Positions 1-64,000 of a stretch of DNA of 64,000 nucleotides are shown here, in pieces; position 1 is the first letter of the stretch; each line of letters begins with the position of its first letter. A program made the translations under genes and the position numbers. This DNA is from Amoebophrya sp. A120 (lineage: Eukaryota > Protista > Dinoflagellata), in assembly GCA_905178155.1 (NCBI GenBank), contig CAJINV010000002.1:10890634-10954633 (forward strand). Direction: 5' to 3'. A model generated the notes under the pieces. That model was not told the origin of the DNA. It saw nothing but the letters and a program-made list of their open reading frames with translations, and did not search any database.

Positions 1-19
1 AGCATACAAAAATGAACAG

Positions 20-3000
20 GTAGCCCCGCGGTACGGGGGAAAGCTGTGCTCACCACACGATATGACACAAATAGAGGCGTGCAATCAGCAACCCTGTCAC
101 AAGCCCGTGGACTGCATCATGGGGGAGTGGGGCAAGTGGGCCAGCTGTAGTGCCACCTGCAACGGGGTGCGGGAGCGTGACCGCGTGGTGAAACAGTACC
201 CGGATCACAACGGAAAACCGTGCGCCGGAGAGCTCCGCGAGGTGAAACCATGTAACCTGGAGGACTGCCACAAGGACGACTTTGTGCCGAAGGAGCCGAT
301 CGAGTGCAAGATAGGGGCCTGGGGCAACTGGACCGAGTGCTCCGTCACGTGCGGGGGCGGCTACAAAGAGAAACACCGCCAAGTCGTGCAGCTGCCCTTG
401 CACGGCGGGGAGGGCTGCGAAGGTGAGATGTGGTTCTACACTTCTTTTTGGCGACGGGTATCTCCAGAGCGCTTCGCTAGGCTTGCAGCCTTTGGAAAAA
501 GGAAGCGCTTTGTCTTCTTTTACTAGATATAGATTTGAGTAGAATAAACCACGTCGATATAATTTTGGATGACGAAATTCAGGCGCACTGAAGCTGATCG
601 AGCCGTGTGCCCAAGAAGAATGCAAGCCTGAACACGTACTCCACCCGGTAGACTGCAAATGGTCCGATTGGGAAGCTTGGTCCGGGTGCTCCAGGAGTTG
701 TGGCGGTGGCGAGAAGACGAGGCAGCGACAGGTTTTGACCATGCCAAATCGCATTGGCACACCTTGTGCTGCGAAGGATAACATGGAGGTAGCCAGCTGC
801 AATGAAGACCCGTGTGACGCTGTGGATTGTACTGCTATTTTTGGCTTGTCATCCTGATGGAAACAACAATAACGGCATCGATCGACAACGCGGGTCAGCC
901 ACAGCCTACTTGTGTGGAATTTCGCGTGCTGGGAAAAAACAAAAAGGACAGAAAATCAATTCAACTTACAGGCGTCTGGGGCCAGTGGTCCGGCTGGGGC
1001 GCGTGCACGTGTACAGGCTTAGAAGAGCGGCACCGAGTTATTCAAAAACACGCCACGCAAGGAGGCCACCCGTGCGACGGCGCGAAGATTGAGACCAGAG
1101 CATGTGCCGTTTGTTTAGTTTTTTCGTTGTGCGCACTTCCCTTTGTTCCTTGACGTCGATTTCAATAGAAAGCTCATTTGTTCCGCACGTCGTAAAAATC
1201 ATAATCAATGCAAATTCAACAACCTCCAAAACAGGCCACCCCGACTGCGAGCATCCCCCCCAAGACTGTCTGCTTGGAGACTGGGAGTCCTGGGGGCAGT
1301 GCTCCGCGAGCTGCGGCGGCGGCCAGACCATCCGGCAGCGACATATCTTGCAAAAGTCAAACTACGGTGGCAAGGGTTGTGCGGGGGAGCTGAAGGAAAT
1401 CTCGGACTGCAACGTAGACAAGTGTCCCACCGACCCGGAGCCGGTGGACTGCAAGCTTGACGAGTGGTCCAACTGGTCCGCGTGCTCCGCCGAATGCAAC
1501 GGCGGGCAAAAGTTTCGCCACCGTGAAGTTTTAACGCAGGGGAGGCACGGGGGGAAGACCTGCACGGACGAGATGGTGTTGGCCGAGACGGCTTCTTGCA
1601 ACACGCAAACGTGCGATGACAAGAAGGACTGCCAATGGGGCGAGTGGAGCAAGTGGGGCGACTGCAGTCGGACTTGCGGTTCGGGCCAGAAGGAGCGAAC
1701 GCGCGAGGTGCTGCAATCTCCGCGGTACGGCGGCGAAATGTGCCCGCCGAAGGTCACATCGGAAGTGGCGCCCTGTACTTCTGATAGCTAGAATTTCGCG
1801 AGAGGTGCTTCTAGTTTTAGCTGCTGAAAGATATCAGATTGCGTCGCACTATCACACATAGCAATCAGCTATTGGATAATTAGGGTTTTATGCCGTCTTC
1901 TTCCAGTCTGATCATGGAGGTGCGGAAAAGAAAAAGCGAGTTCATCACATGAGGAAAGATAAGCAACACTGCAGGCAACACGCAAGAGTGCCCCGGCGCA
2001 CTGCACTGTGTCGACGGAGTTTGGTCAGATTGGTCGGACTATTCCCTCTGTTCCGCGAGCTGTGGCGACGGGTTCCAGTATCGCACCCGTGAGATTGCGG
2101 TGGCGGCAAACTCGTGTGGAAAGCCGCTGGTCGGCTTGCGCCAGGAGTTCCGGGAGTGTAACCGCGGGGCCTGTGACCACCATGTGAAAGACTGCAAGTT
2201 CTCAAGCTGGGAGGATTGGGGCGACTGCAGCTGCCCCTGCAACGGCATTAAGGAAAGAACGCGGCGCATCGACACTTACCCTGACAACGGCGGAAAGGGG
2301 TGTAATGGCAGCTTGAAGCAGGTAAGATTGTAACTACTCCTACTTACAGTTGCAGCGTGATGTGTTTTGCACCACCTTAATTTGCCTGTCTCTTCCAGGC
2401 CTTCTTCGTTCCGGTGTAGTTACGGGTCGATCATGGATTCAATTCTCACGAAGCTTGCATTGGGTAATAAAAAAACCAATATCAAAAAGATTGCCGCGTG
2501 CAACGAGAAAGTGTGTTCCCAATGGCAACCAGTGAATTGCAAAGTGTCCACGTGGGGCCCGTGGTCCGGCTGCTCCGCGAAGTGCGGCGGCGGGTTCAAA
2601 ACCCGAAAGAAGTCGATTCTCAAGCACCCGAAGAACGGGGGCAAGCCGTGCAACGACGATCTCGAGGAAGTAACCAGCTGCAACGAACAGGAGTGCCAGG
2701 ACGCGGTGGACTGCGAAATGGGTTCCTGGGACGATTGGGGCTCGTGCTCCGCTCGCTGTGGCGGCGGCGAACAAATGAGGTACGAAAAATGAGGTAGTAT
2801 GTGCGCACTCATGAATTTGTATGGTCATGTGTTGGGGTTCAAAATTTCAGAAAAATTACCGCAGCTGATCGCACCGGATCGGCCTCTGAGATGCACACTT
2901 TCTTGGGGTCGCTCTCACCGGGTGCGTGGCTGGCTTCAATACTATGCCTGTGTTGAATATTCGCAGTGTCGATATTTTGGCGCTTTTTTCAGGAATTTGA

Positions 3001-6000
3001 GTTAAACAGGTCGGGGGAAGGTTCGGGTACAGGTCTGGCTAGCCGAGGTCCGGGGAGGTCCTTTTTGCTACTCTCTCGTGTTCTGACAGCCCGACTCAGG
3101 TCGGGGAAAGCTGTTTTGTGCTGGTTTTGGGGTTTGGGAGCTAAGTTTTCACGGGTCCGAGCCCAAAACTCGGACTGCCGTCGTGTTTGGGGTGAAAATG
3201 GAAAAGGAACGACCTCGGCGGATCTCGCCGGACCTCCCGCTGGGCTGCGCGTTTGGAGTCGCTTCCCCCGGTGGTATTGCCAGCTTTGGCACTAGTTTTG
3301 GGTAAATTTTGGCAGCGCCATTTTTTTTTCTGTTTTCTTGGACATTTCGCCGAAACAGGCGGGGAGAATGTTCGGGTAGGGGGCAGGTCAGCCGAGGTCC
3401 GAGGAGGTCCTTTTTGCTACTCTACCGTGTTCTGACAGCCCGAATCAGGTCGGGGAAAGCTGTTTTGTGGTGGTTTTGGGGTTTGGGAGCTAAGTTTTCA
3501 CGTGTCCGCGCAAAAAACTCGGACTGCCGTCGTGTTTGGGGTGAAAATGGCAAAGAAACGACCTCGGCCGACCACGCCGGACCTCCCTCTGGGCTGCGCG
3601 CTTGGAATCGCTTCCCCCGGTGCTATTGCCAGCTTTGGCACTAGTCTTGGGTAAATTTTGGCAGTTTCATTTTTTTTTCGGTTTTCTTGAACATTTCGCC
3701 GAAACAGGCGGGGAGAATGTTCGGGTAGTGGGCAGGTCAGCCGAGGTCCGAGGAGGTCCTTTTGGCTAATGTATCGTGTTCTGACAGCCCGAATCAGCTC
3801 GGGGAAAGCTGTTTTGTGCTGGTTTTGGGGTTTGGGAGCTAAGTTTGCACCGGTCCGCGCCCAAAACTCGGACAGCCTTCGTGTTTGGGGTGAAAATGGC
3901 AAAGAAACGACCTCGGCCGACCACGCCGGACCTGCCTCTGGGCTGCGCGCTTGGAATCGCTTCCCCCGGTGCTATTGCCAGCTTTGGCACTAGTCTTGGG
4001 TAAATTTTGGCAGTTTCATTTTTTTTTCGGTTTTCTTGAACATTTCGCCGAAACAGGCGGGGAGAATGTTCGGGTAGTGGGCAGGTCAGCCGAGGTCCGA
4101 GGAGGTCCTTTTGGCTAATGTATCGTGTTCTGACAGCCCGAATCAGCTCGGGGAAAGCTGTTTTGTGCTGGTTTTGGGGTTTGGGAGCTAAGTTTGCACC
4201 GGTCCGCGCCCAAAACTCGGACAGCCTTCGTGTTTGGGGTGAAAATGGCAAAGAAACGACCTCGGCCGACCACGCCGGACCTGCCTCTGGGCTGCGCGCT
4301 TGGAATCGCTTCCCCCGGTGCTATTGCCAGCTTTGGCACTAGTTTTGGGTAAATTTTGGCAGTGCCATTTTTTTTTCGGTTTTCTTGGACATTTCGCCGA
4401 AACAGGCGGGGAGAATGTTCGGGTAGTGGGCAGGTCAGCCGAGGTCCGAGGAGGTCCTTTTTGCTACTCTACCGTGTTCTGACAGCCCGAATCGGCTCGG
4501 GGAAAGCTGGTTTGTGCTGGTTTTGGGGTTTGGGAGCTAAGTTTTCACGTGTCCGCGTCCAAAACTCGGGCTGCCGTCGTGTTTGAAGTGAAAATGGCAA
4601 AGAAACGACCTCGGCCGACCACGCCGGACCTCCCTCTGGGCTGCGCGCTTGGAATCGCTTCCCCAGGTGCTATTGCCAGCTTTGGCACTAGTTTTGGGTA
4701 AATTTTGGCAGCGTCATTTTTTTTTCGGTTTTCTTGGACATTTCGCCGAAACAGGCCGGGAGAATGTTCGGGTAGGGGGCAGGTCAGCCGAGGTCCGAGG
4801 AGGTCCTTTTTGCTAATCTATCGTGTTCTGACAGCCCGAATCAGCTCGGGGAAAGCTGTTTTGTGCTGGTTTTGTGGTTGGAGAGCTAAGTGTTCACGTG
4901 TCCGCGCCCAAAACTCGGACTGCCGTCGTGTTTGGGGTGAAAATGGCAAAGAAGCGACCTCGTCCGACCACGCCGGACCTCCCTCTGGGCTGCGCGCTTG
5001 GAGTCGCTTCCCACGGTGGTATTGCCATCTTCGGCATTAATTGTGCGTAAATTTTGGCAGTGGCGGTTTTTTATCGATTTTCTTTAACATTTCGCCGAAA
5101 CAGGAGGGGAGAAGGTTCGGGTAGGGGTCTGGTCAGGCGTGGTCCGGTGTGGTCCTTTTTGCTAGTCTGCCGTGTTCTGACAGCCCGACTCAGGTCGGGG
5201 AAAGCTGTTTTGTGGTGGTTTTGGGGTTTGGGAGCTAGGTCCCAACGTGTTCGCGTCCAAAAGTCGGACTGCCATCGCGTTTGGCGTAGAAATGGCAAAG
5301 AAACGACCACGGCGGACCAGCCTCTGGGCTGCGCACTTGGAGTCGCTTCCTCCGATGGTGTGGCCTTCTTCGGCACTAATTTTGGGTAAATTTTGGCATT
5401 GCCATTTGTTTTGGTTTTCATCAACATTTCGCCGAAACAGGAGGGGAGAATGTTTTGGTAGGGGGCTGGCCACCAGGAAAAGCAAAAATTAAAATTTATC
5501 ATGAAAGGTATCGGGCCATCACTACAATGCCGAAGCAGGGCGGCGTTCCGTGCAAGAAGACGGAGACAAGCGAGATGCGAACCTGCAACACCCAGGCGTG
5601 CGGCTCTATCGCGTACTGTGCCTGGAGCGACTGGGGGAGCTGGAGTAATTGCAGCACGACGTGCGGCACCGGGGAGCAGTGGCGCAGGCGGCACCTCGAG
5701 ATCATACAGCACGTAGGTGCGAATGACACCACCAGTATAATTTCGACCAACATTCTGAACGACCTGTTCGAGTTCCCGGACCGAATGCGCTTTGCGAGCG
5801 AGCACATGCTCTTCACGTTCTTCCTGGGAATTTTCACAACACTAGTAATGCTGGCCGTCACGCACCGGTTTGTGCAGGAGAGGAGAAGTTCCGGAGGAAG
5901 CAGTGCGCTGCTCTTCGACGATCACGTCGATTACGAAAGAGCGGCGACAGAAATGGTGCAGCAGTCGCACATAGCAGCGAACCACGCGGAAGATGCTTTT

Positions 6001-6012
6001 TACGTGGAATAA
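20..6012 (+). CDS. Multi-thrombospondin type-1 (spondin-like TSP1) repeat single-pass membrane protein, 5' end outside the window; exons 20-422, 583-828, 972-1103, 1235-1774, 1975-2321, 2490-2779, 5508-6012
   Basis: About 12-13 repeats of DCxxxxWxxWxxCSxxCGGGxxxRxR...GGxxC. All six GT-AG introns splice in frame, three of them re-forming a Cys codon (T|GC). The last exon has a hydrophobic helix (MLFTFFLGIFTTLVMLAV), a ~50-aa tail and a TAA stop ending at 6012. Confidence 0.9.
2975..5470. repeat. Tandem satellite of ~7 copies of a 349-bp G/T-rich unit, inside intron 2780-5507 of the TSP1 gene
   Basis: The marker GCCGAGGTCCG recurs at 3042, 3391, 3740, 4089, 4438 and 4787, with a diverged copy near 5136 (349-bp period). 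ORFs at 3769 and 4118 translate identically. Confidence 0.95.
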
Positions 6013-6947
6013 GGAAAGATGATACGCCGTAGCCGTGTTGGGGCGCGGACATAATTAGAGAGTTTTTAGATGTAGAAAATCACGACCCAAAAAATACGTA
6101 GTAAAACGTAGTAGTTAACTTTCTTAGTAAAAGAAAAACATGCTTTTGATCTTGATGTTTCTTCCCGTAGGGCTTCATCATCTCCGCGTGATGTACAGCC
6201 GAGCCGCAGTGATAAATCTCGCTGATCTCGAGAGTGCGGTGAATCGGCACGTTCTTCGCGATCTTGCCGGCAGCAAAGGAAAGAAACACTGGAATCTTGT
6301 GCTGCTGATCTTCCGGCGAAGACGCGGAGACGCCTGTCTTTCTTCATAGAAACAAAGTACAAGTAAACATTTTCCGACGCTGCAGGCGGTCAACAAAGTA
6401 GTGCACAAGTATGCACAGCGGCAACGTTAACGAAAGTAACGTTGTGTGTGCGTGTTCCCCAAGAAGTATTGGGATGCGCTTCGGTGAGGCTTGTAGTGTT
6501 CGCTTATATCATGGATTAGTGATCATTTTTGGCTTGGTGGATCAACTTGCAGATCAAATGAATCCTTTGCTTGTCTTGTGCATCTGCATGATGTCGTTGC
6601 GATTTTTGGGGTTACATGTACATCGGATCAATCTTCCACCATGATCTCCGCTGTTTTCTTTTGCGATCTGTTTTTCGGATGGTTTTCGCTTTTTTACCTT
6701 TCATTCGAGCCTTTTTATTTCGTACTGTGCAAGCGAACTCAACCTCAAGAACTCCCGATTGAGGTGCGCACTACTTGGTGCTGAAATATTCTGAAGTGAA
6801 GCAGCTCTGTTTCAGTACTCTCGTATTGTGGCTACACCTTGGCGGGTGATTCATTTGTACATCAAATCCGAGAACACGAGTGACCCCGGCAGAGTGTTTC
6901 TCATTTTCTTCTGACAATTAAAAATTCATATTCAGTTTTTGACGAAA

Positions 6948-9900
6948 ATGCAGTCCATCAACGCATCGTCCGGTGCGCCGGCCAATTCGAGTTCGCCTGT
7001 GCCGTTGCAGCCGCAAAACCGAAACGTGCTAGAAATGCCGACTGGCACGGAGTCGCTGGAAATGCCAACAGGTACTGCCAGCATGGAAATCGGCAGCAAT
7101 CAGGCTAGTTCGACAAACACGGCGCAACTTGTTAATACTACAGCGGCGGTGAGCAGCGCGCCGATTGTTTCGGCCATTGCGCCGCAAAATCCGACCAGCA
7201 TCCTGAACACTTCAGCGTCTCCCACCGTGGCTACCATGCAAATGCCGACCGGGACGCAGGCACTCGAGTTGGAAGTCCATAATGGAGTACAAAGTGTGAG
7301 TGGTTGGAATTTCCACGCACAGCCGTTTGTGCCTGCCCAGCAGGCCGCGGCACATGCCTGGAACTTAGAAGCTCCAAGCTGGGAACCGAACGCGGTGGCA
7401 GCTGCGCAGTTCGAGTACAGATAACATCGGCTCCGACTTGAACTTACCACACTATCGGTGTAAAGAAACGAAAAGAAAATCATGTTTGAGAGAAAAGCAA
7501 AAAAAAATTCAAATTTTCGTTGATGAAAGTGCTTGGTTGATTTCGTTTCAGCAAAAAAATCCAGGCACCCGTCGAAAGAGCCGACGGTCGCACCGGAGTC
7601 CCACAACCATGTTTCTCCTGTCACAGAGCAGCCGCAGCCGGTCAAGCCAGCCTCGAATATCGTGGAGCATTTTGCGAATGCAATTATGGCGAAAAATAAG
7701 GACGAAGCTGGGACAGCTGAAGTCGAACAACCGAGAGAAGATACGGATGGATTGCCTGCGGACGCGCCGCCTCCGGGCATCGATATTGATTCAGAACGAG
7801 CTCCTATTTCGAAACGGAACGAAGAAACCGACGATAACTATACTGCTGCTGAAGCGAGTCCGAGTGCGAGGAGTCGTGCGCCAGCGCCTGCGGCACTGAG
7901 CAAGAAAGATGCATCATGCAACGATAGTACAGCCGGCGTTTCTGAAGAGGCACAAAAGTACGATGAAGCGCAAGACACATTGTCTGCTGATTCCGGCGGA
8001 GCTCCAGCACACCAGCATGGATCTCCATTTGTCGCCGAGGGAGACAGCAAGCTTTTCACTGCCCCGACCGCCGTAAGCCAATCTCACCTGTCTTCAGAAG
8101 ACCCTCAGCAACTGCCACACGCGTTCTCAGCTCCCGCACCAGGAAATGGGGGTTGCGTGGTGGACCACCAGCACGACTACGAGCAACAGTGGGCAGCTGC
8201 TGCTGCGTTACAACATCAACAGCAGCTCCAGCAACAAGGCCATGCGATGAATGTTGGCTCGTCGTCCGGTCAGCACCACCCGAACGCCGTAGTGCCGCAC
8301 CAGCAGCTGCAACATCACTTACAACCGCAACCGCCAATTACGTTGGGCGGCACCGCGCAACAGCTGCTGCAGCACGCAGCCTTGTTCGGAGCGGGGGGAT
8401 CCGGCACCGCAGGACCGACTGGATTAGCAGCAGGCCACACAGGTCAGCAGGGCAGCGAGAAAATCTCGGACATCAAGAAGAAAAACGCGGAGTACGAGAC
8501 GGAAGTGCACTTTCAAAAATGCTACAACGTGATGGCCGAGATTTGGGACTACTTTTCCGACATGCTGCCCCAGGACGGCTTCAAATTTCTCGACCTGGGG
8601 TGCGCGCCCGGCGGCTTTGCGTCCTTTCTGTTGGAGGACCCCCGCTGCGTCGGGGGCTGCGGGGTCACGCTGGCCAACAGCTCCGGCGGCTACCCGATTC
8701 GGCTCCGGCGCCCGAACTTCTGGATGCAGATCCGGGACCTGTTTGACCTGAACACCACGGACCTACTGTGCCAGTCCATGGTGCACGTGTGCATTTGCGA
8801 CGCGCAGTACCTCCGGAACAGCACGAGCTGGGACAAGAAATACAAGGGCACGAAGTGCCGGTCCAAGCAGCACGGGGTCTGGAGTCTGTTGGTGAAGCAG
8901 TTTTCCCTTGCTTTGTTTAAGCTGAAGCAAAACGGCATCCTCGTGTTCCGGTTTGGCTGGAAGGACAACCCGGAGGACTTGCAGACCATCTGGTACAAGC
9001 GGGTGGCGACCCGGTTGTTCACGCTGTGCAACATTCTGTTCGACAACGTGAAGGAGATCAAGTCCGACTACTACAACATCCTGGACAGCAGTTTCTACGT
9101 CTGCTGCGCGGGGTTCAACCGCGAGAAGTACGAGAAAACCAACGTGCACGGCATTCTTGTCGACCAGTTCTACGAACTGACCACCTCCCGCTGTGACGAG
9201 GCGTCCGACCACGAAGTGCTCGAGGCGGTCGACGCGTTTCGCACGGCGGACATGGACGAGAAAATCAACGAACTGCTGCACCGCGTGGAGAAGTTGCGGC
9301 TGGTGCACGAGCAGAGCAGCCAGCGCCGCTTCGAGCTGCTCCAGGAGGACGAGTTGGAGGATGCGAGCGGAGCTGTCGAGAAAAACGCCTCGTATTTGCC
9401 GAAGCCATTCGGTTTTATCCGTCCGGTGCCGGAGGAACTGAGGCGCGTCGACGCGAACGCGTCGATGTTTCAAAATTCCTCGCTCCAGCAGTGCATCCAG
9501 CTGAAGGAGCTGCTGAGCACCTACGCCCGTGTCGTCGACGTGGCGATCGTGCGGGACTGCGCGGTCGTGCGATTCAGCAGTCGCAAGATGGCGGAATGCA
9601 CCATCCGGGAGCTGAACTTCAACAAAACCTTCGGCGGCAAGTGCCGCGTGTGGCTGGAGAACCCGGATACGAACCCCTCACCAGAGTTCGAGAAGGGCTT
9701 GGACATCATGAAAAAGCGCAGTTTGATGTTGGCGACGACGGTGTCGGAGCGGGGCGTGAACCAGTACGGGCAGGACAAGGACGCAAAGGGGGAAAAGGAT
9801 CCGACGACAAGGGGATCCACGCGGAAGCAGAAACGGACTGCTAGTGCAGAGGGAGGATCGTCTTCTTTTGAAAAGGGCTCTACTTCTGTAGTTGCAAACG

Positions 9901-12900
9901 ACGATGCAGCGACAGCAGCGGTTCCTTCATCTTCTCTTGGAGAGGTTGTGACGGAGAAAAACAATGAAAAAAAAACATCTGTGTCTACTGCTGGAAATAA
10001 AGAAAGTTCCAGTTGTACTACTGCTCTCATTCCTGGAAGCGGTGCGTCCGCCCTACAGGCCGGCGGGGGCGGCGCGGGCAGAAAGAAGCTGCGGGGCCGC
10101 GCGGGACTTCTTGCGGCTGGAAGTTCTTCCTCCACTGGAGCAGGTTCTGCTTCTCTCGTAGCGAGCACGCAATCACAGGCCCACGCGAGCAAGGAGCCGT
10201 CCAGTGTCGGGGCGGCGACGCAGGGTATGGCGGAGAAAAGAGCTGGAGCTCCTGCTGCTGTTCCAGCAGCGAGCGTGTCCCAACAACAGGCGCTTCAGCA
10301 TCACCAGTCGCAACTCGTCGCAAACTACGGAAATCTTTTGATGCGGAAAAAAGAGGCCGCCTTGAACAAGCAGTGCATTAGCATCGACATGAACCGCATC
10401 AAATTTCCGGAAGAGAAAAAGAAGAACAAAACTACCTCGAGTTCCGATGCCGCTGGCGCAGCCAAAAAGGAAGACGAGCAGGGCGAACCTGTTGCGTCGT
10501 CGAGTGATGAGAAAGAACGCGATGACGTGCCGATTTTGATGCCTGAAAACGGCCCCAAAACGGCGGTCGAACCGACAGACGAGAAGGAAGCGGAGCTTAC
10601 CCTAGAAAAGATCGACGAAGTTTGTTGCGCATCATCTTCTACCTCGCAATGCGAAGACGATTTTGCTCCGGTTGCGGAGATGGAGCCGGGCTCTAATGGT
10701 GACGAAACTGTCCCTCAGTGCGGGACAGGGCAAGAAACAGACAACGAGAGGAGCGAAGCTGGAGACAAAACATCGACGAAAGAAGGTCCAGAATTTTTGA
10801 GCTCAACTTCTGTCCTCGACAGGGAGGGGAATGCAAGCAGTGGCGCTCCTTCAAGAAATATCGACCACGTACAAGGTAGTTTCGGAGAAGATGACAACGA
10901 TGAAAGCGACGCTCGTTTTGCGGCAGAGGCGCTGTTCGGGGTGGATGGTCCGAAGGGTTCTTCTCAAGTGGACGGCACCGACGAGGAAGTTTACTCCGAC
11001 GATTTGGATCTCGCGTCACCGCTTCACGCCGAGTCAGCGGATCATGATCTCCTTGACGTGCAGCTACAGCCGTCGGAGCATGATGTTGTTTCTGGTCAAG
11101 AATTGGACCAAGCATGCGCTGCAGGCAAGGTACCCGCTGACGTTCTTCCAGGTGTTGATGCGAACGGCAACGAAGAACATGAAGATGCGCCGAACCTACA
11201 ACTTGAGTCCGGAAACCGTCGCTCTTCTTCGTCGACGATATCTTCCTTGCATGCTGATCCAATAGTAGAGACCAGTAAAAAGCGAAAACAAGGAGGTAAA
11301 ACCGAGAAAGAGAAGGCGACGACAGGTGTCGCGAAGAGCAAGCCCGAAACATTTTTCGCCACAAACGCGGACGGTTCCGTGACCTACGTGAGCCGACATC
11401 CGGAGAAAAGCTTGAGCGCACTGCAAGCAGCAGGGACCAAGTGCAACAATGTGAACATTAAGGGAAGTTGTAGTACGTCGCTCGGCGGGGCGGGGGCTGG
11501 TGCCAGTTCCTCGCGAGCTATGTCCGCAGCCGCCGCGGCAAGCGGGTACTACGCTTACGGTGTCGGTGTTGCCGCTGCTGCAGGTAGAGGCGCCATGAGT
11601 GCGGCCGCTCTCCACGGGTTGCAGGCAGGCGCTTCGTGCGCCGGCAGTGCAGCCCGGGGAGGCCCCCCAGGCTCCGGTCCTGGCGCGACAGCAGCGCTGA
11701 ATGGATCCCAGCACCACTACGGGGTTGTGGGAAGCACGAGCAGCTTTTACAATAACTGTCCTTCGGCAGCGTATAACAGTGTTGCAGCGAATGTTGCAGC
11801 TGCGCACCACCCTGCCGCCCACCACCATCTCGGAGCTCCGGCGCATCCGCAACCTTCTCGCGGCTCCTACACGTATATCAATCACGCTGCGAAGGAGCTG
11901 TTTATCAAGGATTTCTGCTCCACGCAACTGCTCCAAACCGGAGACACGGAATCGATCACTTACCAGGGTCAACCGGTGACGACGTTCTATGATTTCTACC
12001 AGGAGCAAAAGCGAAAATACATGCCCGCAGTACCGCCAGAGGACCAGGCGCACTTCGAAGGAACGTCTCCGGTCGATGATGGTGTTACCGCTGCCGAGAG
12101 TAGGGTGGCACCAACTGGTGGCAACGGGGATCAGCATCGTTCATTAGAAACAGACGCTGGCGAGCAGGGTCTTGATTCAGCGTCTGGTAAAAATCCGGAT
12201 TTATTACCGGGCCAGCCCGGCGAAGGAACATACAATCGCCTCGACGTCGAGCACCATCAGGCTGCAGTTCCTTCCAAAAATCCGTTGGTTGGTTCCTTCG
12301 TTGGTTCGACCCTACTTGCTTCGGCGATGAGCATCGGTGGCCCCTTGGTGGAAACGTGCTTGCGCAAGGCCGAGTTGGAAGACAAGGCGTACAAGGCTAT
12401 GAAGCGGTACGGGTATGAGCAGGTCGTCAGTTCCGGCTACGTTCCGTCTGGCGGAGACCACGAGGAGTTCGAAAACGGCTTTCACTGGTGGGACCTGTCG
12501 GGGGCGAGTTTCTTCGAGGATGTATCCTGTGTAAAAACGTCCCCACCCCAGAGTTGTCATGCAAAATTGCGACTGCAGGAAGATTTGTAATGCGCATCTC
12601 CATGAGAGGCATTGCCAATCGTGCTTTGGAATTTGTAATGCTGCAAAGAGGATAAGCAGATGAATTTGATGTGATGCCGTTGTCCTTGCTAACATGCACC
12701 ACACTACGGACTGCAACTTGTCATGCGTGGCTCCCAAAAGTTCTGGATTTGTGTTGCTAAGTTCCCAACTTGACTATGGGTTGGGGCGGACGTTTTTACA
12801 TATGATAGGATGCGACGGACATACCCCTGTTCAACACGGAAATAAAGCACGAAAAAATGGGCGGCATTTATTCCGAAAACAGCAAGCGGGGTGGGCACAA

Positions 12901-15900
12901 CAGTAAGCTCAGTTCCTATTACGACGCCGATACCTACTACGATTACGAGGCAGACCAGCACGGCTACGGGGCTGGGACAGGTGCAGGAGGTTGTTCTCTG
13001 GGTGGGCCACAACAAGTGCAGATTGGGACGTTACAGATTTCTTCGTGCAACCACCGTGTGACAAGGTTCATTTACCGAGAGCTGTACGCCAGCGACCACT
13101 TGTTTGCGTTCGTGCGGGATAACGCTCTCATTCATGAGCTGGAATACTGCGACTACGACTGCCTAGCGCGGTTCCTGGATCGACATTTGCGTTTGGCGCC
13201 CAAGAAGTGTCGTGACGTGATGCGAAAAAAGATGAACTACTATGGCCAGACGCACTACGGCGGCTCGTCTGGTGGGAATGCGAGCTCTGCACAATACAAT
13301 TCCCAGCAATACGGAACCAGTACGGCTTCGTGGCATCGGCACTACCAGCAGCACCGCATGAAAAAGATGCTTTTGAGCAATTACAGACAACAACACAATT
13401 ACGTTGCGAATCCGGCAGCTGTTGCGTTGATGGACCAAGCTGGTTCGTGTAGCGCGCAGCAGCCTTGGGCGCTTGGTGTTGACCAGATGAGTTGCTCTTA
13501 CGTCGGGCAGCCGACGCTAAACGCAGTAGAGTTGCTCGGTATCCAGCAGCATCAGCATCAGCTTGCGGCCGCAGCAGGAGCTGCTCCGGACGAAATCGCG
13601 TTGCAGATGAAAAATCAGCAAGTGGCGAGTCCTTCGGCAGCACAGATGCAGGTTTTGGCATTGCAATCTGCTTCACCTGGTACCATTGCGGTACTGCAGC
13701 AGCAAAACAGCACGGCTTCGCTGGATAGTTCCTCGTTGTCTTGTTCCGCGATGCTGGCCAATCTGTCACAGCCGAGTTACTCCTTTATGACCCAGGGAAG
13801 CTCATTTCCGTTGGAAGGGCAGACCGGGGAACAAGTGCACGTGGCGGGCATTGTTGCGGCAATAGAAGGAGAATCTCAAGAAGTTGACACGGAAAAACAA
13901 GTTAGCGAGCCCATCTTGCTCGAAACCCCCACGGAGCAAGGAACTGATCTTGTTTCGGATCATTCGCTCGCGGCGAAAAATCTATTGAGTAATTCGTCCC
14001 CGCCACAGGACGAAAGCCAAGCAACTGAACCGGAGCAGGAACTGTTAGATGGAATAACAACTACGGCAGGTGCTGCACTCGCACTGGCACTGAAAACGCC
14101 GACAGATCCGGCGGAGCTTGAGCCTATTGCTCCATTCAAGCGGTGTCCCACGGCAGCTGTCGATCACGAAGAAATTTGCACAGTAGAAGATGCTCTTCGA
14201 CACGACGGCTTTCCGGACGAGGAAGAAGCAGTTGGAATGCCAAATACAACTACTGAACTCAATACGCAAGAATACGAACACGAAAGTGTAGGGGAGAAAA
14301 ATCTTGTCGTCTCCGAAGGTTCCGGGTCCGAAATTTTGGCTGATGTTCTGGAAACAGCAGAGGCCTTAGTGAACGAGGACGAGCCCACAGTTTGTTGCAC
14401 AGCCGAGAACGGTCGCGAAGAACTTCGACTGGAGAAACAAAGTCGCTCAGAACAAGAGCAGGACTTGCTTGCGTCGCTGCCTGACGATGTCGACGAACGG
14501 GAACATGTTGGGGAACATTGGGTAAACCAGAATGAGAATTATACGACTGCAGATTTTTACTATCGCCCACCAGCGTCGTGCTCGGGCGAGTCGGCGAACG
14601 ATGAAGAGGAATGTTGCGACACGCGGACGTACGGATAGTTTTTTTTTGATTCTGGGCCAACGGCTTTTTGTCGGGCGAAACATAAAACGAAAGTATAATT
14701 GATTTAGCACAAGAACAAGCGCAAGGAAATTCTTTCAGTTCATTTCCGATTCACTTGTCTTACTTCAACTGCACTAGGTTCGAAGAGGTCCTGATTTCTA
14801 GTGCCGAGGACAATCGCGAGGACGGCAATACTGCCCCACCTGTTTCTGGCGATCGCCTCCTTAACCCCGGCGATGCGTTGTGCGACAGTAATGAAGAGCC
14901 GCTCACCTTCCTGCAGGAGCAGTACGGGCGGAGTGCGGTGGCGATGGATATTTCGCCATTAGTCGAGCTGGCGAAGTCCTGCAGCATCAACTCCAATTCG
15001 TTTCATTTGGATCAGACGGACCGCAACGCGCTCAGCGTGCGGTCGTCTTGTCGCAGCCGCGGCAGAAGCTCGCCACTTGCGGTCGGTCAGCCGGAGTTGG
15101 TGTCTTATGGAGCTGCAGTAGCCGGAGCCGGACACAACACCAACAGTACCCCAACAGCTTTATTTGCGGGGCTCGGAACTGCAGGTTCGGGACTGCCGAT
15201 GAATTTGCAGCCGATTCTTGTCCAACATTCGAACCGGCGGCCTTCGCTGCTCCGCAACACTTCGGCCGGCGGAACCTCCTCGCACGCCACGCCAACCACT
15301 ACGCCTACCACGATGGAAGACGTCAAGCACACGCTGGCCGCTGTGGTGCCCGAGCTGAAGGCGGAGCAAGACTTGAATGTGGCGCTGTGCGTCAACGACA
15401 AAATTGTGTACCACCGCAACACCGCAGAGGATCTGCTGCAGCGCTTTGACGAGGCGAGCTCCGGTGACGAACTGGGCCACGAACAGAAAAAGATGCGAGA
15501 CCTTCGGTTGGCAGCGGGATTCTTGAGCACTGGAAGCAACAGGAGTGCATCAAGTAGGGGAACGGCATCGGCGCGTGCACGATCGGCATCTAACAGCAGA
15601 GAAAATAAAACTGGTGACGGGACGAGCGAGTGGCAGCGTCGGAGTGGGGACATTACAGCAACTGACAAAAAAGAAATAAAGCGGAAGGACGAGGAGGATG
15701 CGTCCAGTGAAGATCTCCGCAAGATCAGCCTCGGTAGCGGGCCGAGCAGTGGGCACAACGCTTCCTTTTCTTTGATTGTCGAGGAGGTGCTCCCGTCCTG
15801 CAGCATCTCCAATTATGCCCTCACGCCGAAGGCTAGAACCCTGGTTGGGGAAATAGATACGGCGAAAGGACCACACGGCGAGGAGAGAACCTGCAGCAAA

Positions 15901-18900
15901 GAAGATGACCAGTCGGGCAGCAGGGCCTCAGCTAACGACGAGGAAAATAAAACCAAGAATGACAATGTTGACAGCGAGCACCAGAACTCGGTAACCCCAG
16001 GACCGCCGATGCTCCTCGCATTGAAAATGCGACAAATGCGCAAGGACGTTGAGGAACCAGACGTAGCGGAGCGGCAAGGCTTAGCTGCAGCTGGTAGAGT
16101 CGTGCCTATTGTTCAAGAACCCAATCCGTCGTGCGGTGATGAAGCAAACGAAGAAGTCCTCGGAGCCGCTAGACAGGAAGCCGCTGCTCTGAACGACAGA
16201 TGTGAAGATGAAAATGACTGCTCTGCTACTCACGAACACGATGGTCATAATCATCCCGCTCCAACAGAAGTCCCAGTTCGTTCGACTCCACCCGATTGTT
16301 TCCATTTTGGCTCACTCGCGCAAAACAGCAGTGGGGAGTTCGAAATTTCTCCTGCAGCTACACCCAGTGTCGGGGAGCGCTGGCGCAAAGAAAACTCGAT
16401 GCTACGCACCGAGGCGCGAAAGTCCCTGCAGCAGCTGCGGCGGTCGTCGTTGAGCTTGAAAGGGAGAACTACTGGGGCTTCACTTTCGCAGCAGCAGGAC
16501 ACGACAGGGAAGAAAAATTCATGCGGATTTGAAGACTATGATCCTCCAGCCGGGACTGCGACCAGGGAAGAGGAACAACTTGGGCCTGCTTCATTGAGAA
16601 AGCCCACCACCGGAAATGCAATACCATTAGCAGGAGCGGAAGACGAAATGAACGAAGCGAAGAACAACTATCATGAAGATGCAGACTCGTACGTTATGAC
16701 CAAGATTCGGAGCCGGGCTGGGACGGGCATCTCCGCTGAAGTGCTTGTCGATCACCACATCTATGGTTTCCCAGTGTCTTCTTTGTCAACAGAAGATGAT
16801 AGGCTTCGTCCTCCAACAAAAAGGGACCTCCCTGCGCAAGAATCACTGCCCCAATCGACGCACGAACAGCAAACGAGACCCAGCGCGTGGTCATTCTCTT
16901 CGGCGCCGCAGACGCCACGGAAAAGCACCAGGGCCGATATCTTCACGACCGCGACCGGTCAAAAGAACTACAAAAGCGCGGAGCATGAAAAAATCATGGA
17001 TGATCTTTGCCACGCCCCGAAGCCGAACGACTCCGACCGCTTGTTCCGCTCGGAGACGGAGCAGACCTGCAGTCTGACCAGGGAGGACCGAACGAGGATC
17101 TCGACGAGGGGATACACGGATGATTTCGGCGCGGGCGCGGGGGTGATGAATTACGCAGGTGGTTTAAACAACCAAGCGTCGGGGGTCGCGACGTCTTCAA
17201 GCAGGCTATACCACTTCACAGACGAGGAGACGGGAGTCAACGAGCAGGAGCTCGCGTCGCCGCAACTCTCCGTGTTCGCTGACGGTTGGGGCGCGCCAGA
17301 AGCCACGGTGCTCGCCGAGAGCCAAGCGCCGGGGGAGAAAGAAGACGGTGTGGTCGTTGGGGGTGGAAATTGTTGCTGGCAGATGACATCAAACAAGGAG
17401 GCCGGAGCCAGCTCGTCGAGAACTGGAGCGATGGATTTGTTTGGTAGCGACTTCGTCCTCGAGCAGGAAAAATTATTGCCGGACCTGGGCGTGGACCTCG
17501 AAGTTGCGAATAGTGGGCGCGGTGACGAGGGTGTCGTCGGAGAGGCAGCCAGGCCTTCACCCATGCAGCAGCAGGTCGTGGAGCCTTGTGATGTCAACTT
17601 GTCTGTCGACGTCGCACAAGAACAGGGAAGCAAGGACGAGAAATACACGACACTAGGACCATCCACTTGGTACGAACAGGATGATATTAACACCGAGGAG
17701 TTAGTTGAGAACAACCGGAAGAACCACGAGACGCTCGTAAAACAGGGCGCCGTGCCGCCGCGCTCCGATGGCGCGATGACAGCGAACAACCAGGTCGACA
17801 CGAGCGTGGACGAGGAGCACGCGTCGCGCACGACGGCCAGCGACACCGGGGCCGGCTTGCCCGAAGACGTATCCCTGGAGGAGGGCGGCAACAGCACCAG
17901 GAAAAACAACCAAAGTGGCTCCTGTACGACAACGAGCCGGTCTATCCCCTGAAAATTAACCACTCCCATCCACTTTTTGGTATGACAAACACAGAATCAA
18001 TTTGATACATCCTCATCCATGTTTTGCATGACAGACTGGATGTGGGTGGGTGTTTTTTCCTGGATAAGGTCCAGCAGCGCCGCGACGGTGTCGACGACGA
18101 GGCGCTCGCCGGCGTGGCTGTCGGAATTCCACCAGCAAACGGCCATGGACGACGAGGAAGAAGAGGAAGTTGTTGTGGACGCCAGCAACATTCACATGCT
18201 CGCCGGTGGCACGGTTTCTTCTAAAGCTTCAGCCAGGGTAGTTGGTGGTCTGCACAAGACGGCTTCCTGTTCCCTACTGACTGCAGGGAGTTCATCATCC
18301 TCAGCGCGCAGCAGTAGCGGAACTACGCTCATGAATAAGGCAGGTGCTGCGTCGGCGATGAGCTCTAGTACCTCTCTTGCGCAGAAGTTTTTCTCGACGA
18401 GAAGCTACGGCAGTGACGGTGCTCTAGCCTGCCCAGAGGACGACGACCGGCCGGTTGGAGCAGCTGCCGCGTTTGCGGCGACTAGTACAACCTTTGCTAG
18501 TTCCACTACTGCCGGAGAACAGCAGCACGTGACTACACAGGGGACACAGACCGCAGAATTGTATCCAGCACAACCGGTCGTGGTCGCAGCCCCCGCCCCG
18601 CCGCCCCCACCGGTGCTGGACGTGGTGTCACGGCTCTTGGAGAACGACAAGAGCTTGTTTGACCTGATGACTGTCGCCATGAAAGACCTGAGCGCGAAGG
18701 ACGGGCTGGAGTGGGGCTCGTATGACGTCGATCCGTTAGACGAACTGGTAATACTAGATGAGGGGGACGACGACGAGAGAGGAACAAAAACAATGCAGAG
18801 CCCGGGAATCTTCAATTTGACAGTTAGGAGCGAAAGGCCAGCGGCTCCGCCTCGTCCAAGCGATGCAGATGCAGAGCGACGGGAAAGAACCCCACCGATT

Positions 18901-21900
18901 GTCGTAGCGGAGGATGCTGGTGCGCCGGCAAGCACCGACGTCGAGCCTCTCGACAGCACTGGAGGCCATCCAAAAGAATCTTCGTCTGCAGACGACAACG
19001 GCACGGAATCTGGAGGCTTCAACGAGGACGGCTCGATGCTGAGAAACGCTAACGGATGCCGCGACTTGGAGTGCAAAGGCGATGAGGTAGTTCCGGTGCA
19101 AGATAAAATCGTTCCAAATTCTTGTAACGACCAACAGGCGGTGGAAAAGGTTTCGGATACCGTGAAACAAACGGTTTTGCGTCTGCGGACACTCATGCCC
19201 GAGGAGGAGGAGGAATCGGAGGCGTCGTTTTGGTATTGGAAGGGGATCGACGACTTGCGCCGCGCGTTTTGTGACCTGATTGACCAGCGAAAGGCCGCAC
19301 TGGTGAAGAGTCGCACCAATCGACAAGCGGAGTCGGTGGAAATTGGCAAACATAGTACAGCTCCTGCTGCCATGGAGACGAATGTCAATTCTGCCGCTGC
19401 TGGTATGATTCTGTGGCATTTTATATTTCGACGTTTTGTTCGCTTCTCTCACTGTAGTTCTAGATTCAACATGAAAGTTTTATCGTTCGAAGAGGTTGGA
19501 TGCTCATGCTCTTTACAACTTTCGGTTTCGCGCTGGAACGTTGTAAGTACTTACAAACATTCTTTCTAGGTGTCGTCCCGCAGCTTCGCACTGCTGGGAC
19601 CGATAGCGGCACGTCGAGCAGCAAACCAGTACACCAGACGCAAGGAGCGGCCGTGGTCGATTCAGGACCTGCAGACGCGCGTCAAGGCAATCGCTCGCAC
19701 GGGTCGATGAGTGCGGCTTCTTCAACATCCGCGCAGTGGGGAAATTCGTCCGCCGTCTCGCGTGCAGGAGATGTCAATAGCGGTTCTTACTGGGCGTGCC
19801 CACGTGGCATCGGAGGGTATGGTTCGTATTGGGGAGGCCCAGCGGGCCCGTGGGGTGCTGCGCCGGGAGCCGGGTGGGGCGGGGACCCGTCTTGTTGGGA
19901 TCATCTGCACGGGGCGCACTACTGGAACAACGCTCGTCCTCGTAACACTCCGGGCGGCAATCCTGCTGCCGAGCAGGGTGGTTCTCACAGTAACAGGCCG
20001 ATAGGGGCGGATAATGTTTCGCAGCAAGGTGCCGCAGCGCCGTCCTCGGCAACTTTGCAGCCGGACCAGCAGCGCTCGCAGGCAGACTACGCCGAGCAGA
20101 ATGGAGCAGAGGGACAAGCGCAGCTCTCTTCCGCCGAGCAGCGAGAAGATGTTGGCAGACCCCATCTACTTGCTGAAAACGAAGAATACAAGATCGCCCT
20201 CGAAGTCAATGCAGAGGGCGGGGGCACGAGTGCGGGAGTTGCAAATCAGGGCGCGAACAAACCTCCTTTGCGCAAAACGGGAGCGTCCGACTTTGAAAGC
20301 CTGGCGCATGAACACGCGCAGCCGGGTCGTGCGGGCATAACTCCAGATGAAGAGGGCTGCGAAGCAGATGCTCATGATTGCGAGCTGGTATCAGCCACCG
20401 GTGGAGCCACCTCACGTAACGATCCGTTGAGCAGCAACAAAATGAGCATGAGTTTGAACTCGAGTCCAGGCCTGAGCCACATATCGCACCTGACATCGAG
20501 CCCGGACAGGTTCGACCCACGGCACGGCGGAGACAACTCGTCTTTAGACATCAGTTCGGCCCTGGAGTCCAGCAGTACGGACCAGAACAAGCTCGGCATC
20601 AAAAAAGTGCACTTCGCGATCGAAGATGAGGAGCTGCATGTGGGTGTCGGCGTACCTTCTTCACAAAAGCAGGTCGAGAGAGAAAGTTGTGACAACGGGC
20701 ATCCAGTAGAACAGGCCGCCTCCCATTTGTGCGGCACGGCGTTTGGGGAGACGCATCACGTTCGGCATGATGGGGACCATGATCAGGGGCCGGGTTCTAC
20801 TACCAGAAGCTCGGCGCCCGCCCAGGGCCAGGACCGCAACCCAGCTGAAGTCACGGAGCCGCCTGCAGCAAAAGAGAACTCTGGATCCGCAATTTCGTCT
20901 TTGTCGCAAATCGGGTCGGAAGGACTGTGTGTGTCCTCTGACACATTTCTGTCTCTCTCAGACTCGAGTCGTGGTGCTTCGTCCAGGACGCAAATCGACT
21001 TGGGGACGAGCAGGTCTTGCGCCGACGCAGATTTTTCCGGAGGTCCTCTAGGGAACACAGGAGAGTCCACCACCCTGAATGCGTGTGGCGTTCCACCTAT
21101 AAAAAAAGGCATCCTGAAGCCCCCCTCGCCGTGCTCGGACGAAGCGCGCGCCAGCAATGCGGGCGACGATGCGGAGCAGATTTCAGCAGAATCTTCAGCG
21201 GGAAGCGCCGCAGAGAACAGTGCACCAGCAGCAGAGCAACAGCGGCAGTCGTCGATTGAGGCTCCTGTGGGGGAGTTGGGAAACAGTGCACCGACGGAGC
21301 AGGCAGCGCAGCAGCAAGAAACCTCTACTACTGCCGCAAGCCAAAGCCAGTACGGGCAGCGCAACGGCGGCAAGGGAAACAGTTACGGTTACGGTCCCGG
21401 CGGGTCCTGGTATGGATATAACGGCCAAAGCGGCGGAAAAATGGGCTCGTACGGAGGTGGGGGTGGCGGCTACTATCACCATGCAGGGAGCGGTCCGCAC
21501 TACCCGCATCACTATGATCACTACCACGGAGGCCCGGGTTGGTTCTACGGTGGGATGCAAGCTGGGTATCACCATCCGCAGCACTTTCCCCACGGTGGGA
21601 AGATGGGGTATGGAGCGCCTTACCACGGCTATGGCTACCAGCAGCAACATCGGTCCTACAAGGGATATGGAGCTGGTGTCCCACCGGGGGGTAACGGGGG
21701 CGCGGGCCGGGGTCAATACGACCAGCACGGAGGGATGGGGTCGTACGGGAAGCCCGAACATCATGCAGCGCAGGAGCAGGCCGAGGGGGAGGGCGCACGC
21801 GAAGGAGGTCCGATTTCTGCGGTCGTGCATGATGAGAGTGACGCTGCTCCTGACGGAGGAGCCAACGTTTGCGTTAGTGGGGATCAACAGGATGCGTCAC

Positions 21901-21998
21901 GACATGCGGCTTCAGCAACACAGGCAAAGCTCAATCTGGCTACTGTCCCAGAACAGGAAAAAAACGAGAATATAGCTACAAAGGAGCAGACCGCATAG
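6948..21998 (+). CDS. Giant (~4,720 aa) mostly low-complexity protein with N-terminal PAM2-like motifs, an FtsJ/RrmJ-like SAM-dependent methyltransferase domain and an RRM-like domain; exons 6948-7414, 7565-12521, 12809-14628, 14778-17939, 18069-19402, 19570-21998
   Basis: PAM2-like WNFHAQPFVP and WNLEAPSWEP. Methyltransferase motifs FLDLGCAPGGF, ICDAQYLR, LKQNGILVFRF and SSFYVCC lie at ~8480-9130. RRM-like LKELLSTYARVVDVAIVRDCAVVRFSSRKMA follows. Five GT-AG introns join the six ORFs in matching phase (14,169 nt in total). The single-gene model is inferred. Confidence 0.7.
12523..12807. mobile_element. Introner/MITE-like element (285 bp) with terminal inverted repeats and 5-bp target-site duplication GGATG, forming intron 12522-12808
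   Basis: Left TIR TATCCTGTGTAAAAACGTCC and right TIR GGACGTTTTTACATATGATA are complementary at 18/20 positions. GGATG lies at 12518-12522 and 12808-12812. Confidence 0.8.
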
Positions 21999-22637
21999 CA
22001 ATTCTGGGGAGAGTGATGCGTATTTCAGAACGAAATTGGAACTTCTCACATTTGACCGAACTGCTTCTTTTTGGAATTGGAAGTGCAGGTCTACATCATT
22101 CTGAGAATACAACACGAACACTGTATTTGTAGTTTGAATACTGATGATTCCTCCCGACCGTTCATCATCATCACGGGCGACAGAATTCTCAACTGATATT
22201 TGCCTGCCAAATGACACTAAGTACACAGAATTACGAAGAAATACTGAGTCGATGACCACGAAGACGCGGACCACACGTTGCTTTCCGCCGTCCTTCAATG
22301 TCCGACTTGGCACTTTGCTGCCCTCCGCAAAATGTTTTCGTTGAAAATGCCAGAAGCACGACGAAATTCAAATTAATGTGAGTCGGTGCATTGATTCCTT
22401 GTCCTCCTCGGTGTCTCCCCTCGGTTAATCACAGTGTCGGTAAGAGCAGCATCTGTACACGGGCAACCGAACAAGACGGACAAATTTATCTATCTATCAC
22501 TGCTAGGCCTGAGCCTGTTATGGAAGCAGTACATTCTGACTACCTTTTCGTTTTGGTGTACATGTACTACTCATGTGCAGTTATCCCCGCGTTCCTTCAA
22601 TAACATAGCCCCGGCTGATGTATTTGATACTGCCAAA

Positions 22638-24602
22638 ATGCTTGATGTAAATACCAGTACGTTGACAACGCAAATACTAACCTCAGATGAAGTACTTCTT
22701 CCATGGTCGTCTGAACTCAAGAGCAAACGCAGTACGATTTCGCAAAAACTCAAATTTGGTGCTACAAACATAAACAACGACAAGAGCGCTGCCTTTCCCC
22801 GATCCGCGCTGGAAAATGCATCTGAAGGGGACGAAGCTGACGCGACCGTGGCCAGTTCTCCGCCACCGTCATCTCGTCCGGTGGCTGCGGTTTGCCTGGA
22901 GAAGAGTCACGGTAGTACAACAAGAAGCACAGATGTAGTGACACCTAGGCATTTGCTTTTGCCATCGGTAGCAACGACCGGGAAACGTAAAAAGCATGAA
23001 TACGAGCGCCGCAAGGGCTTCGTGCACGTGTGCGGTGGATCTGCGGCTGGGAAGTCGACGCGGATGCGTTTTCTCGTGGATTTCCTGGAGCGTCCGGAGC
23101 TGGTAGAGCACGCGACGGGAGGGCGCTTTACGGTCAGCAGCGCCAAGAAAGTTCACATCGAGCTTCCACAGGATGTTGATCCGATTCCCGTCATCAAGAA
23201 TGCGGGGGTGCAGCGAGAAAAAAAAAATCCCAACGAGAAGAAAATGGCTTCAAATTGTTCACCAAAGACGATGAAAGTCGCTGGATCTAAGAGCAAGATG
23301 AAGCAAAAGCAAATGCGTGTGGGTGCATCAAAAATATCACCAGGACATCAGACTACCAAGGCGGTGAAGGTGGAAGGGCCGAAAAGTACAAGAAAAAACG
23401 TACGAAAGGCAGGCTCGTTCAAGATGAAGACTGTGAAAAGTACTTCGTCGCTGACCAGTGGGGGCGAGTGTACACCGAAGGGGTCGGTGGCTGGATTGTC
23501 TTCCCGAGGGTCTCCGACGGTGGATCATATCGTCTGTGGTGCGGACAGGAAGTCCCGCCCGACATCGAAGAAAATAAGAGGCAAAGACACAGTCATACTC
23601 GGACGTAGTACGACTTCGACTGGGCCCTCGACTAAAAGAACTGCATCGAAAGTGTCTTCTATGATGAAAAAAGGGAAACGTACTGCCAAGAGCGAGATGA
23701 AATCCAAGCAGAAGATGGCTACGAAGCATGCGTCTTCTGGTGCCGCGGGTTCGTTGACCTCGCCCGCTCCAGAGAAATTGAGGAAAAAGAAGTCTCCGCT
23801 TGTGCATGCTCCCGCCTCGATCTACACGCTCGAACTGACTCAAGACGGCGGAAGTGTTTTGGGGTTTGGACCCGGCCCTGTGAAGGAGGGTGGAGGTTCC
23901 ACGCGTCCGGTGAGCAGCAAGCTAAGGGTCGCTATCGTCGGACAGAAGCAGCAGAACTTTTTCACAAAAAAAGATACTTGGACTAGCTTCGACAAGATAG
24001 CCCGCAAAAAAGATCAACTTTTTGTGGTAAGAAGCCTACTTCTATCTGAGACGTACGACTGTGATTTCATTTTCTACGAAGGGATGTTTGGGCTAATGAG
24101 CACGAACTCCTGGTGGTCGCCGGCTCCCCTGAGAGAAAGTTTATTTGTTGACGAGCCCAAAGAGAAACACAAGGACAAGCGCAAGCGCGGTGGAAGCTAC
24201 AACAGCTGCCGAAGTGCATGTCACGCGGAGAGTGGGTCGAGCGTTCCTCTTGAGTTCCACTACATTGTCAGCTTTTTCGACAATCCAGAACAGCAAGCGG
24301 CTCGGTTAACCGAGCGCACGCTCAAGCCGCGGAAGATTACGGAAGAAAATCTTCTCTGGGGCATGAACGAGGACGCGCGGAAGTTTGAGACGAAGCTGCA
24401 ACAGGTTGTAAATGAAAGCGAGCATGTAGTAAAAGCAAGCAACGACCACGAGCACGCCGAAAACAGCAGCTCCTTCGAAAATGTCGTTTTCGTAACTCGC
24501 ATCAAGCCATTGGAAGCAGATAAAGAATTTTTGGTAGACTACTTGTGCGAAAATATTTTGAAGACCACTAGAAATAGAGACCTCAAAAGCGTTCCGGGAT
24601 AG
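22638..24602 (+). CDS. Intronless P-loop kinase resembling phage 5-hydroxymethyluracil DNA kinase (5-HMUDK), with a large Lys/Ser/Thr-rich insertion
   Basis: Walker A VHVCGGSAAGKSTR at 23022-23063. Later blocks are LRVAIVGQ...WTSFDKI (~23979), FIFYEG...WWSP, FHYIVSFFDNPEQQAARLTERT and LWGMNE. The probable start is ATG 22638 in AAAATG context. The P-loop is clear; the family assignment rests on recalled motif similarity. Confidence 0.7.
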   Translation: MLDVNTSTLTTQILTSDEVLLPWSSELKSKRSTISQKLKFGATNINNDKSAAFPRSALENASEGDEADATVASSPPPSSRPVAAVCLEKSHGSTTRSTDVVTPRHLLLPSVATTGKRKKHEYERRKGFVHVCGGSAAGKSTRMRFLVDFLERPELVEHATGGRFTVSSAKKVHIELPQDVDPIPVIKNAGVQREKKNPNEKKMASNCSPKTMKVAGSKSKMKQKQMRVGASKISPGHQTTKAVKVEGPKSTRKNVRKAGSFKMKTVKSTSSLTSGGECTPKGSVAGLSSRGSPTVDHIVCGADRKSRPTSKKIRGKDTVILGRSTTSTGPSTKRTASKVSSMMKKGKRTAKSEMKSKQKMATKHASSGAAGSLTSPAPEKLRKKKSPLVHAPASIYTLELTQDGGSVLGFGPGPVKEGGGSTRPVSSKLRVAIVGQKQQNFFTKKDTWTSFDKIARKKDQLFVVRSLLLSETYDCDFIFYEGMFGLMSTNSWWSPAPLRESLFVDEPKEKHKDKRKRGGSYNSCRSACHAESGSSVPLEFHYIVSFFDNPEQQAARLTERTLKPRKITEENLLWGMNEDARKFETKLQQVVNESEHVVKASNDHEHAENSSSFENVVFVTRIKPLEADKEFLVDYLCENILKTTRNRDLKSVPG

Positions 24603-25213
24603 CAAGATCTCCTGTCTCTTCGACTGATTTGAAATTTCCGAAGTTTTACAAGGGCACAGCATTTCATCTACCACCGAGAAAGTCAGAGGAAAATCCGTTG
24701 CATGTACGAGTGTTCATTGCAATTGAGAAGCGCGAGTGTCTGGTGCAACACAGTCGCATTAGTACAGCAAGAAATCAGGAAGATTTTGATTCAACAAAGG
24801 GATACTCTTGTTCTTCTGCTTCTGTTTGGCACGCAAAAGAACGCCATACTATTGTTGGGGATCGATCATAAAGAAGAACAGGATCAGCGTTTACCATGTT
24901 GAGATGGCAGACGTGATAGCAAACTGAGCAAATTTCTACGGTGGATTGCTAAGTACCTTTTTTGCCCAGGACCCCATTAATTTATGACGTTTCCTTTTTC
25001 TTGTGAAGCATAATGATAATCAAGTCGACGTCTCGACCTCCTCCCCCGATTTCTGCCTGAGAGTCCGCTGCTTCAGCGTAGAAATGTGTCTACAACAGCA
25101 GTCAAGTAGAAAGAGTAGGCATAGTGTCAACATTTTTTGTTGAAGGCCAAAATAAATTTATAAAAACCAACGGTGAAAGCTGCTCCTGCGTATTTCCGTT
25201 TATCATGTTTGAC

Positions 25214-27235
25214 ATGGCGGCGGACAAGCAGAAGCGCCAGGCGGAGGCCCGGCGCAAGGAGGCGAAGCGACGGCTTTTGGAGCAGCAGCAACAGGCGGCG
25301 AAGAGCGCGGAGCTGCAGCGCGAGCGGGACGACCGCGAACTAGAGAAGGCGCGGGAGCTGCGACGCCTAGAGGAGCGACGGGACGCGGAGATCTTCGAAA
25401 CGGGCGGCGTGAAGATTCTCCGGCAGGGCTTGCACGTCATCCCCGACAGCCGAACGGACGACAAACTGGTGCTTCCGCCCTCCGTGTTTCAAGAACTGAA
25501 CAACCACCGGGTCTTCGAGCAGTTCGAGGGCCAAAACATGCGCGGCTCGGTGCTCACGTTCGAAGTCACCGTGTCGTCGGCCTCAGCAGCAGAGCCGGTG
25601 ATTATAGAGCAGGTCACCACTGGTGCAGCAGGTGATGTGGCGGGAACGAGCGGCGCGACATCAACATCAACTACAGTTATAGCGACCACGCACTGTGGCG
25701 TCGCGGAATTTACCGCCGACGAAAACACGGTGCGTTTCGGGCCGAAGGTGTTGTTTTCCCTGATGGCGCAGTGCGGAAACATAAAGCCGGAGCGGGTGAA
25801 TATTAGGTACAAGCAGCTCTCGCGCTACAACCGGTGCCGCTGCACCTTTCAGCCGAAAGGGGCCGGGTTCTTCCAGCAAGCGGAAAGTACTAGCGCAAAC
25901 AGTGGAGAGTTGGTAGGTCCTCAGGTGGTCAACATCGATTTGCGATCGGTGCTGGAGGCACAGCTGCAGTTCCACACGTGCCTGACGGAAAACGACGTGG
26001 TGCCGGTGCGGCACGAAAACAATACCTACTACCTGCAAGCGAAGCTGCTCGAACCGGACGACGCACTGCTGATCCTGAACACCGAGATGGAGATCGACGT
26101 CCTGCCGTCCGAACAGGTCGAATTTGAGCAGAAGCTGCTGGAGCGAAAGCGGCAAAAAGAGGAGCGGCTGAAGGCTATGTACGACGAAGAGGTGGAGCGC
26201 CGTAGGAAGTTTGAAGAAAAAGATCTTGCGGAAATGGAAGAACTAATGAAGAGCGCAGGTTCTGCTTCAATCTCGGCGAGCAATCTGCGACCAGTGGAAG
26301 TGCAGGTGCGCTTGCCGAACGGGAAAGCCATATCTAGGACGTTCTTCGTCGCGGCGAACGCATCTTCATCAAGCGCGGCATCGAACAGTACAGGAGCTTC
26401 CTCCGCCGCCGCGGGAGCAGCTGGTGGCGCGGCTGCGGCGAGCGGGAATTGTTCTACTGTGACCAAGGAAAGCAAGCTCGTTGATGTGTTTCACTGGTTG
26501 TCCCACACACCCGCCACAATGGAGTACACGTACCGGTGCGCGCAGAAGCACCAGCTGGTGCAATCCTGGCCGGGGCATCGACTGGTTCTGACTTATGACG
26601 ACCACCGGGACAAGACGTTGTTCGAGCTCGGGCTGCGCGGGCGGCGCGAGCAGCTGTTTTTCAAAGCTGTGAATGACGCCGCGGAGGAAGGTACTGCACC
26701 TGACACACAACCAAGAGCCGAGCCGCATGACCCTGCTTCTAAATTGTCCCCGTCTTCGGACCACCGGCTCCGCACTCAGTCAAAAGAGAGCAACAGCATG
26801 GGTGTCTCCGCGCCCGACCTACCGCGGCTGCCCTCCGACTGGCGGGACGCGGGCACCGACGCATTCGCGCGCATCGACGAGCAGACTCCGATGGTGGTTG
26901 ACAGCACGACACCGGCCAATGGGGAGGGGGGCCAGGGCCGGAGTGGGCTAGATGCTGCTGCAAACGGCGAAAGTGGCGAAACAAACAAACCCGAACCACT
27001 GGATTCCGTTACGATTTTCCACATGCTGCGGCAAGCCCCCGGCCAGCACACCCCAGAGGAAGACGCAGCGTACGCGAAGAAATGGGGCCGGGAACTGCAA
27101 CAACTGGCCGAGCTGGGATTCGGACCGGAGGTGTGGATCACCCGCTGCATTCCGTTCTTAAAGAAATGGAACGGAACCATGCCCCGTGTGGTAAACAGCT
27201 TGATGCTCGAGGAGGAAGTCCCGAAAATACACTGA
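25214..27235 (+). CDS. UFD1-domain protein with UBX and C-terminal UBA-like domains (p97/Cdc48 cofactor-like), intronless
   Basis: UFD1 motifs DKLVLPPSVFQEL, THCGVAEFTADE, TFQPKGAGF, LRSVLEAQLQFHTCLTEND and ILNTEMEID. UBX-like VQVRLPNGKAISRTF...QSWPG. UBA-like RELQQLAELGF...WNGTMPRVVNSL. Confidence 0.85.
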   Translation: MAADKQKRQAEARRKEAKRRLLEQQQQAAKSAELQRERDDRELEKARELRRLEERRDAEIFETGGVKILRQGLHVIPDSRTDDKLVLPPSVFQELNNHRVFEQFEGQNMRGSVLTFEVTVSSASAAEPVIIEQVTTGAAGDVAGTSGATSTSTTVIATTHCGVAEFTADENTVRFGPKVLFSLMAQCGNIKPERVNIRYKQLSRYNRCRCTFQPKGAGFFQQAESTSANSGELVGPQVVNIDLRSVLEAQLQFHTCLTENDVVPVRHENNTYYLQAKLLEPDDALLILNTEMEIDVLPSEQVEFEQKLLERKRQKEERLKAMYDEEVERRRKFEEKDLAEMEELMKSAGSASISASNLRPVEVQVRLPNGKAISRTFFVAANASSSSAASNSTGASSAAAGAAGGAAAASGNCSTVTKESKLVDVFHWLSHTPATMEYTYRCAQKHQLVQSWPGHRLVLTYDDHRDKTLFELGLRGRREQLFFKAVNDAAEEGTAPDTQPRAEPHDPASKLSPSSDHRLRTQSKESNSMGVSAPDLPRLPSDWRDAGTDAFARIDEQTPMVVDSTTPANGEGGQGRSGLDAAANGESGETNKPEPLDSVTIFHMLRQAPGQHTPEEDAAYAKKWGRELQQLAELGFGPEVWITRCIPFLKKWNGTMPRVVNSLMLEEEVPKIH

Positions 27236-27979
27236 CCGACCATGATAAACCCGTTCCTACCGACGTTTTCAACGATTGTATCAGTTTACGTACAAGAGCT
27301 TTGCGATTGGTTCTTCCTTCGGTACAAGGAGTTTCAAACTCGCGTTGATTCACATGGACGCCCGATTTGGACCTCTCGAGCTCAGATTTTTTTTTTGTCA
27401 TGATGAGAAAAACGATTATACCCTCCACTGCTGTTTATTCCCTTCGAATCTTGATACAAACACAAACTGCCAGCATAAATAGAAGTCAAAAAATGAACAC
27501 TACCAGAAAGTACTACAAAGAAAAGCATCACGACCAGAAAAAGGAAAGCCAACGGGCTGCATTTTTTTTCGGGGGAAACAGTGCACGATCCCGCTGAGGC
27601 GAGCGCAAGAGCCGTAGTTTCTTCCAGTTTCACTACTATCGTGGTGGGAACAGGAAACCCCGAAAGACGGCCTTGGTGAGAGAGGAGTCTTCCTATTGAG
27701 TGTGTTTTCTCAGCAATTTACTGCTTCTGCTGAGCGGAGAGGCGCGTAGCAGATGAGTGTGAGTCCTTTTTGCGGCCTTATGACCACATCTAAAAAAATG
27801 TAGTTTTTCTCTTCGTTTGGTTCTTCAGAAATAAAAACATTGGCTTCATCTTCAGACAGTTGCCTTCGGGTGATGCGTTGTCTTTTTACTGCTGAATACT
27901 GTATATTACTAAATCTGTTCACGGGGCGGAAGAGGGACTTCGACGCACACTTCTAGCGTCCAGTGGCAGCACCACGACC

Positions 27980-30793
27980 ATGGTGACGTGCTGTGCCTGC
28001 TCACGGAAAGCGAAGAAGGCGGCATCGGCGCAGAAGGCCCAGCAACCCGCACCTGCTTCGCCCACGACAGAGGACGGCGGGTATGACAGTTGGGCGGAGG
28101 AGGATCCAAACAGCGCAACGGATTCCGAACAGCGTCCAACGGAGCCGCGATTGACAGAGCTGCAAGATGCAGCAACTTCCGCCACCGGCAGTCCGAAGAA
28201 GAGGAGAAAATTGGAGGGAAATTATAAGAGTACCAGCCCGGCGCCGGCGCTGCACGATGCTGCGAAAATCGCTGCCAAGGAGGACGAGGCGGAGGTGGCT
28301 CGGATAGATCATCTCTTGTCCTATCTCCGCTTGCCCGAGGCTCATGCGCGCATAGCGAAATTCCTTGCCGTCGAAGACCCAGCAAACGACAATAAAGAGC
28401 CGCCAGAAAATCCCAGAGCACCGAATGAGGAGTGTGGAGTCGCAGAGACGCCGGAAGTCGTGGTAGGGATGAAGCCAGCGGAAAACCACGCTACAAGTAG
28501 CACTGAAAAAGAGCAGCCAGGAGAGGCCAACGTTGCAGGAAAAAAATCTTCCGAGCAGGTGCAGGACCAACCCGATGGGGAAAGCCTGGCTTCAAAACCT
28601 GTCTCGGAGAAAGGAGCAAGAGGTCCTCGTCGCCAAGCGCGAAAACGGTTGCTGCAGAAACGAATCGGGGGTGCGCGGCTCAAATCCTTGCCGTTTGGCA
28701 TTCAAAAGCTGCAGCAGTGTATTTCGCTGATTTTCGACGAAGACACCGCCGCAGACCACCTCGCCTTTGTGTACGAATACGAAGGAATCGTTTTCGACTT
28801 GCGCCTGAAAATCTTCCCAGACGGGTTCATGAAGGTACAATACCTGATACGAGCACTTATTTTCACAGAAATCGTGTGTGAATTCGGCGCAGAGAGTGGT
28901 CTCAAAAACCGAATTACTTTCAATGACAGTATTCGACTCTGGACTCGATTGCCAGTCAGTGGTGAACAGAAACACTGATAGATAGATCGCATATTTGAAT
29001 TTATCCCAGATCTTCGTTGATTGTGGTGTGGTGCCTCTCGATTTGTGGAAGGTCGCGACATTTATGGCGGAAATCGAGTTGTTGTCTTCGTGGGCCCCGC
29101 TTTTGAAGCATTCCGAGATTTTGAAGGAATTTCAAGGTTACGCAGACCTGCTCTGGAAGAGCAAGTGCAAAATGCCGATACCCTTTCACCCAGGCTTCGA
29201 ATGCTTCCACCAGCGGTTCTGTTACGATATGCTGACCAAGGAAGGGCTAGACGAGGACCCAGAGAAGTCACCTGCTGCCGGCCCAGCTGCGTCCGCGACA
29301 AAGAGAGCTACAACGTCAGGCGCGCGCTTGCCCGACGGCATGAAGGGTTTGTTGATCGCCGAGTTTTCCCCGGACCAGCTAAGCTGGCGTGGGTACGAAA
29401 TTCCCGAACCGCCGAAAAAGGGACCAACTAGGGTACTTACTACTTAAAAACCGAAAGAAAATTCTATGTGGCACAGCGAGAACTATGATTAAACAGTTTT
29501 GGTCTTTCTTGAAGCCTCCCACCCTTGCAGGTTGAGATGAAGGAGTGAAGCATCAGTCCTTGTTTTGCTTTAAAAGTCGCAAGATACACGTAGAGGCAGA
29601 AAACGTACAACGCATGTTTGCGTCATAAAGTAAAACCGTGGAGAAGAGGAGTACGTAGTGCGCCTGGGCACTGCAGAGTTACATTTTCTTCGCCCGGCAC
29701 AGAAGGAGCAAATGAGTGCTGGATAAACTAAGAAAGTCTGCAGATTCCTTTCCACAACTACATGAGGTGATGGCTCGTATGCTTGCGTACCTGGCCTATC
29801 CAGTGAAGCTGCAGGGCTCCGATGGGGAGGTCGAAGGATTTTTGGTGAAGGCGGGTCTCGAGGCCGATTTCCAGTTGCCGCGTTGGATGATCCCAAACGG
29901 GTTGATTCGGTCCACGCTGCGCATGGTGGTGCGCACGATGATAGGGAAGTTGATGACCATGACAAAAAATTGGGACGACGGGCCCTATCCCGAACAGCAA
30001 AAAATCCGGCAGGTACTATGAATCGTTTGATGTAAGTTGTAAGTTTTTACGAACCACGCGGAGAAACTCAGCCTGCCAGTACTACCTGCTGTGAATCTTT
30101 GATAAGAGCCAGGTCGTGCTTTTGTCGTATGTTGACATCATAGGACCAAGACGCGAAGTTTTTGTCTGGATTGCGAAAATATGAACCTGGCAACAATTGT
30201 TTTTTGTGAGCCCAAGTGAAAATGATATAGCATGATGCACATCCACCACTGTTTTTCAGGAACTTTACAATGTGGTGCGCGACCGCATTAGGGAACACAC
30301 GGTGGCCATTTCTGTACCCGACAAGAAGCTGCTGGAAATCAGCCGCGAACTTACCTCGGAAAACCGGAAAAAGTCCGAGGCGCGCTTGGGGAAAGACCTC
30401 CCGCGGGCAGAGGACGAAGAAGGAGTAAAGATGCAGCCAGGCGAGGCGCGAGCCTCGCGAACTTCTTCTGCGGGCGATCATCCAGCACGAAAATATTCCA
30501 CGAGCTCAAGTGCGAAAACAAGTACTAGTACAAACCAGCCAGGGCCCTCCGGTACTATCGCTCCAGCGCAGTCCAGCGACGTGGTGATTGACGTACAGGC
30601 TGGCGGTGAAGGTGAATTTTCACCAGGGAACAAGAACGATACTGACGACCCGCAGAAATTTTGGCGACCCACAACGAAATTAGGCGAAGATCGAACCTCT
30701 GAGGCTGTCGAGAAAAGCCCCGATACGGAAGTGCCCAGGGAGTTCGGGTCGAGAGAGGAGCGGGATTTTGGCAAACCGCTTGGGTACGTGTGA
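27980..30793 (+). CDS. START/SRPBCC-like lipid-binding domain protein; exons about 27980-28834, 29010-29432, 29767-30012, (possible micro-exon 30107-30112), 30260-30793
   Basis: START-like blocks VPLDLWKVATFMAEIELLSSWAP and ADFQLPRWMIPNGLIRSTLR, plus a C-terminal helix ELYNVVRDRI. The N-terminus is Cys-rich (MVTCCAC), suggesting possible acylation. Introns are phase-0 GT-AG, one with a GAG acceptor. Confidence 0.6.
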
Positions 30794-32118
30794 GCACCGG
30801 CACGTGTCATTTCATTCGCGGACAAAGACAGCGCGTTCGTAGCGCCACCGATGTCTTGCCTCTTGTTTTCGCGGAAGTACAACAAGTAGCTACTTGATCC
30901 GTGAAAGTGAAAAGCAAACGTACAAGCACCTGCAAAACCTCTTGCTTGTCTACTTACACTTGTTCGAGGGCACATCGGGAATGGGGACAAATAACGTGAG
31001 CGGCGAGGCAAAGGCACTCAATATTTGCCCCCGTTCCCGTTGTGTCAGCAGAATGTATGATTTCAATGTCCTGTGTTGTCTCATCTCATCTTCGGAAGTA
31101 CTTTTCTTGCGAGCGGCTCATCTCGCTGGACATCGGAAAAGAAAAAAATGCACAAAAAAGAAAAAAGAAATACAATTTTTGTCTTGATGCTGCGCCAATC
31201 GTGATGCGTGTCTTTGTCGTACTATGGTACAACTCGAATGATAAATATTGTTCCCGTTCCATGTATCGGTCGCCATTTCTGCTGCTAGCTGCTTTATCTC
31301 CTCTTTTCTGGGAAATAGAAAGCTAAAGATATTTTGCGCTGCTACCACGCACCGTCATTGTAGATTCGCCGCTACCTCCACGGCCACGCACTGCTGTATT
31401 TTCTGTCCGTCTCAAACACGTACACATTCCATTATGGTGTAAACGTGCGGGTTACTTCATCTAGCGGTACCAGGAACTGCACACGTATGATAATGTCACT
31501 GCTCCGTGCATATCACGATTCCAAACGTTCGTTTCCGTAGCCGTACAAAATTTGAAACAAGAGAATGCTCTCGTCACCGTACATCCCCCGACTGAGTCGA
31601 CTAGTAGGGCCAACACGTCAAGGAGTTTGATGAAACATCATGATTTTATAAGAGTAGACGCGCGTATTACGTATGTGAAACACTTTTTTAATTAGAGCTC
31701 CTGGTCCTGCCGGACTGTAGTATACCGCAACGTCAGAAGATGGAGCGATCAACAGGTCTGATGGTCAGATCGAGTGCCTTAAGTTTGAACATTCAGTCAA
31801 CTTGCACACAAGGACAGCATAAAAAATTATTTGACTTCCAGGACCACGCTCGTGACAGTATTCATTAAAGCCCTCAACATATGCAGCATATCACAAGTCG
31901 TCGACGATAGAAGACTCCTGCGACCTTAAGAGTGCACTAGATGATCAGATCTTCCGCTTATTGATTTGTTTTCTTATAGGAATTTTATTTAAGGTTTTGG
32001 TCATTTTTTTCAAGTAGACGACGTCTTTTAGAAGTTGTCCTCGTCTTTCCGGGTAGAAAGTTGTTGAATAGGTAGAGTACCTTCTTCTTTAGCAGAGTAG
32101 CAACATCGAAAATCGAAA

Positions 32119-32472
32119 ATGTCGGCGGACGTGCAGACGTTTTCGATGCTGAAGGACGACGCGAACAAGATCGTCGCGGATGCGGTATCAGCGGTGGTGG
32201 GACCGCAGTCAACGGGGGTCGAGGTCGAGTACGACCCCAAGCTGGTCCAGACCTGGATTGAGAAGATCAACACCGAGATTCTGGACAAGCTGCAGCAGAT
32301 GTGCCAGTCCTTCAAGTTCATCGTGTCCACCAACGTGGTCCAGAAAAACGGGGCGGGCATCCACGTCTCCAGTACCTGCTTCTGGGAACAGGCCACGGAC
32401 GGAAACCTTACCTTTCGCTGGGAAAACAAGACGATGTACGTCATCATCCAGGTCTTCGGCCTGGCTCTGTAG
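32119..32472 (+). CDS. DYNLT1: Dynein light chain, Tctex-1 type
   Basis: 117-aa intronless ORF with Tctex-1 hallmarks YDPKLVQTW, FKFIVSTNVVQKNGAGIHVSSTCFWEQATDG and WENKTMYVIIQVFGL; strong GC3 bias. Confidence 0.93.
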   Translation: MSADVQTFSMLKDDANKIVADAVSAVVGPQSTGVEVEYDPKLVQTWIEKINTEILDKLQQMCQSFKFIVSTNVVQKNGAGIHVSSTCFWEQATDGNLTFRWENKTMYVIIQVFGLAL

Positions 32473-34539
32473 GAGCTACCTCTTCTTCATCCGACTAGGT
32501 GAAGGTTGTTTTATTCTACACGCGGTTGAAATTTTTTATCTGGTGGACGCGATGTTGCTGGAACAACTACCTTCTGATATCATCAACATGTACAAATCAG
32601 TCTGGACTACAACAAGAAATTGCTACAGTAGTAGGTCTGTCTCAAAAAGTGGCATGTGGTGGAAAAGAACACCATATCGCCGCCGACTTCTATTTCACAA
32701 AATTTCTCTTTGAATAAAAACACCCGTTCTTCATCTTCTTTTCGGCAACTACTAAGCAAAGCCCGCATTGTATTTTTCATATCTTGCCGATGCCGTCGCC
32801 TCCCTCTCCCTCACCGAAGAGTTCAACATGTTTTACCCATTTTGCCGACCCAGTCAGCAGTTCGTTGTCTACCCACCCAGGAGAAAGCAAATAGAAAATA
32901 CTCGCGCAGATGCAGAAGCTTCTTTATTACGTTGAGAGGAGGAATACGAATATCAACATTCTAGAAGGGTCGAGGTCGTCGAGAAAAGCAACTTTTGTTT
33001 CTTTACTGTAGAACAAACAGCGACAGCCGGAGCTAAAGCTATTCGGGTCAAAAACTGTTCTAGAAACGGCGACGCAAAAACCTGGTTACACGCACTCAGA
33101 TTTTGTGAAGGCGAACACAGTTCTAGCGCTAGCTACTCGCGTCGATGACAGCTGTGCCCGCTGCGTGCTCCTTCGTCCTTTTCACCCTTTGTTGGTATTT
33201 AAAAGATAGAAGCACCTCGCTAGTAATTCTGTTTGATTCGTGTTATGTTGCTTAATTATGAAATCCCAAAGCCAAACAAATTTCACCCCGCGACCTTGTG
33301 ATTTTCTTTTCGCTATGATGTCAGTCTGCAGACATGCATACTTATGAGACTGGTGTGGTCCCCAGCAGAGAGACCCCCACGTGCGGTGCGGACCAAAAAT
33401 CAAAAAGAGAGCCAGGAAGCCTCCGCTGCGCTTTGCCGGAGTAGGGTGTTCGACCGTGATCCGGTTTTCGGACTTTCAGTCATGGTTGTGAAATTCGGCA
33501 TCACTGGTGTAGGTGTTTGTTTTGTGTCGTGGTTCTGGTCGTCCGGATCTCGAGTAGTTTTGATGTCGCGGGAAGACTTTGCAAGGCCGTCGCGCATCTT
33601 TTTACCGAGCTGACTCATTAAATCATCAAGACGCAGGCGCTGCTGGCGCTTGCCCGCTACGGTTGGGCGCTAGTGCATCTGAGCGAGGAGCTTCAAAGAT
33701 CACAGTCTGCCACTACTTGGGTATATGTTTTGGGATTTTACTTTTCAATATAAGAAAGTGAATTCGCCCGCTAGGGTCCCGTCTCGGCGGACTAAAAATT
33801 GCAGATGAACGTGTGATATATTGAAATGAAAGATGCGGACGTATAAAGATGCAAGCATTTTTTGAAAAAGAGAAGGCTGACCAAGGTCCAAATGAAAGTC
33901 GCACTGTTGTTTTCCGCAGATTAACATAGTTTATGCTCCTTGGTAGAACGGAGGGACGATCTCGATCTCCAATGCTAGTCGCATTTTTTAGTGAGTTTCA
34001 GATATGCTGGCGTGTTGCAATTTGATTATACACTCCACAATTGTCGGGATCGCTGGGACTTTTGCTTTTCGCTGTATGACAAACTCAGGTTTCATCGAAA
34101 GGCGCTTCCCTATGCAAAATTTTGATTCAGGAAACTAGCTATCAAGAGGCACGACGACCTGCACATGGGTTCCTTGTTTGGTGATCATTTTTATGAAGCG
34201 CATAGTAATACTGAGTATGAGTTGTTGTTTATCCCCATTCATTGTTCATGCCTTGTCAGCTCTTGCTACCGAGTCCAACCATCAAACATGTGTGCAATAA
34301 AAAAGCGACCTGTGTGCTGAATTTGAATAATGTACATCACTGTCAAGATGGGAATGGGATATGAAATGATGCGAATTAGTAGCGCGGAAAGGTACTTCTA
34401 AGACTAACTACACAACGAAGCTGCAAAAGCGTTCGAGCTACTGCTTCTGCTGACTCTCAGCGGAACCTACTGTTGCAGGCGGGAGTTGGAGTAGATTGAG
34501 ATTCTATCTGTCGTCCGTGTGCGCTCTCGGTGCTGCAGG

Positions 34540-37500
34540 ATGGGACGTAAGAAGAACCTTGGGCAAAAGGAAAAGGAGCCCGTGGGGCCCGATGGAAAGA
34601 GGCGATTCAAGTACTTCAACTACTACGATGACAGGGAATTTGAGACGGAAGAGCAACTGATCCAATACCAGCGCCAACGGCACTTCCGATGCCCCGAATG
34701 CGAAGTAAAGGCCCACTCCGCCGGCGCGCTTGCGGTACAGTGCTTTATTTTTCTTTGTGGCCGTCGTCGTTGCATGCATCCAAATCCATTCGAATGTGTC
34801 ATAGCTGCATCTTTTTTCCGGTAGCACCACGGTAGGAGCGCTAATTTCATTAGATCAGATAAATCTCTACTGGTTTTTCTACGTATTTGTGTACAAATAC
34901 AACATGCTCTGGTGGTTTTCAGGTTCACATGGAGCAAGTACACGGACGGGTTTTGAAAGAAGTTCCGAATGCACTACCGGGCAGAAACGATCCGAGGATG
35001 TTAATCATCGGCTTGAAGGGAGTACCTCCCCACCTGCTGTGGCAAAAAGCCCAAGGCTACGAATTGGTTTCAAGCTCGTGTCGCCACCCCGATTGTCCTG
35101 CGAACTCGTCATGCAAATTGAAAGATGTTTATGTTTTGAATCAGAAGCCCAAATTCAGCTTCGGTACTGTTCTATGTAGTATTCAGCCGGGCACGGAGAT
35201 TGTACCCGTACAGGTTCGGAATTATGATTTTCAACGGCAAGAAGAAAGCAAAAAGAAAAATCAGATAAATTTTTGTTGTACCCTTACTTAGTGTCACTGC
35301 CTCGTTGCAAAAAGCGGAAAAATTGCATTTTGCTGTTGGGGGGAAAGCGGCACGTTGTTTTCGCTGTATAGCAGCACGGACTTTGAGGAACATGCCTTAA
35401 GGATAGTGCAACAAGAAATGAACAAAACGGGTGGGACCGCAGCTGCAGCAGCCGCGGGAGCTGCAGCCGGAGGCATGGCGGTCCCACCCATACAGCCCGG
35501 CATGATGATGCCTGGCGTGCTAGTGCCGCCACTAATGCCCCCCGGAGCTCCGGGGCGCTTGCAGGCACTGCCGCTACCCGGGATGATGATGCCCCCCGGC
35601 GCTCCGGGCGGTGCCGGGATGCCTGGTATTTTTATACACATAGATATTGTAGTGCTGCCCTTTTATGATCATTGCGCAAAAAGATTATCGTGATGTTGCC
35701 TGCTGCACAGTACGTTATGTCATTCAGCTGAAAACAGTTTCGCTCTGAAAAATCTTCATGCCGACGAAAGTCGAAAATTACCAAGAATGATTCTTGGTAA
35801 TTTTCGACTTTCGTCGGCATGAAGATTTTTCAGAGCGAAACTGTTTTCAGCTGGACGAGCCACCAGCGCCTCACTGTGGAATAATTGACACTAACTCATT
35901 GTCGCTCTTATGGAAAAAATTGAAAAAATGTCACAGGAATGCCACCGATGATGCCGCCAGGGACGATGCTGCCACAAATGATACCGGGAATGGGAGCTCC
36001 CATGTTGATGAATCCAATGATGGTTCCGCCTGGGCACGGTATGCCTGGCCTAACGAAAGGTGGCGGCGCGGCATCGTCAAGTAGCGCTCTGCCGTCGACA
36101 ATGCAGAGCGCTGCCGGAGCTCCTCCTGGTCCTGCAGGGCAAATGCAGGTACTCAAAACTTCTCGCATCGAAGAAGGTCGACTCTACCTTTGCAAGACAG
36201 CTTAGTCTTCTACTTTTAGTTTTACTTGGTGTTTTTCTTCAAGTATTTCTGTTTGCTATTGCGCTTGGGATTGAGGAAAGGGGACAAAAATAACCCTAAT
36301 AACAGGACCACTACGCGGCCGCCGCACGCGATAGGGACGACCAAGCATCGCACGAGCAGTCTAAGACGCCACAGAGCAGAAACCATAAGGGGACCACATC
36401 AAAGGGTCGCTATGACAAGAACACTGGCGGAATGATGAAGGGCACATCGGCCAACGCGGTTCCTCTAGGAGCGAACAAATTTGTAAATAATTTTTCCGCT
36501 GGCGGTGGAAGCAGCGAGGGAGCAGTGAACTACCCTGCCCCGGCCGATACGGGTGGAAGCAGAGCAAACGATAGCTCAACTACTGTCCCGCTGTTGTCCA
36601 GCGGCAATGTCGAAGATCTTCAGGGGAACAGAATACTGATGAACCACCCCGGAGGTCAGCACGGTCAGCACCAGCAAGGCGGCAATTTTCCGTCGCAAGT
36701 GCAGTCACAGACGCTCAACAACGTGAACTTCCCGGAACAAACCGGTGACCCACCACCACCCTTGTCGGTTTCGCAATTTCATCCCAGCATGACGCAACTG
36801 CCACAGCAAAGCAGCCTGCTGACCGGGAGCATGGGTCAGTTTGCTTACCGGCCGCCTCCTCCGAATCCTGGTTCGATACATCAACCGGGGACCGCGGCTC
36901 CCGCACTGGCACTGTCCAGCGGGACCACGGTGGGCATGAACCAGCATCAGCCGTCCCCCATGCCGGCTGCGGATCCGGTAGCGTCGCTTTCCCTGGGTCT
37001 TTCCGCCGCGCCGAAGAAAGCGGGCTCGGTCCTGTCCTCCGCGGCTGGCGGTGTGCAGCGAGAGAGATCTCCGCGACGGGGACCGCCCACTGGGCCAGAC
37101 GGAAATAATCACTTTTCAGCTACTGGCGGAGAGTTAATACAACAATTCCCCGCACCGGGCGGCCCTGGGGCGCGTCCCGGCTTTCCACCGCTGGTACTCA
37201 AAGCCGCAATTTTTGATGTGATAGAACGTGTTGCTGCTGCATCTTCGACAGCACCTCCTAGTTTGTTTTTTTTTGTGTTGTAAGTACATACAACTACGGG
37301 AGGACGTAACGCCAGCGACATTTATAATTCAAACTTTCACTTTGTCAGATCGCGAAAACCGCGGGTGGACCCTTCACGAGCTCCGTCGGGGTTGTCAAGG
37401 CGAGAGCGACAGCGGATCCCTACGGCTTCAAAATGGCCGAGGTGCAAAGCAATCAGGTTCTCAACTGGCCCTACATGTTTGTGCAGCCAGAGGAAATCCG

Positions 37501-37567
37501 GGCGTCCAAGGTGCCCGACCTACGCATGGAAGTAAAGTATGGCATGGATGACGGCACAAAGCCCTGA
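34540..37567 (+). CDS. ZNF207: ZNF207/BuGZ (SUF4-like) zinc-finger protein; exons 34540-34734, 34923-~35077 (3' end uncertain), ~35372-35625, 35937-36148, 36306-37193, 37349-37567
   Basis: The N-terminus MGRKK...DREFETEEQLIQYQRQRHFRCPEC...AGALAVHMEQVH...VPNALPGR...IIGLKGVP follows the ZNF207 consensus. The middle is Pro/Met/Gly-rich, and the C-terminus has a GLEBS-like LNWPYMFVQPEEIRA. Confidence 0.85.
35725..35853. repeat. Perfect 129-bp palindrome (64-bp arms, 1-nt centre) inside intron 35626-35936
   Basis: 35725-35788 is the exact reverse complement of 35790-35853 (checked base by base). Both ends are CAGCTG. Confidence 0.97.
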
Positions 37568-40092
37568 TGGTACGTCCTTGTGAAACGGTTCTCAAAGTAG
37601 AAGCAAGTACGCGCGATTGGAGGATTTCTGTTTCATCCGTCGTAGTGCTGGGATCTTGCATCCGCGAGGAACTACTGTGGTGCTGCGCAAGATCCGGGCG
37701 TGCTCGTGGTCATTCTCAATCTCATCGATGGGAGGTGGCTGATTTGCCCATCTGCGCAAGTCAGTGAGAAAGACAAGAAGCGGAAAAGAAAAGAAACGGA
37801 CGCTGGAACTTACGAATCTAGGTCTACCTAGACCGGCGCTGCGGATGAGGAAAGACGGGAACGCGGAGCTAGAAGCGCACACGTAACACCATGAGCTTCA
37901 TGGGGACTCAGCATCAGTGGGAGCAGCCGCAAGAAGATTGGTCTACTTTTTATATGTAGTTGAAAAGTTTAGATGACGACCGCTAACGCTCGTGATGGCA
38001 ATCTACAAGGCGGGTAGGCTCCTGGTGTTCGAAAGTTCCGGCTTCTGTTCTGGATCACTTCGGGTCTTCGCGCGAGGCAATCAGGCAAAAGAAAGCAACG
38101 TCCGTGGTGGAGTGGGCAGCGGAGGCTGTCATAAATGGAAGGCCGCGTTTGGTATCGCTACCAGAAGTGCGGACGGGTTGCTTCACAATCTGGTCTGCAA
38201 GCTTTCGCCGGCAGGTTGCACAGCAGCGAGGTCGTGAAAATATGCAACATCTCATTTGACCACGCGAAGCGGAAACCATGACTCACTCCATGCTGGGGCC
38301 GTCTTCATCACGTCCAAAAGGACGAGGATCCAGAGGCGCCGGCGCTCTCATGGAGACCTCAAAAAAAAAGAAAAAATCACCCGAGCTGAAATGAAAATGC
38401 ATCGAAGGAGCGTCGGTTTCGGAATGCGAATGCAATTTTCCGCGGTTTAGGCGACTATTGAGCCTTGCCCGTTCGAGGAACGGGATCGAAAGCGTTCCAG
38501 ATTCGGAATCGAAAGCACTGCGATCCCTGATTGTATTGATTCCAAAGGACTGAAGTTTTTCTTGGAGGCGGAAAAAGTCATCGGATTGATTGAATCCGAG
38601 ATCATCATTTCTCCATCCACGTAAAGAAGAAGAAACGCGAGCGCGACTGACCGGATGACTACAGACAACTTGTTCATCATTTCTTGACACCACTTTGGAA
38701 AGAACAAGCTGGAGCCACGCACGAGGATCATGGCCCCCCGTTTTGTTGTGCCTTTTTAACCCCTTGCGGTTGCTCTGCTCGGAACAAGATCTGCAGCGTC
38801 TTTTCACTTCTCATTACGTAAATAGCAATTCGAATTTGATGTCCATGTTGCCGCGAACAAGGCCGATAGGGCCACAAGATGAAGACACGAAAAAACAACG
38901 ATCCTGTTTGGAAAAACATTTCTATTTCTGTCTAGCGTTGCGATTGCGTTTTTTTTGTGTTTGTATGGAAAGGAAGGCGGAGCCAGGCCACGATAAATGT
39001 TTCAGTTTCTGGTTGTACCCAGATAGAAGAGGTTCCTCATCAATAAATAACTAAGTAGTTTACAACAGTCACGATCCTGTTTTTGCTTAGAAAGAGGTGT
39101 TCCTGTTTTTGATACCTACGTCAACGAGTTTCATTGGCCTGTCGCACGTGTGTTTTTTTAAAAAAGTTTTCAAGAGTACTAGCATTATATGCGCCGTAAT
39201 ATTTGTCCGTGCAGTACATATTTCTTTCCTCGTTCGTCGTAACGCTCGGCGAACATACATGGAAGGATCGTGTCTTCGCTTGCAACTTGTATATCTTCAA
39301 AAAGTATACTTATGAATAAATGATTGAACGATTAGGCTCTGCAAAACGGAAAACAAGCTTCTGTCACGATGTTGCCTTTTTCGAACGGAAACTGATCATA
39401 TATTAACGGTTGAAGAGATGATGCGAAAATGGTATTGCTGCGGATGCAACTTGGCTAGAACAAGATGAAACCACGACAGCTACGACCCCACCTTCATCTG
39501 GGAGCTTGACGACGAGTAGAGTGCAGCCGCCGGGGAAGAATCAGTTTCGGGTTTGAGCAAATAGCTTCTGATGTCTGCCAGTCGGCTTCGGCACTAGGTA
39601 CGTGCAGATGCTCCGATGCAGTTGCAGAAATTCGAACTAGGTTGCACAACTTGTAGCTGCAGATATGTAGTGAGCAGGAGACAAACGCAAACCTCTCCCT
39701 CGCTTGCCTCCACCTCCGAAAACGAGCACGCTGTGCCTGGTATAAGCTCTGTCGCAAGAGGGCCCAGAACCGATGAGAAGTGACCGGTTTCTGCAGGGCG
39801 ACATCGCGCAAAACACTTTTGAGACCTACGACACGGCGACAAAAAGTGGTAGAACGACACAGAGAGACCTCCTTCAAGAGCTGCAGTCGCAGCTGTTGTT
39901 TCATCGCGGTGCTACTTTATTTCACCAAAACTGCCGCTTCGCGGTGGTGACTGCATACTAGTGTAAGATCTTCAAACCTGAAGGAGGACAAAATCTTACT
40001 TCTACTCACTGTCGGCGGGCGGCTAGAAGAAGCTTGGTGCGGTGCCACAGGAAGTGTGGGTCACAGCGCCGCAGTTGTACACGACACCGAGG

Positions 40093-43000
40093 ATGCGCGT
40101 CGGGGATAGCGCCGCCACGTCGTCGTCGCAGCATCTCGCTGTGGGCCCTTCGCGAAAGCGGCCTGCTGCGGGGTTGAGGTCAGATTTGTCTCGTGGAAAG
40201 GCCGAACTAAAAATGCAGCTTCTTGTGAAGAACAACGAAAAGGCAGTAACTGCAGCTCCAGTTGTGTTGACTGCGGCCACGAGTACGAGGAAAGTGGCAG
40301 GACGATTGACGGCGGGGAAGAACGGTGTTGGGACCTCCACGGGAAAAATGCGCCGGTCGCACAGCTACTCTTCGTCGCGGGGCAGCGGATTTTTCCGAGC
40401 CAGTGGCAGGGCCACGTCGACGTCGTCGCACTCGCTGCCCGTGGATTGTGTGGAGCGCGAAAATACCGGTGAGGGTAACGACTACGACGACCGCTCCTAC
40501 AGTCCTCAGGACCTCGCGCCGGATGGAGTTGTTCCTGGCTCTGCGCCCACCTGGTTTTGTCAGCACTCTGTTAGTACCAACTCGTGTTCGCAGCCACAGG
40601 AGATAAGTCCTTGTTGCACCGTGGGACTGCCCAACTACAGCTACGACACCGACTCGCATGATTCCACCAGTAGGTCTGGTGCTGCCGTCAGAGGGAGCAA
40701 AAACCACAACACTTCTGTGTGTAGCGTCACGGAGAAGATGGCTGTGATTGGCACTGTCGTGGCCGAAAGGGTGTCGCCACCGAAGACGATCGTGCTGCGC
40801 TCTCCTCCGGAAGAAGTGTGCTCCTCGTGGTCCAGAGCCTCGTCATCTTATTCCTTCCCAGGTAGCTGCATCATCAGTAACGCGACAACCGCCAGCGAGG
40901 CATCGAAGTGTCTCCCTTCATTTACTTCTCCTGCAACATCGAACACGAATGAACAAGTCGTTTTGGAACGGAGGGATCTTGGTTGCACCAGGACGAGAGG
41001 AGGGAATGACGACGCCAGACAGGACGCTGAGCTAGGGGGACACCAAGGACCAGCAGAAGCTCCACTTCTTTTGGAGAAGCCGAAGAAACGCGACTGCTCT
41101 GCCTCGACGTCCACTTCTGTGGTCGGCAAGCCTGGGTCGGCGATGGTTCATTATGCCGCATGCATGGTGCCACCAACCGAAGGTCCATTTTCAGGAAAGA
41201 AACTCAGCGCACAAATCGGACAGGAAAAAATGGAGCTTGAGCTTCATTTCGGTGGAGCGACCTCTGATTTTGCAACTGCGTCGTGGAAGACGAGCAGCTG
41301 CTCTGCACTGCCAACCAGAGAGGTGCGAGCACTCGCCGCCACTCACGAAGAAGCTACTGACTTGTCGAAGACGTTGCTGTCGGAAACGCAGCCTCATGCA
41401 CAAAAAACTGCGGTACCAACTCCGTTTCCGTGTCAAAACGATTGCGTCGGACAGCCGAAGATGCCTGGATATAATTCTGGGTCCGCTAGTCTTTATTTCA
41501 CGCCTGGAAATTATAGTGGCTGTACGGAAGCAGAGCTTGAGCCGCAGCATCAATCACAGCGTGGCGGGCTCTGTGAGAATTTTCACAATGCGTCACCAGC
41601 TACTTGTGTACACTGCGGTACATCAATTGCCTTCGGGTCCGGTATCGGGACCGGAAGCGGTGGGACCACTTCTGCGCCAGTGGCCGCTTCGGTGGTAAAA
41701 CAGACGGCAAATAAACGGAAAAGGGCACGTTCGGTCGACCGCGGCGTTTTGGAAGAAGAAGTGGTGTTCTTGGACTGCAAAGAAGAGACGAATGTCGATG
41801 TGCTTGTCGCGGACAGAGACGGACACTCTTCCAGAGCTTTCTCGAACGCTCGCTCGCACCACACGCGAAATTATCCTAAACGTTTACGTTCTCCTGCCGA
41901 TAAAACAGATAATTTTCTTGTTGGCGTGGGCGCACTTTCCACCGAAAGCGGGCTGACGGAGATGACAAGTACTACAGTCACGCGCGATGTGTTGTCTTCG
42001 ACAGACGATGACAAAGCTCCCGTGTGTAGTCTTGCGCAGCAGGGCAAGAAAGCGTCGCGAACAAGAAACCGAACAAGTGTCGCTCGGTTGCAGTATCCGG
42101 TGGCACACCCCGAGAGCAGAGCGGCGGCGCCGCGCACAGCTTGTTTCATCGCGTCAGATACCAGCACCGATAGCCAGCGCGGGGATGCGAATTCGGTCGT
42201 TGTGGATCGTCGTGCTGCAGAAAGTCATTTTTTGCAGATCCCGACGCCCGGAGGACATTCAGCAACAGCGCAACCGGACGGAGAAAGCGTAGCCAGATCA
42301 TCGCGTCGCTCTAGCACCGATAAGTCTCGTCCCTATCTTCACCTCGAACTCGATGCGCGCACCAAGCCGGAGAAGCGCAGGAGAGCGGTCTCAAATGGAA
42401 CAGGAGGGTCCGTGTCGCTGTTGGACACGAAGATGGCGAGCGCAGGCGTCAGCACACTATCTTCAGTGATCTGCAAGGGGAAACAAGAAATGCCACTGTC
42501 GTCTGCAGCAGTAACACCGCTACTACCGCTCGCCGCAGGAACTAATCGACCAACATGTCCTTCGTGCATGCAGTGTGCGTGTCTGTTGTGTGCGGACACA
42601 GGTACTGCAATATGCGAAAAGATGAATACGAAAGAAGGGGGGCAGACAGCAGCTGTTACTACTAGCACCGCACCGGAACGACGCATCGACCCCACCGCCC
42701 AAGGATACGACAGTTGCCAGCCCAGTGGATCTTCGAGAAGCAGCCTGATTGGATCAGGTTGTTTTTTCGTCGGCGAAACCAAAAGATCTCTTACAGAAGA
42801 AGCTGGATTCAACATTTCTCCCCGAAGCGCATACAACGACGGTGTTGTTCTCTCGCGTGGGAATCTTTTCCCCGCAGAGGGCCAAATTCCTGTAGTGCCG
42901 AGCATTAATGTAGTTGAGAAACTGCAGGAATTCGATATTGAGATGATTCACCCTCGTCACACTGCGTCGCAAGCATGGGCCGCGGAACGGCCGTGGCCCG

Positions 43001-46000
43001 TGTCGGCAGCTTCGTCGGAACCAACTGGCGGAGCGTCGGCAGCACTGCGGCGCCAGGCAGATCCTGGGCAAGTGGTGCATCGAAGTGACGCGGCGCCACT
43101 CTGTCCTCGGACGAGGACGGGGTTGCACGAGGACGAAAGCAGGAGTTATTACACTGTCAGTGACGACGCAAATGCTCGAGAGGAACGCCACACTGAAAGT
43201 GAAAACGGATCTCTGGCAGGTGATCACGACGGCTGTAACAATGAAAACAAGCAGCGCGGCCAAAATTCTCGTCCTCCGGTGAATCAGCAGCAACTCGAGG
43301 CAGTATTAGGAGCGGGATCTAGTACAGATCCTCAATGTCGTGGCACCTGCAGTACCGACCACTCGGAAGAGGGGAGTGTCGAAAACAAGAACGTCGAAAC
43401 TCTGTTACGACGACCGTCGGGAAGTGAATTCGCGGAGGCGGCGGACGAAGTAGCAAGAATTCGGCTAGACCGACAACAAGCTGCAGGGGCGGAAGCCACG
43501 ACGGCCACAAGTCAGACGAGGCCCGAACTGGAGAACACGACGATCATATCAGAGGCGCACGGGAAGTCATGCGGCGGAGAGTCACTAAGACTATGTGTCA
43601 AGGTCAACGTCAAGCTCAAGCACGGCGATTGCTATAACGAAGCACGCGGCCGAACTAGTAGTCCTTGTAGAGTACTACAAGAAGAAGATAGTAATCCTCA
43701 AAATACAGCTCCTGGAGGAGCTAATAGGTGTGCTGACAAGGAACAACATCATCAGGAGCAACGCGAGCATGAGAAGAACATGTCGCTGCGAAAAACTATA
43801 CTTGGCAGAACTACAAGTACAACGGGAAGTGGTGCCGAAAGCAGCCGGGTGGGGGAACACAATGGGGGCTCTGGTGCGAGAGGATATGTTGCAGAAGCAG
43901 AAAGGAAAAGACGGAGGAGAAGCATCATGACGGGAGGGGGGAACGAGCGGGAAGTGATGCCTTCGATACTGCGGTCCGCCGGGCCACGCTTTCTGGCACC
44001 TCCGGCTGTGAGAGCAAGTAGCAGTTCATGCAGCCGACCTCCCCCGACGGCGACGGGTACGGGAGCGCTGGCCCTGGCACGTGGATTGATGAAAAGCAGC
44101 ATGAATAAGCGAAAGCAGAAGGCTCGCTATCGCCGCAACGTGTTCACTTGGGGCTCGACGCTGCTCCTGTGTGCAACTGCCGGAGCGCGCGCAGTGGTAA
44201 CGGGGTCTCCGAAGGCCGATGTCGTGAGAGCTGGGCCTGGTACTGAATACAAATATATCTCTGGTACTGAATACAAATATATCTTGCACTTCTTCCGCCG
44301 CGTCTTTCCAAAACCAACAACTACCTATTCAAGCTATAATGAGACTCCAGGGACGTAGAAGAATAGGAGTCGATAAGGGACAATCTAAGGCTTAGAGTCG
44401 AACAGATTTAAATCATCATATCTTGATGCCCTAATATCGTACCCTATCACCCACAATATTCGCAACTGAGCCTGGTATATGGAAGCCAGCGCATAACGGA
44501 AGATTTGTACAGGAAGGTGACAAAAACAAGTTGCTCTCAGATGTAGCCCGATAACCAACAGACACAGGAAGAGGTCGTTCGGTTTTGATCTGGGATTTTA
44601 TTTCATAGCCTAACACTACGGCATCGGCATTTGTTGTCCCTCCGTTCTCCTTTTCAGGTGGCAGCATGAAGCAAGGTGGGTCATCGTCGTCGGGGTCCGG
44701 GCAAGGACCAGGAAAAGGAGAAAGTAACCATCAAAGACGGGGCGCGCAGCACCAGCACGAAGGGCGCGGAGAAAGCGGCGAGCTGCGAAGTCTGTACGAT
44801 CAGATAGATGACGATGAGTCACCACGCACGCCGCAGGGAAGGGCGGGTTTGTCCTTTACAGCACAGCGTGCCGTCAACGCGTTTCTCCGGCAACGCATGA
44901 AGACGAACGGGCACGGAGCTCCGCACCATGGGAAGGGGGCCACTGCATCCTCCACCGTCTTTTCAGACACAACGACACCTTCCCCTCGGGGGGTACACAC
45001 AAACGGGCTCGCGGCGCGCATTCGCAATCATCATCAAGCGAGTGCAGCCGCAGCGGCATCCGCATCGTCGTCTGCAGGCATCGAAATTGAAGGTTCTGGC
45101 TCGAGGACGGTGGGCGCGTCGGCCTCCGCTGCAGCTGGCGCGGCCGGCTCCGAAACCCCAAGTCGTGGGGCAGTTGCGTCCCGAGCAGGAGCGAGCGCAG
45201 AAGCTGGCCGCGAGTCCGGGTGGGGCCGTTTGGACCAATTTTTTCGGGAGCGAGAGCCGGCTAGTTTGCTGAACCAGACTTTGATCGACCCGCATGACCC
45301 GCAACGTTCCATTCTGCCCGTCGGGGAGGTCGTGCTAGCCCCGGAGTTCGACCTCGGTTGGCGACGAGCCTTCACCGTGCGCTGCGTTCAGGCACTAATC
45401 ATCGCGATCTGTGTGCAAGCAGCCGCGTACCACGCTTTTGGCAGCTCCGGTGGTCGGACGGAACCAGAAGTAGGCGCGCTGCCGTCGATGGCGCGCACGG
45501 CGGGGGACGACCAAGAAGGCAACCAGCGGCAAGCTGTCTACTGCCCTCCGGACGGACCGGAGGCATCTTCATATGGCGGCGCAGTCTTCTGCCGCGCTCC
45601 CTTTTCCGCTAGCAGCTCCGTCCCGGGAATGACGTCGCATGCTAGCGAAGCGTCGGCTGCGGCGGCGAGCAGTGCAGAAGAGCAGGGCCAGCAACTGCGC
45701 CTGCGTCGGCAGGGAGAAGGCGGCCGCCGCGATCAGCAACTTCGACCTACTGCTACGAGGAACACCTGGCGAGAGACTTTGCAGGGCCTGCTGGAGCAAA
45801 GCGGAATCCAAGGTTGGGAGAACCAGATGAACCGTTTGGACAAGGATCTTGGCGGGAAAAGCATGGACGAGATAATGGTGGGTTCAAAAAAGGATGTCGT
45901 CGCGGAGCAGCCGCACCAGAAGGGACCCTCCATGCCTCTCGACGGCGCGGAAAACAGCGCGGCACCTGGCGGAAGTAGTACTAGCATTGACGAACCACTA

Positions 46001-49000
46001 CTAGAAGACAATACCCTGATCAACACGCTGCAGAACGCGGATCGCACCACGGGACTGCAATTCAACCAGGCATGGAACCGCCTCGTTGCGAGCTTTCAGG
46101 CAGCTGGTCTGTCGCAGCTCATGGCGAGTGGCCGCGGTGACAGCCCCGACGGCGCGCAACCGGGGATGCGGGGCGACCTTGAGGTAGCAGAAGAAGGTGG
46201 CCTGGCGGGTTTAGCGGCGGCCGTTCCGGATGATGGTTCGGAACAATTGCAGGAGGACGAATACGGCCGTGAGCCGGCCCGGTCGAGTGCGGTCCGCACC
46301 CATGGAATGGCATGGACCGCAGCTTTGGTGAAGTTGGCGTCGGTGCAGCTAACCCGAAGCCCGCTGGCCGGGGGGTTCGGAATCGGCGGCACGCAGGAGC
46401 TCCGCATGCCCGATGTGCACGGGATCGAGACACTGGTCCCCCCCGCGGCACCGCAGCAGCCCGGACGCCCGCCACCACGTTACCGTAACGACGGCGCGCA
46501 ACAGGAGGCACCACCCGAAGATACCCATCCTCGCGACCGCCCCCCGCTCTTCGACGGAGGAACGAGCAGCGATGCGTGGGGCGTACCGGCCGGGAGTGCC
46601 ACCGACCTGTTCGACAAACTGTACACAGACCGCGAGCAGGAGTTGGAGGAGCTGCGGAAGGGTGTGGAGCGCTTGGGGCTGACTGATGAAGGGGAGAACC
46701 TTGACGCAAAAGTGGCCCGCTTGGGGAGTCATGATCACTCGCCCCGGGCTGCGACCGAAGACAAAAAACCCGCAGTGAACTGCAACTTTCCGAACGATCC
46801 ACGACTGCTGCTAGTGGAGTATGATCAGTGCGGTACAAAAAACTTCTTTTCACGACCTGCTTTTCTTTATGTGCTGCAGAGCCTGGAAGAAAAAGTGTAT
46901 GTTTGTCATGCACGGCTCCACTCAGTCTCAGACTGTGACTGAGCGCACGTGCAACTCGTGGAGTGGTTGAATATGGACGGTTTATGTAGACCACTGTGGT
47001 TTTTGTGTCCTCTGAACTTGCTGTTTTGGACGAGAACAGTATCGCCGCTGTTTAAAGGGTCCTTAGTTTGGATTCGTCCGTTGATGTTTGAATTTACACT
47101 TTCAGGTCCTTTGACACCTACTCCAATGTTGCTGTTCGGAACGATTTGGGTATGGGTAACAGCGATCGCGCCCGGTTTTTTAGGGCTTGTCCGCGGTTAC
47201 CGTTCGGGCGGCTGTTCAAGAATTACGCAGCAGTTTCGCGAGGTCATGCAAGTGCTGACGCATTGGGGTAAGACGAACAAGACATTGCTATCTCTGATGA
47301 TTTTGTATGTAAGTACTCAAAATGTAGTGATGCAGCTTCCACACATCCATGCAAAAACAGACGCACAAGAATGATTTGAGTTGTGCAACGCATTAGCGCA
47401 ATTGCCTACCTGCTTCAAAAGCGTAAAGATGTTGATAAGTACTTCCATATACAGGTGTCTCGCCCGGCAGCAGCATCAAAGACGTACGAGTTCGGCTACG
47501 CCAGCAGGAAATGGGAGCTGCGGCGGGGATTACTGAGCGCCGTCTGAACATCGGGCAGGGAAACACGGTACAATGACATGCGATCGGATTCGAACTCTGC
47601 CTGTAGAAATAAAAGACACCGAGACCGACGAAAACATTGTTCGTGAAAGAACACTACACAGATCTTCATGCGAATCTGGATTAAATCGTTATCGGTCTAT
47701 TCCGTCGCGCTCGTGTTGAACAACGACAAACGCATACTCACATCGTGCTATGCTGTACTAGAAAAGGGACGGTCTTTCTTGTGCCTGTACGAATTACATT
47801 ATTGGCAAAGCATCCACTTCAGGTATTGGACCTCCGTCGGGAGATTGCGCGCATTACAGGGACTGAACAGGACTTGTGGCAGGTGTGGCGGCTGAACCCG
47901 GCAGCGCCACCTCATTTGCTGCATGACTCGGCGCAGCTGGACTCTCTGTCGGAAACGCGCCGGGCGATACTTGTTTTCGACCTTGATGAGGCGGAGCGAC
48001 GCAGATCGGGGGGTTGGACGGGGCGCGTGGGCGCTGTGGGGCGAGGAGCAGAGCATTCCGTGCGCGCCGCGTCCAGCGCAGCTTCGAGTAGCGGCGGCAG
48101 GTCTTCGTCGGATCAAGATCGTGGCGCAGAGGAGGCGGGAAATCGAGCAGAGCAAGGCCTTGTACAAGCTGGACAGATGAGTCACATCCCGGTCTTGGCG
48201 GGACACCACGCAAATAATTCCGAAGGTGCCTCTAAGTAGAATACTTTTTCACAAGAGAGAACTTCCTGAGGTTTTTGGAACGGCCGAGAATTTTTGCGAT
48301 TTTTTGGTGTGAATATTCTACGCTTCGCTAGTACTACTTCAGATCGCTTGACTCTATCTTGGCGAAACAGAAAGTTAACAAGAAGTCAAGATGATGAATT
48401 ATTCATGTACATACGTTCGCATAATAAAACAGCTGATCTACCGTTTCAACCCGAGCAACGGAACTACAACAACCTGCCGAGTTCGTCCTCGTCGTCATCC
48501 CTGGCTTCCCAGGGCCAAAGCCAAGTGGACAACCTTTTCGACCAGCACTCTCTGCACCACGGGAGTCTCAACAACGCGTCTCACTTGCACCAGCCATCAG
48601 TGCCTGCCGACTTTGCTGCGACGAGACCGGCTCCCGCAGCTTCGGCGGGTAGTCCTCTGGGGCTCTCCGCTGGAGCTGCGAGCGCTGCTGGTGGGCCAGG
48701 CGGCGTTTCCCTGTTGACCACAGCCCAGCGTGAACAGCTCTCGCAATTTGGGACCACTGGTGCTGCTACACCAGGTCAGCAAACGCCTCTCGTGCCTACT
48801 GGCATGGGGGAGCGCTCCTACAGCAGCGGCTCTCTACCTGCCGATTCAGTTTTCCAACAGGGATCCGATCCTTTCGATCCGCTTTCCTCCGTTGCATCAC
48901 CTCCTATGCGCCAACTGTCTGGCGGCTCCTCGTCAATCGCCGAGTCAATTGCCGAAGCACTAGCTCCTGTTTTTCAACAACAGCCGACGTCCGGTGGTCC

Positions 49001-52000
49001 GCAGCCCGGTGCAATGCAGCAACAGCATCACCACCAGCCTCAGCAGCTCGCTCCTTTATTGGTTTCCGGAGGCGTTTCCGGTGTCGGAGGACCCGTCATG
49101 TCAGGGTCGTTGGTGGACCCGCAGATGCAATTGCAACCTCTTCCGAGCACCGCGGTTCCAGCAGCGTCTCGAGTAGACCCAGTACAGCCGCCAGCACATC
49201 ACCACCAAACGCAACCTAGTTCGTCCACGTCGTCTTCCTCTGCCCGAGGAATGAGCACACCGGGCGCACCAGCCGCGGCAAGCGTGTCAACACTGGAGCA
49301 GCAGCCGCCGCAGTTCTACTTTGGGACCAGCGCGGCCGCGGGGGGCAGTCGCAGTGGTGCCAGTAGCCCTCTGTTGCCGCACTCCGCGTCCCTGCCGCCG
49401 CCGTCTCGACCTGGGAGCCCGCACCTCTCCACGCAGTCGTCGAGCACCAGCTCCCTACATCAACTCGACACGGCCCAGGCGCTACCTGACGTGTCCTCGT
49501 TGTTGCTCCCGTCAGCTGGTGTACCCCCTGCGCTTCAGCCACTGCAGCGAGCCGCGTCGGCCCCTTCTCCTGAGCAGGGAACGCGGACGCCGCCGCAAGT
49601 GCAACGTGTTCCCGATGCGGACGTGCTGGTGGTCTCGCGCCATCACGGTTTCGCGTCGTCGAGCACGACCCCCTCCTCGGGTGGAGCACCAGAAACACGT
49701 GGAGCGAGTGGTCTGGATGAGTCGCTCTTCGCCGGCATGCAGCAGCAGGTTGACGCCATTCCGGTAGCGACGGTGGAGGTGGTGCCGGCAAGAAGGGCCG
49801 GAGCCGCCTCGCCGGTGCAGCAGCGCCACGACTTCGCCTTCCTGGAGGAGGAGGACGATGTGCCCGTCGCTGAGCAGGTGATTGTGCGCCGCGGAGGCGC
49901 CGGACCGCCGGTCTTCGGCAACTATAGCGACCCAGCGGGTCGCGGAGAGCAGCCGCACGAACTCCGAAATCCACATCCGCCACAGCACTGGCACTACCAG
50001 CAGCCGCTGCACCAACAACAGCATCAATATTTTCCACCAGCACACCATCAACAACACCACGTTTTGCCTACGCTCTTCGAGTCTCCATCCGCCGAGCCGC
50101 AGCAGCGGGAGGTGGATCTACTACATTTGGACGAGGACGCGGAAGTTGAACAAGACCGGCAAGAACAACCGGGGGGAACAACACTGGTTGCAGCTAGTAG
50201 TGCAACAACCTCGACGCCGCCTTCTGCGGCAACGGGTTCGTTCTGGCAAGAACAATTGCAGCAAGCTCCACCGCACGATCAGCCAAGTAGTTCGTCAGCG
50301 GAGGAGGAGCCTACGTCACAGGCTCCCCGCCGTCCGTCGTCCGGCGACGAGGATGTTGGCAGTGGTACCGGTTCGGATCAGAGCAGCAAAGAGCGTATGT
50401 TGTCGTCGTTGGGCAGTCTGTCCTCCAGTTCTCCCGAATTGGAGCCGGAACGGAAGACCACGCGGCCCCCAGGCGGTAGCGAGCAGCTCCCGCTGCTGCC
50501 CCCATCTCCGATAAGCGTCGCGGTCGGAGCGAAATCACCCGGCGCAGCGGCCGCAGCAAGCCGGTCGCTCTTGAGTCCCAGCCGCAGTCCGCGATCTTCC
50601 GCCTCTTCCCGCAGCAGCAAAGGAAATTATAGACCTTCCGGCGGTAGTTCTATGCCTTCAACGAGCGGTGAGGCGGCGCTGGACGCACCAGAACCAGTGC
50701 TCTCGGACGTGGCGAGCAGAGTTGTAGACCTGCTCGAAGGTAGCAGCGGTCCTTCTGTGCAAGATGGAGCGTCCTCGGGCGCAGCTTCATCCGCAGCGAT
50801 ACGTTCGGGAGGAAGCGCATCGACAACGAGCCCCACATCTGCGACGTCGCGCAGTAAGACGACCACCAAGAAGGCAAGTGCGACCCCGCGCGCCGGCGCG
50901 CGCAGTAGTCGAGCGGCCGCGGGCGGTGCAGGTTCGTCTCCCACATCCAGTGAGCAAGGTGAGCTGGATTCGATCCCCCTTGCAGAACAGCGCATCGTTC
51001 CCCGGCAAGTCCCGTACAAAACGCAGCAACACCCCGCAACCCCTCTGCTGGTGCCGGTTAGTGCGAACGCGCAAACCGGTTCTACGGGCGGAAGCGCAAG
51101 TACGGGCAATCGAGCCGCGCCGCGCGGGTCGCGACGTGGAAGCGCCGGGAGCAGTTCGGAACAAACCGGAGGCGGAGTCGTGAACCACCGCGCGCCGCCG
51201 AACAGTCCCTCCGCCCGAGAGCGCCACGTGCACCATCGGGGGCGGTCCGGCGTCGCAGTGGATCATGGACTGGTCACTTCACACCAGCTACCCGATGCGG
51301 GGGTCGTTGCGGCCCCAGGCGCCAGCGGCCAGTCAGTTGCGCAGGCGCACGGCAATCCAATGGGGGTCAACCTGAAGGCCCCGCCGCCAACCCCGGAGCA
51401 GGCAGAGGAAGACGACAAAACGGAGCCTAGCCCGGCCGACGAGTTCATTCCCGTGGCGGAACACAAGGTGCGTAGGACACTTCAGGCAGGTACAACTTCT
51501 GGTAGCTCCAGTGCTTCTAGTGTGGCGTCGCAGGGCAGTGCTGGTGTCGGTGCCCAACTCGCAACAACAAGGCCGAACAGTTCGCCGGCCCTTGCGAACA
51601 TCGCCAACCGAAGGACCGGAACAACGGCAGCGACGAACAAACCTGGCGCTGCGTCTAGTACAACAACTGCTACGGACGCAGGACCCTCCTCGGAACCGCG
51701 TCCAACTGCCGCTGCCGCGATGGCCGCCTACACCATTTCTGGAACCTCTCCGGCCACAACCACACAGCTGCCACGGGGCGTCGCAGTTGCCGCGGGAGGA
51801 GGTGGATCAGCGTCTGCCTCTGGCCGCAGTGGCGTCGTTGCTGTTGGCGGTGGAAGCGCTCCTGCAGGGCAGCCGCTGCAGCAGGCCGCATTTCCAGCAG
51901 ACCAATCGCAACCGCGCTCGACCAGCGCATCGTCTTCTGGTGGTGGCCCGAGCACTGGAGTAAGTGCAGCAAATTCAGGCTTGGCACGAACTTCGGGGGG

Positions 52001-53777
52001 AGCGACCGCAGCACATCAGCAGCACGGGGGGCCGACAGCGATTTCGAGGCAAATTAGCCCTCCGATGCCCTCCGTCCCGGAAGAAGCGGACGAGGACGAT
52101 GTGTTATACACCGGCACTTCTGGAGGAGGTAGTATGGACGTAGAAGACGACGGAATGATGGCCGACGTGGACGAGGCTGGTCCGACGGCTGCACAAAGCT
52201 TTTCTCCTCCTTCTTCACCTCCGGCGCAGCGCGGACAGCAGACAGACCCGCAATTCATTCGAGCCCTCGACACCCCGCGTGGGGCGCGCCCACCGCTCCC
52301 CTACGATCATGGCACCAATCACCCTCCCCCGGCGATACTTGCACGTGGCGGCGCCCAACCTGGAGTTGCGGCTGAGGTTGGTAGAGACGAAGTTGTCGCA
52401 GAGGATCCACCACAGCGTGACATCACCTCGAGCTCTACTTCGCCGTCTAGCAGCTCCACCGCCGAGACGTTGAGCAGTGGAACCGCAGTGCTGGATGAAA
52501 GTGGTCATCGCGAACCGCAGGGGACAGGGCTGACGGGGCTTGTTGGTGATCATGTGAGCAGCGATGGTCGGGAGTACCAGCAGGATCCTAGCGCGACGGA
52601 TGTTGAGCGGGAGAGAACACCATCGGCCGATTCGAGCAGCGACGGTGGTAGCCATCCGGCACACGGTCAAGAGGATACGCTCTCAGTGGGAGCGCAGGCG
52701 GACGTTTTTGTACAAGCGCAAGAGCAAGAACAGCTACAGTTCCCGCAGACACCCACTGGGCAAGATCCACTAGTAGCCCGGCAAGTCAGGAGCCACATGT
52801 CAGTCCCAGAAGAGGGCAGAGCGAATGCGTCGAGTACTTCCAGCGCAGGACAGACGACACTTCAAAATGCGGTCAGCAACGAGGCGCTGGACTGCTTTCG
52901 TCGGACACTTTCGCCACATGAGATCGACGCCAAACCGCTGGATCCGAGCATGCTGTTCGCAGCCGCCGCCTCGGCCGACATGCCGGTTCCGGGCGGCAAC
53001 TCGTCGCGGTTGGCGCGACCAGATCTTCCGGAGGTCACGGACGAGATGGGGCAGTGTGGCGACAGCTTGCTATCGACCATGGAACGACAGACCTCCACGG
53101 GATCCGACCAGCAGGAGGTAGAGGAAGAGCAGGCTTTCGGGTCGGTAGGACATTTGCCAACGCCGGGAGAGCTGAACCGAGACGACTTCTGGGCCAGCGA
53201 CGCGGCGCGGACGAGGACATCGTCGTACCAACAAAAGTCCTTGCGGCCCCGGCCGCCGAGGTTGCCGGATAATTCCGGCCAGTCGCGACCCAAGCCACCC
53301 GCAACTCCGATGCCCGGCGGGACGATGCCTTTCGGAGGGGGCGCCCGACCGCGAGCCGCCGGGTCCTCCTCCTCGTCGTCAACCTCCTCGAGTAGCGGGG
53401 CCAGTCCGGTCGTGCACGAGCAGCAAACGAGCGCCGGGAGCGTGCCTGTTTCTAGCGCGAGTTCAGCTCGCCCTGTGCGAGAATTACTTCCAGAAGAGAG
53501 GGCGCAATATGAGGGGTCCGCGCCGGGGTTTGTAGATGAGCGACCAGGTGCGGAGGCGGACGTGAAGGAGCATTCTGGTAGCAATGGCGGTGATGTCGCT
53601 CAAGGAGCATCCTTGCATGTAGAGCAGGTTCTTCAGGAAGTTTCAGCGGTTCAAGCTCCTCTGCAGCCGGCACTTCAAGCAGAACCGAGACCACTAAACG
53701 AGGGTGCTAGTATAACTATGGGGGACCCGGGTGCGGCCGAGGGCGATGGGCTTGGCAACGGGGCACTCGCTGAATAG
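40093..53777 (+). CDS. Giant (~4,100 aa) low-complexity protein with several hydrophobic segments and a ubiquitin-like domain; exons 40093-44239, 44658-46832, 47106-47267, 47455-47567, 47823-48225, 48433-53777
   Basis: Phase-consistent GT-AG joins give 12,345 nt. The spliced sequence VRVRLRQ...RRLNIGQGNT|VLDLRREIARITG...WQVWRL...LLHDSAQLDSL fits a Ubl pattern. Hydrophobic stretches lie near 44140, 45380 and 47130. The start codon and the single-gene model are uncertain. Confidence 0.55.
44237..44284 (+). repeat. Exact 24-bp tandem duplication spanning a 5' splice site
   Basis: CTGGTACTGAATACAAATATATCT occurs at 44237-44260 and 44261-44284. Confidence 0.9.
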
Positions 53778-56566
53778 AACGGAAACCTGAACGGTTTGTC
53801 TTTGTCACTGTACTTGTTCAGATACCACCAGAAGCTCTTTACGGTCCAGGTTCTGCTTCTTTGCGGATCTTGTTCCGCAGAGTTGGCTTACGCAAGGTAA
53901 GTGCTTCCTTATGTGAACTTGTTGGATGTTCGTTATTCATGAGCAAGACAGAGAGTTGTATATGTATTGGCAAGTCTGAATGAATAAAACTACTGAAGAT
54001 GAGTGTAACTCCGCGACAATATTTGCGCGTTTTTCATCATTTTCTTCAGTCAACGTCGGTCTGGACGGTGACGGGCTGCTGAGCACTCACGAAAGCATCT
54101 AGCTTGAACAGCTGTATCCAAAGGCAAATTAACTCACAGGTTTAGCTTTGGCTGGCCGGAGAAGCGCGAGACTGCATCTTTTACGGGTCAACCGGTGTAT
54201 CGAGCATTGAAGGTAACCGAAATGACCTTGTACACAAGAAGGGAATTATAGCACTGTTGCAACTGTTGCTGTTAGAATCGCATGTGCTTTTATTCCACTT
54301 TGACTACATCAACTACCATTCTTTCATCACAGAACGCCGCCGATTGATAGAAGAATGATCCACCGGACGCTCGACTAGGCGAACGCGAACCCCTGATTGC
54401 ATCTTTGTGACGCCCACCATGACTTTTGTTTCGTGCCTCCGCACTTCAGCTTCTGCTAGCTACCGCATCGTCCTCGGTGTGCTCGTCCCGATACACAAAT
54501 ATAGCGATAGATTTCTACAACTCTTTCATATGACGACAAAATGCGACATCGAGGACGAGAATGCTCTCAACTCCACATCCGGCGATCGGGAGCTCCTGGT
54601 AGTTTGAGGATACAGCAATTTTGATCCCATTGATATTTTCCACCAGGGAATCGTTCTAGATTTTGATTTTTTTCCGCAAAACTGTATCTATTCAGTGTAT
54701 GCTTTTTGTAATTGTTCCTGTCCGTATCCACCGCTGCAAGAATACCTCGGCCCGAAACCATGACCCACACTCCCAAAACTCTTCTGGTGATTAGGAAAAA
54801 GTAGATGCAGCATGTTAGAAAGCTCGGAGATTGGATTCGGACAGATCTCGGTTTCTCGGGAATACAGTCGCCCTTTAGCGACGGACATACTTGCTATACT
54901 ACGCAGTAGAACTCTATTGCAGACTATGTAAGTAGCATGAATCGCCAACTCTAGAGAATACAGTTACAACAGTACCGTTGTCGTAGATGTTCAAAGTTCA
55001 GACGTAGTACTACCCCAGTAGATGACACCTCGTGCAGGTCGTCTTTGCAGTAGAAAAAGACACTTCACTTAGTTTTCCAGACGAGCAAGCTACTTGTACT
55101 TAAACCATCCCAGGCTCAGCAACGCTTCAGTATACTGAGGTACGTCCCAAGCTAGAGTGCTTCAAATTTTCAATCAAATACGAGGAATCTTGACAGAAAT
55201 CAGGACCAGATCAGACTCTACGAGAATCGAATATTATCAGTCGAAAAAAACAGCAACACTCGTGCGCAAAAGATTGTTTAGAACCATACAACTTTAAATA
55301 CGTCGGCAAGATGAAACAAGCTTAAGCTGGTAAAGAAACAAGAGCAGGTAAGACCAGAGAGTAGATTAATGACTGTGAAAGAATTTAGAGCAGACCGTCG
55401 TGGCTAGGCAAAAAACACACACAACAACTCACAAAAAATCCTCGCCACCTGTCTATTTGCTTTCACTTTCCAACAAGTCGCGTGGTAAGCCCACCATTTT
55501 AAGTTTTCCAGAAGAAGAGTCGCAGTCGTGCGCTGAGTCGATTACTTAACAACGTCACGCTATCGCTCACGAATACTTTCTCATAAATAACTTCATTCAG
55601 ACCTTTCGATTCTACTCCTTGAGTGAATTGATAAACACGCAACTAACTTTTTGTATCACAGAAAAATCATGACGAGATGAATCATTTTCTTACACAACGC
55701 AAATCTCAAAAATTACTGCATCGTTTTTTCAGCTGCAAACCAGAATTGCCATCCGATGTTTCGCGATCCGATGTTTCGCGTCCAACTGGGCGGAGTTTTT
55801 TGCTACTCAGGTGTGGCATCTGTTCAATTTTGACCCAATTGCAGAGAAAAAATTGTATTGTTGTCTTTCACAAAGAGCAGTTGAGCTTGAGATCGTTCGT
55901 AGTTTATATTTTTTTTCCAAAAAAATAAAAGGTAGATCTTTCGTAGGAACGAAGGTGAAATAGAAATTATGAGGAATTTGGTGAACGTGCTTCGAACTTC
56001 TACTCGAAGTGTTGACGGAAATTCAAAGATCACGTGCGTTTCCAGTTTCTTTGGAGGTCTGAGACAAACCGATCTGTGGATAATTTATATGAGTGGAAGT
56101 AGAAGTAATACTAATATTTCCAAGTTCAGGTAGTTTTCTTGTTGGACAAACGTTTTAAATCTAAGAACCGAACAAGATCATAGCATCCGTTTGCGGATTT
56201 TCGATTTTCAGCAAATCTTTTTTCGCAGCGGCAGCGAAAGAAGTGATCTTTTTGCAGAACCAGGAAGATCGAACAGCCATGGGATGCCGCTGCATATTCC
56301 CTTGAGCATCGTTTTCCGTCGCCAGGCTGAGAAAACTTCTTACTTCTGCTCCAAAATACGGGATAATTTTTTCTTTTCCAAATCCAAACTTGCAGTGGCG
56401 TGAGTGCACTGGATAGAAGTTCTTTTATCGAAGGTGTCGTCGTGGTGCGTATTTTTACACCTAGACTGGCGCCGGCGCACTTGAACTTTTCCTATTCGGT
56501 TCTTTTCTCGGACCACTAATCGATTCTGCGACAAGTTTATCTCCTCACCTCCGCAAGAACATCATC

Positions 56567-58377
56567 ATGACGACCTTTCGCGCACCCCCGGGGTTCGGGA
56601 AGGGCAAGTTGGGCGGTAAGTTTCTCGAGCAGGGGAAGAACGCGGAGGCCGCGATTGCCGTGTACGATCCGTTGAGCCGCATCTGGGTGGGTGGGCTGCC
56701 CATGGGGATCACGGACATGATGCTTGCGCACGAATTCAACCGCTGTGGCAAGGTTCTGTCCACGATGATCAAGCGCGGGGGGAAGGGCAAGGGGCCGCCG
56801 TTTGGGTTCATCCAGTTTTCCTCCCAGGACGAAGCGAAGACCGCGATCCGGAGGATGGACCAGAACCGCTGCTTCGGCAACCCGATCAAGGTGTGCGGCT
56901 GTACCGGCGATGAGAGCAAGGTGGACCGGAAGGGCGCCACCGTCCACGTGGACCCCAACAACCCGATCGATCCGCGGTGCGGGCGTCACTACGGCGCCCT
57001 GGATACGGTCCACAACCAGCACGGCGGTGCTGTGACCACGGAAGCCGGGGAAGTGCCCTCCCAGCGGCGGACTGCGCCCCCGCCCGCGGACCGTGACCGC
57101 GCCGACTCGCGCGACCGTGAGCCGGCGAAGAAGCCACCGCCCCGCGACAGCTCGCGGTCGCGCGATCGCGGTCGAAAAAACGATTCTCGTCCCCGTGCTG
57201 GACGGGGACGCCGAGATGAGTACTTACACTTGCTACGCACGTTTTTTTTTCCAATAAAGCAATTGTCATTCGTAGTAGAGGTGTTGGGTCTGGTTTTGAA
57301 AGGGCCTACTTGAAGCACGTGTTGATTGTTTTTTTTGCGAAATTGTTTGCACGGAAGGAAATGCGTAGCACTTACCGACTTGGCTCCTGATACATGTCAT
57401 GTAGTTATGCTGGAAAATATAAATATATTATAAGTTGAAAGAGAAAGCACACCCACACGTATTTGTTGAAATGTAAACAATGTTCTTCAAAACAGCAGGA
57501 GCAACGACCGGCGTGGCGGACGGGCCAATCGTTCGAGATCCCGTTCCCGCGACCGTTCCCGAGGGCGTTCGCGTGGCCGGTATGATAACATACTTTTTTC
57601 GTACAGCATGTTGTATACTTAAGTACATAAAGACCACGCTTGATATGTTACGGCGCAGCTTACCTACTAAGAGTACTGCATGCAATTGGAATTGCCTGGG
57701 TTAATATGTTTGTTTTTGTCTACCGATGCATACCTATAGCTATACCATTACCAAATCAAAACAATTCTGTTCGGATTACCATGATAAAAACTTTCAGACG
57801 CGACCGCAGTCGATCCCGTTCCCGTTCCCGGGACCGCCGGCCGAAGTCCACCTCCCGTTCCCGTTCCCGGGGTGGGGCCGCGCACCGTGGCTCGCGGGAC
57901 ACGAAGCAGGGCGACTACAATGTGATTCTGGAAAATCTGCCCACTGATATGGAGTGGTCTGAACTGCGGATTCTTGGCAATCAGTACTGCACGTACAAAG
58001 AGAGTGGCTGCACGTTCTCCAAGATCTTCGATTCGGCCAAGGAGGGGAAGGTACTTTTTTTGCTCGCTTTTTTGGTACTTGTGTCCTCTACAGGCCACAT
58101 TATTCATTGTACTGATGCGTGATATAGTTACGTCAAGGATCGGCTGAAACAGTATAGACGGAGAAGAAACTTGTAAAATCAAAATGATCTTCAGGGTGAC
58201 TGGGCTGATATTCGGGTCGGGCAGCTGGAGTTCGTTGATGAGCGCGACGCGGACGCTTTGGTGGCAAAGTTGAACAACAAGCGCATTGCGGGGCACGACC
58301 AGCGACTGCAGGTGTACCGGATGACGAAGGAGGAGATCAGGAACCTTGCGAAGGGCAGGGGAAAAGGTGGCTACTAG
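56567..58377 (+). CDS. SR-family (SRSF1-like) RNA-binding protein with two RRMs and an RS region; exons 56567-57219, 57499-57579, 57798-58050, 58195-58377
   Basis: RRM1 has RIWVGGLP (RNP2) and PPFGFIQF (RNP1). RS dipeptide tracts follow, then RRM2 YNVILENLPTDMEWSELR...GQLEFVDERDADALVAKLNN. Introns are phase-consistent and the TAG stop ends at 58377. Confidence 0.85.
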
Positions 58378-59805
58378 ACGAGCTGCGGGTGGAGCTATGA
58401 ATCGTGCTGACCACACAAAATAAGTACCAGACACCACATGATCAAATGAAAATGTCTACGAGAGCTTCTATGCGCTACACTTTACACTTCTGGTGTGTAA
58501 CGACAAGAGTAAAACAGTATACACAAAAACGTCGATATTATAGGATGTAGCAGTATTTCAAGAAGTTCAAGACGAACTGAACGCGAACGCCTGTCCCTGT
58601 CGTCGTCAGAACAAGAAATTCTTCGCTGGGGGCTAGAGTGGGTGTACCTCCACTGGGAGACAAGTTCATTTAGAATGTAAGGCGAAATTACGAAGATCCA
58701 AACGACAGCGGAAGATGAGATAGAGGATCTTTCGAAGCAGGTGTTGTCCGTAGTACCTTAGCTTTGATTTGCACATTTTTAGTGGGAGCAACTCGATGCT
58801 GCGATGTTGGCGTCGAAGCCGTCGAATCAGGCTGCTAAAGACCAAAAAAAATTCGGCACAGAAAGGTAGATAAGTTTCACAAACAACGACTACGACGACC
58901 AACGTGGATATTTTTCAAATTCAAAAATGACGAAATGATGGCTCTTAAGGTTGTAGAGCCTTTTCCTTTGCTGTACTATCTTTGCTCCCCCCGCCCACGG
59001 AAGCAAATTTGATCGTCATTTTGTTAAAACTTTTACCAAGTGAACTACAGCTGCAGACTACAAAAGGGACTGTGACCTGTTGAGTGGTATTTTTGTTCTG
59101 ACGACAGTGCGGGAAGTTCGCGAGTGTACTCACTAGTATTCTCCATTCGTGTTTCATTGTCGTTTCTTTTGACTCCTCTTTATCTTTATGTACCTAGTAT
59201 CAGAAATTCGTTTCGCTTGTTGTCGCATTTACACTTTCACGGGATGCCATGATCTCTCGGAGAGAGCGAGAAGACGGCTCAAATAGTGCCAGTGCTACCG
59301 GAGAGAGGGGAAGAAAAAATAAAATTTTTTTATGTGATTTTCGTGTTTTGATCGTGACCTGAGGGGGTGAAAGTTCTTCATTGTGGTGGCTCCGTCAGCA
59401 AAGGGGATCAGTTTTTGTTTCACACGGTCTTCCTCCATGATATTTTGTTCATGGTGTTAGTTTTCGATCCAATTCCAATGGGATGTTGTTACTTAGTGTG
59501 GAAGGAAGCTACAAGAGCAACAGGATCGTAGCTCGTTTTGGAAAGCCACAACCCTGGTGATCCGTGTGTGCCTGCGTTATGCGGGTTGTCTTTTTGCACC
59601 CATGCTGCTCCAATATAATTTTGTTTATTTGCTGCATTCTAAATACAATAGGGATAGGCGGGGACGTCGAGACCTCGGGCTCTTTGCCCCGGCCCGTAGA
59701 GAATAAACAGAGCAAAAGCTCCGGAACACCTGGTTTTGTATACCCATTCCGGCTCTGAAATGACAAATAAGAAGGACCACTAGCTGCAATCCACTGTCCG
59801 CGAAA

Positions 59806-62800
59806 ATGTTTTCCGCGCCACGGCGGGCTTCTACTTCAGATTTGGCGGGCTCCGTAACGGGCTCCTCTTCTGCCGTGGGGCCGCCAAGAACTGCAGGTGC
59901 CGCGAGCAGCAGCAGGTCGCCTTCGGGACAATTTCAGGAGGAACACCACCAGAGAAAAAATCGCTCCCTGCGGCCCCGGCAGACAACAAGTACCACGGCA
60001 CCGACGACGTCCACTAGCACCAGGGGTCGGGCGTCGACCGAGCATGATCTGTCGTCCCAGAGGTTTTCCTCCGCGCGGGACGACTCGGCGCAGGTAGAGG
60101 AAGGGGATGAAGGCAATCGAGATGAACCACATAACACGTCGGGGGAAATAATCATGGCGTCTCCGTCCACGCAGGACCGCGACGGCGAAAGTCGTGCATC
60201 CCAGTCTCCCCAGCTCGGCGGGAATAAAGAGACGAACAACATAACAAGGATGAATACCGCCGGAGTGAGAAGTAGTACAAGTACGCAAGTCACAAGTCTG
60301 GCGGCGGTGCCCTTGGCCTTGGAAACAAGTAACGACACCGCTACCGCCGGAACAACGGCCTGGCGTCACGAAAAAGCCATGCGGCGGGTCTTCGCGCGGA
60401 AGAAGTCGCTGCTAGAATCTGGGGACTACGTGAAGGAGATCGAGGCGCAGCTCCGCGCCGCGACGGAGGCCTTGGAGGAGCTGGAGGACGGGCAGACGCC
60501 GATCAATGCCCCGGCTATTGCACTCGACACGCGATCCAGCAGGACCACGAGGCGAGGGGGCCGTGGCGCTAGTACTAGTTCTGGCACGACCCCTTCCGTT
60601 TCCCAGCACCAGCACGCCTTGTCCACAACGCCAACCCACCACCTTCGGCACGCGACTGCGAGTGGGCACGCGTCGAACGTGCAACCAAAGCCGGTGGTCA
60701 ACTACAACCGGGCGTCTACCCAGGACCTGGCGCGGATCGTGAAACGACAAGAGGCGAAGGTGGAGAAGTACCAGGGCGAGATAGAAGATTTGCTCGAGGA
60801 AATCGACACACTGAAGCGGGAGAAGCACGACGCGAAGGTTGTGATGGAGCAGTTCAAAGCGCAGGAGAAGAAGCACGAGCGCAGGTGGAAAAAGGAGGTG
60901 GAGGAGCGGGAGAAGCTGCAGGTGGACTACGACAAGGTGAAACTGGCAAACGAGTCCAACGAGCGCAAAATCGAGGGCTTGCGCCGCCGCCTCGTGGTCG
61001 CGCAGCAGCACGCCGGGCAGACGGGAGGGCACGGTGGGCAACATCAACAGAACCTCCTTTCCGCCACGGCGTCCAAAAGCAGCACGCTAGTACAACCCGG
61101 AGTAGACCACGACTGCATGCAACTGACGAAGTCTTCCAATCCGACGCGGTCGCCGATCGGCTTGCTATCAGAGCAAGATCGAGAAGATCTCCTGCAGCCG
61201 GCAGAAAGTTCGACCACCACCGCAGCGGCCGCAGCACATGTTTCCGCGTCGTCCCCCCGGTTTGCGACCACGGACAGCGTGAATCTGGCGGAGATTAGGG
61301 GACTAACGAGGCAGCTCGAGACCGTCACGAAGAGCGAGCACGATTGGAAGGCAACCGCGCTGGAGTGGCAGCGCGACTTTAAGGAACTGCAGGAACTCAA
61401 TCAGTCCCTGAAAGGGGAACTGGAACGGATGCGCGAGGAGCAGCAGCAGGGAATGAATGCTGACGGGACAAAAGTCAAGTCCCCCCAAGGAGAGACTCTG
61501 GGCGGGCTGTACGATTTCGAAGCGCGCTTCAAAGAGGAGCAGCATGTGCACAGGCAAACCAGACGCAACCTAGGCATTGCCGAAGAGAAATACCGAGCAG
61601 TGGTTGACGAGGCGGAAAAATCAAAACTGCAGTGGGAGTCCGAGCGGGAGAAGTACGAAACACAAAAAGAGGAATTACTGCAGCGTATGGACCAGATCAG
61701 CGCGTCTGGTATGTAGCACTTTTATTTTGAAAGGTCGGCTGTTCCTAATAAATTACCCAAACCAACAAGAACGAAGAAAAACGTATTTGCGCGTCCTTTC
61801 CGTCTCCGGCTGTTCCTGTTTAGTTTTACCCTTTGCAGTGGAGGTACTAACTTACTTAAGGGTTCTTCTTCTTGGGGCTCTTGCTGGTCACTGCACAACA
61901 GACGCTCGTTCGTTGTGCAATTTTGTTCGTCTACTCGCGGAAGATTCATACTACATCGGATCGAAATTCTCAGGTACCGACGCGTTGGAAAAGCTGAATC
62001 AAACTTTTGCGGCTGACCTGGAAAAAGTACAGCAAACTTCCAAGGAGGAGCTAGAGGCTTTTCAAAAAGCTAGCTCCGAAGAGATCGAGTTTCTGAAGGC
62101 CAAAAACGCCGAGGAGCTCGAGCGCGTTAAGCGAGAGGCCGCAGCAGAGAAAACCCGGGAGCTGGAGAAGCTGCGAATGCTGAACAGCAAGGAGCAAGCC
62201 AAGCGGCTGCTGCAGCAGGAGCAGGAGCTGCGGCTGATCCTAGACGCGGAGCTGGAGAGCGCGGAGCGGAAAAAGGTCGCAGCGGTCCAGGACAAAAACC
62301 AGGAATGCCAGACAGCGTTGGAAACAAAGGTAAAAGAACTAGCGACCCAGCACACCGCCGCGCTCGAGGCGGTGCAGCAAAATTACGTGGAGAAGATGGA
62401 AAAGCAGCGGGCACAGTTCGACACCGAGATGACGGAACGGTTCGCCCTTGCGGAGCAGCTGAAAGCCAACCACGTGGGCGAACTCGGGAAGTTGCGCGCG
62501 GACTGCACCGCCGAAATCCAGGCTTTGAAGGCGGATTTGGCGCTGCAGCACGCCGCGGAAGTCAATGACCTGAAAAAGCAGTATGCAATGACGATGGAAA
62601 AGATGCAGGGCGAGCACGCGGAGAGGGTGACAACGACGCACAGTGACCATAGCGCACTTCTGCAGTCGAAGGAGGCGGATTTCCTGCAATCTCTCGCAGC
62701 GAAGGATGTGGAACTAGCGGAGCTAAAGGACGCTCACGAAGTAACCCTCGACACGATGCGCAACCGCCACGCGGACGAGAAGGAATTTCTGACAGAACAC

Positions 62801-63859
62801 CACGAAACCAAATTTTCGCGTCTCGTGGAGGAGACGGAAACAGCGAAAGACGCAGCGGACGAGCGTTTTCGCGCCACCACGAGCACGATGGCCTCGGAGC
62901 ACGAGGAAAAGCTGACGTCGCTCGAGCGCGACCACGCTCTAGCACTGCAGGAACTGCAGCTGAAGGCTGACGCCGAAGCGGCCAGCCTGGTCCAAACCCA
63001 CAAGGCCGGGCTGCAGGAAGTAGAGCAGCTCCACACCAAGCATCTCGAGGCGGTCAAGCGAGACCACGCGGCCGCGATCGAGGAACTAGAGGCGAGTCAC
63101 AACACCGCAACCAGGCGCCTCCACGACGAGTACGCAAACACGCTGGACCGGGTGCACGAGGAGCAGGACGCGCGGGTCAAGGAGCTGCGAAAGGAGCACG
63201 AGACGGAACTTTTCGACAAAACCACCGAATTGTCAAACCAGCATGCGGAGAAAACGAAGAAGCTGCAGAACCAGCACGAAGAGGAGCTCACCGCGCTGGA
63301 GGAGCGAACGGCGTCGGACATCTCGCAACTGAAGGCCGGGCACCTGCGCACCACCCAGATGCTGGACCAGGCCCACCGCGCCGAGATTGACACCCTGCGG
63401 GAGGAACACAAGGCGGTGCTGGAGGAACTAAGCATCGCCAACGGCGCGGTCGTCGAGGAAACCGAGAAGAGAATAAACAAAATCGAACAGGAGCTCACCG
63501 AGAAGGTGCGACAAGTGCAGGAAGCCAAGAACGTCCTGGAGCAGCAGCGCGTCGCGGACCTCGCGGACCAGCGGGCGCAGTACGAGTCGCAGCTGAACGA
63601 CGTGCTGGAGGAACACGAGAAGGAAGTAAGCAAAGTGGAGAAGGAGGTGCGGCAGGAGTTGGAGGACGTCGGTAGACTATCCTGTGCAAAAGTATCGTAC
63701 TCGTAGTAATCGCAAACATGCATTACAAATCTTGCTCTTAAGGTTTTATTTCTCATGCTGAGAAAATTTGTAATGCATTTATTATACGAGTACGATAGGA
63801 TACTTTTGCACAGGATATAGACTCGCGCTCGAGCAACTGGACGAAAATCTTCGTGCGCA
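59806..63859 (+). CDS. Long coiled-coil protein, 3' end outside the window; exons 59806-61708, 61974-63671, 63814-63859
   Basis: A disordered S/T-rich N-terminus precedes an extended E/K/L/H-rich coiled coil. Intron 61709-61973 is phase-1 GT-AG. The coiled-coil frame (RLALEQLDENLRAQ) resumes after the element at 63678-63817. Confidence 0.8.
63678..63817. mobile_element. Introner/MITE-like foldback element (140 bp) with perfect 19-bp TIR and 5-bp TSD TAGAC
   Basis: TATCCTGTGCAAAAGTATC (63678-63696) pairs with GATACTTTTGCACAGGATA (63799-63817). Inner arms are TATCGTACTCGTA/TACGAGTACGATA and ATGCATTACAAAT/ATTTGTAATGCAT. TAGAC lies at 63673-63677 and 63818-63822. Confidence 0.85.
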
Positions 63860-63861
63860 GT

Positions 63862-64000
63862 TATTACAATGAAAAATGCCCCCACCCCCGAACTTGGGAG
63901 CATTTGTATTCGCAAACCTTTCCAAATGAAACATTCGCCCTCTTGCATCTATCAGCATCACAGGTTTTCAATCGTGAATAGCAAAAATTTGTATTGCAAA
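63862..64000. mobile_element. Probable third member of the same introner family, truncated by the window end
   Basis: It starts TATTACAATGAAAAATGCCCCCACCCCCGAACTTGGG, compared with TATCCTGTGTAAAAACGTCCCCACCCCAGAGTT at 12523. It contains ATTTGTATTGC, similar to the family motif ATTTGTAATGC, and it interrupts the coiled-coil ORF. Confidence 0.5.

What the first reader, a model, noticed from the sequence alone, without database searches (positions are those of the whole stretch)
22638..24602. Phage-type 5-hydroxymethyluracil DNA kinase homolog in a dinoflagellate-like eukaryote: candidate thymidine hypermodification system
Seen: an intronless ORF with Walker A (CGGSAAGKSTRMRFLVDFL) followed, in order, by LRVAIVGQ-x12-WTSFDKI, FIFYEGMFGLMSTNSWWSP, FHYIVSFFDNPEQQAARLTERT and LWGMNEDARKFE. 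Knowledge: phages that hypermodify thymidine (ViI/kutterviruses, PhiW-14, SP10, M6) use a P-loop 5-HMUDK to phosphorylate 5hmU in DNA, after which an amino-acid:DNA transferase (aGPT-PPlase family) installs the side chain. Dinoflagellates are the eukaryotes known to replace a large share of genomic T with 5hmU. Inference from memory, not from a search: the kuttervirus kinase carries the same ordered blocks (roughly GxSGxGKxTR..FxxWL, LIFVGQ..WTSxDxI, CEG..W.P, Y..RI..RS, W..NE). If this holds, the organism may phosphorylate or further modify its 5hmU through a virally acquired enzyme, a DNA-modification pathway I do not know to be described in eukaryotes. The lack of introns fits acquisition by transfer but is weak evidence, since two neighbouring host genes are also intronless.
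Basis: partly seen in the sequence, partly recalled or inferred. Interest (0 to 1): 0.9.

Follow-up and report, generated by a model that had tools for sequence, protein, structure and literature searches.

The report
Phage-type DNA base kinase in eukaryote
A gene in a probably parasitic, dinoflagellate-type eukaryote encodes a distant relative of the phage enzymes that add phosphate to the modified DNA base 5-hydroxymethyluracil, with every near-invariant residue kept, so it likely carries out a DNA-base modification step so far described only in bacterial viruses.

Summary
The 654-codon ORF and its motifs are real. Gene-bounded, ungapped contigs from RNA-like runs cover it. Pfam misses it because a 214-residue basic insert (net +40) splits the domain. 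A profile of 148 5-hmdU DNA kinase 2 (PF18747, ViI gp243) relatives, built without the query, scores it 41 bits (E 1.5e-5 at library size). The part without Walker A scores 24.3 bits against a shuffle maximum of 6.2. All 11 columns conserved in at least 90% of the family are kept. The ESM Atlas's own model matches a PF18747 cluster best. The phage relatives it groups with lie beside amino acid:DNA transferases, but the exact donor branch is unresolved. Homology is therefore well supported. Not shown: kinase activity, 5hmU in this organism, and any partner transferase (none in the window; no genome held). No other eukaryotic family member appeared among the 150 listed hits. The last 86 codons show pN/pS near 1 against a close relative. 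Verdict: a virus-derived, probably active 5hmU-DNA kinase; a full hypermodification system is unproven. The scan noted PF18723-like genes in other dinoflagellate DNA (unchecked), not this kinase.

The parts
22638..24602 (+). ORF, 654 aa (P0001): divergent 5-hmdU DNA kinase 2 (PF18747-like) homolog
22579..24659 (+). Transcript-shaped, ungapped contig. It starts at an AG behind a pyrimidine-rich tract with 4-5 unmatched 5' letters, read as a spliced-leader acceptor (inferred; the letters were not shown)
   Evidence: the neighbour's contigs in X3 and X4 also end at an AG (24968)
22638..23003 (+). N-terminal Ser/Thr-rich extension (res 1-122), predicted disordered, ending in KRKK (116-119, NLS-like); no hydrophobic signal stretch visible
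   Evidence: pLDDT 28-48
23004..23165 (+). Kinase core part 1 (res 123-176): strand 1, Walker A G133-x-S135-x-x-G138-K139-S-T141-R142, helix, first strand of the hairpin
23166..23807 (+). Basic low-complexity insert (res 177-390; K+R 24%, net +40, several NLS-like runs), in the loop of the beta-hairpin, absent from phage homologs, predicted disordered
23808..24137 (+). Kinase core part 2 (res 391-500): G435, W448, D452 (found in essentially all family members; putative general base, inferred), E481-G482, P495
24138..24245 (+). Second, short insert (res 501-536) with KRKR
24246..24599 (+). Kinase core part 3 (res 537-654): R556-x3-R560 lid motif, W574, N577, C-terminal helix

Best explanation
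The gene is a virus-derived homolog of phage 5-hydroxymethyluracil (5hmU) DNA kinases that likely uses ATP to phosphorylate the hydroxymethyl group of 5hmU in DNA in this eukaryote's nucleus. Shown: homology, full retention of the near-invariant residues, a contiguous predicted P-loop fold, and a place among host genes with transcript-shaped coverage. Inferred: K139/T141/R142 and R556/R560 bind and activate ATP; D452 deprotonates the 5-hydroxyl, as the conserved Asp does in polynucleotide kinases (known chemistry, recalled); the eukaryote-specific basic insert gives nuclear import and non-specific DNA tethering in place of the phage gene-cluster context. The product would be 5-phosphomethyl-dU, either kept as a mark or used as a leaving-group intermediate by an unlinked partner that adds a side chain or returns the base to thymine.
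For: Query-free family profile: 41 bits, E 1.5e-5 at 1.84e9 sequences, three colinear segments. C-part alone 24.3 bits against a maximum of 6.2 in 1000 shuffles; Walker-A-kept null maximum 31.4 in 1000. Other proven 5-HMUDKs score less (ViI gp67 20.9, M6 gp54 18.2, PhiW-14 gp37 8.0) and ViI dNMP kinase -2.8. 11 of 11 columns at 90% or more kept. ESM Atlas model, independent of my alignments: top structural row is a PF18747 cluster (TM 0.69 by target, 210 aligned) ahead of a glucokinase-named cluster 0.61, uridine kinase 0.58 and thymidylate kinase 0.55; all ten listed feature rows are viral clusters, seven carrying PF18747/18748/18751. AF2 core mostly pLDDT 70-94 across the split. Best solved folds are polynucleotide kinases (Trl1 kinase Z 10.8, rmsd 3.9, 187 aligned; PNK Z 8.8), above NMP kinases at Z 8.4 or less. 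ViI gp243 is a proven 5hmU-DNA kinase (PMC8989533, passages). Three of four examined GKSTR-clade phage loci carry an ADDT gene next to or two genes from the kinase. Core dinoflagellates make 5hmU in DNA with TET/JBP enzymes (PMC11572971).
Against: No activity data. Pfam's PF18747 model does not report the protein or its pieces; identity to the nearest relative is only 25-28%. The Atlas structure score is under that tool's bar for naming a family, and feature scores of about 0.90 are at its lead level. The Gly after R-x3-R-S (about 90% conserved) is Leu562 here. No 5hmU measurement was found for Amoebophrya-like lineages. No partner gene in the window. Against ortholog L002, the last 86 codons give pN/pS 0.99 versus 0.16 for the neighbouring gene, although 11 of the 14 changes lie in a loop and the tail. 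No second eukaryotic lineage among the 150 listed of 212 hits.
Confidence: 0.5

Rival explanations
1. Host-directed or salvage role: the organism is an intracellular parasite of dinoflagellates and the kinase acts on 5hmU from the host's DNA (marking it, blocking or aiding its breakdown, or clearing 5hmU that was salvaged into the parasite's own DNA) rather than on a base the parasite makes itself.
For: Amoebophrya are intracellular parasites of dinoflagellates (PMC11453091, passages); core dinoflagellate DNA has 22-45% of T as 5hmU (PMC11572971). No core-dinoflagellate ortholog surfaced. Fast C-terminal change would fit host conflict.
Against: No signal-peptide-like hydrophobic stretch at the N-terminus (sequence). 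The lineage is inferred from genome features only. The pN/pS sample is 86 codons.
Confidence: 0.2
2. Repurposed or decaying gene: the same ancestry, but it now phosphorylates another hydroxyl (for example DNA or RNA 5' ends, as polynucleotide kinases do) or works mainly as a basic chromatin protein through its insert.
For: Long branch (1.65); the fold is shared with polynucleotide kinases; pN/pS about 1 at the C-end; 214-residue basic insert; no cluster context.
Against: All near-invariant family residues are kept, plus less conserved ones such as W448, P495, W574 and N577, despite about 75% divergence. The frame is intact and covered by transcript-shaped contigs.
Confidence: 0.25
3. Ordinary nucleotide or small-molecule kinase (thymidylate, uridine, gluconate type) that resembles the phage enzymes by chance.
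For: Only weak PRK and AAA Pfam hits at the Walker A; with the C-part alone the Atlas structure rows are generic kinases at TM 0.47 or less.
Against: Significant family score without Walker A; PF18747 ranks above NMP kinases with the whole domain; non-family Walker A proteins reach at most 32.6 in the insert-tolerant score against 41.9.
Confidence: 0.03
4. Contaminant or inserted virus fragment, not a host gene.
For: Intronless; all relatives found are viral or unnamed metagenomic.
Against: It lies on a 13.2-Mb contig beside a UFD1/UBX gene, syntenic in L002; GC3 0.56 lies within the neighbours' 0.53-0.71; none of 16 other long ORFs hits PHROGs; contigs start at an AG acceptor like the neighbour's.
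Confidence: 0.02

Closest known systems
Salmonella phage ViI gp243, 5-hmdU DNA kinase 2 (Pfam PF18747 HMUD2)
   Same: Same ordered motifs and spacing (GQ-x11-WTS-x-D), 11 of 11 near-invariant columns, same predicted fold
   Different: About 20-28% identity; 214-aa basic insert, 36-aa second insert, 122-aa N-terminal extension; eukaryotic host; no adjacent transferase; fails Pfam's own model
'GKSTR' subgroup of uncultured-phage PF18747 kinases (P0242, P0244-P0246, L055-L060); label mine
   Same: GKSTR Walker A, EG.F motif, short C-terminus; quick tree groups the query with them at SH-aLRT 99; their 7-sequence profile scores it 32.9 bits
   Different: They sit in hypermodification clusters (ADDT, GNAT, GATase; L058 also has a thymidylate-synthase-family gene and PF18723). 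AU tests do not reject other placements (p 0.76 and 0.21)
Other proven 5-HMUDKs: M6 gp54 (PF18748), ViI gp67, PhiW-14 gp37, SP10 gp186
   Same: Shared Walker A, G..D, EG and R-x3-R pattern visible in the three sequences I fetched; same reaction (PMC8989533)
   Different: Different subfamilies; they score 8-21 bits on the PF18747-like profile. SP10 gp186 was not fetched
Dinoflagellate 5hmU made by TET/JBP homologs (PMC11572971); kinetoplastid base J
   Same: Eukaryotic 5hmU in DNA, the substrate this enzyme would need; base J is the known eukaryotic second step on 5hmU
   Different: The known eukaryotic second step is glucosylation. No kinase step appears in what I read of the dinoflagellate papers
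Polynucleotide kinases (fungal Trl1 kinase domain, bacterial and T4 PNK)
   Same: Best solved-structure matches (Z 10.8, 8.8, 7.5)
   Different: They act on 5'-OH ends; sequence identity 11-14%; a shared fold shows no function

Membership tests
PF18747 5-hmdU DNA kinase 2 | Passes Pfam's curated score cut-off (25 bits) | tested here: not met
   Not reported for the whole protein or pieces; so filed as a divergent homolog, not a formal member
PF18747 5-hmdU DNA kinase 2 | Significant colinear match to a broad family profile built without the query | tested here: met
   41 bits, E 1.5e-5 at library size; C-part 24.3 bits vs shuffle max 6.2. The 148 members were first recruited with a query-containing profile, but all 148 also pass a phage-only profile at E<1e-5
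PF18747 5-hmdU DNA kinase 2 | Near-invariant residues (GxSxxGKxxR, G, D, EG, R-x3-R) | tested here: met
   11 of 11 columns at >=90%; 18 of 31 at >=60%; the Gly at about 0.90 after RxxxRS is Leu
PF18747 5-hmdU DNA kinase 2 | P-loop kinase fold closest to this family | tested here: met
   Atlas top structural row PF18747, TM 0.69 by target, below that tool's naming bar; Foldseek E 2e-4 to 1e-3 for four viral models, partly circular
5-HMUDK enzymes | ATP-dependent phosphorylation of 5hmU in DNA | not testable with these tools
   Needs an enzyme assay
Thymidine hypermodification system (kinase + AADT + 5hmU source) | AADT/aGPT-Pplase partner encoded with the kinase | tested here: inconclusive
   None detected among the window ORFs scanned; genome not held; eukaryotic genes need not be linked and intron-split genes were not assembled
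Thymidine hypermodification system (kinase + AADT + 5hmU source) | 5hmU source (dUMP hydroxymethylase or TET/JBP) and modified T in DNA | not testable with these tools
   No genome; no chemical data found for this lineage
NMP / small-molecule kinases | Best profile and structure match to TMK, UK, GK or DPCK | tested here: not met
   They rank below PF18747 and below polynucleotide kinases; no Pfam hit above cut-off

The most novel reading that the evidence does not exclude
A dinoflagellate-lineage eukaryote has captured a phage 5hmU-DNA kinase, fitted it with a histone-like basic tail, and uses it with an unlinked glycosylase-fold (aGPT-Pplase-type) partner to write phospho-5hmU or a phage-style hypermodified thymine into nuclear DNA, its own or that of the 5hmU-rich dinoflagellate it infects. 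This would be the first base-phosphorylation step in eukaryotic DNA.
Probability: 0.3. Interest if true: 0.92.

Novelty: new variant of a known kind. Interest (0 to 1): 0.72.

Why it matters
5-HMUDKs are the only enzymes known to phosphorylate a base within DNA and have been described from phages. The fate and purpose of the abundant 5hmU in dinoflagellate-lineage DNA is a long-standing open question: a writer is known, but no downstream or eraser step. This gene names a candidate second step, and an established assay (ATP plus 5hmU phage DNA, LC-MS) tests it directly. It would add DNA-modifying chemistry to the virus-derived chromatin toolkit of this lineage, or reveal a parasite enzyme aimed at its host's modified DNA.

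Tried and rejected
Direct Pfam and PHROGs scans of the ORF and its pieces: only weak Walker A hits. Word-index homolog searches with the C-part: nothing but self. tblastn of the C-part against 50,697 phage records: no match. Pairwise BLASTP to ViI gp243 (E 0.011) and RP13 ORF133 (E 0.07) and hhalign to four GKSTR proteins (69%, Walker A only) were too weak alone. A narrow 46-sequence phage profile gave only 8.9 bits in HMMER. The first AF2 model (12 rows, pLDDT 40) gave uninformative searches. No solved 5-HMUDK was found with M6 gp54 as query, so the PDB search cannot show the family itself. AU tests could not fix the donor branch, and the free tree search missed a better tree. The genome-contig scan gave two partial N-terminal matches only, not followed. 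A search of the window for a recalled spliced-leader motif found none. Run X10 had no reads on the stretch (no test); X6 cover was patchy and included intergenic DNA; X7 showed many 1-nt deletions, read as assembly error; lack of X3 cover on the upstream gene is no finding. Iyer et al. 2013 could not be read. The gap upstream of the L056 kinase was not annotated. The second half of the neighbour-gene pN/pS comparison was not obtained.

Full report
Observation. The ORF 22638-24602 (+) encodes 654 aa (P0001) and holds the quoted blocks in order; the GQ-WTS spacer is 11 residues, as in ViI gp243. Contigs from three RNA-like runs (X3-X5; RNA is the tool's guess; one sample, one study) cover 22579 or 22635 to 24655-24659 without gaps and stop at the gene's ends, while run X1 continues in one piece. 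A poly(A) metatranscriptome from another study (X9) has one 255-nt contig over the 3' end with one mismatch. In X3 and X4 this gene's and the next gene's contigs begin at an AG behind a pyrimidine tract; I read this as spliced-leader trans-splicing, but the unmatched letters were not displayed.

Host. The protein lies on a 13.2-Mb contig. Neighbours include UFD1/UBX, FtsJ, RRM and TSP1 proteins; none of 16 other long ORFs hits PHROGs. All ORFs longer than 350 codons are on the + strand. Elements with terminal inverted repeats occur at 12523-12807 and 63678-63817, and one interrupts the UFD1/UBX gene in the syntenic relative L002. Co-oriented genes and such introner elements are described for Amoebophrya (PMC7789003, passages). 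The lineage is therefore inferred as Amoebophrya-like, an early-branching parasitic dinoflagellate relative; no name was returned by a tool and no genome is held.

Homology. Standard searches fail because inserts cut the domain into three pieces. I fetched ViI gp243 (PF18747) and 87 relatives. A profile of 46 of them gave 8.9 bits in HMMER. With long inserts allowed it gave 41.9 bits, reached by 0 of 500 shuffles, 3 of 500 with Walker A held and 4 of 500 for the C-part alone; non-family Walker A proteins reached at most 32.6. A profile search of 1.84 billion representatives with alignment A6 found 212 hits at E<=0.001, of which 150 were listed. From 148 family domains without the query (all also pass the phage-only profile at E<1e-5) I built a broad profile: P0001 scores 40.8-41.0 bits, E about 1.5e-5 at library size, in three colinear segments. 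The C-part without Walker A scores 24.3 bits (maximum of 1000 shuffles 6.2). Proven kinases of the sister subfamilies score 20.9, 18.2 and 8.0, and the ViI dNMP kinase -2.8. P0001 keeps 11 of 11 columns conserved in at least 90% of members and 18 of 31 at 60% or more; a Gly at about 0.90 is replaced by Leu562 and two columns before the second core part were not aligned.

Structure. The ESM Atlas's own model of residues 120-654 has a PF18747 cluster as top row (TM 0.69 by target, 210 aligned), ahead of generic kinases at 0.55-0.61; the tool marks the score as under its naming bar. Feature hits are viral kinase clusters at about 0.90. AlphaFold2 with a 77-row alignment gives a core mostly at pLDDT 70-94, with residues 177-390 disordered in the loop of a hairpin; this model is guided by the family alignment, so searches with it are partly circular. 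Foldseek returns four viral models at E 2e-4 to 1e-3; three are unnamed and one is a Dickeya phage 'homing endonuclease', a label that gp243 orthologs carry in GenBank. The named SP10 and PhiW-14 kinases appear only at ranks 17 and 25 (E>0.1). Among solved structures the best are polynucleotide kinases (Trl1 kinase Z 10.8, rmsd 3.9, 187 aligned; PNK Z 8.8), then uridylate and gluconate kinases at 8.4.

Origin. The nearest sequences (25-28% identity) share a GKSTR Walker A. A quick ML tree of 50 rows (the four window anchor rows and 23 of the 73 other rows left out; 225 columns) groups the query with seven of them at SH-aLRT 99 on a long branch. AU tests reject neither a tree with the seven as a clade without the query (p 0.76, with higher likelihood) nor one with the query beside six other family rows (p 0.21), so the donor branch is open. 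Of six viral loci fetched for this subgroup I annotated four; three (L058, L059, L060) have an amino acid:DNA transferase gene next to or two genes from the kinase, two have GNAT and GATase genes, and L058 also has a thymidylate-synthase-family gene, PF18723, a second PF18747 kinase and dCMP deaminase. The subgroup is thus part of thymidine-hypermodification clusters.

Distribution in eukaryotes. The only eukaryotic relative found is L002 (84% aa over the last 86 residues). I checked sources for 20 of the 149 other listed hits; none came from a eukaryotic protein set, and apart from P0001 only one listed hit is longer than 540 aa (a kinase-ADDT fusion). 62 weaker hits were not listed, and an insert-bearing ortholog would score low, so absence from core dinoflagellates is not shown.

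Against the reading. Versus L002 the last 86 codons have 14.5 nonsynonymous changes in 208 sites and 3.5 synonymous in 50 (ratio 0.99), against 0.16 for 300 codons of the neighbour. Eleven of the 14 changes are in loop 590-611 and the tail; three are in the core. The sample is small and omits most catalytic residues. No partner gene is in the window, and I found no 5hmU data for this lineage.

Mechanism. Phage 5-HMUDKs, gp243 included, transfer one phosphate from ATP to the 5-hydroxyl of 5hmU in DNA; a transferase then displaces it, and these phages also turn 5hmU back to thymine (PMC8989533, passages). Core dinoflagellates carry 22-45% of T as 5hmU, made on DNA by TET/JBP homologs (PMC11572971, abstract, sections 5 and 7). 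I commit to 5hmU-DNA phosphorylation in the organism's own nucleus (0.5), with the basic insert as DNA tether (inferred from net charge +40 and NLS-like runs). Rivals: repurposed or decaying (0.25), host-directed or salvage (0.2), ordinary kinase (0.03), contaminant (0.02).

Literature. Nine full-text searches turned up no paper describing a eukaryotic 5-HMUDK. Passages only were seen of PMC8989533, PMC13458397, PMC11453091, PMC11071213, PMC7789003 and PMC13229309; no supplements were read. Iyer et al. 2013, which defined the family, was not held and may list eukaryotic members, which limits the novelty claim. Two earlier scan notes report PF18723-like genes in dinoflagellate DNA from other genomes; I did not check them and use them only as a lead for a partner.

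Verdict. Observation confirmed; homology about 0.95; activity on 5hmU-DNA about 0.7 in all (own or host DNA); a full hypermodification pathway about 0.3. New variant of a known kind; interest 0.72.

Noticed in passing
window 12523-12807 and 63678-63817: Elements with 22-25 nt terminal inverted repeats and similar ends, introner-like
   Followed up: partly
L002:1780-2029: 250-nt element with 32-nt inverted arms inside the UFD1/UBX gene; the window's copy of the gene is one open frame, so this looks like a presence/absence polymorphism of an introner
   Followed up: partly
window 35720-35858: 69-nt arms, 97% complementary, 1 nt apart: near-perfect long hairpin
   Followed up: no
window 3501-4320: Two minus-strand ORFs begin with the same 70 residues about 350 nt apart, indicating a tandem repeat
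   Followed up: no
window 7527-12587: 1687-codon open frame with an FtsJ-like methyltransferase domain (E 6e-8); several other frames of 600-1800 codons have no Pfam or PHROGs hit
   Followed up: no
window 25205-27235: UFD1 N-terminal plus weak UBX domain protein, intronless here
   Followed up: partly
L058:3826-13055: Phage thymidine-hypermodification cluster with two PF18747 kinases (one behind a 300-aa N-terminal part without a Pfam hit), ADDT, GNAT, GATase, PF18723
   Followed up: partly
P0242, P0193: Kinase fusions: GNAT + PF18747, and PF18747 + ADDT in a 1278-aa protein
   Followed up: no
phage collection: Many gp243 orthologs are annotated as guanylate kinase or homing endonuclease; Ralstonia phage RP13 ORF133 is an unannotated PF18747 member
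   Followed up: partly
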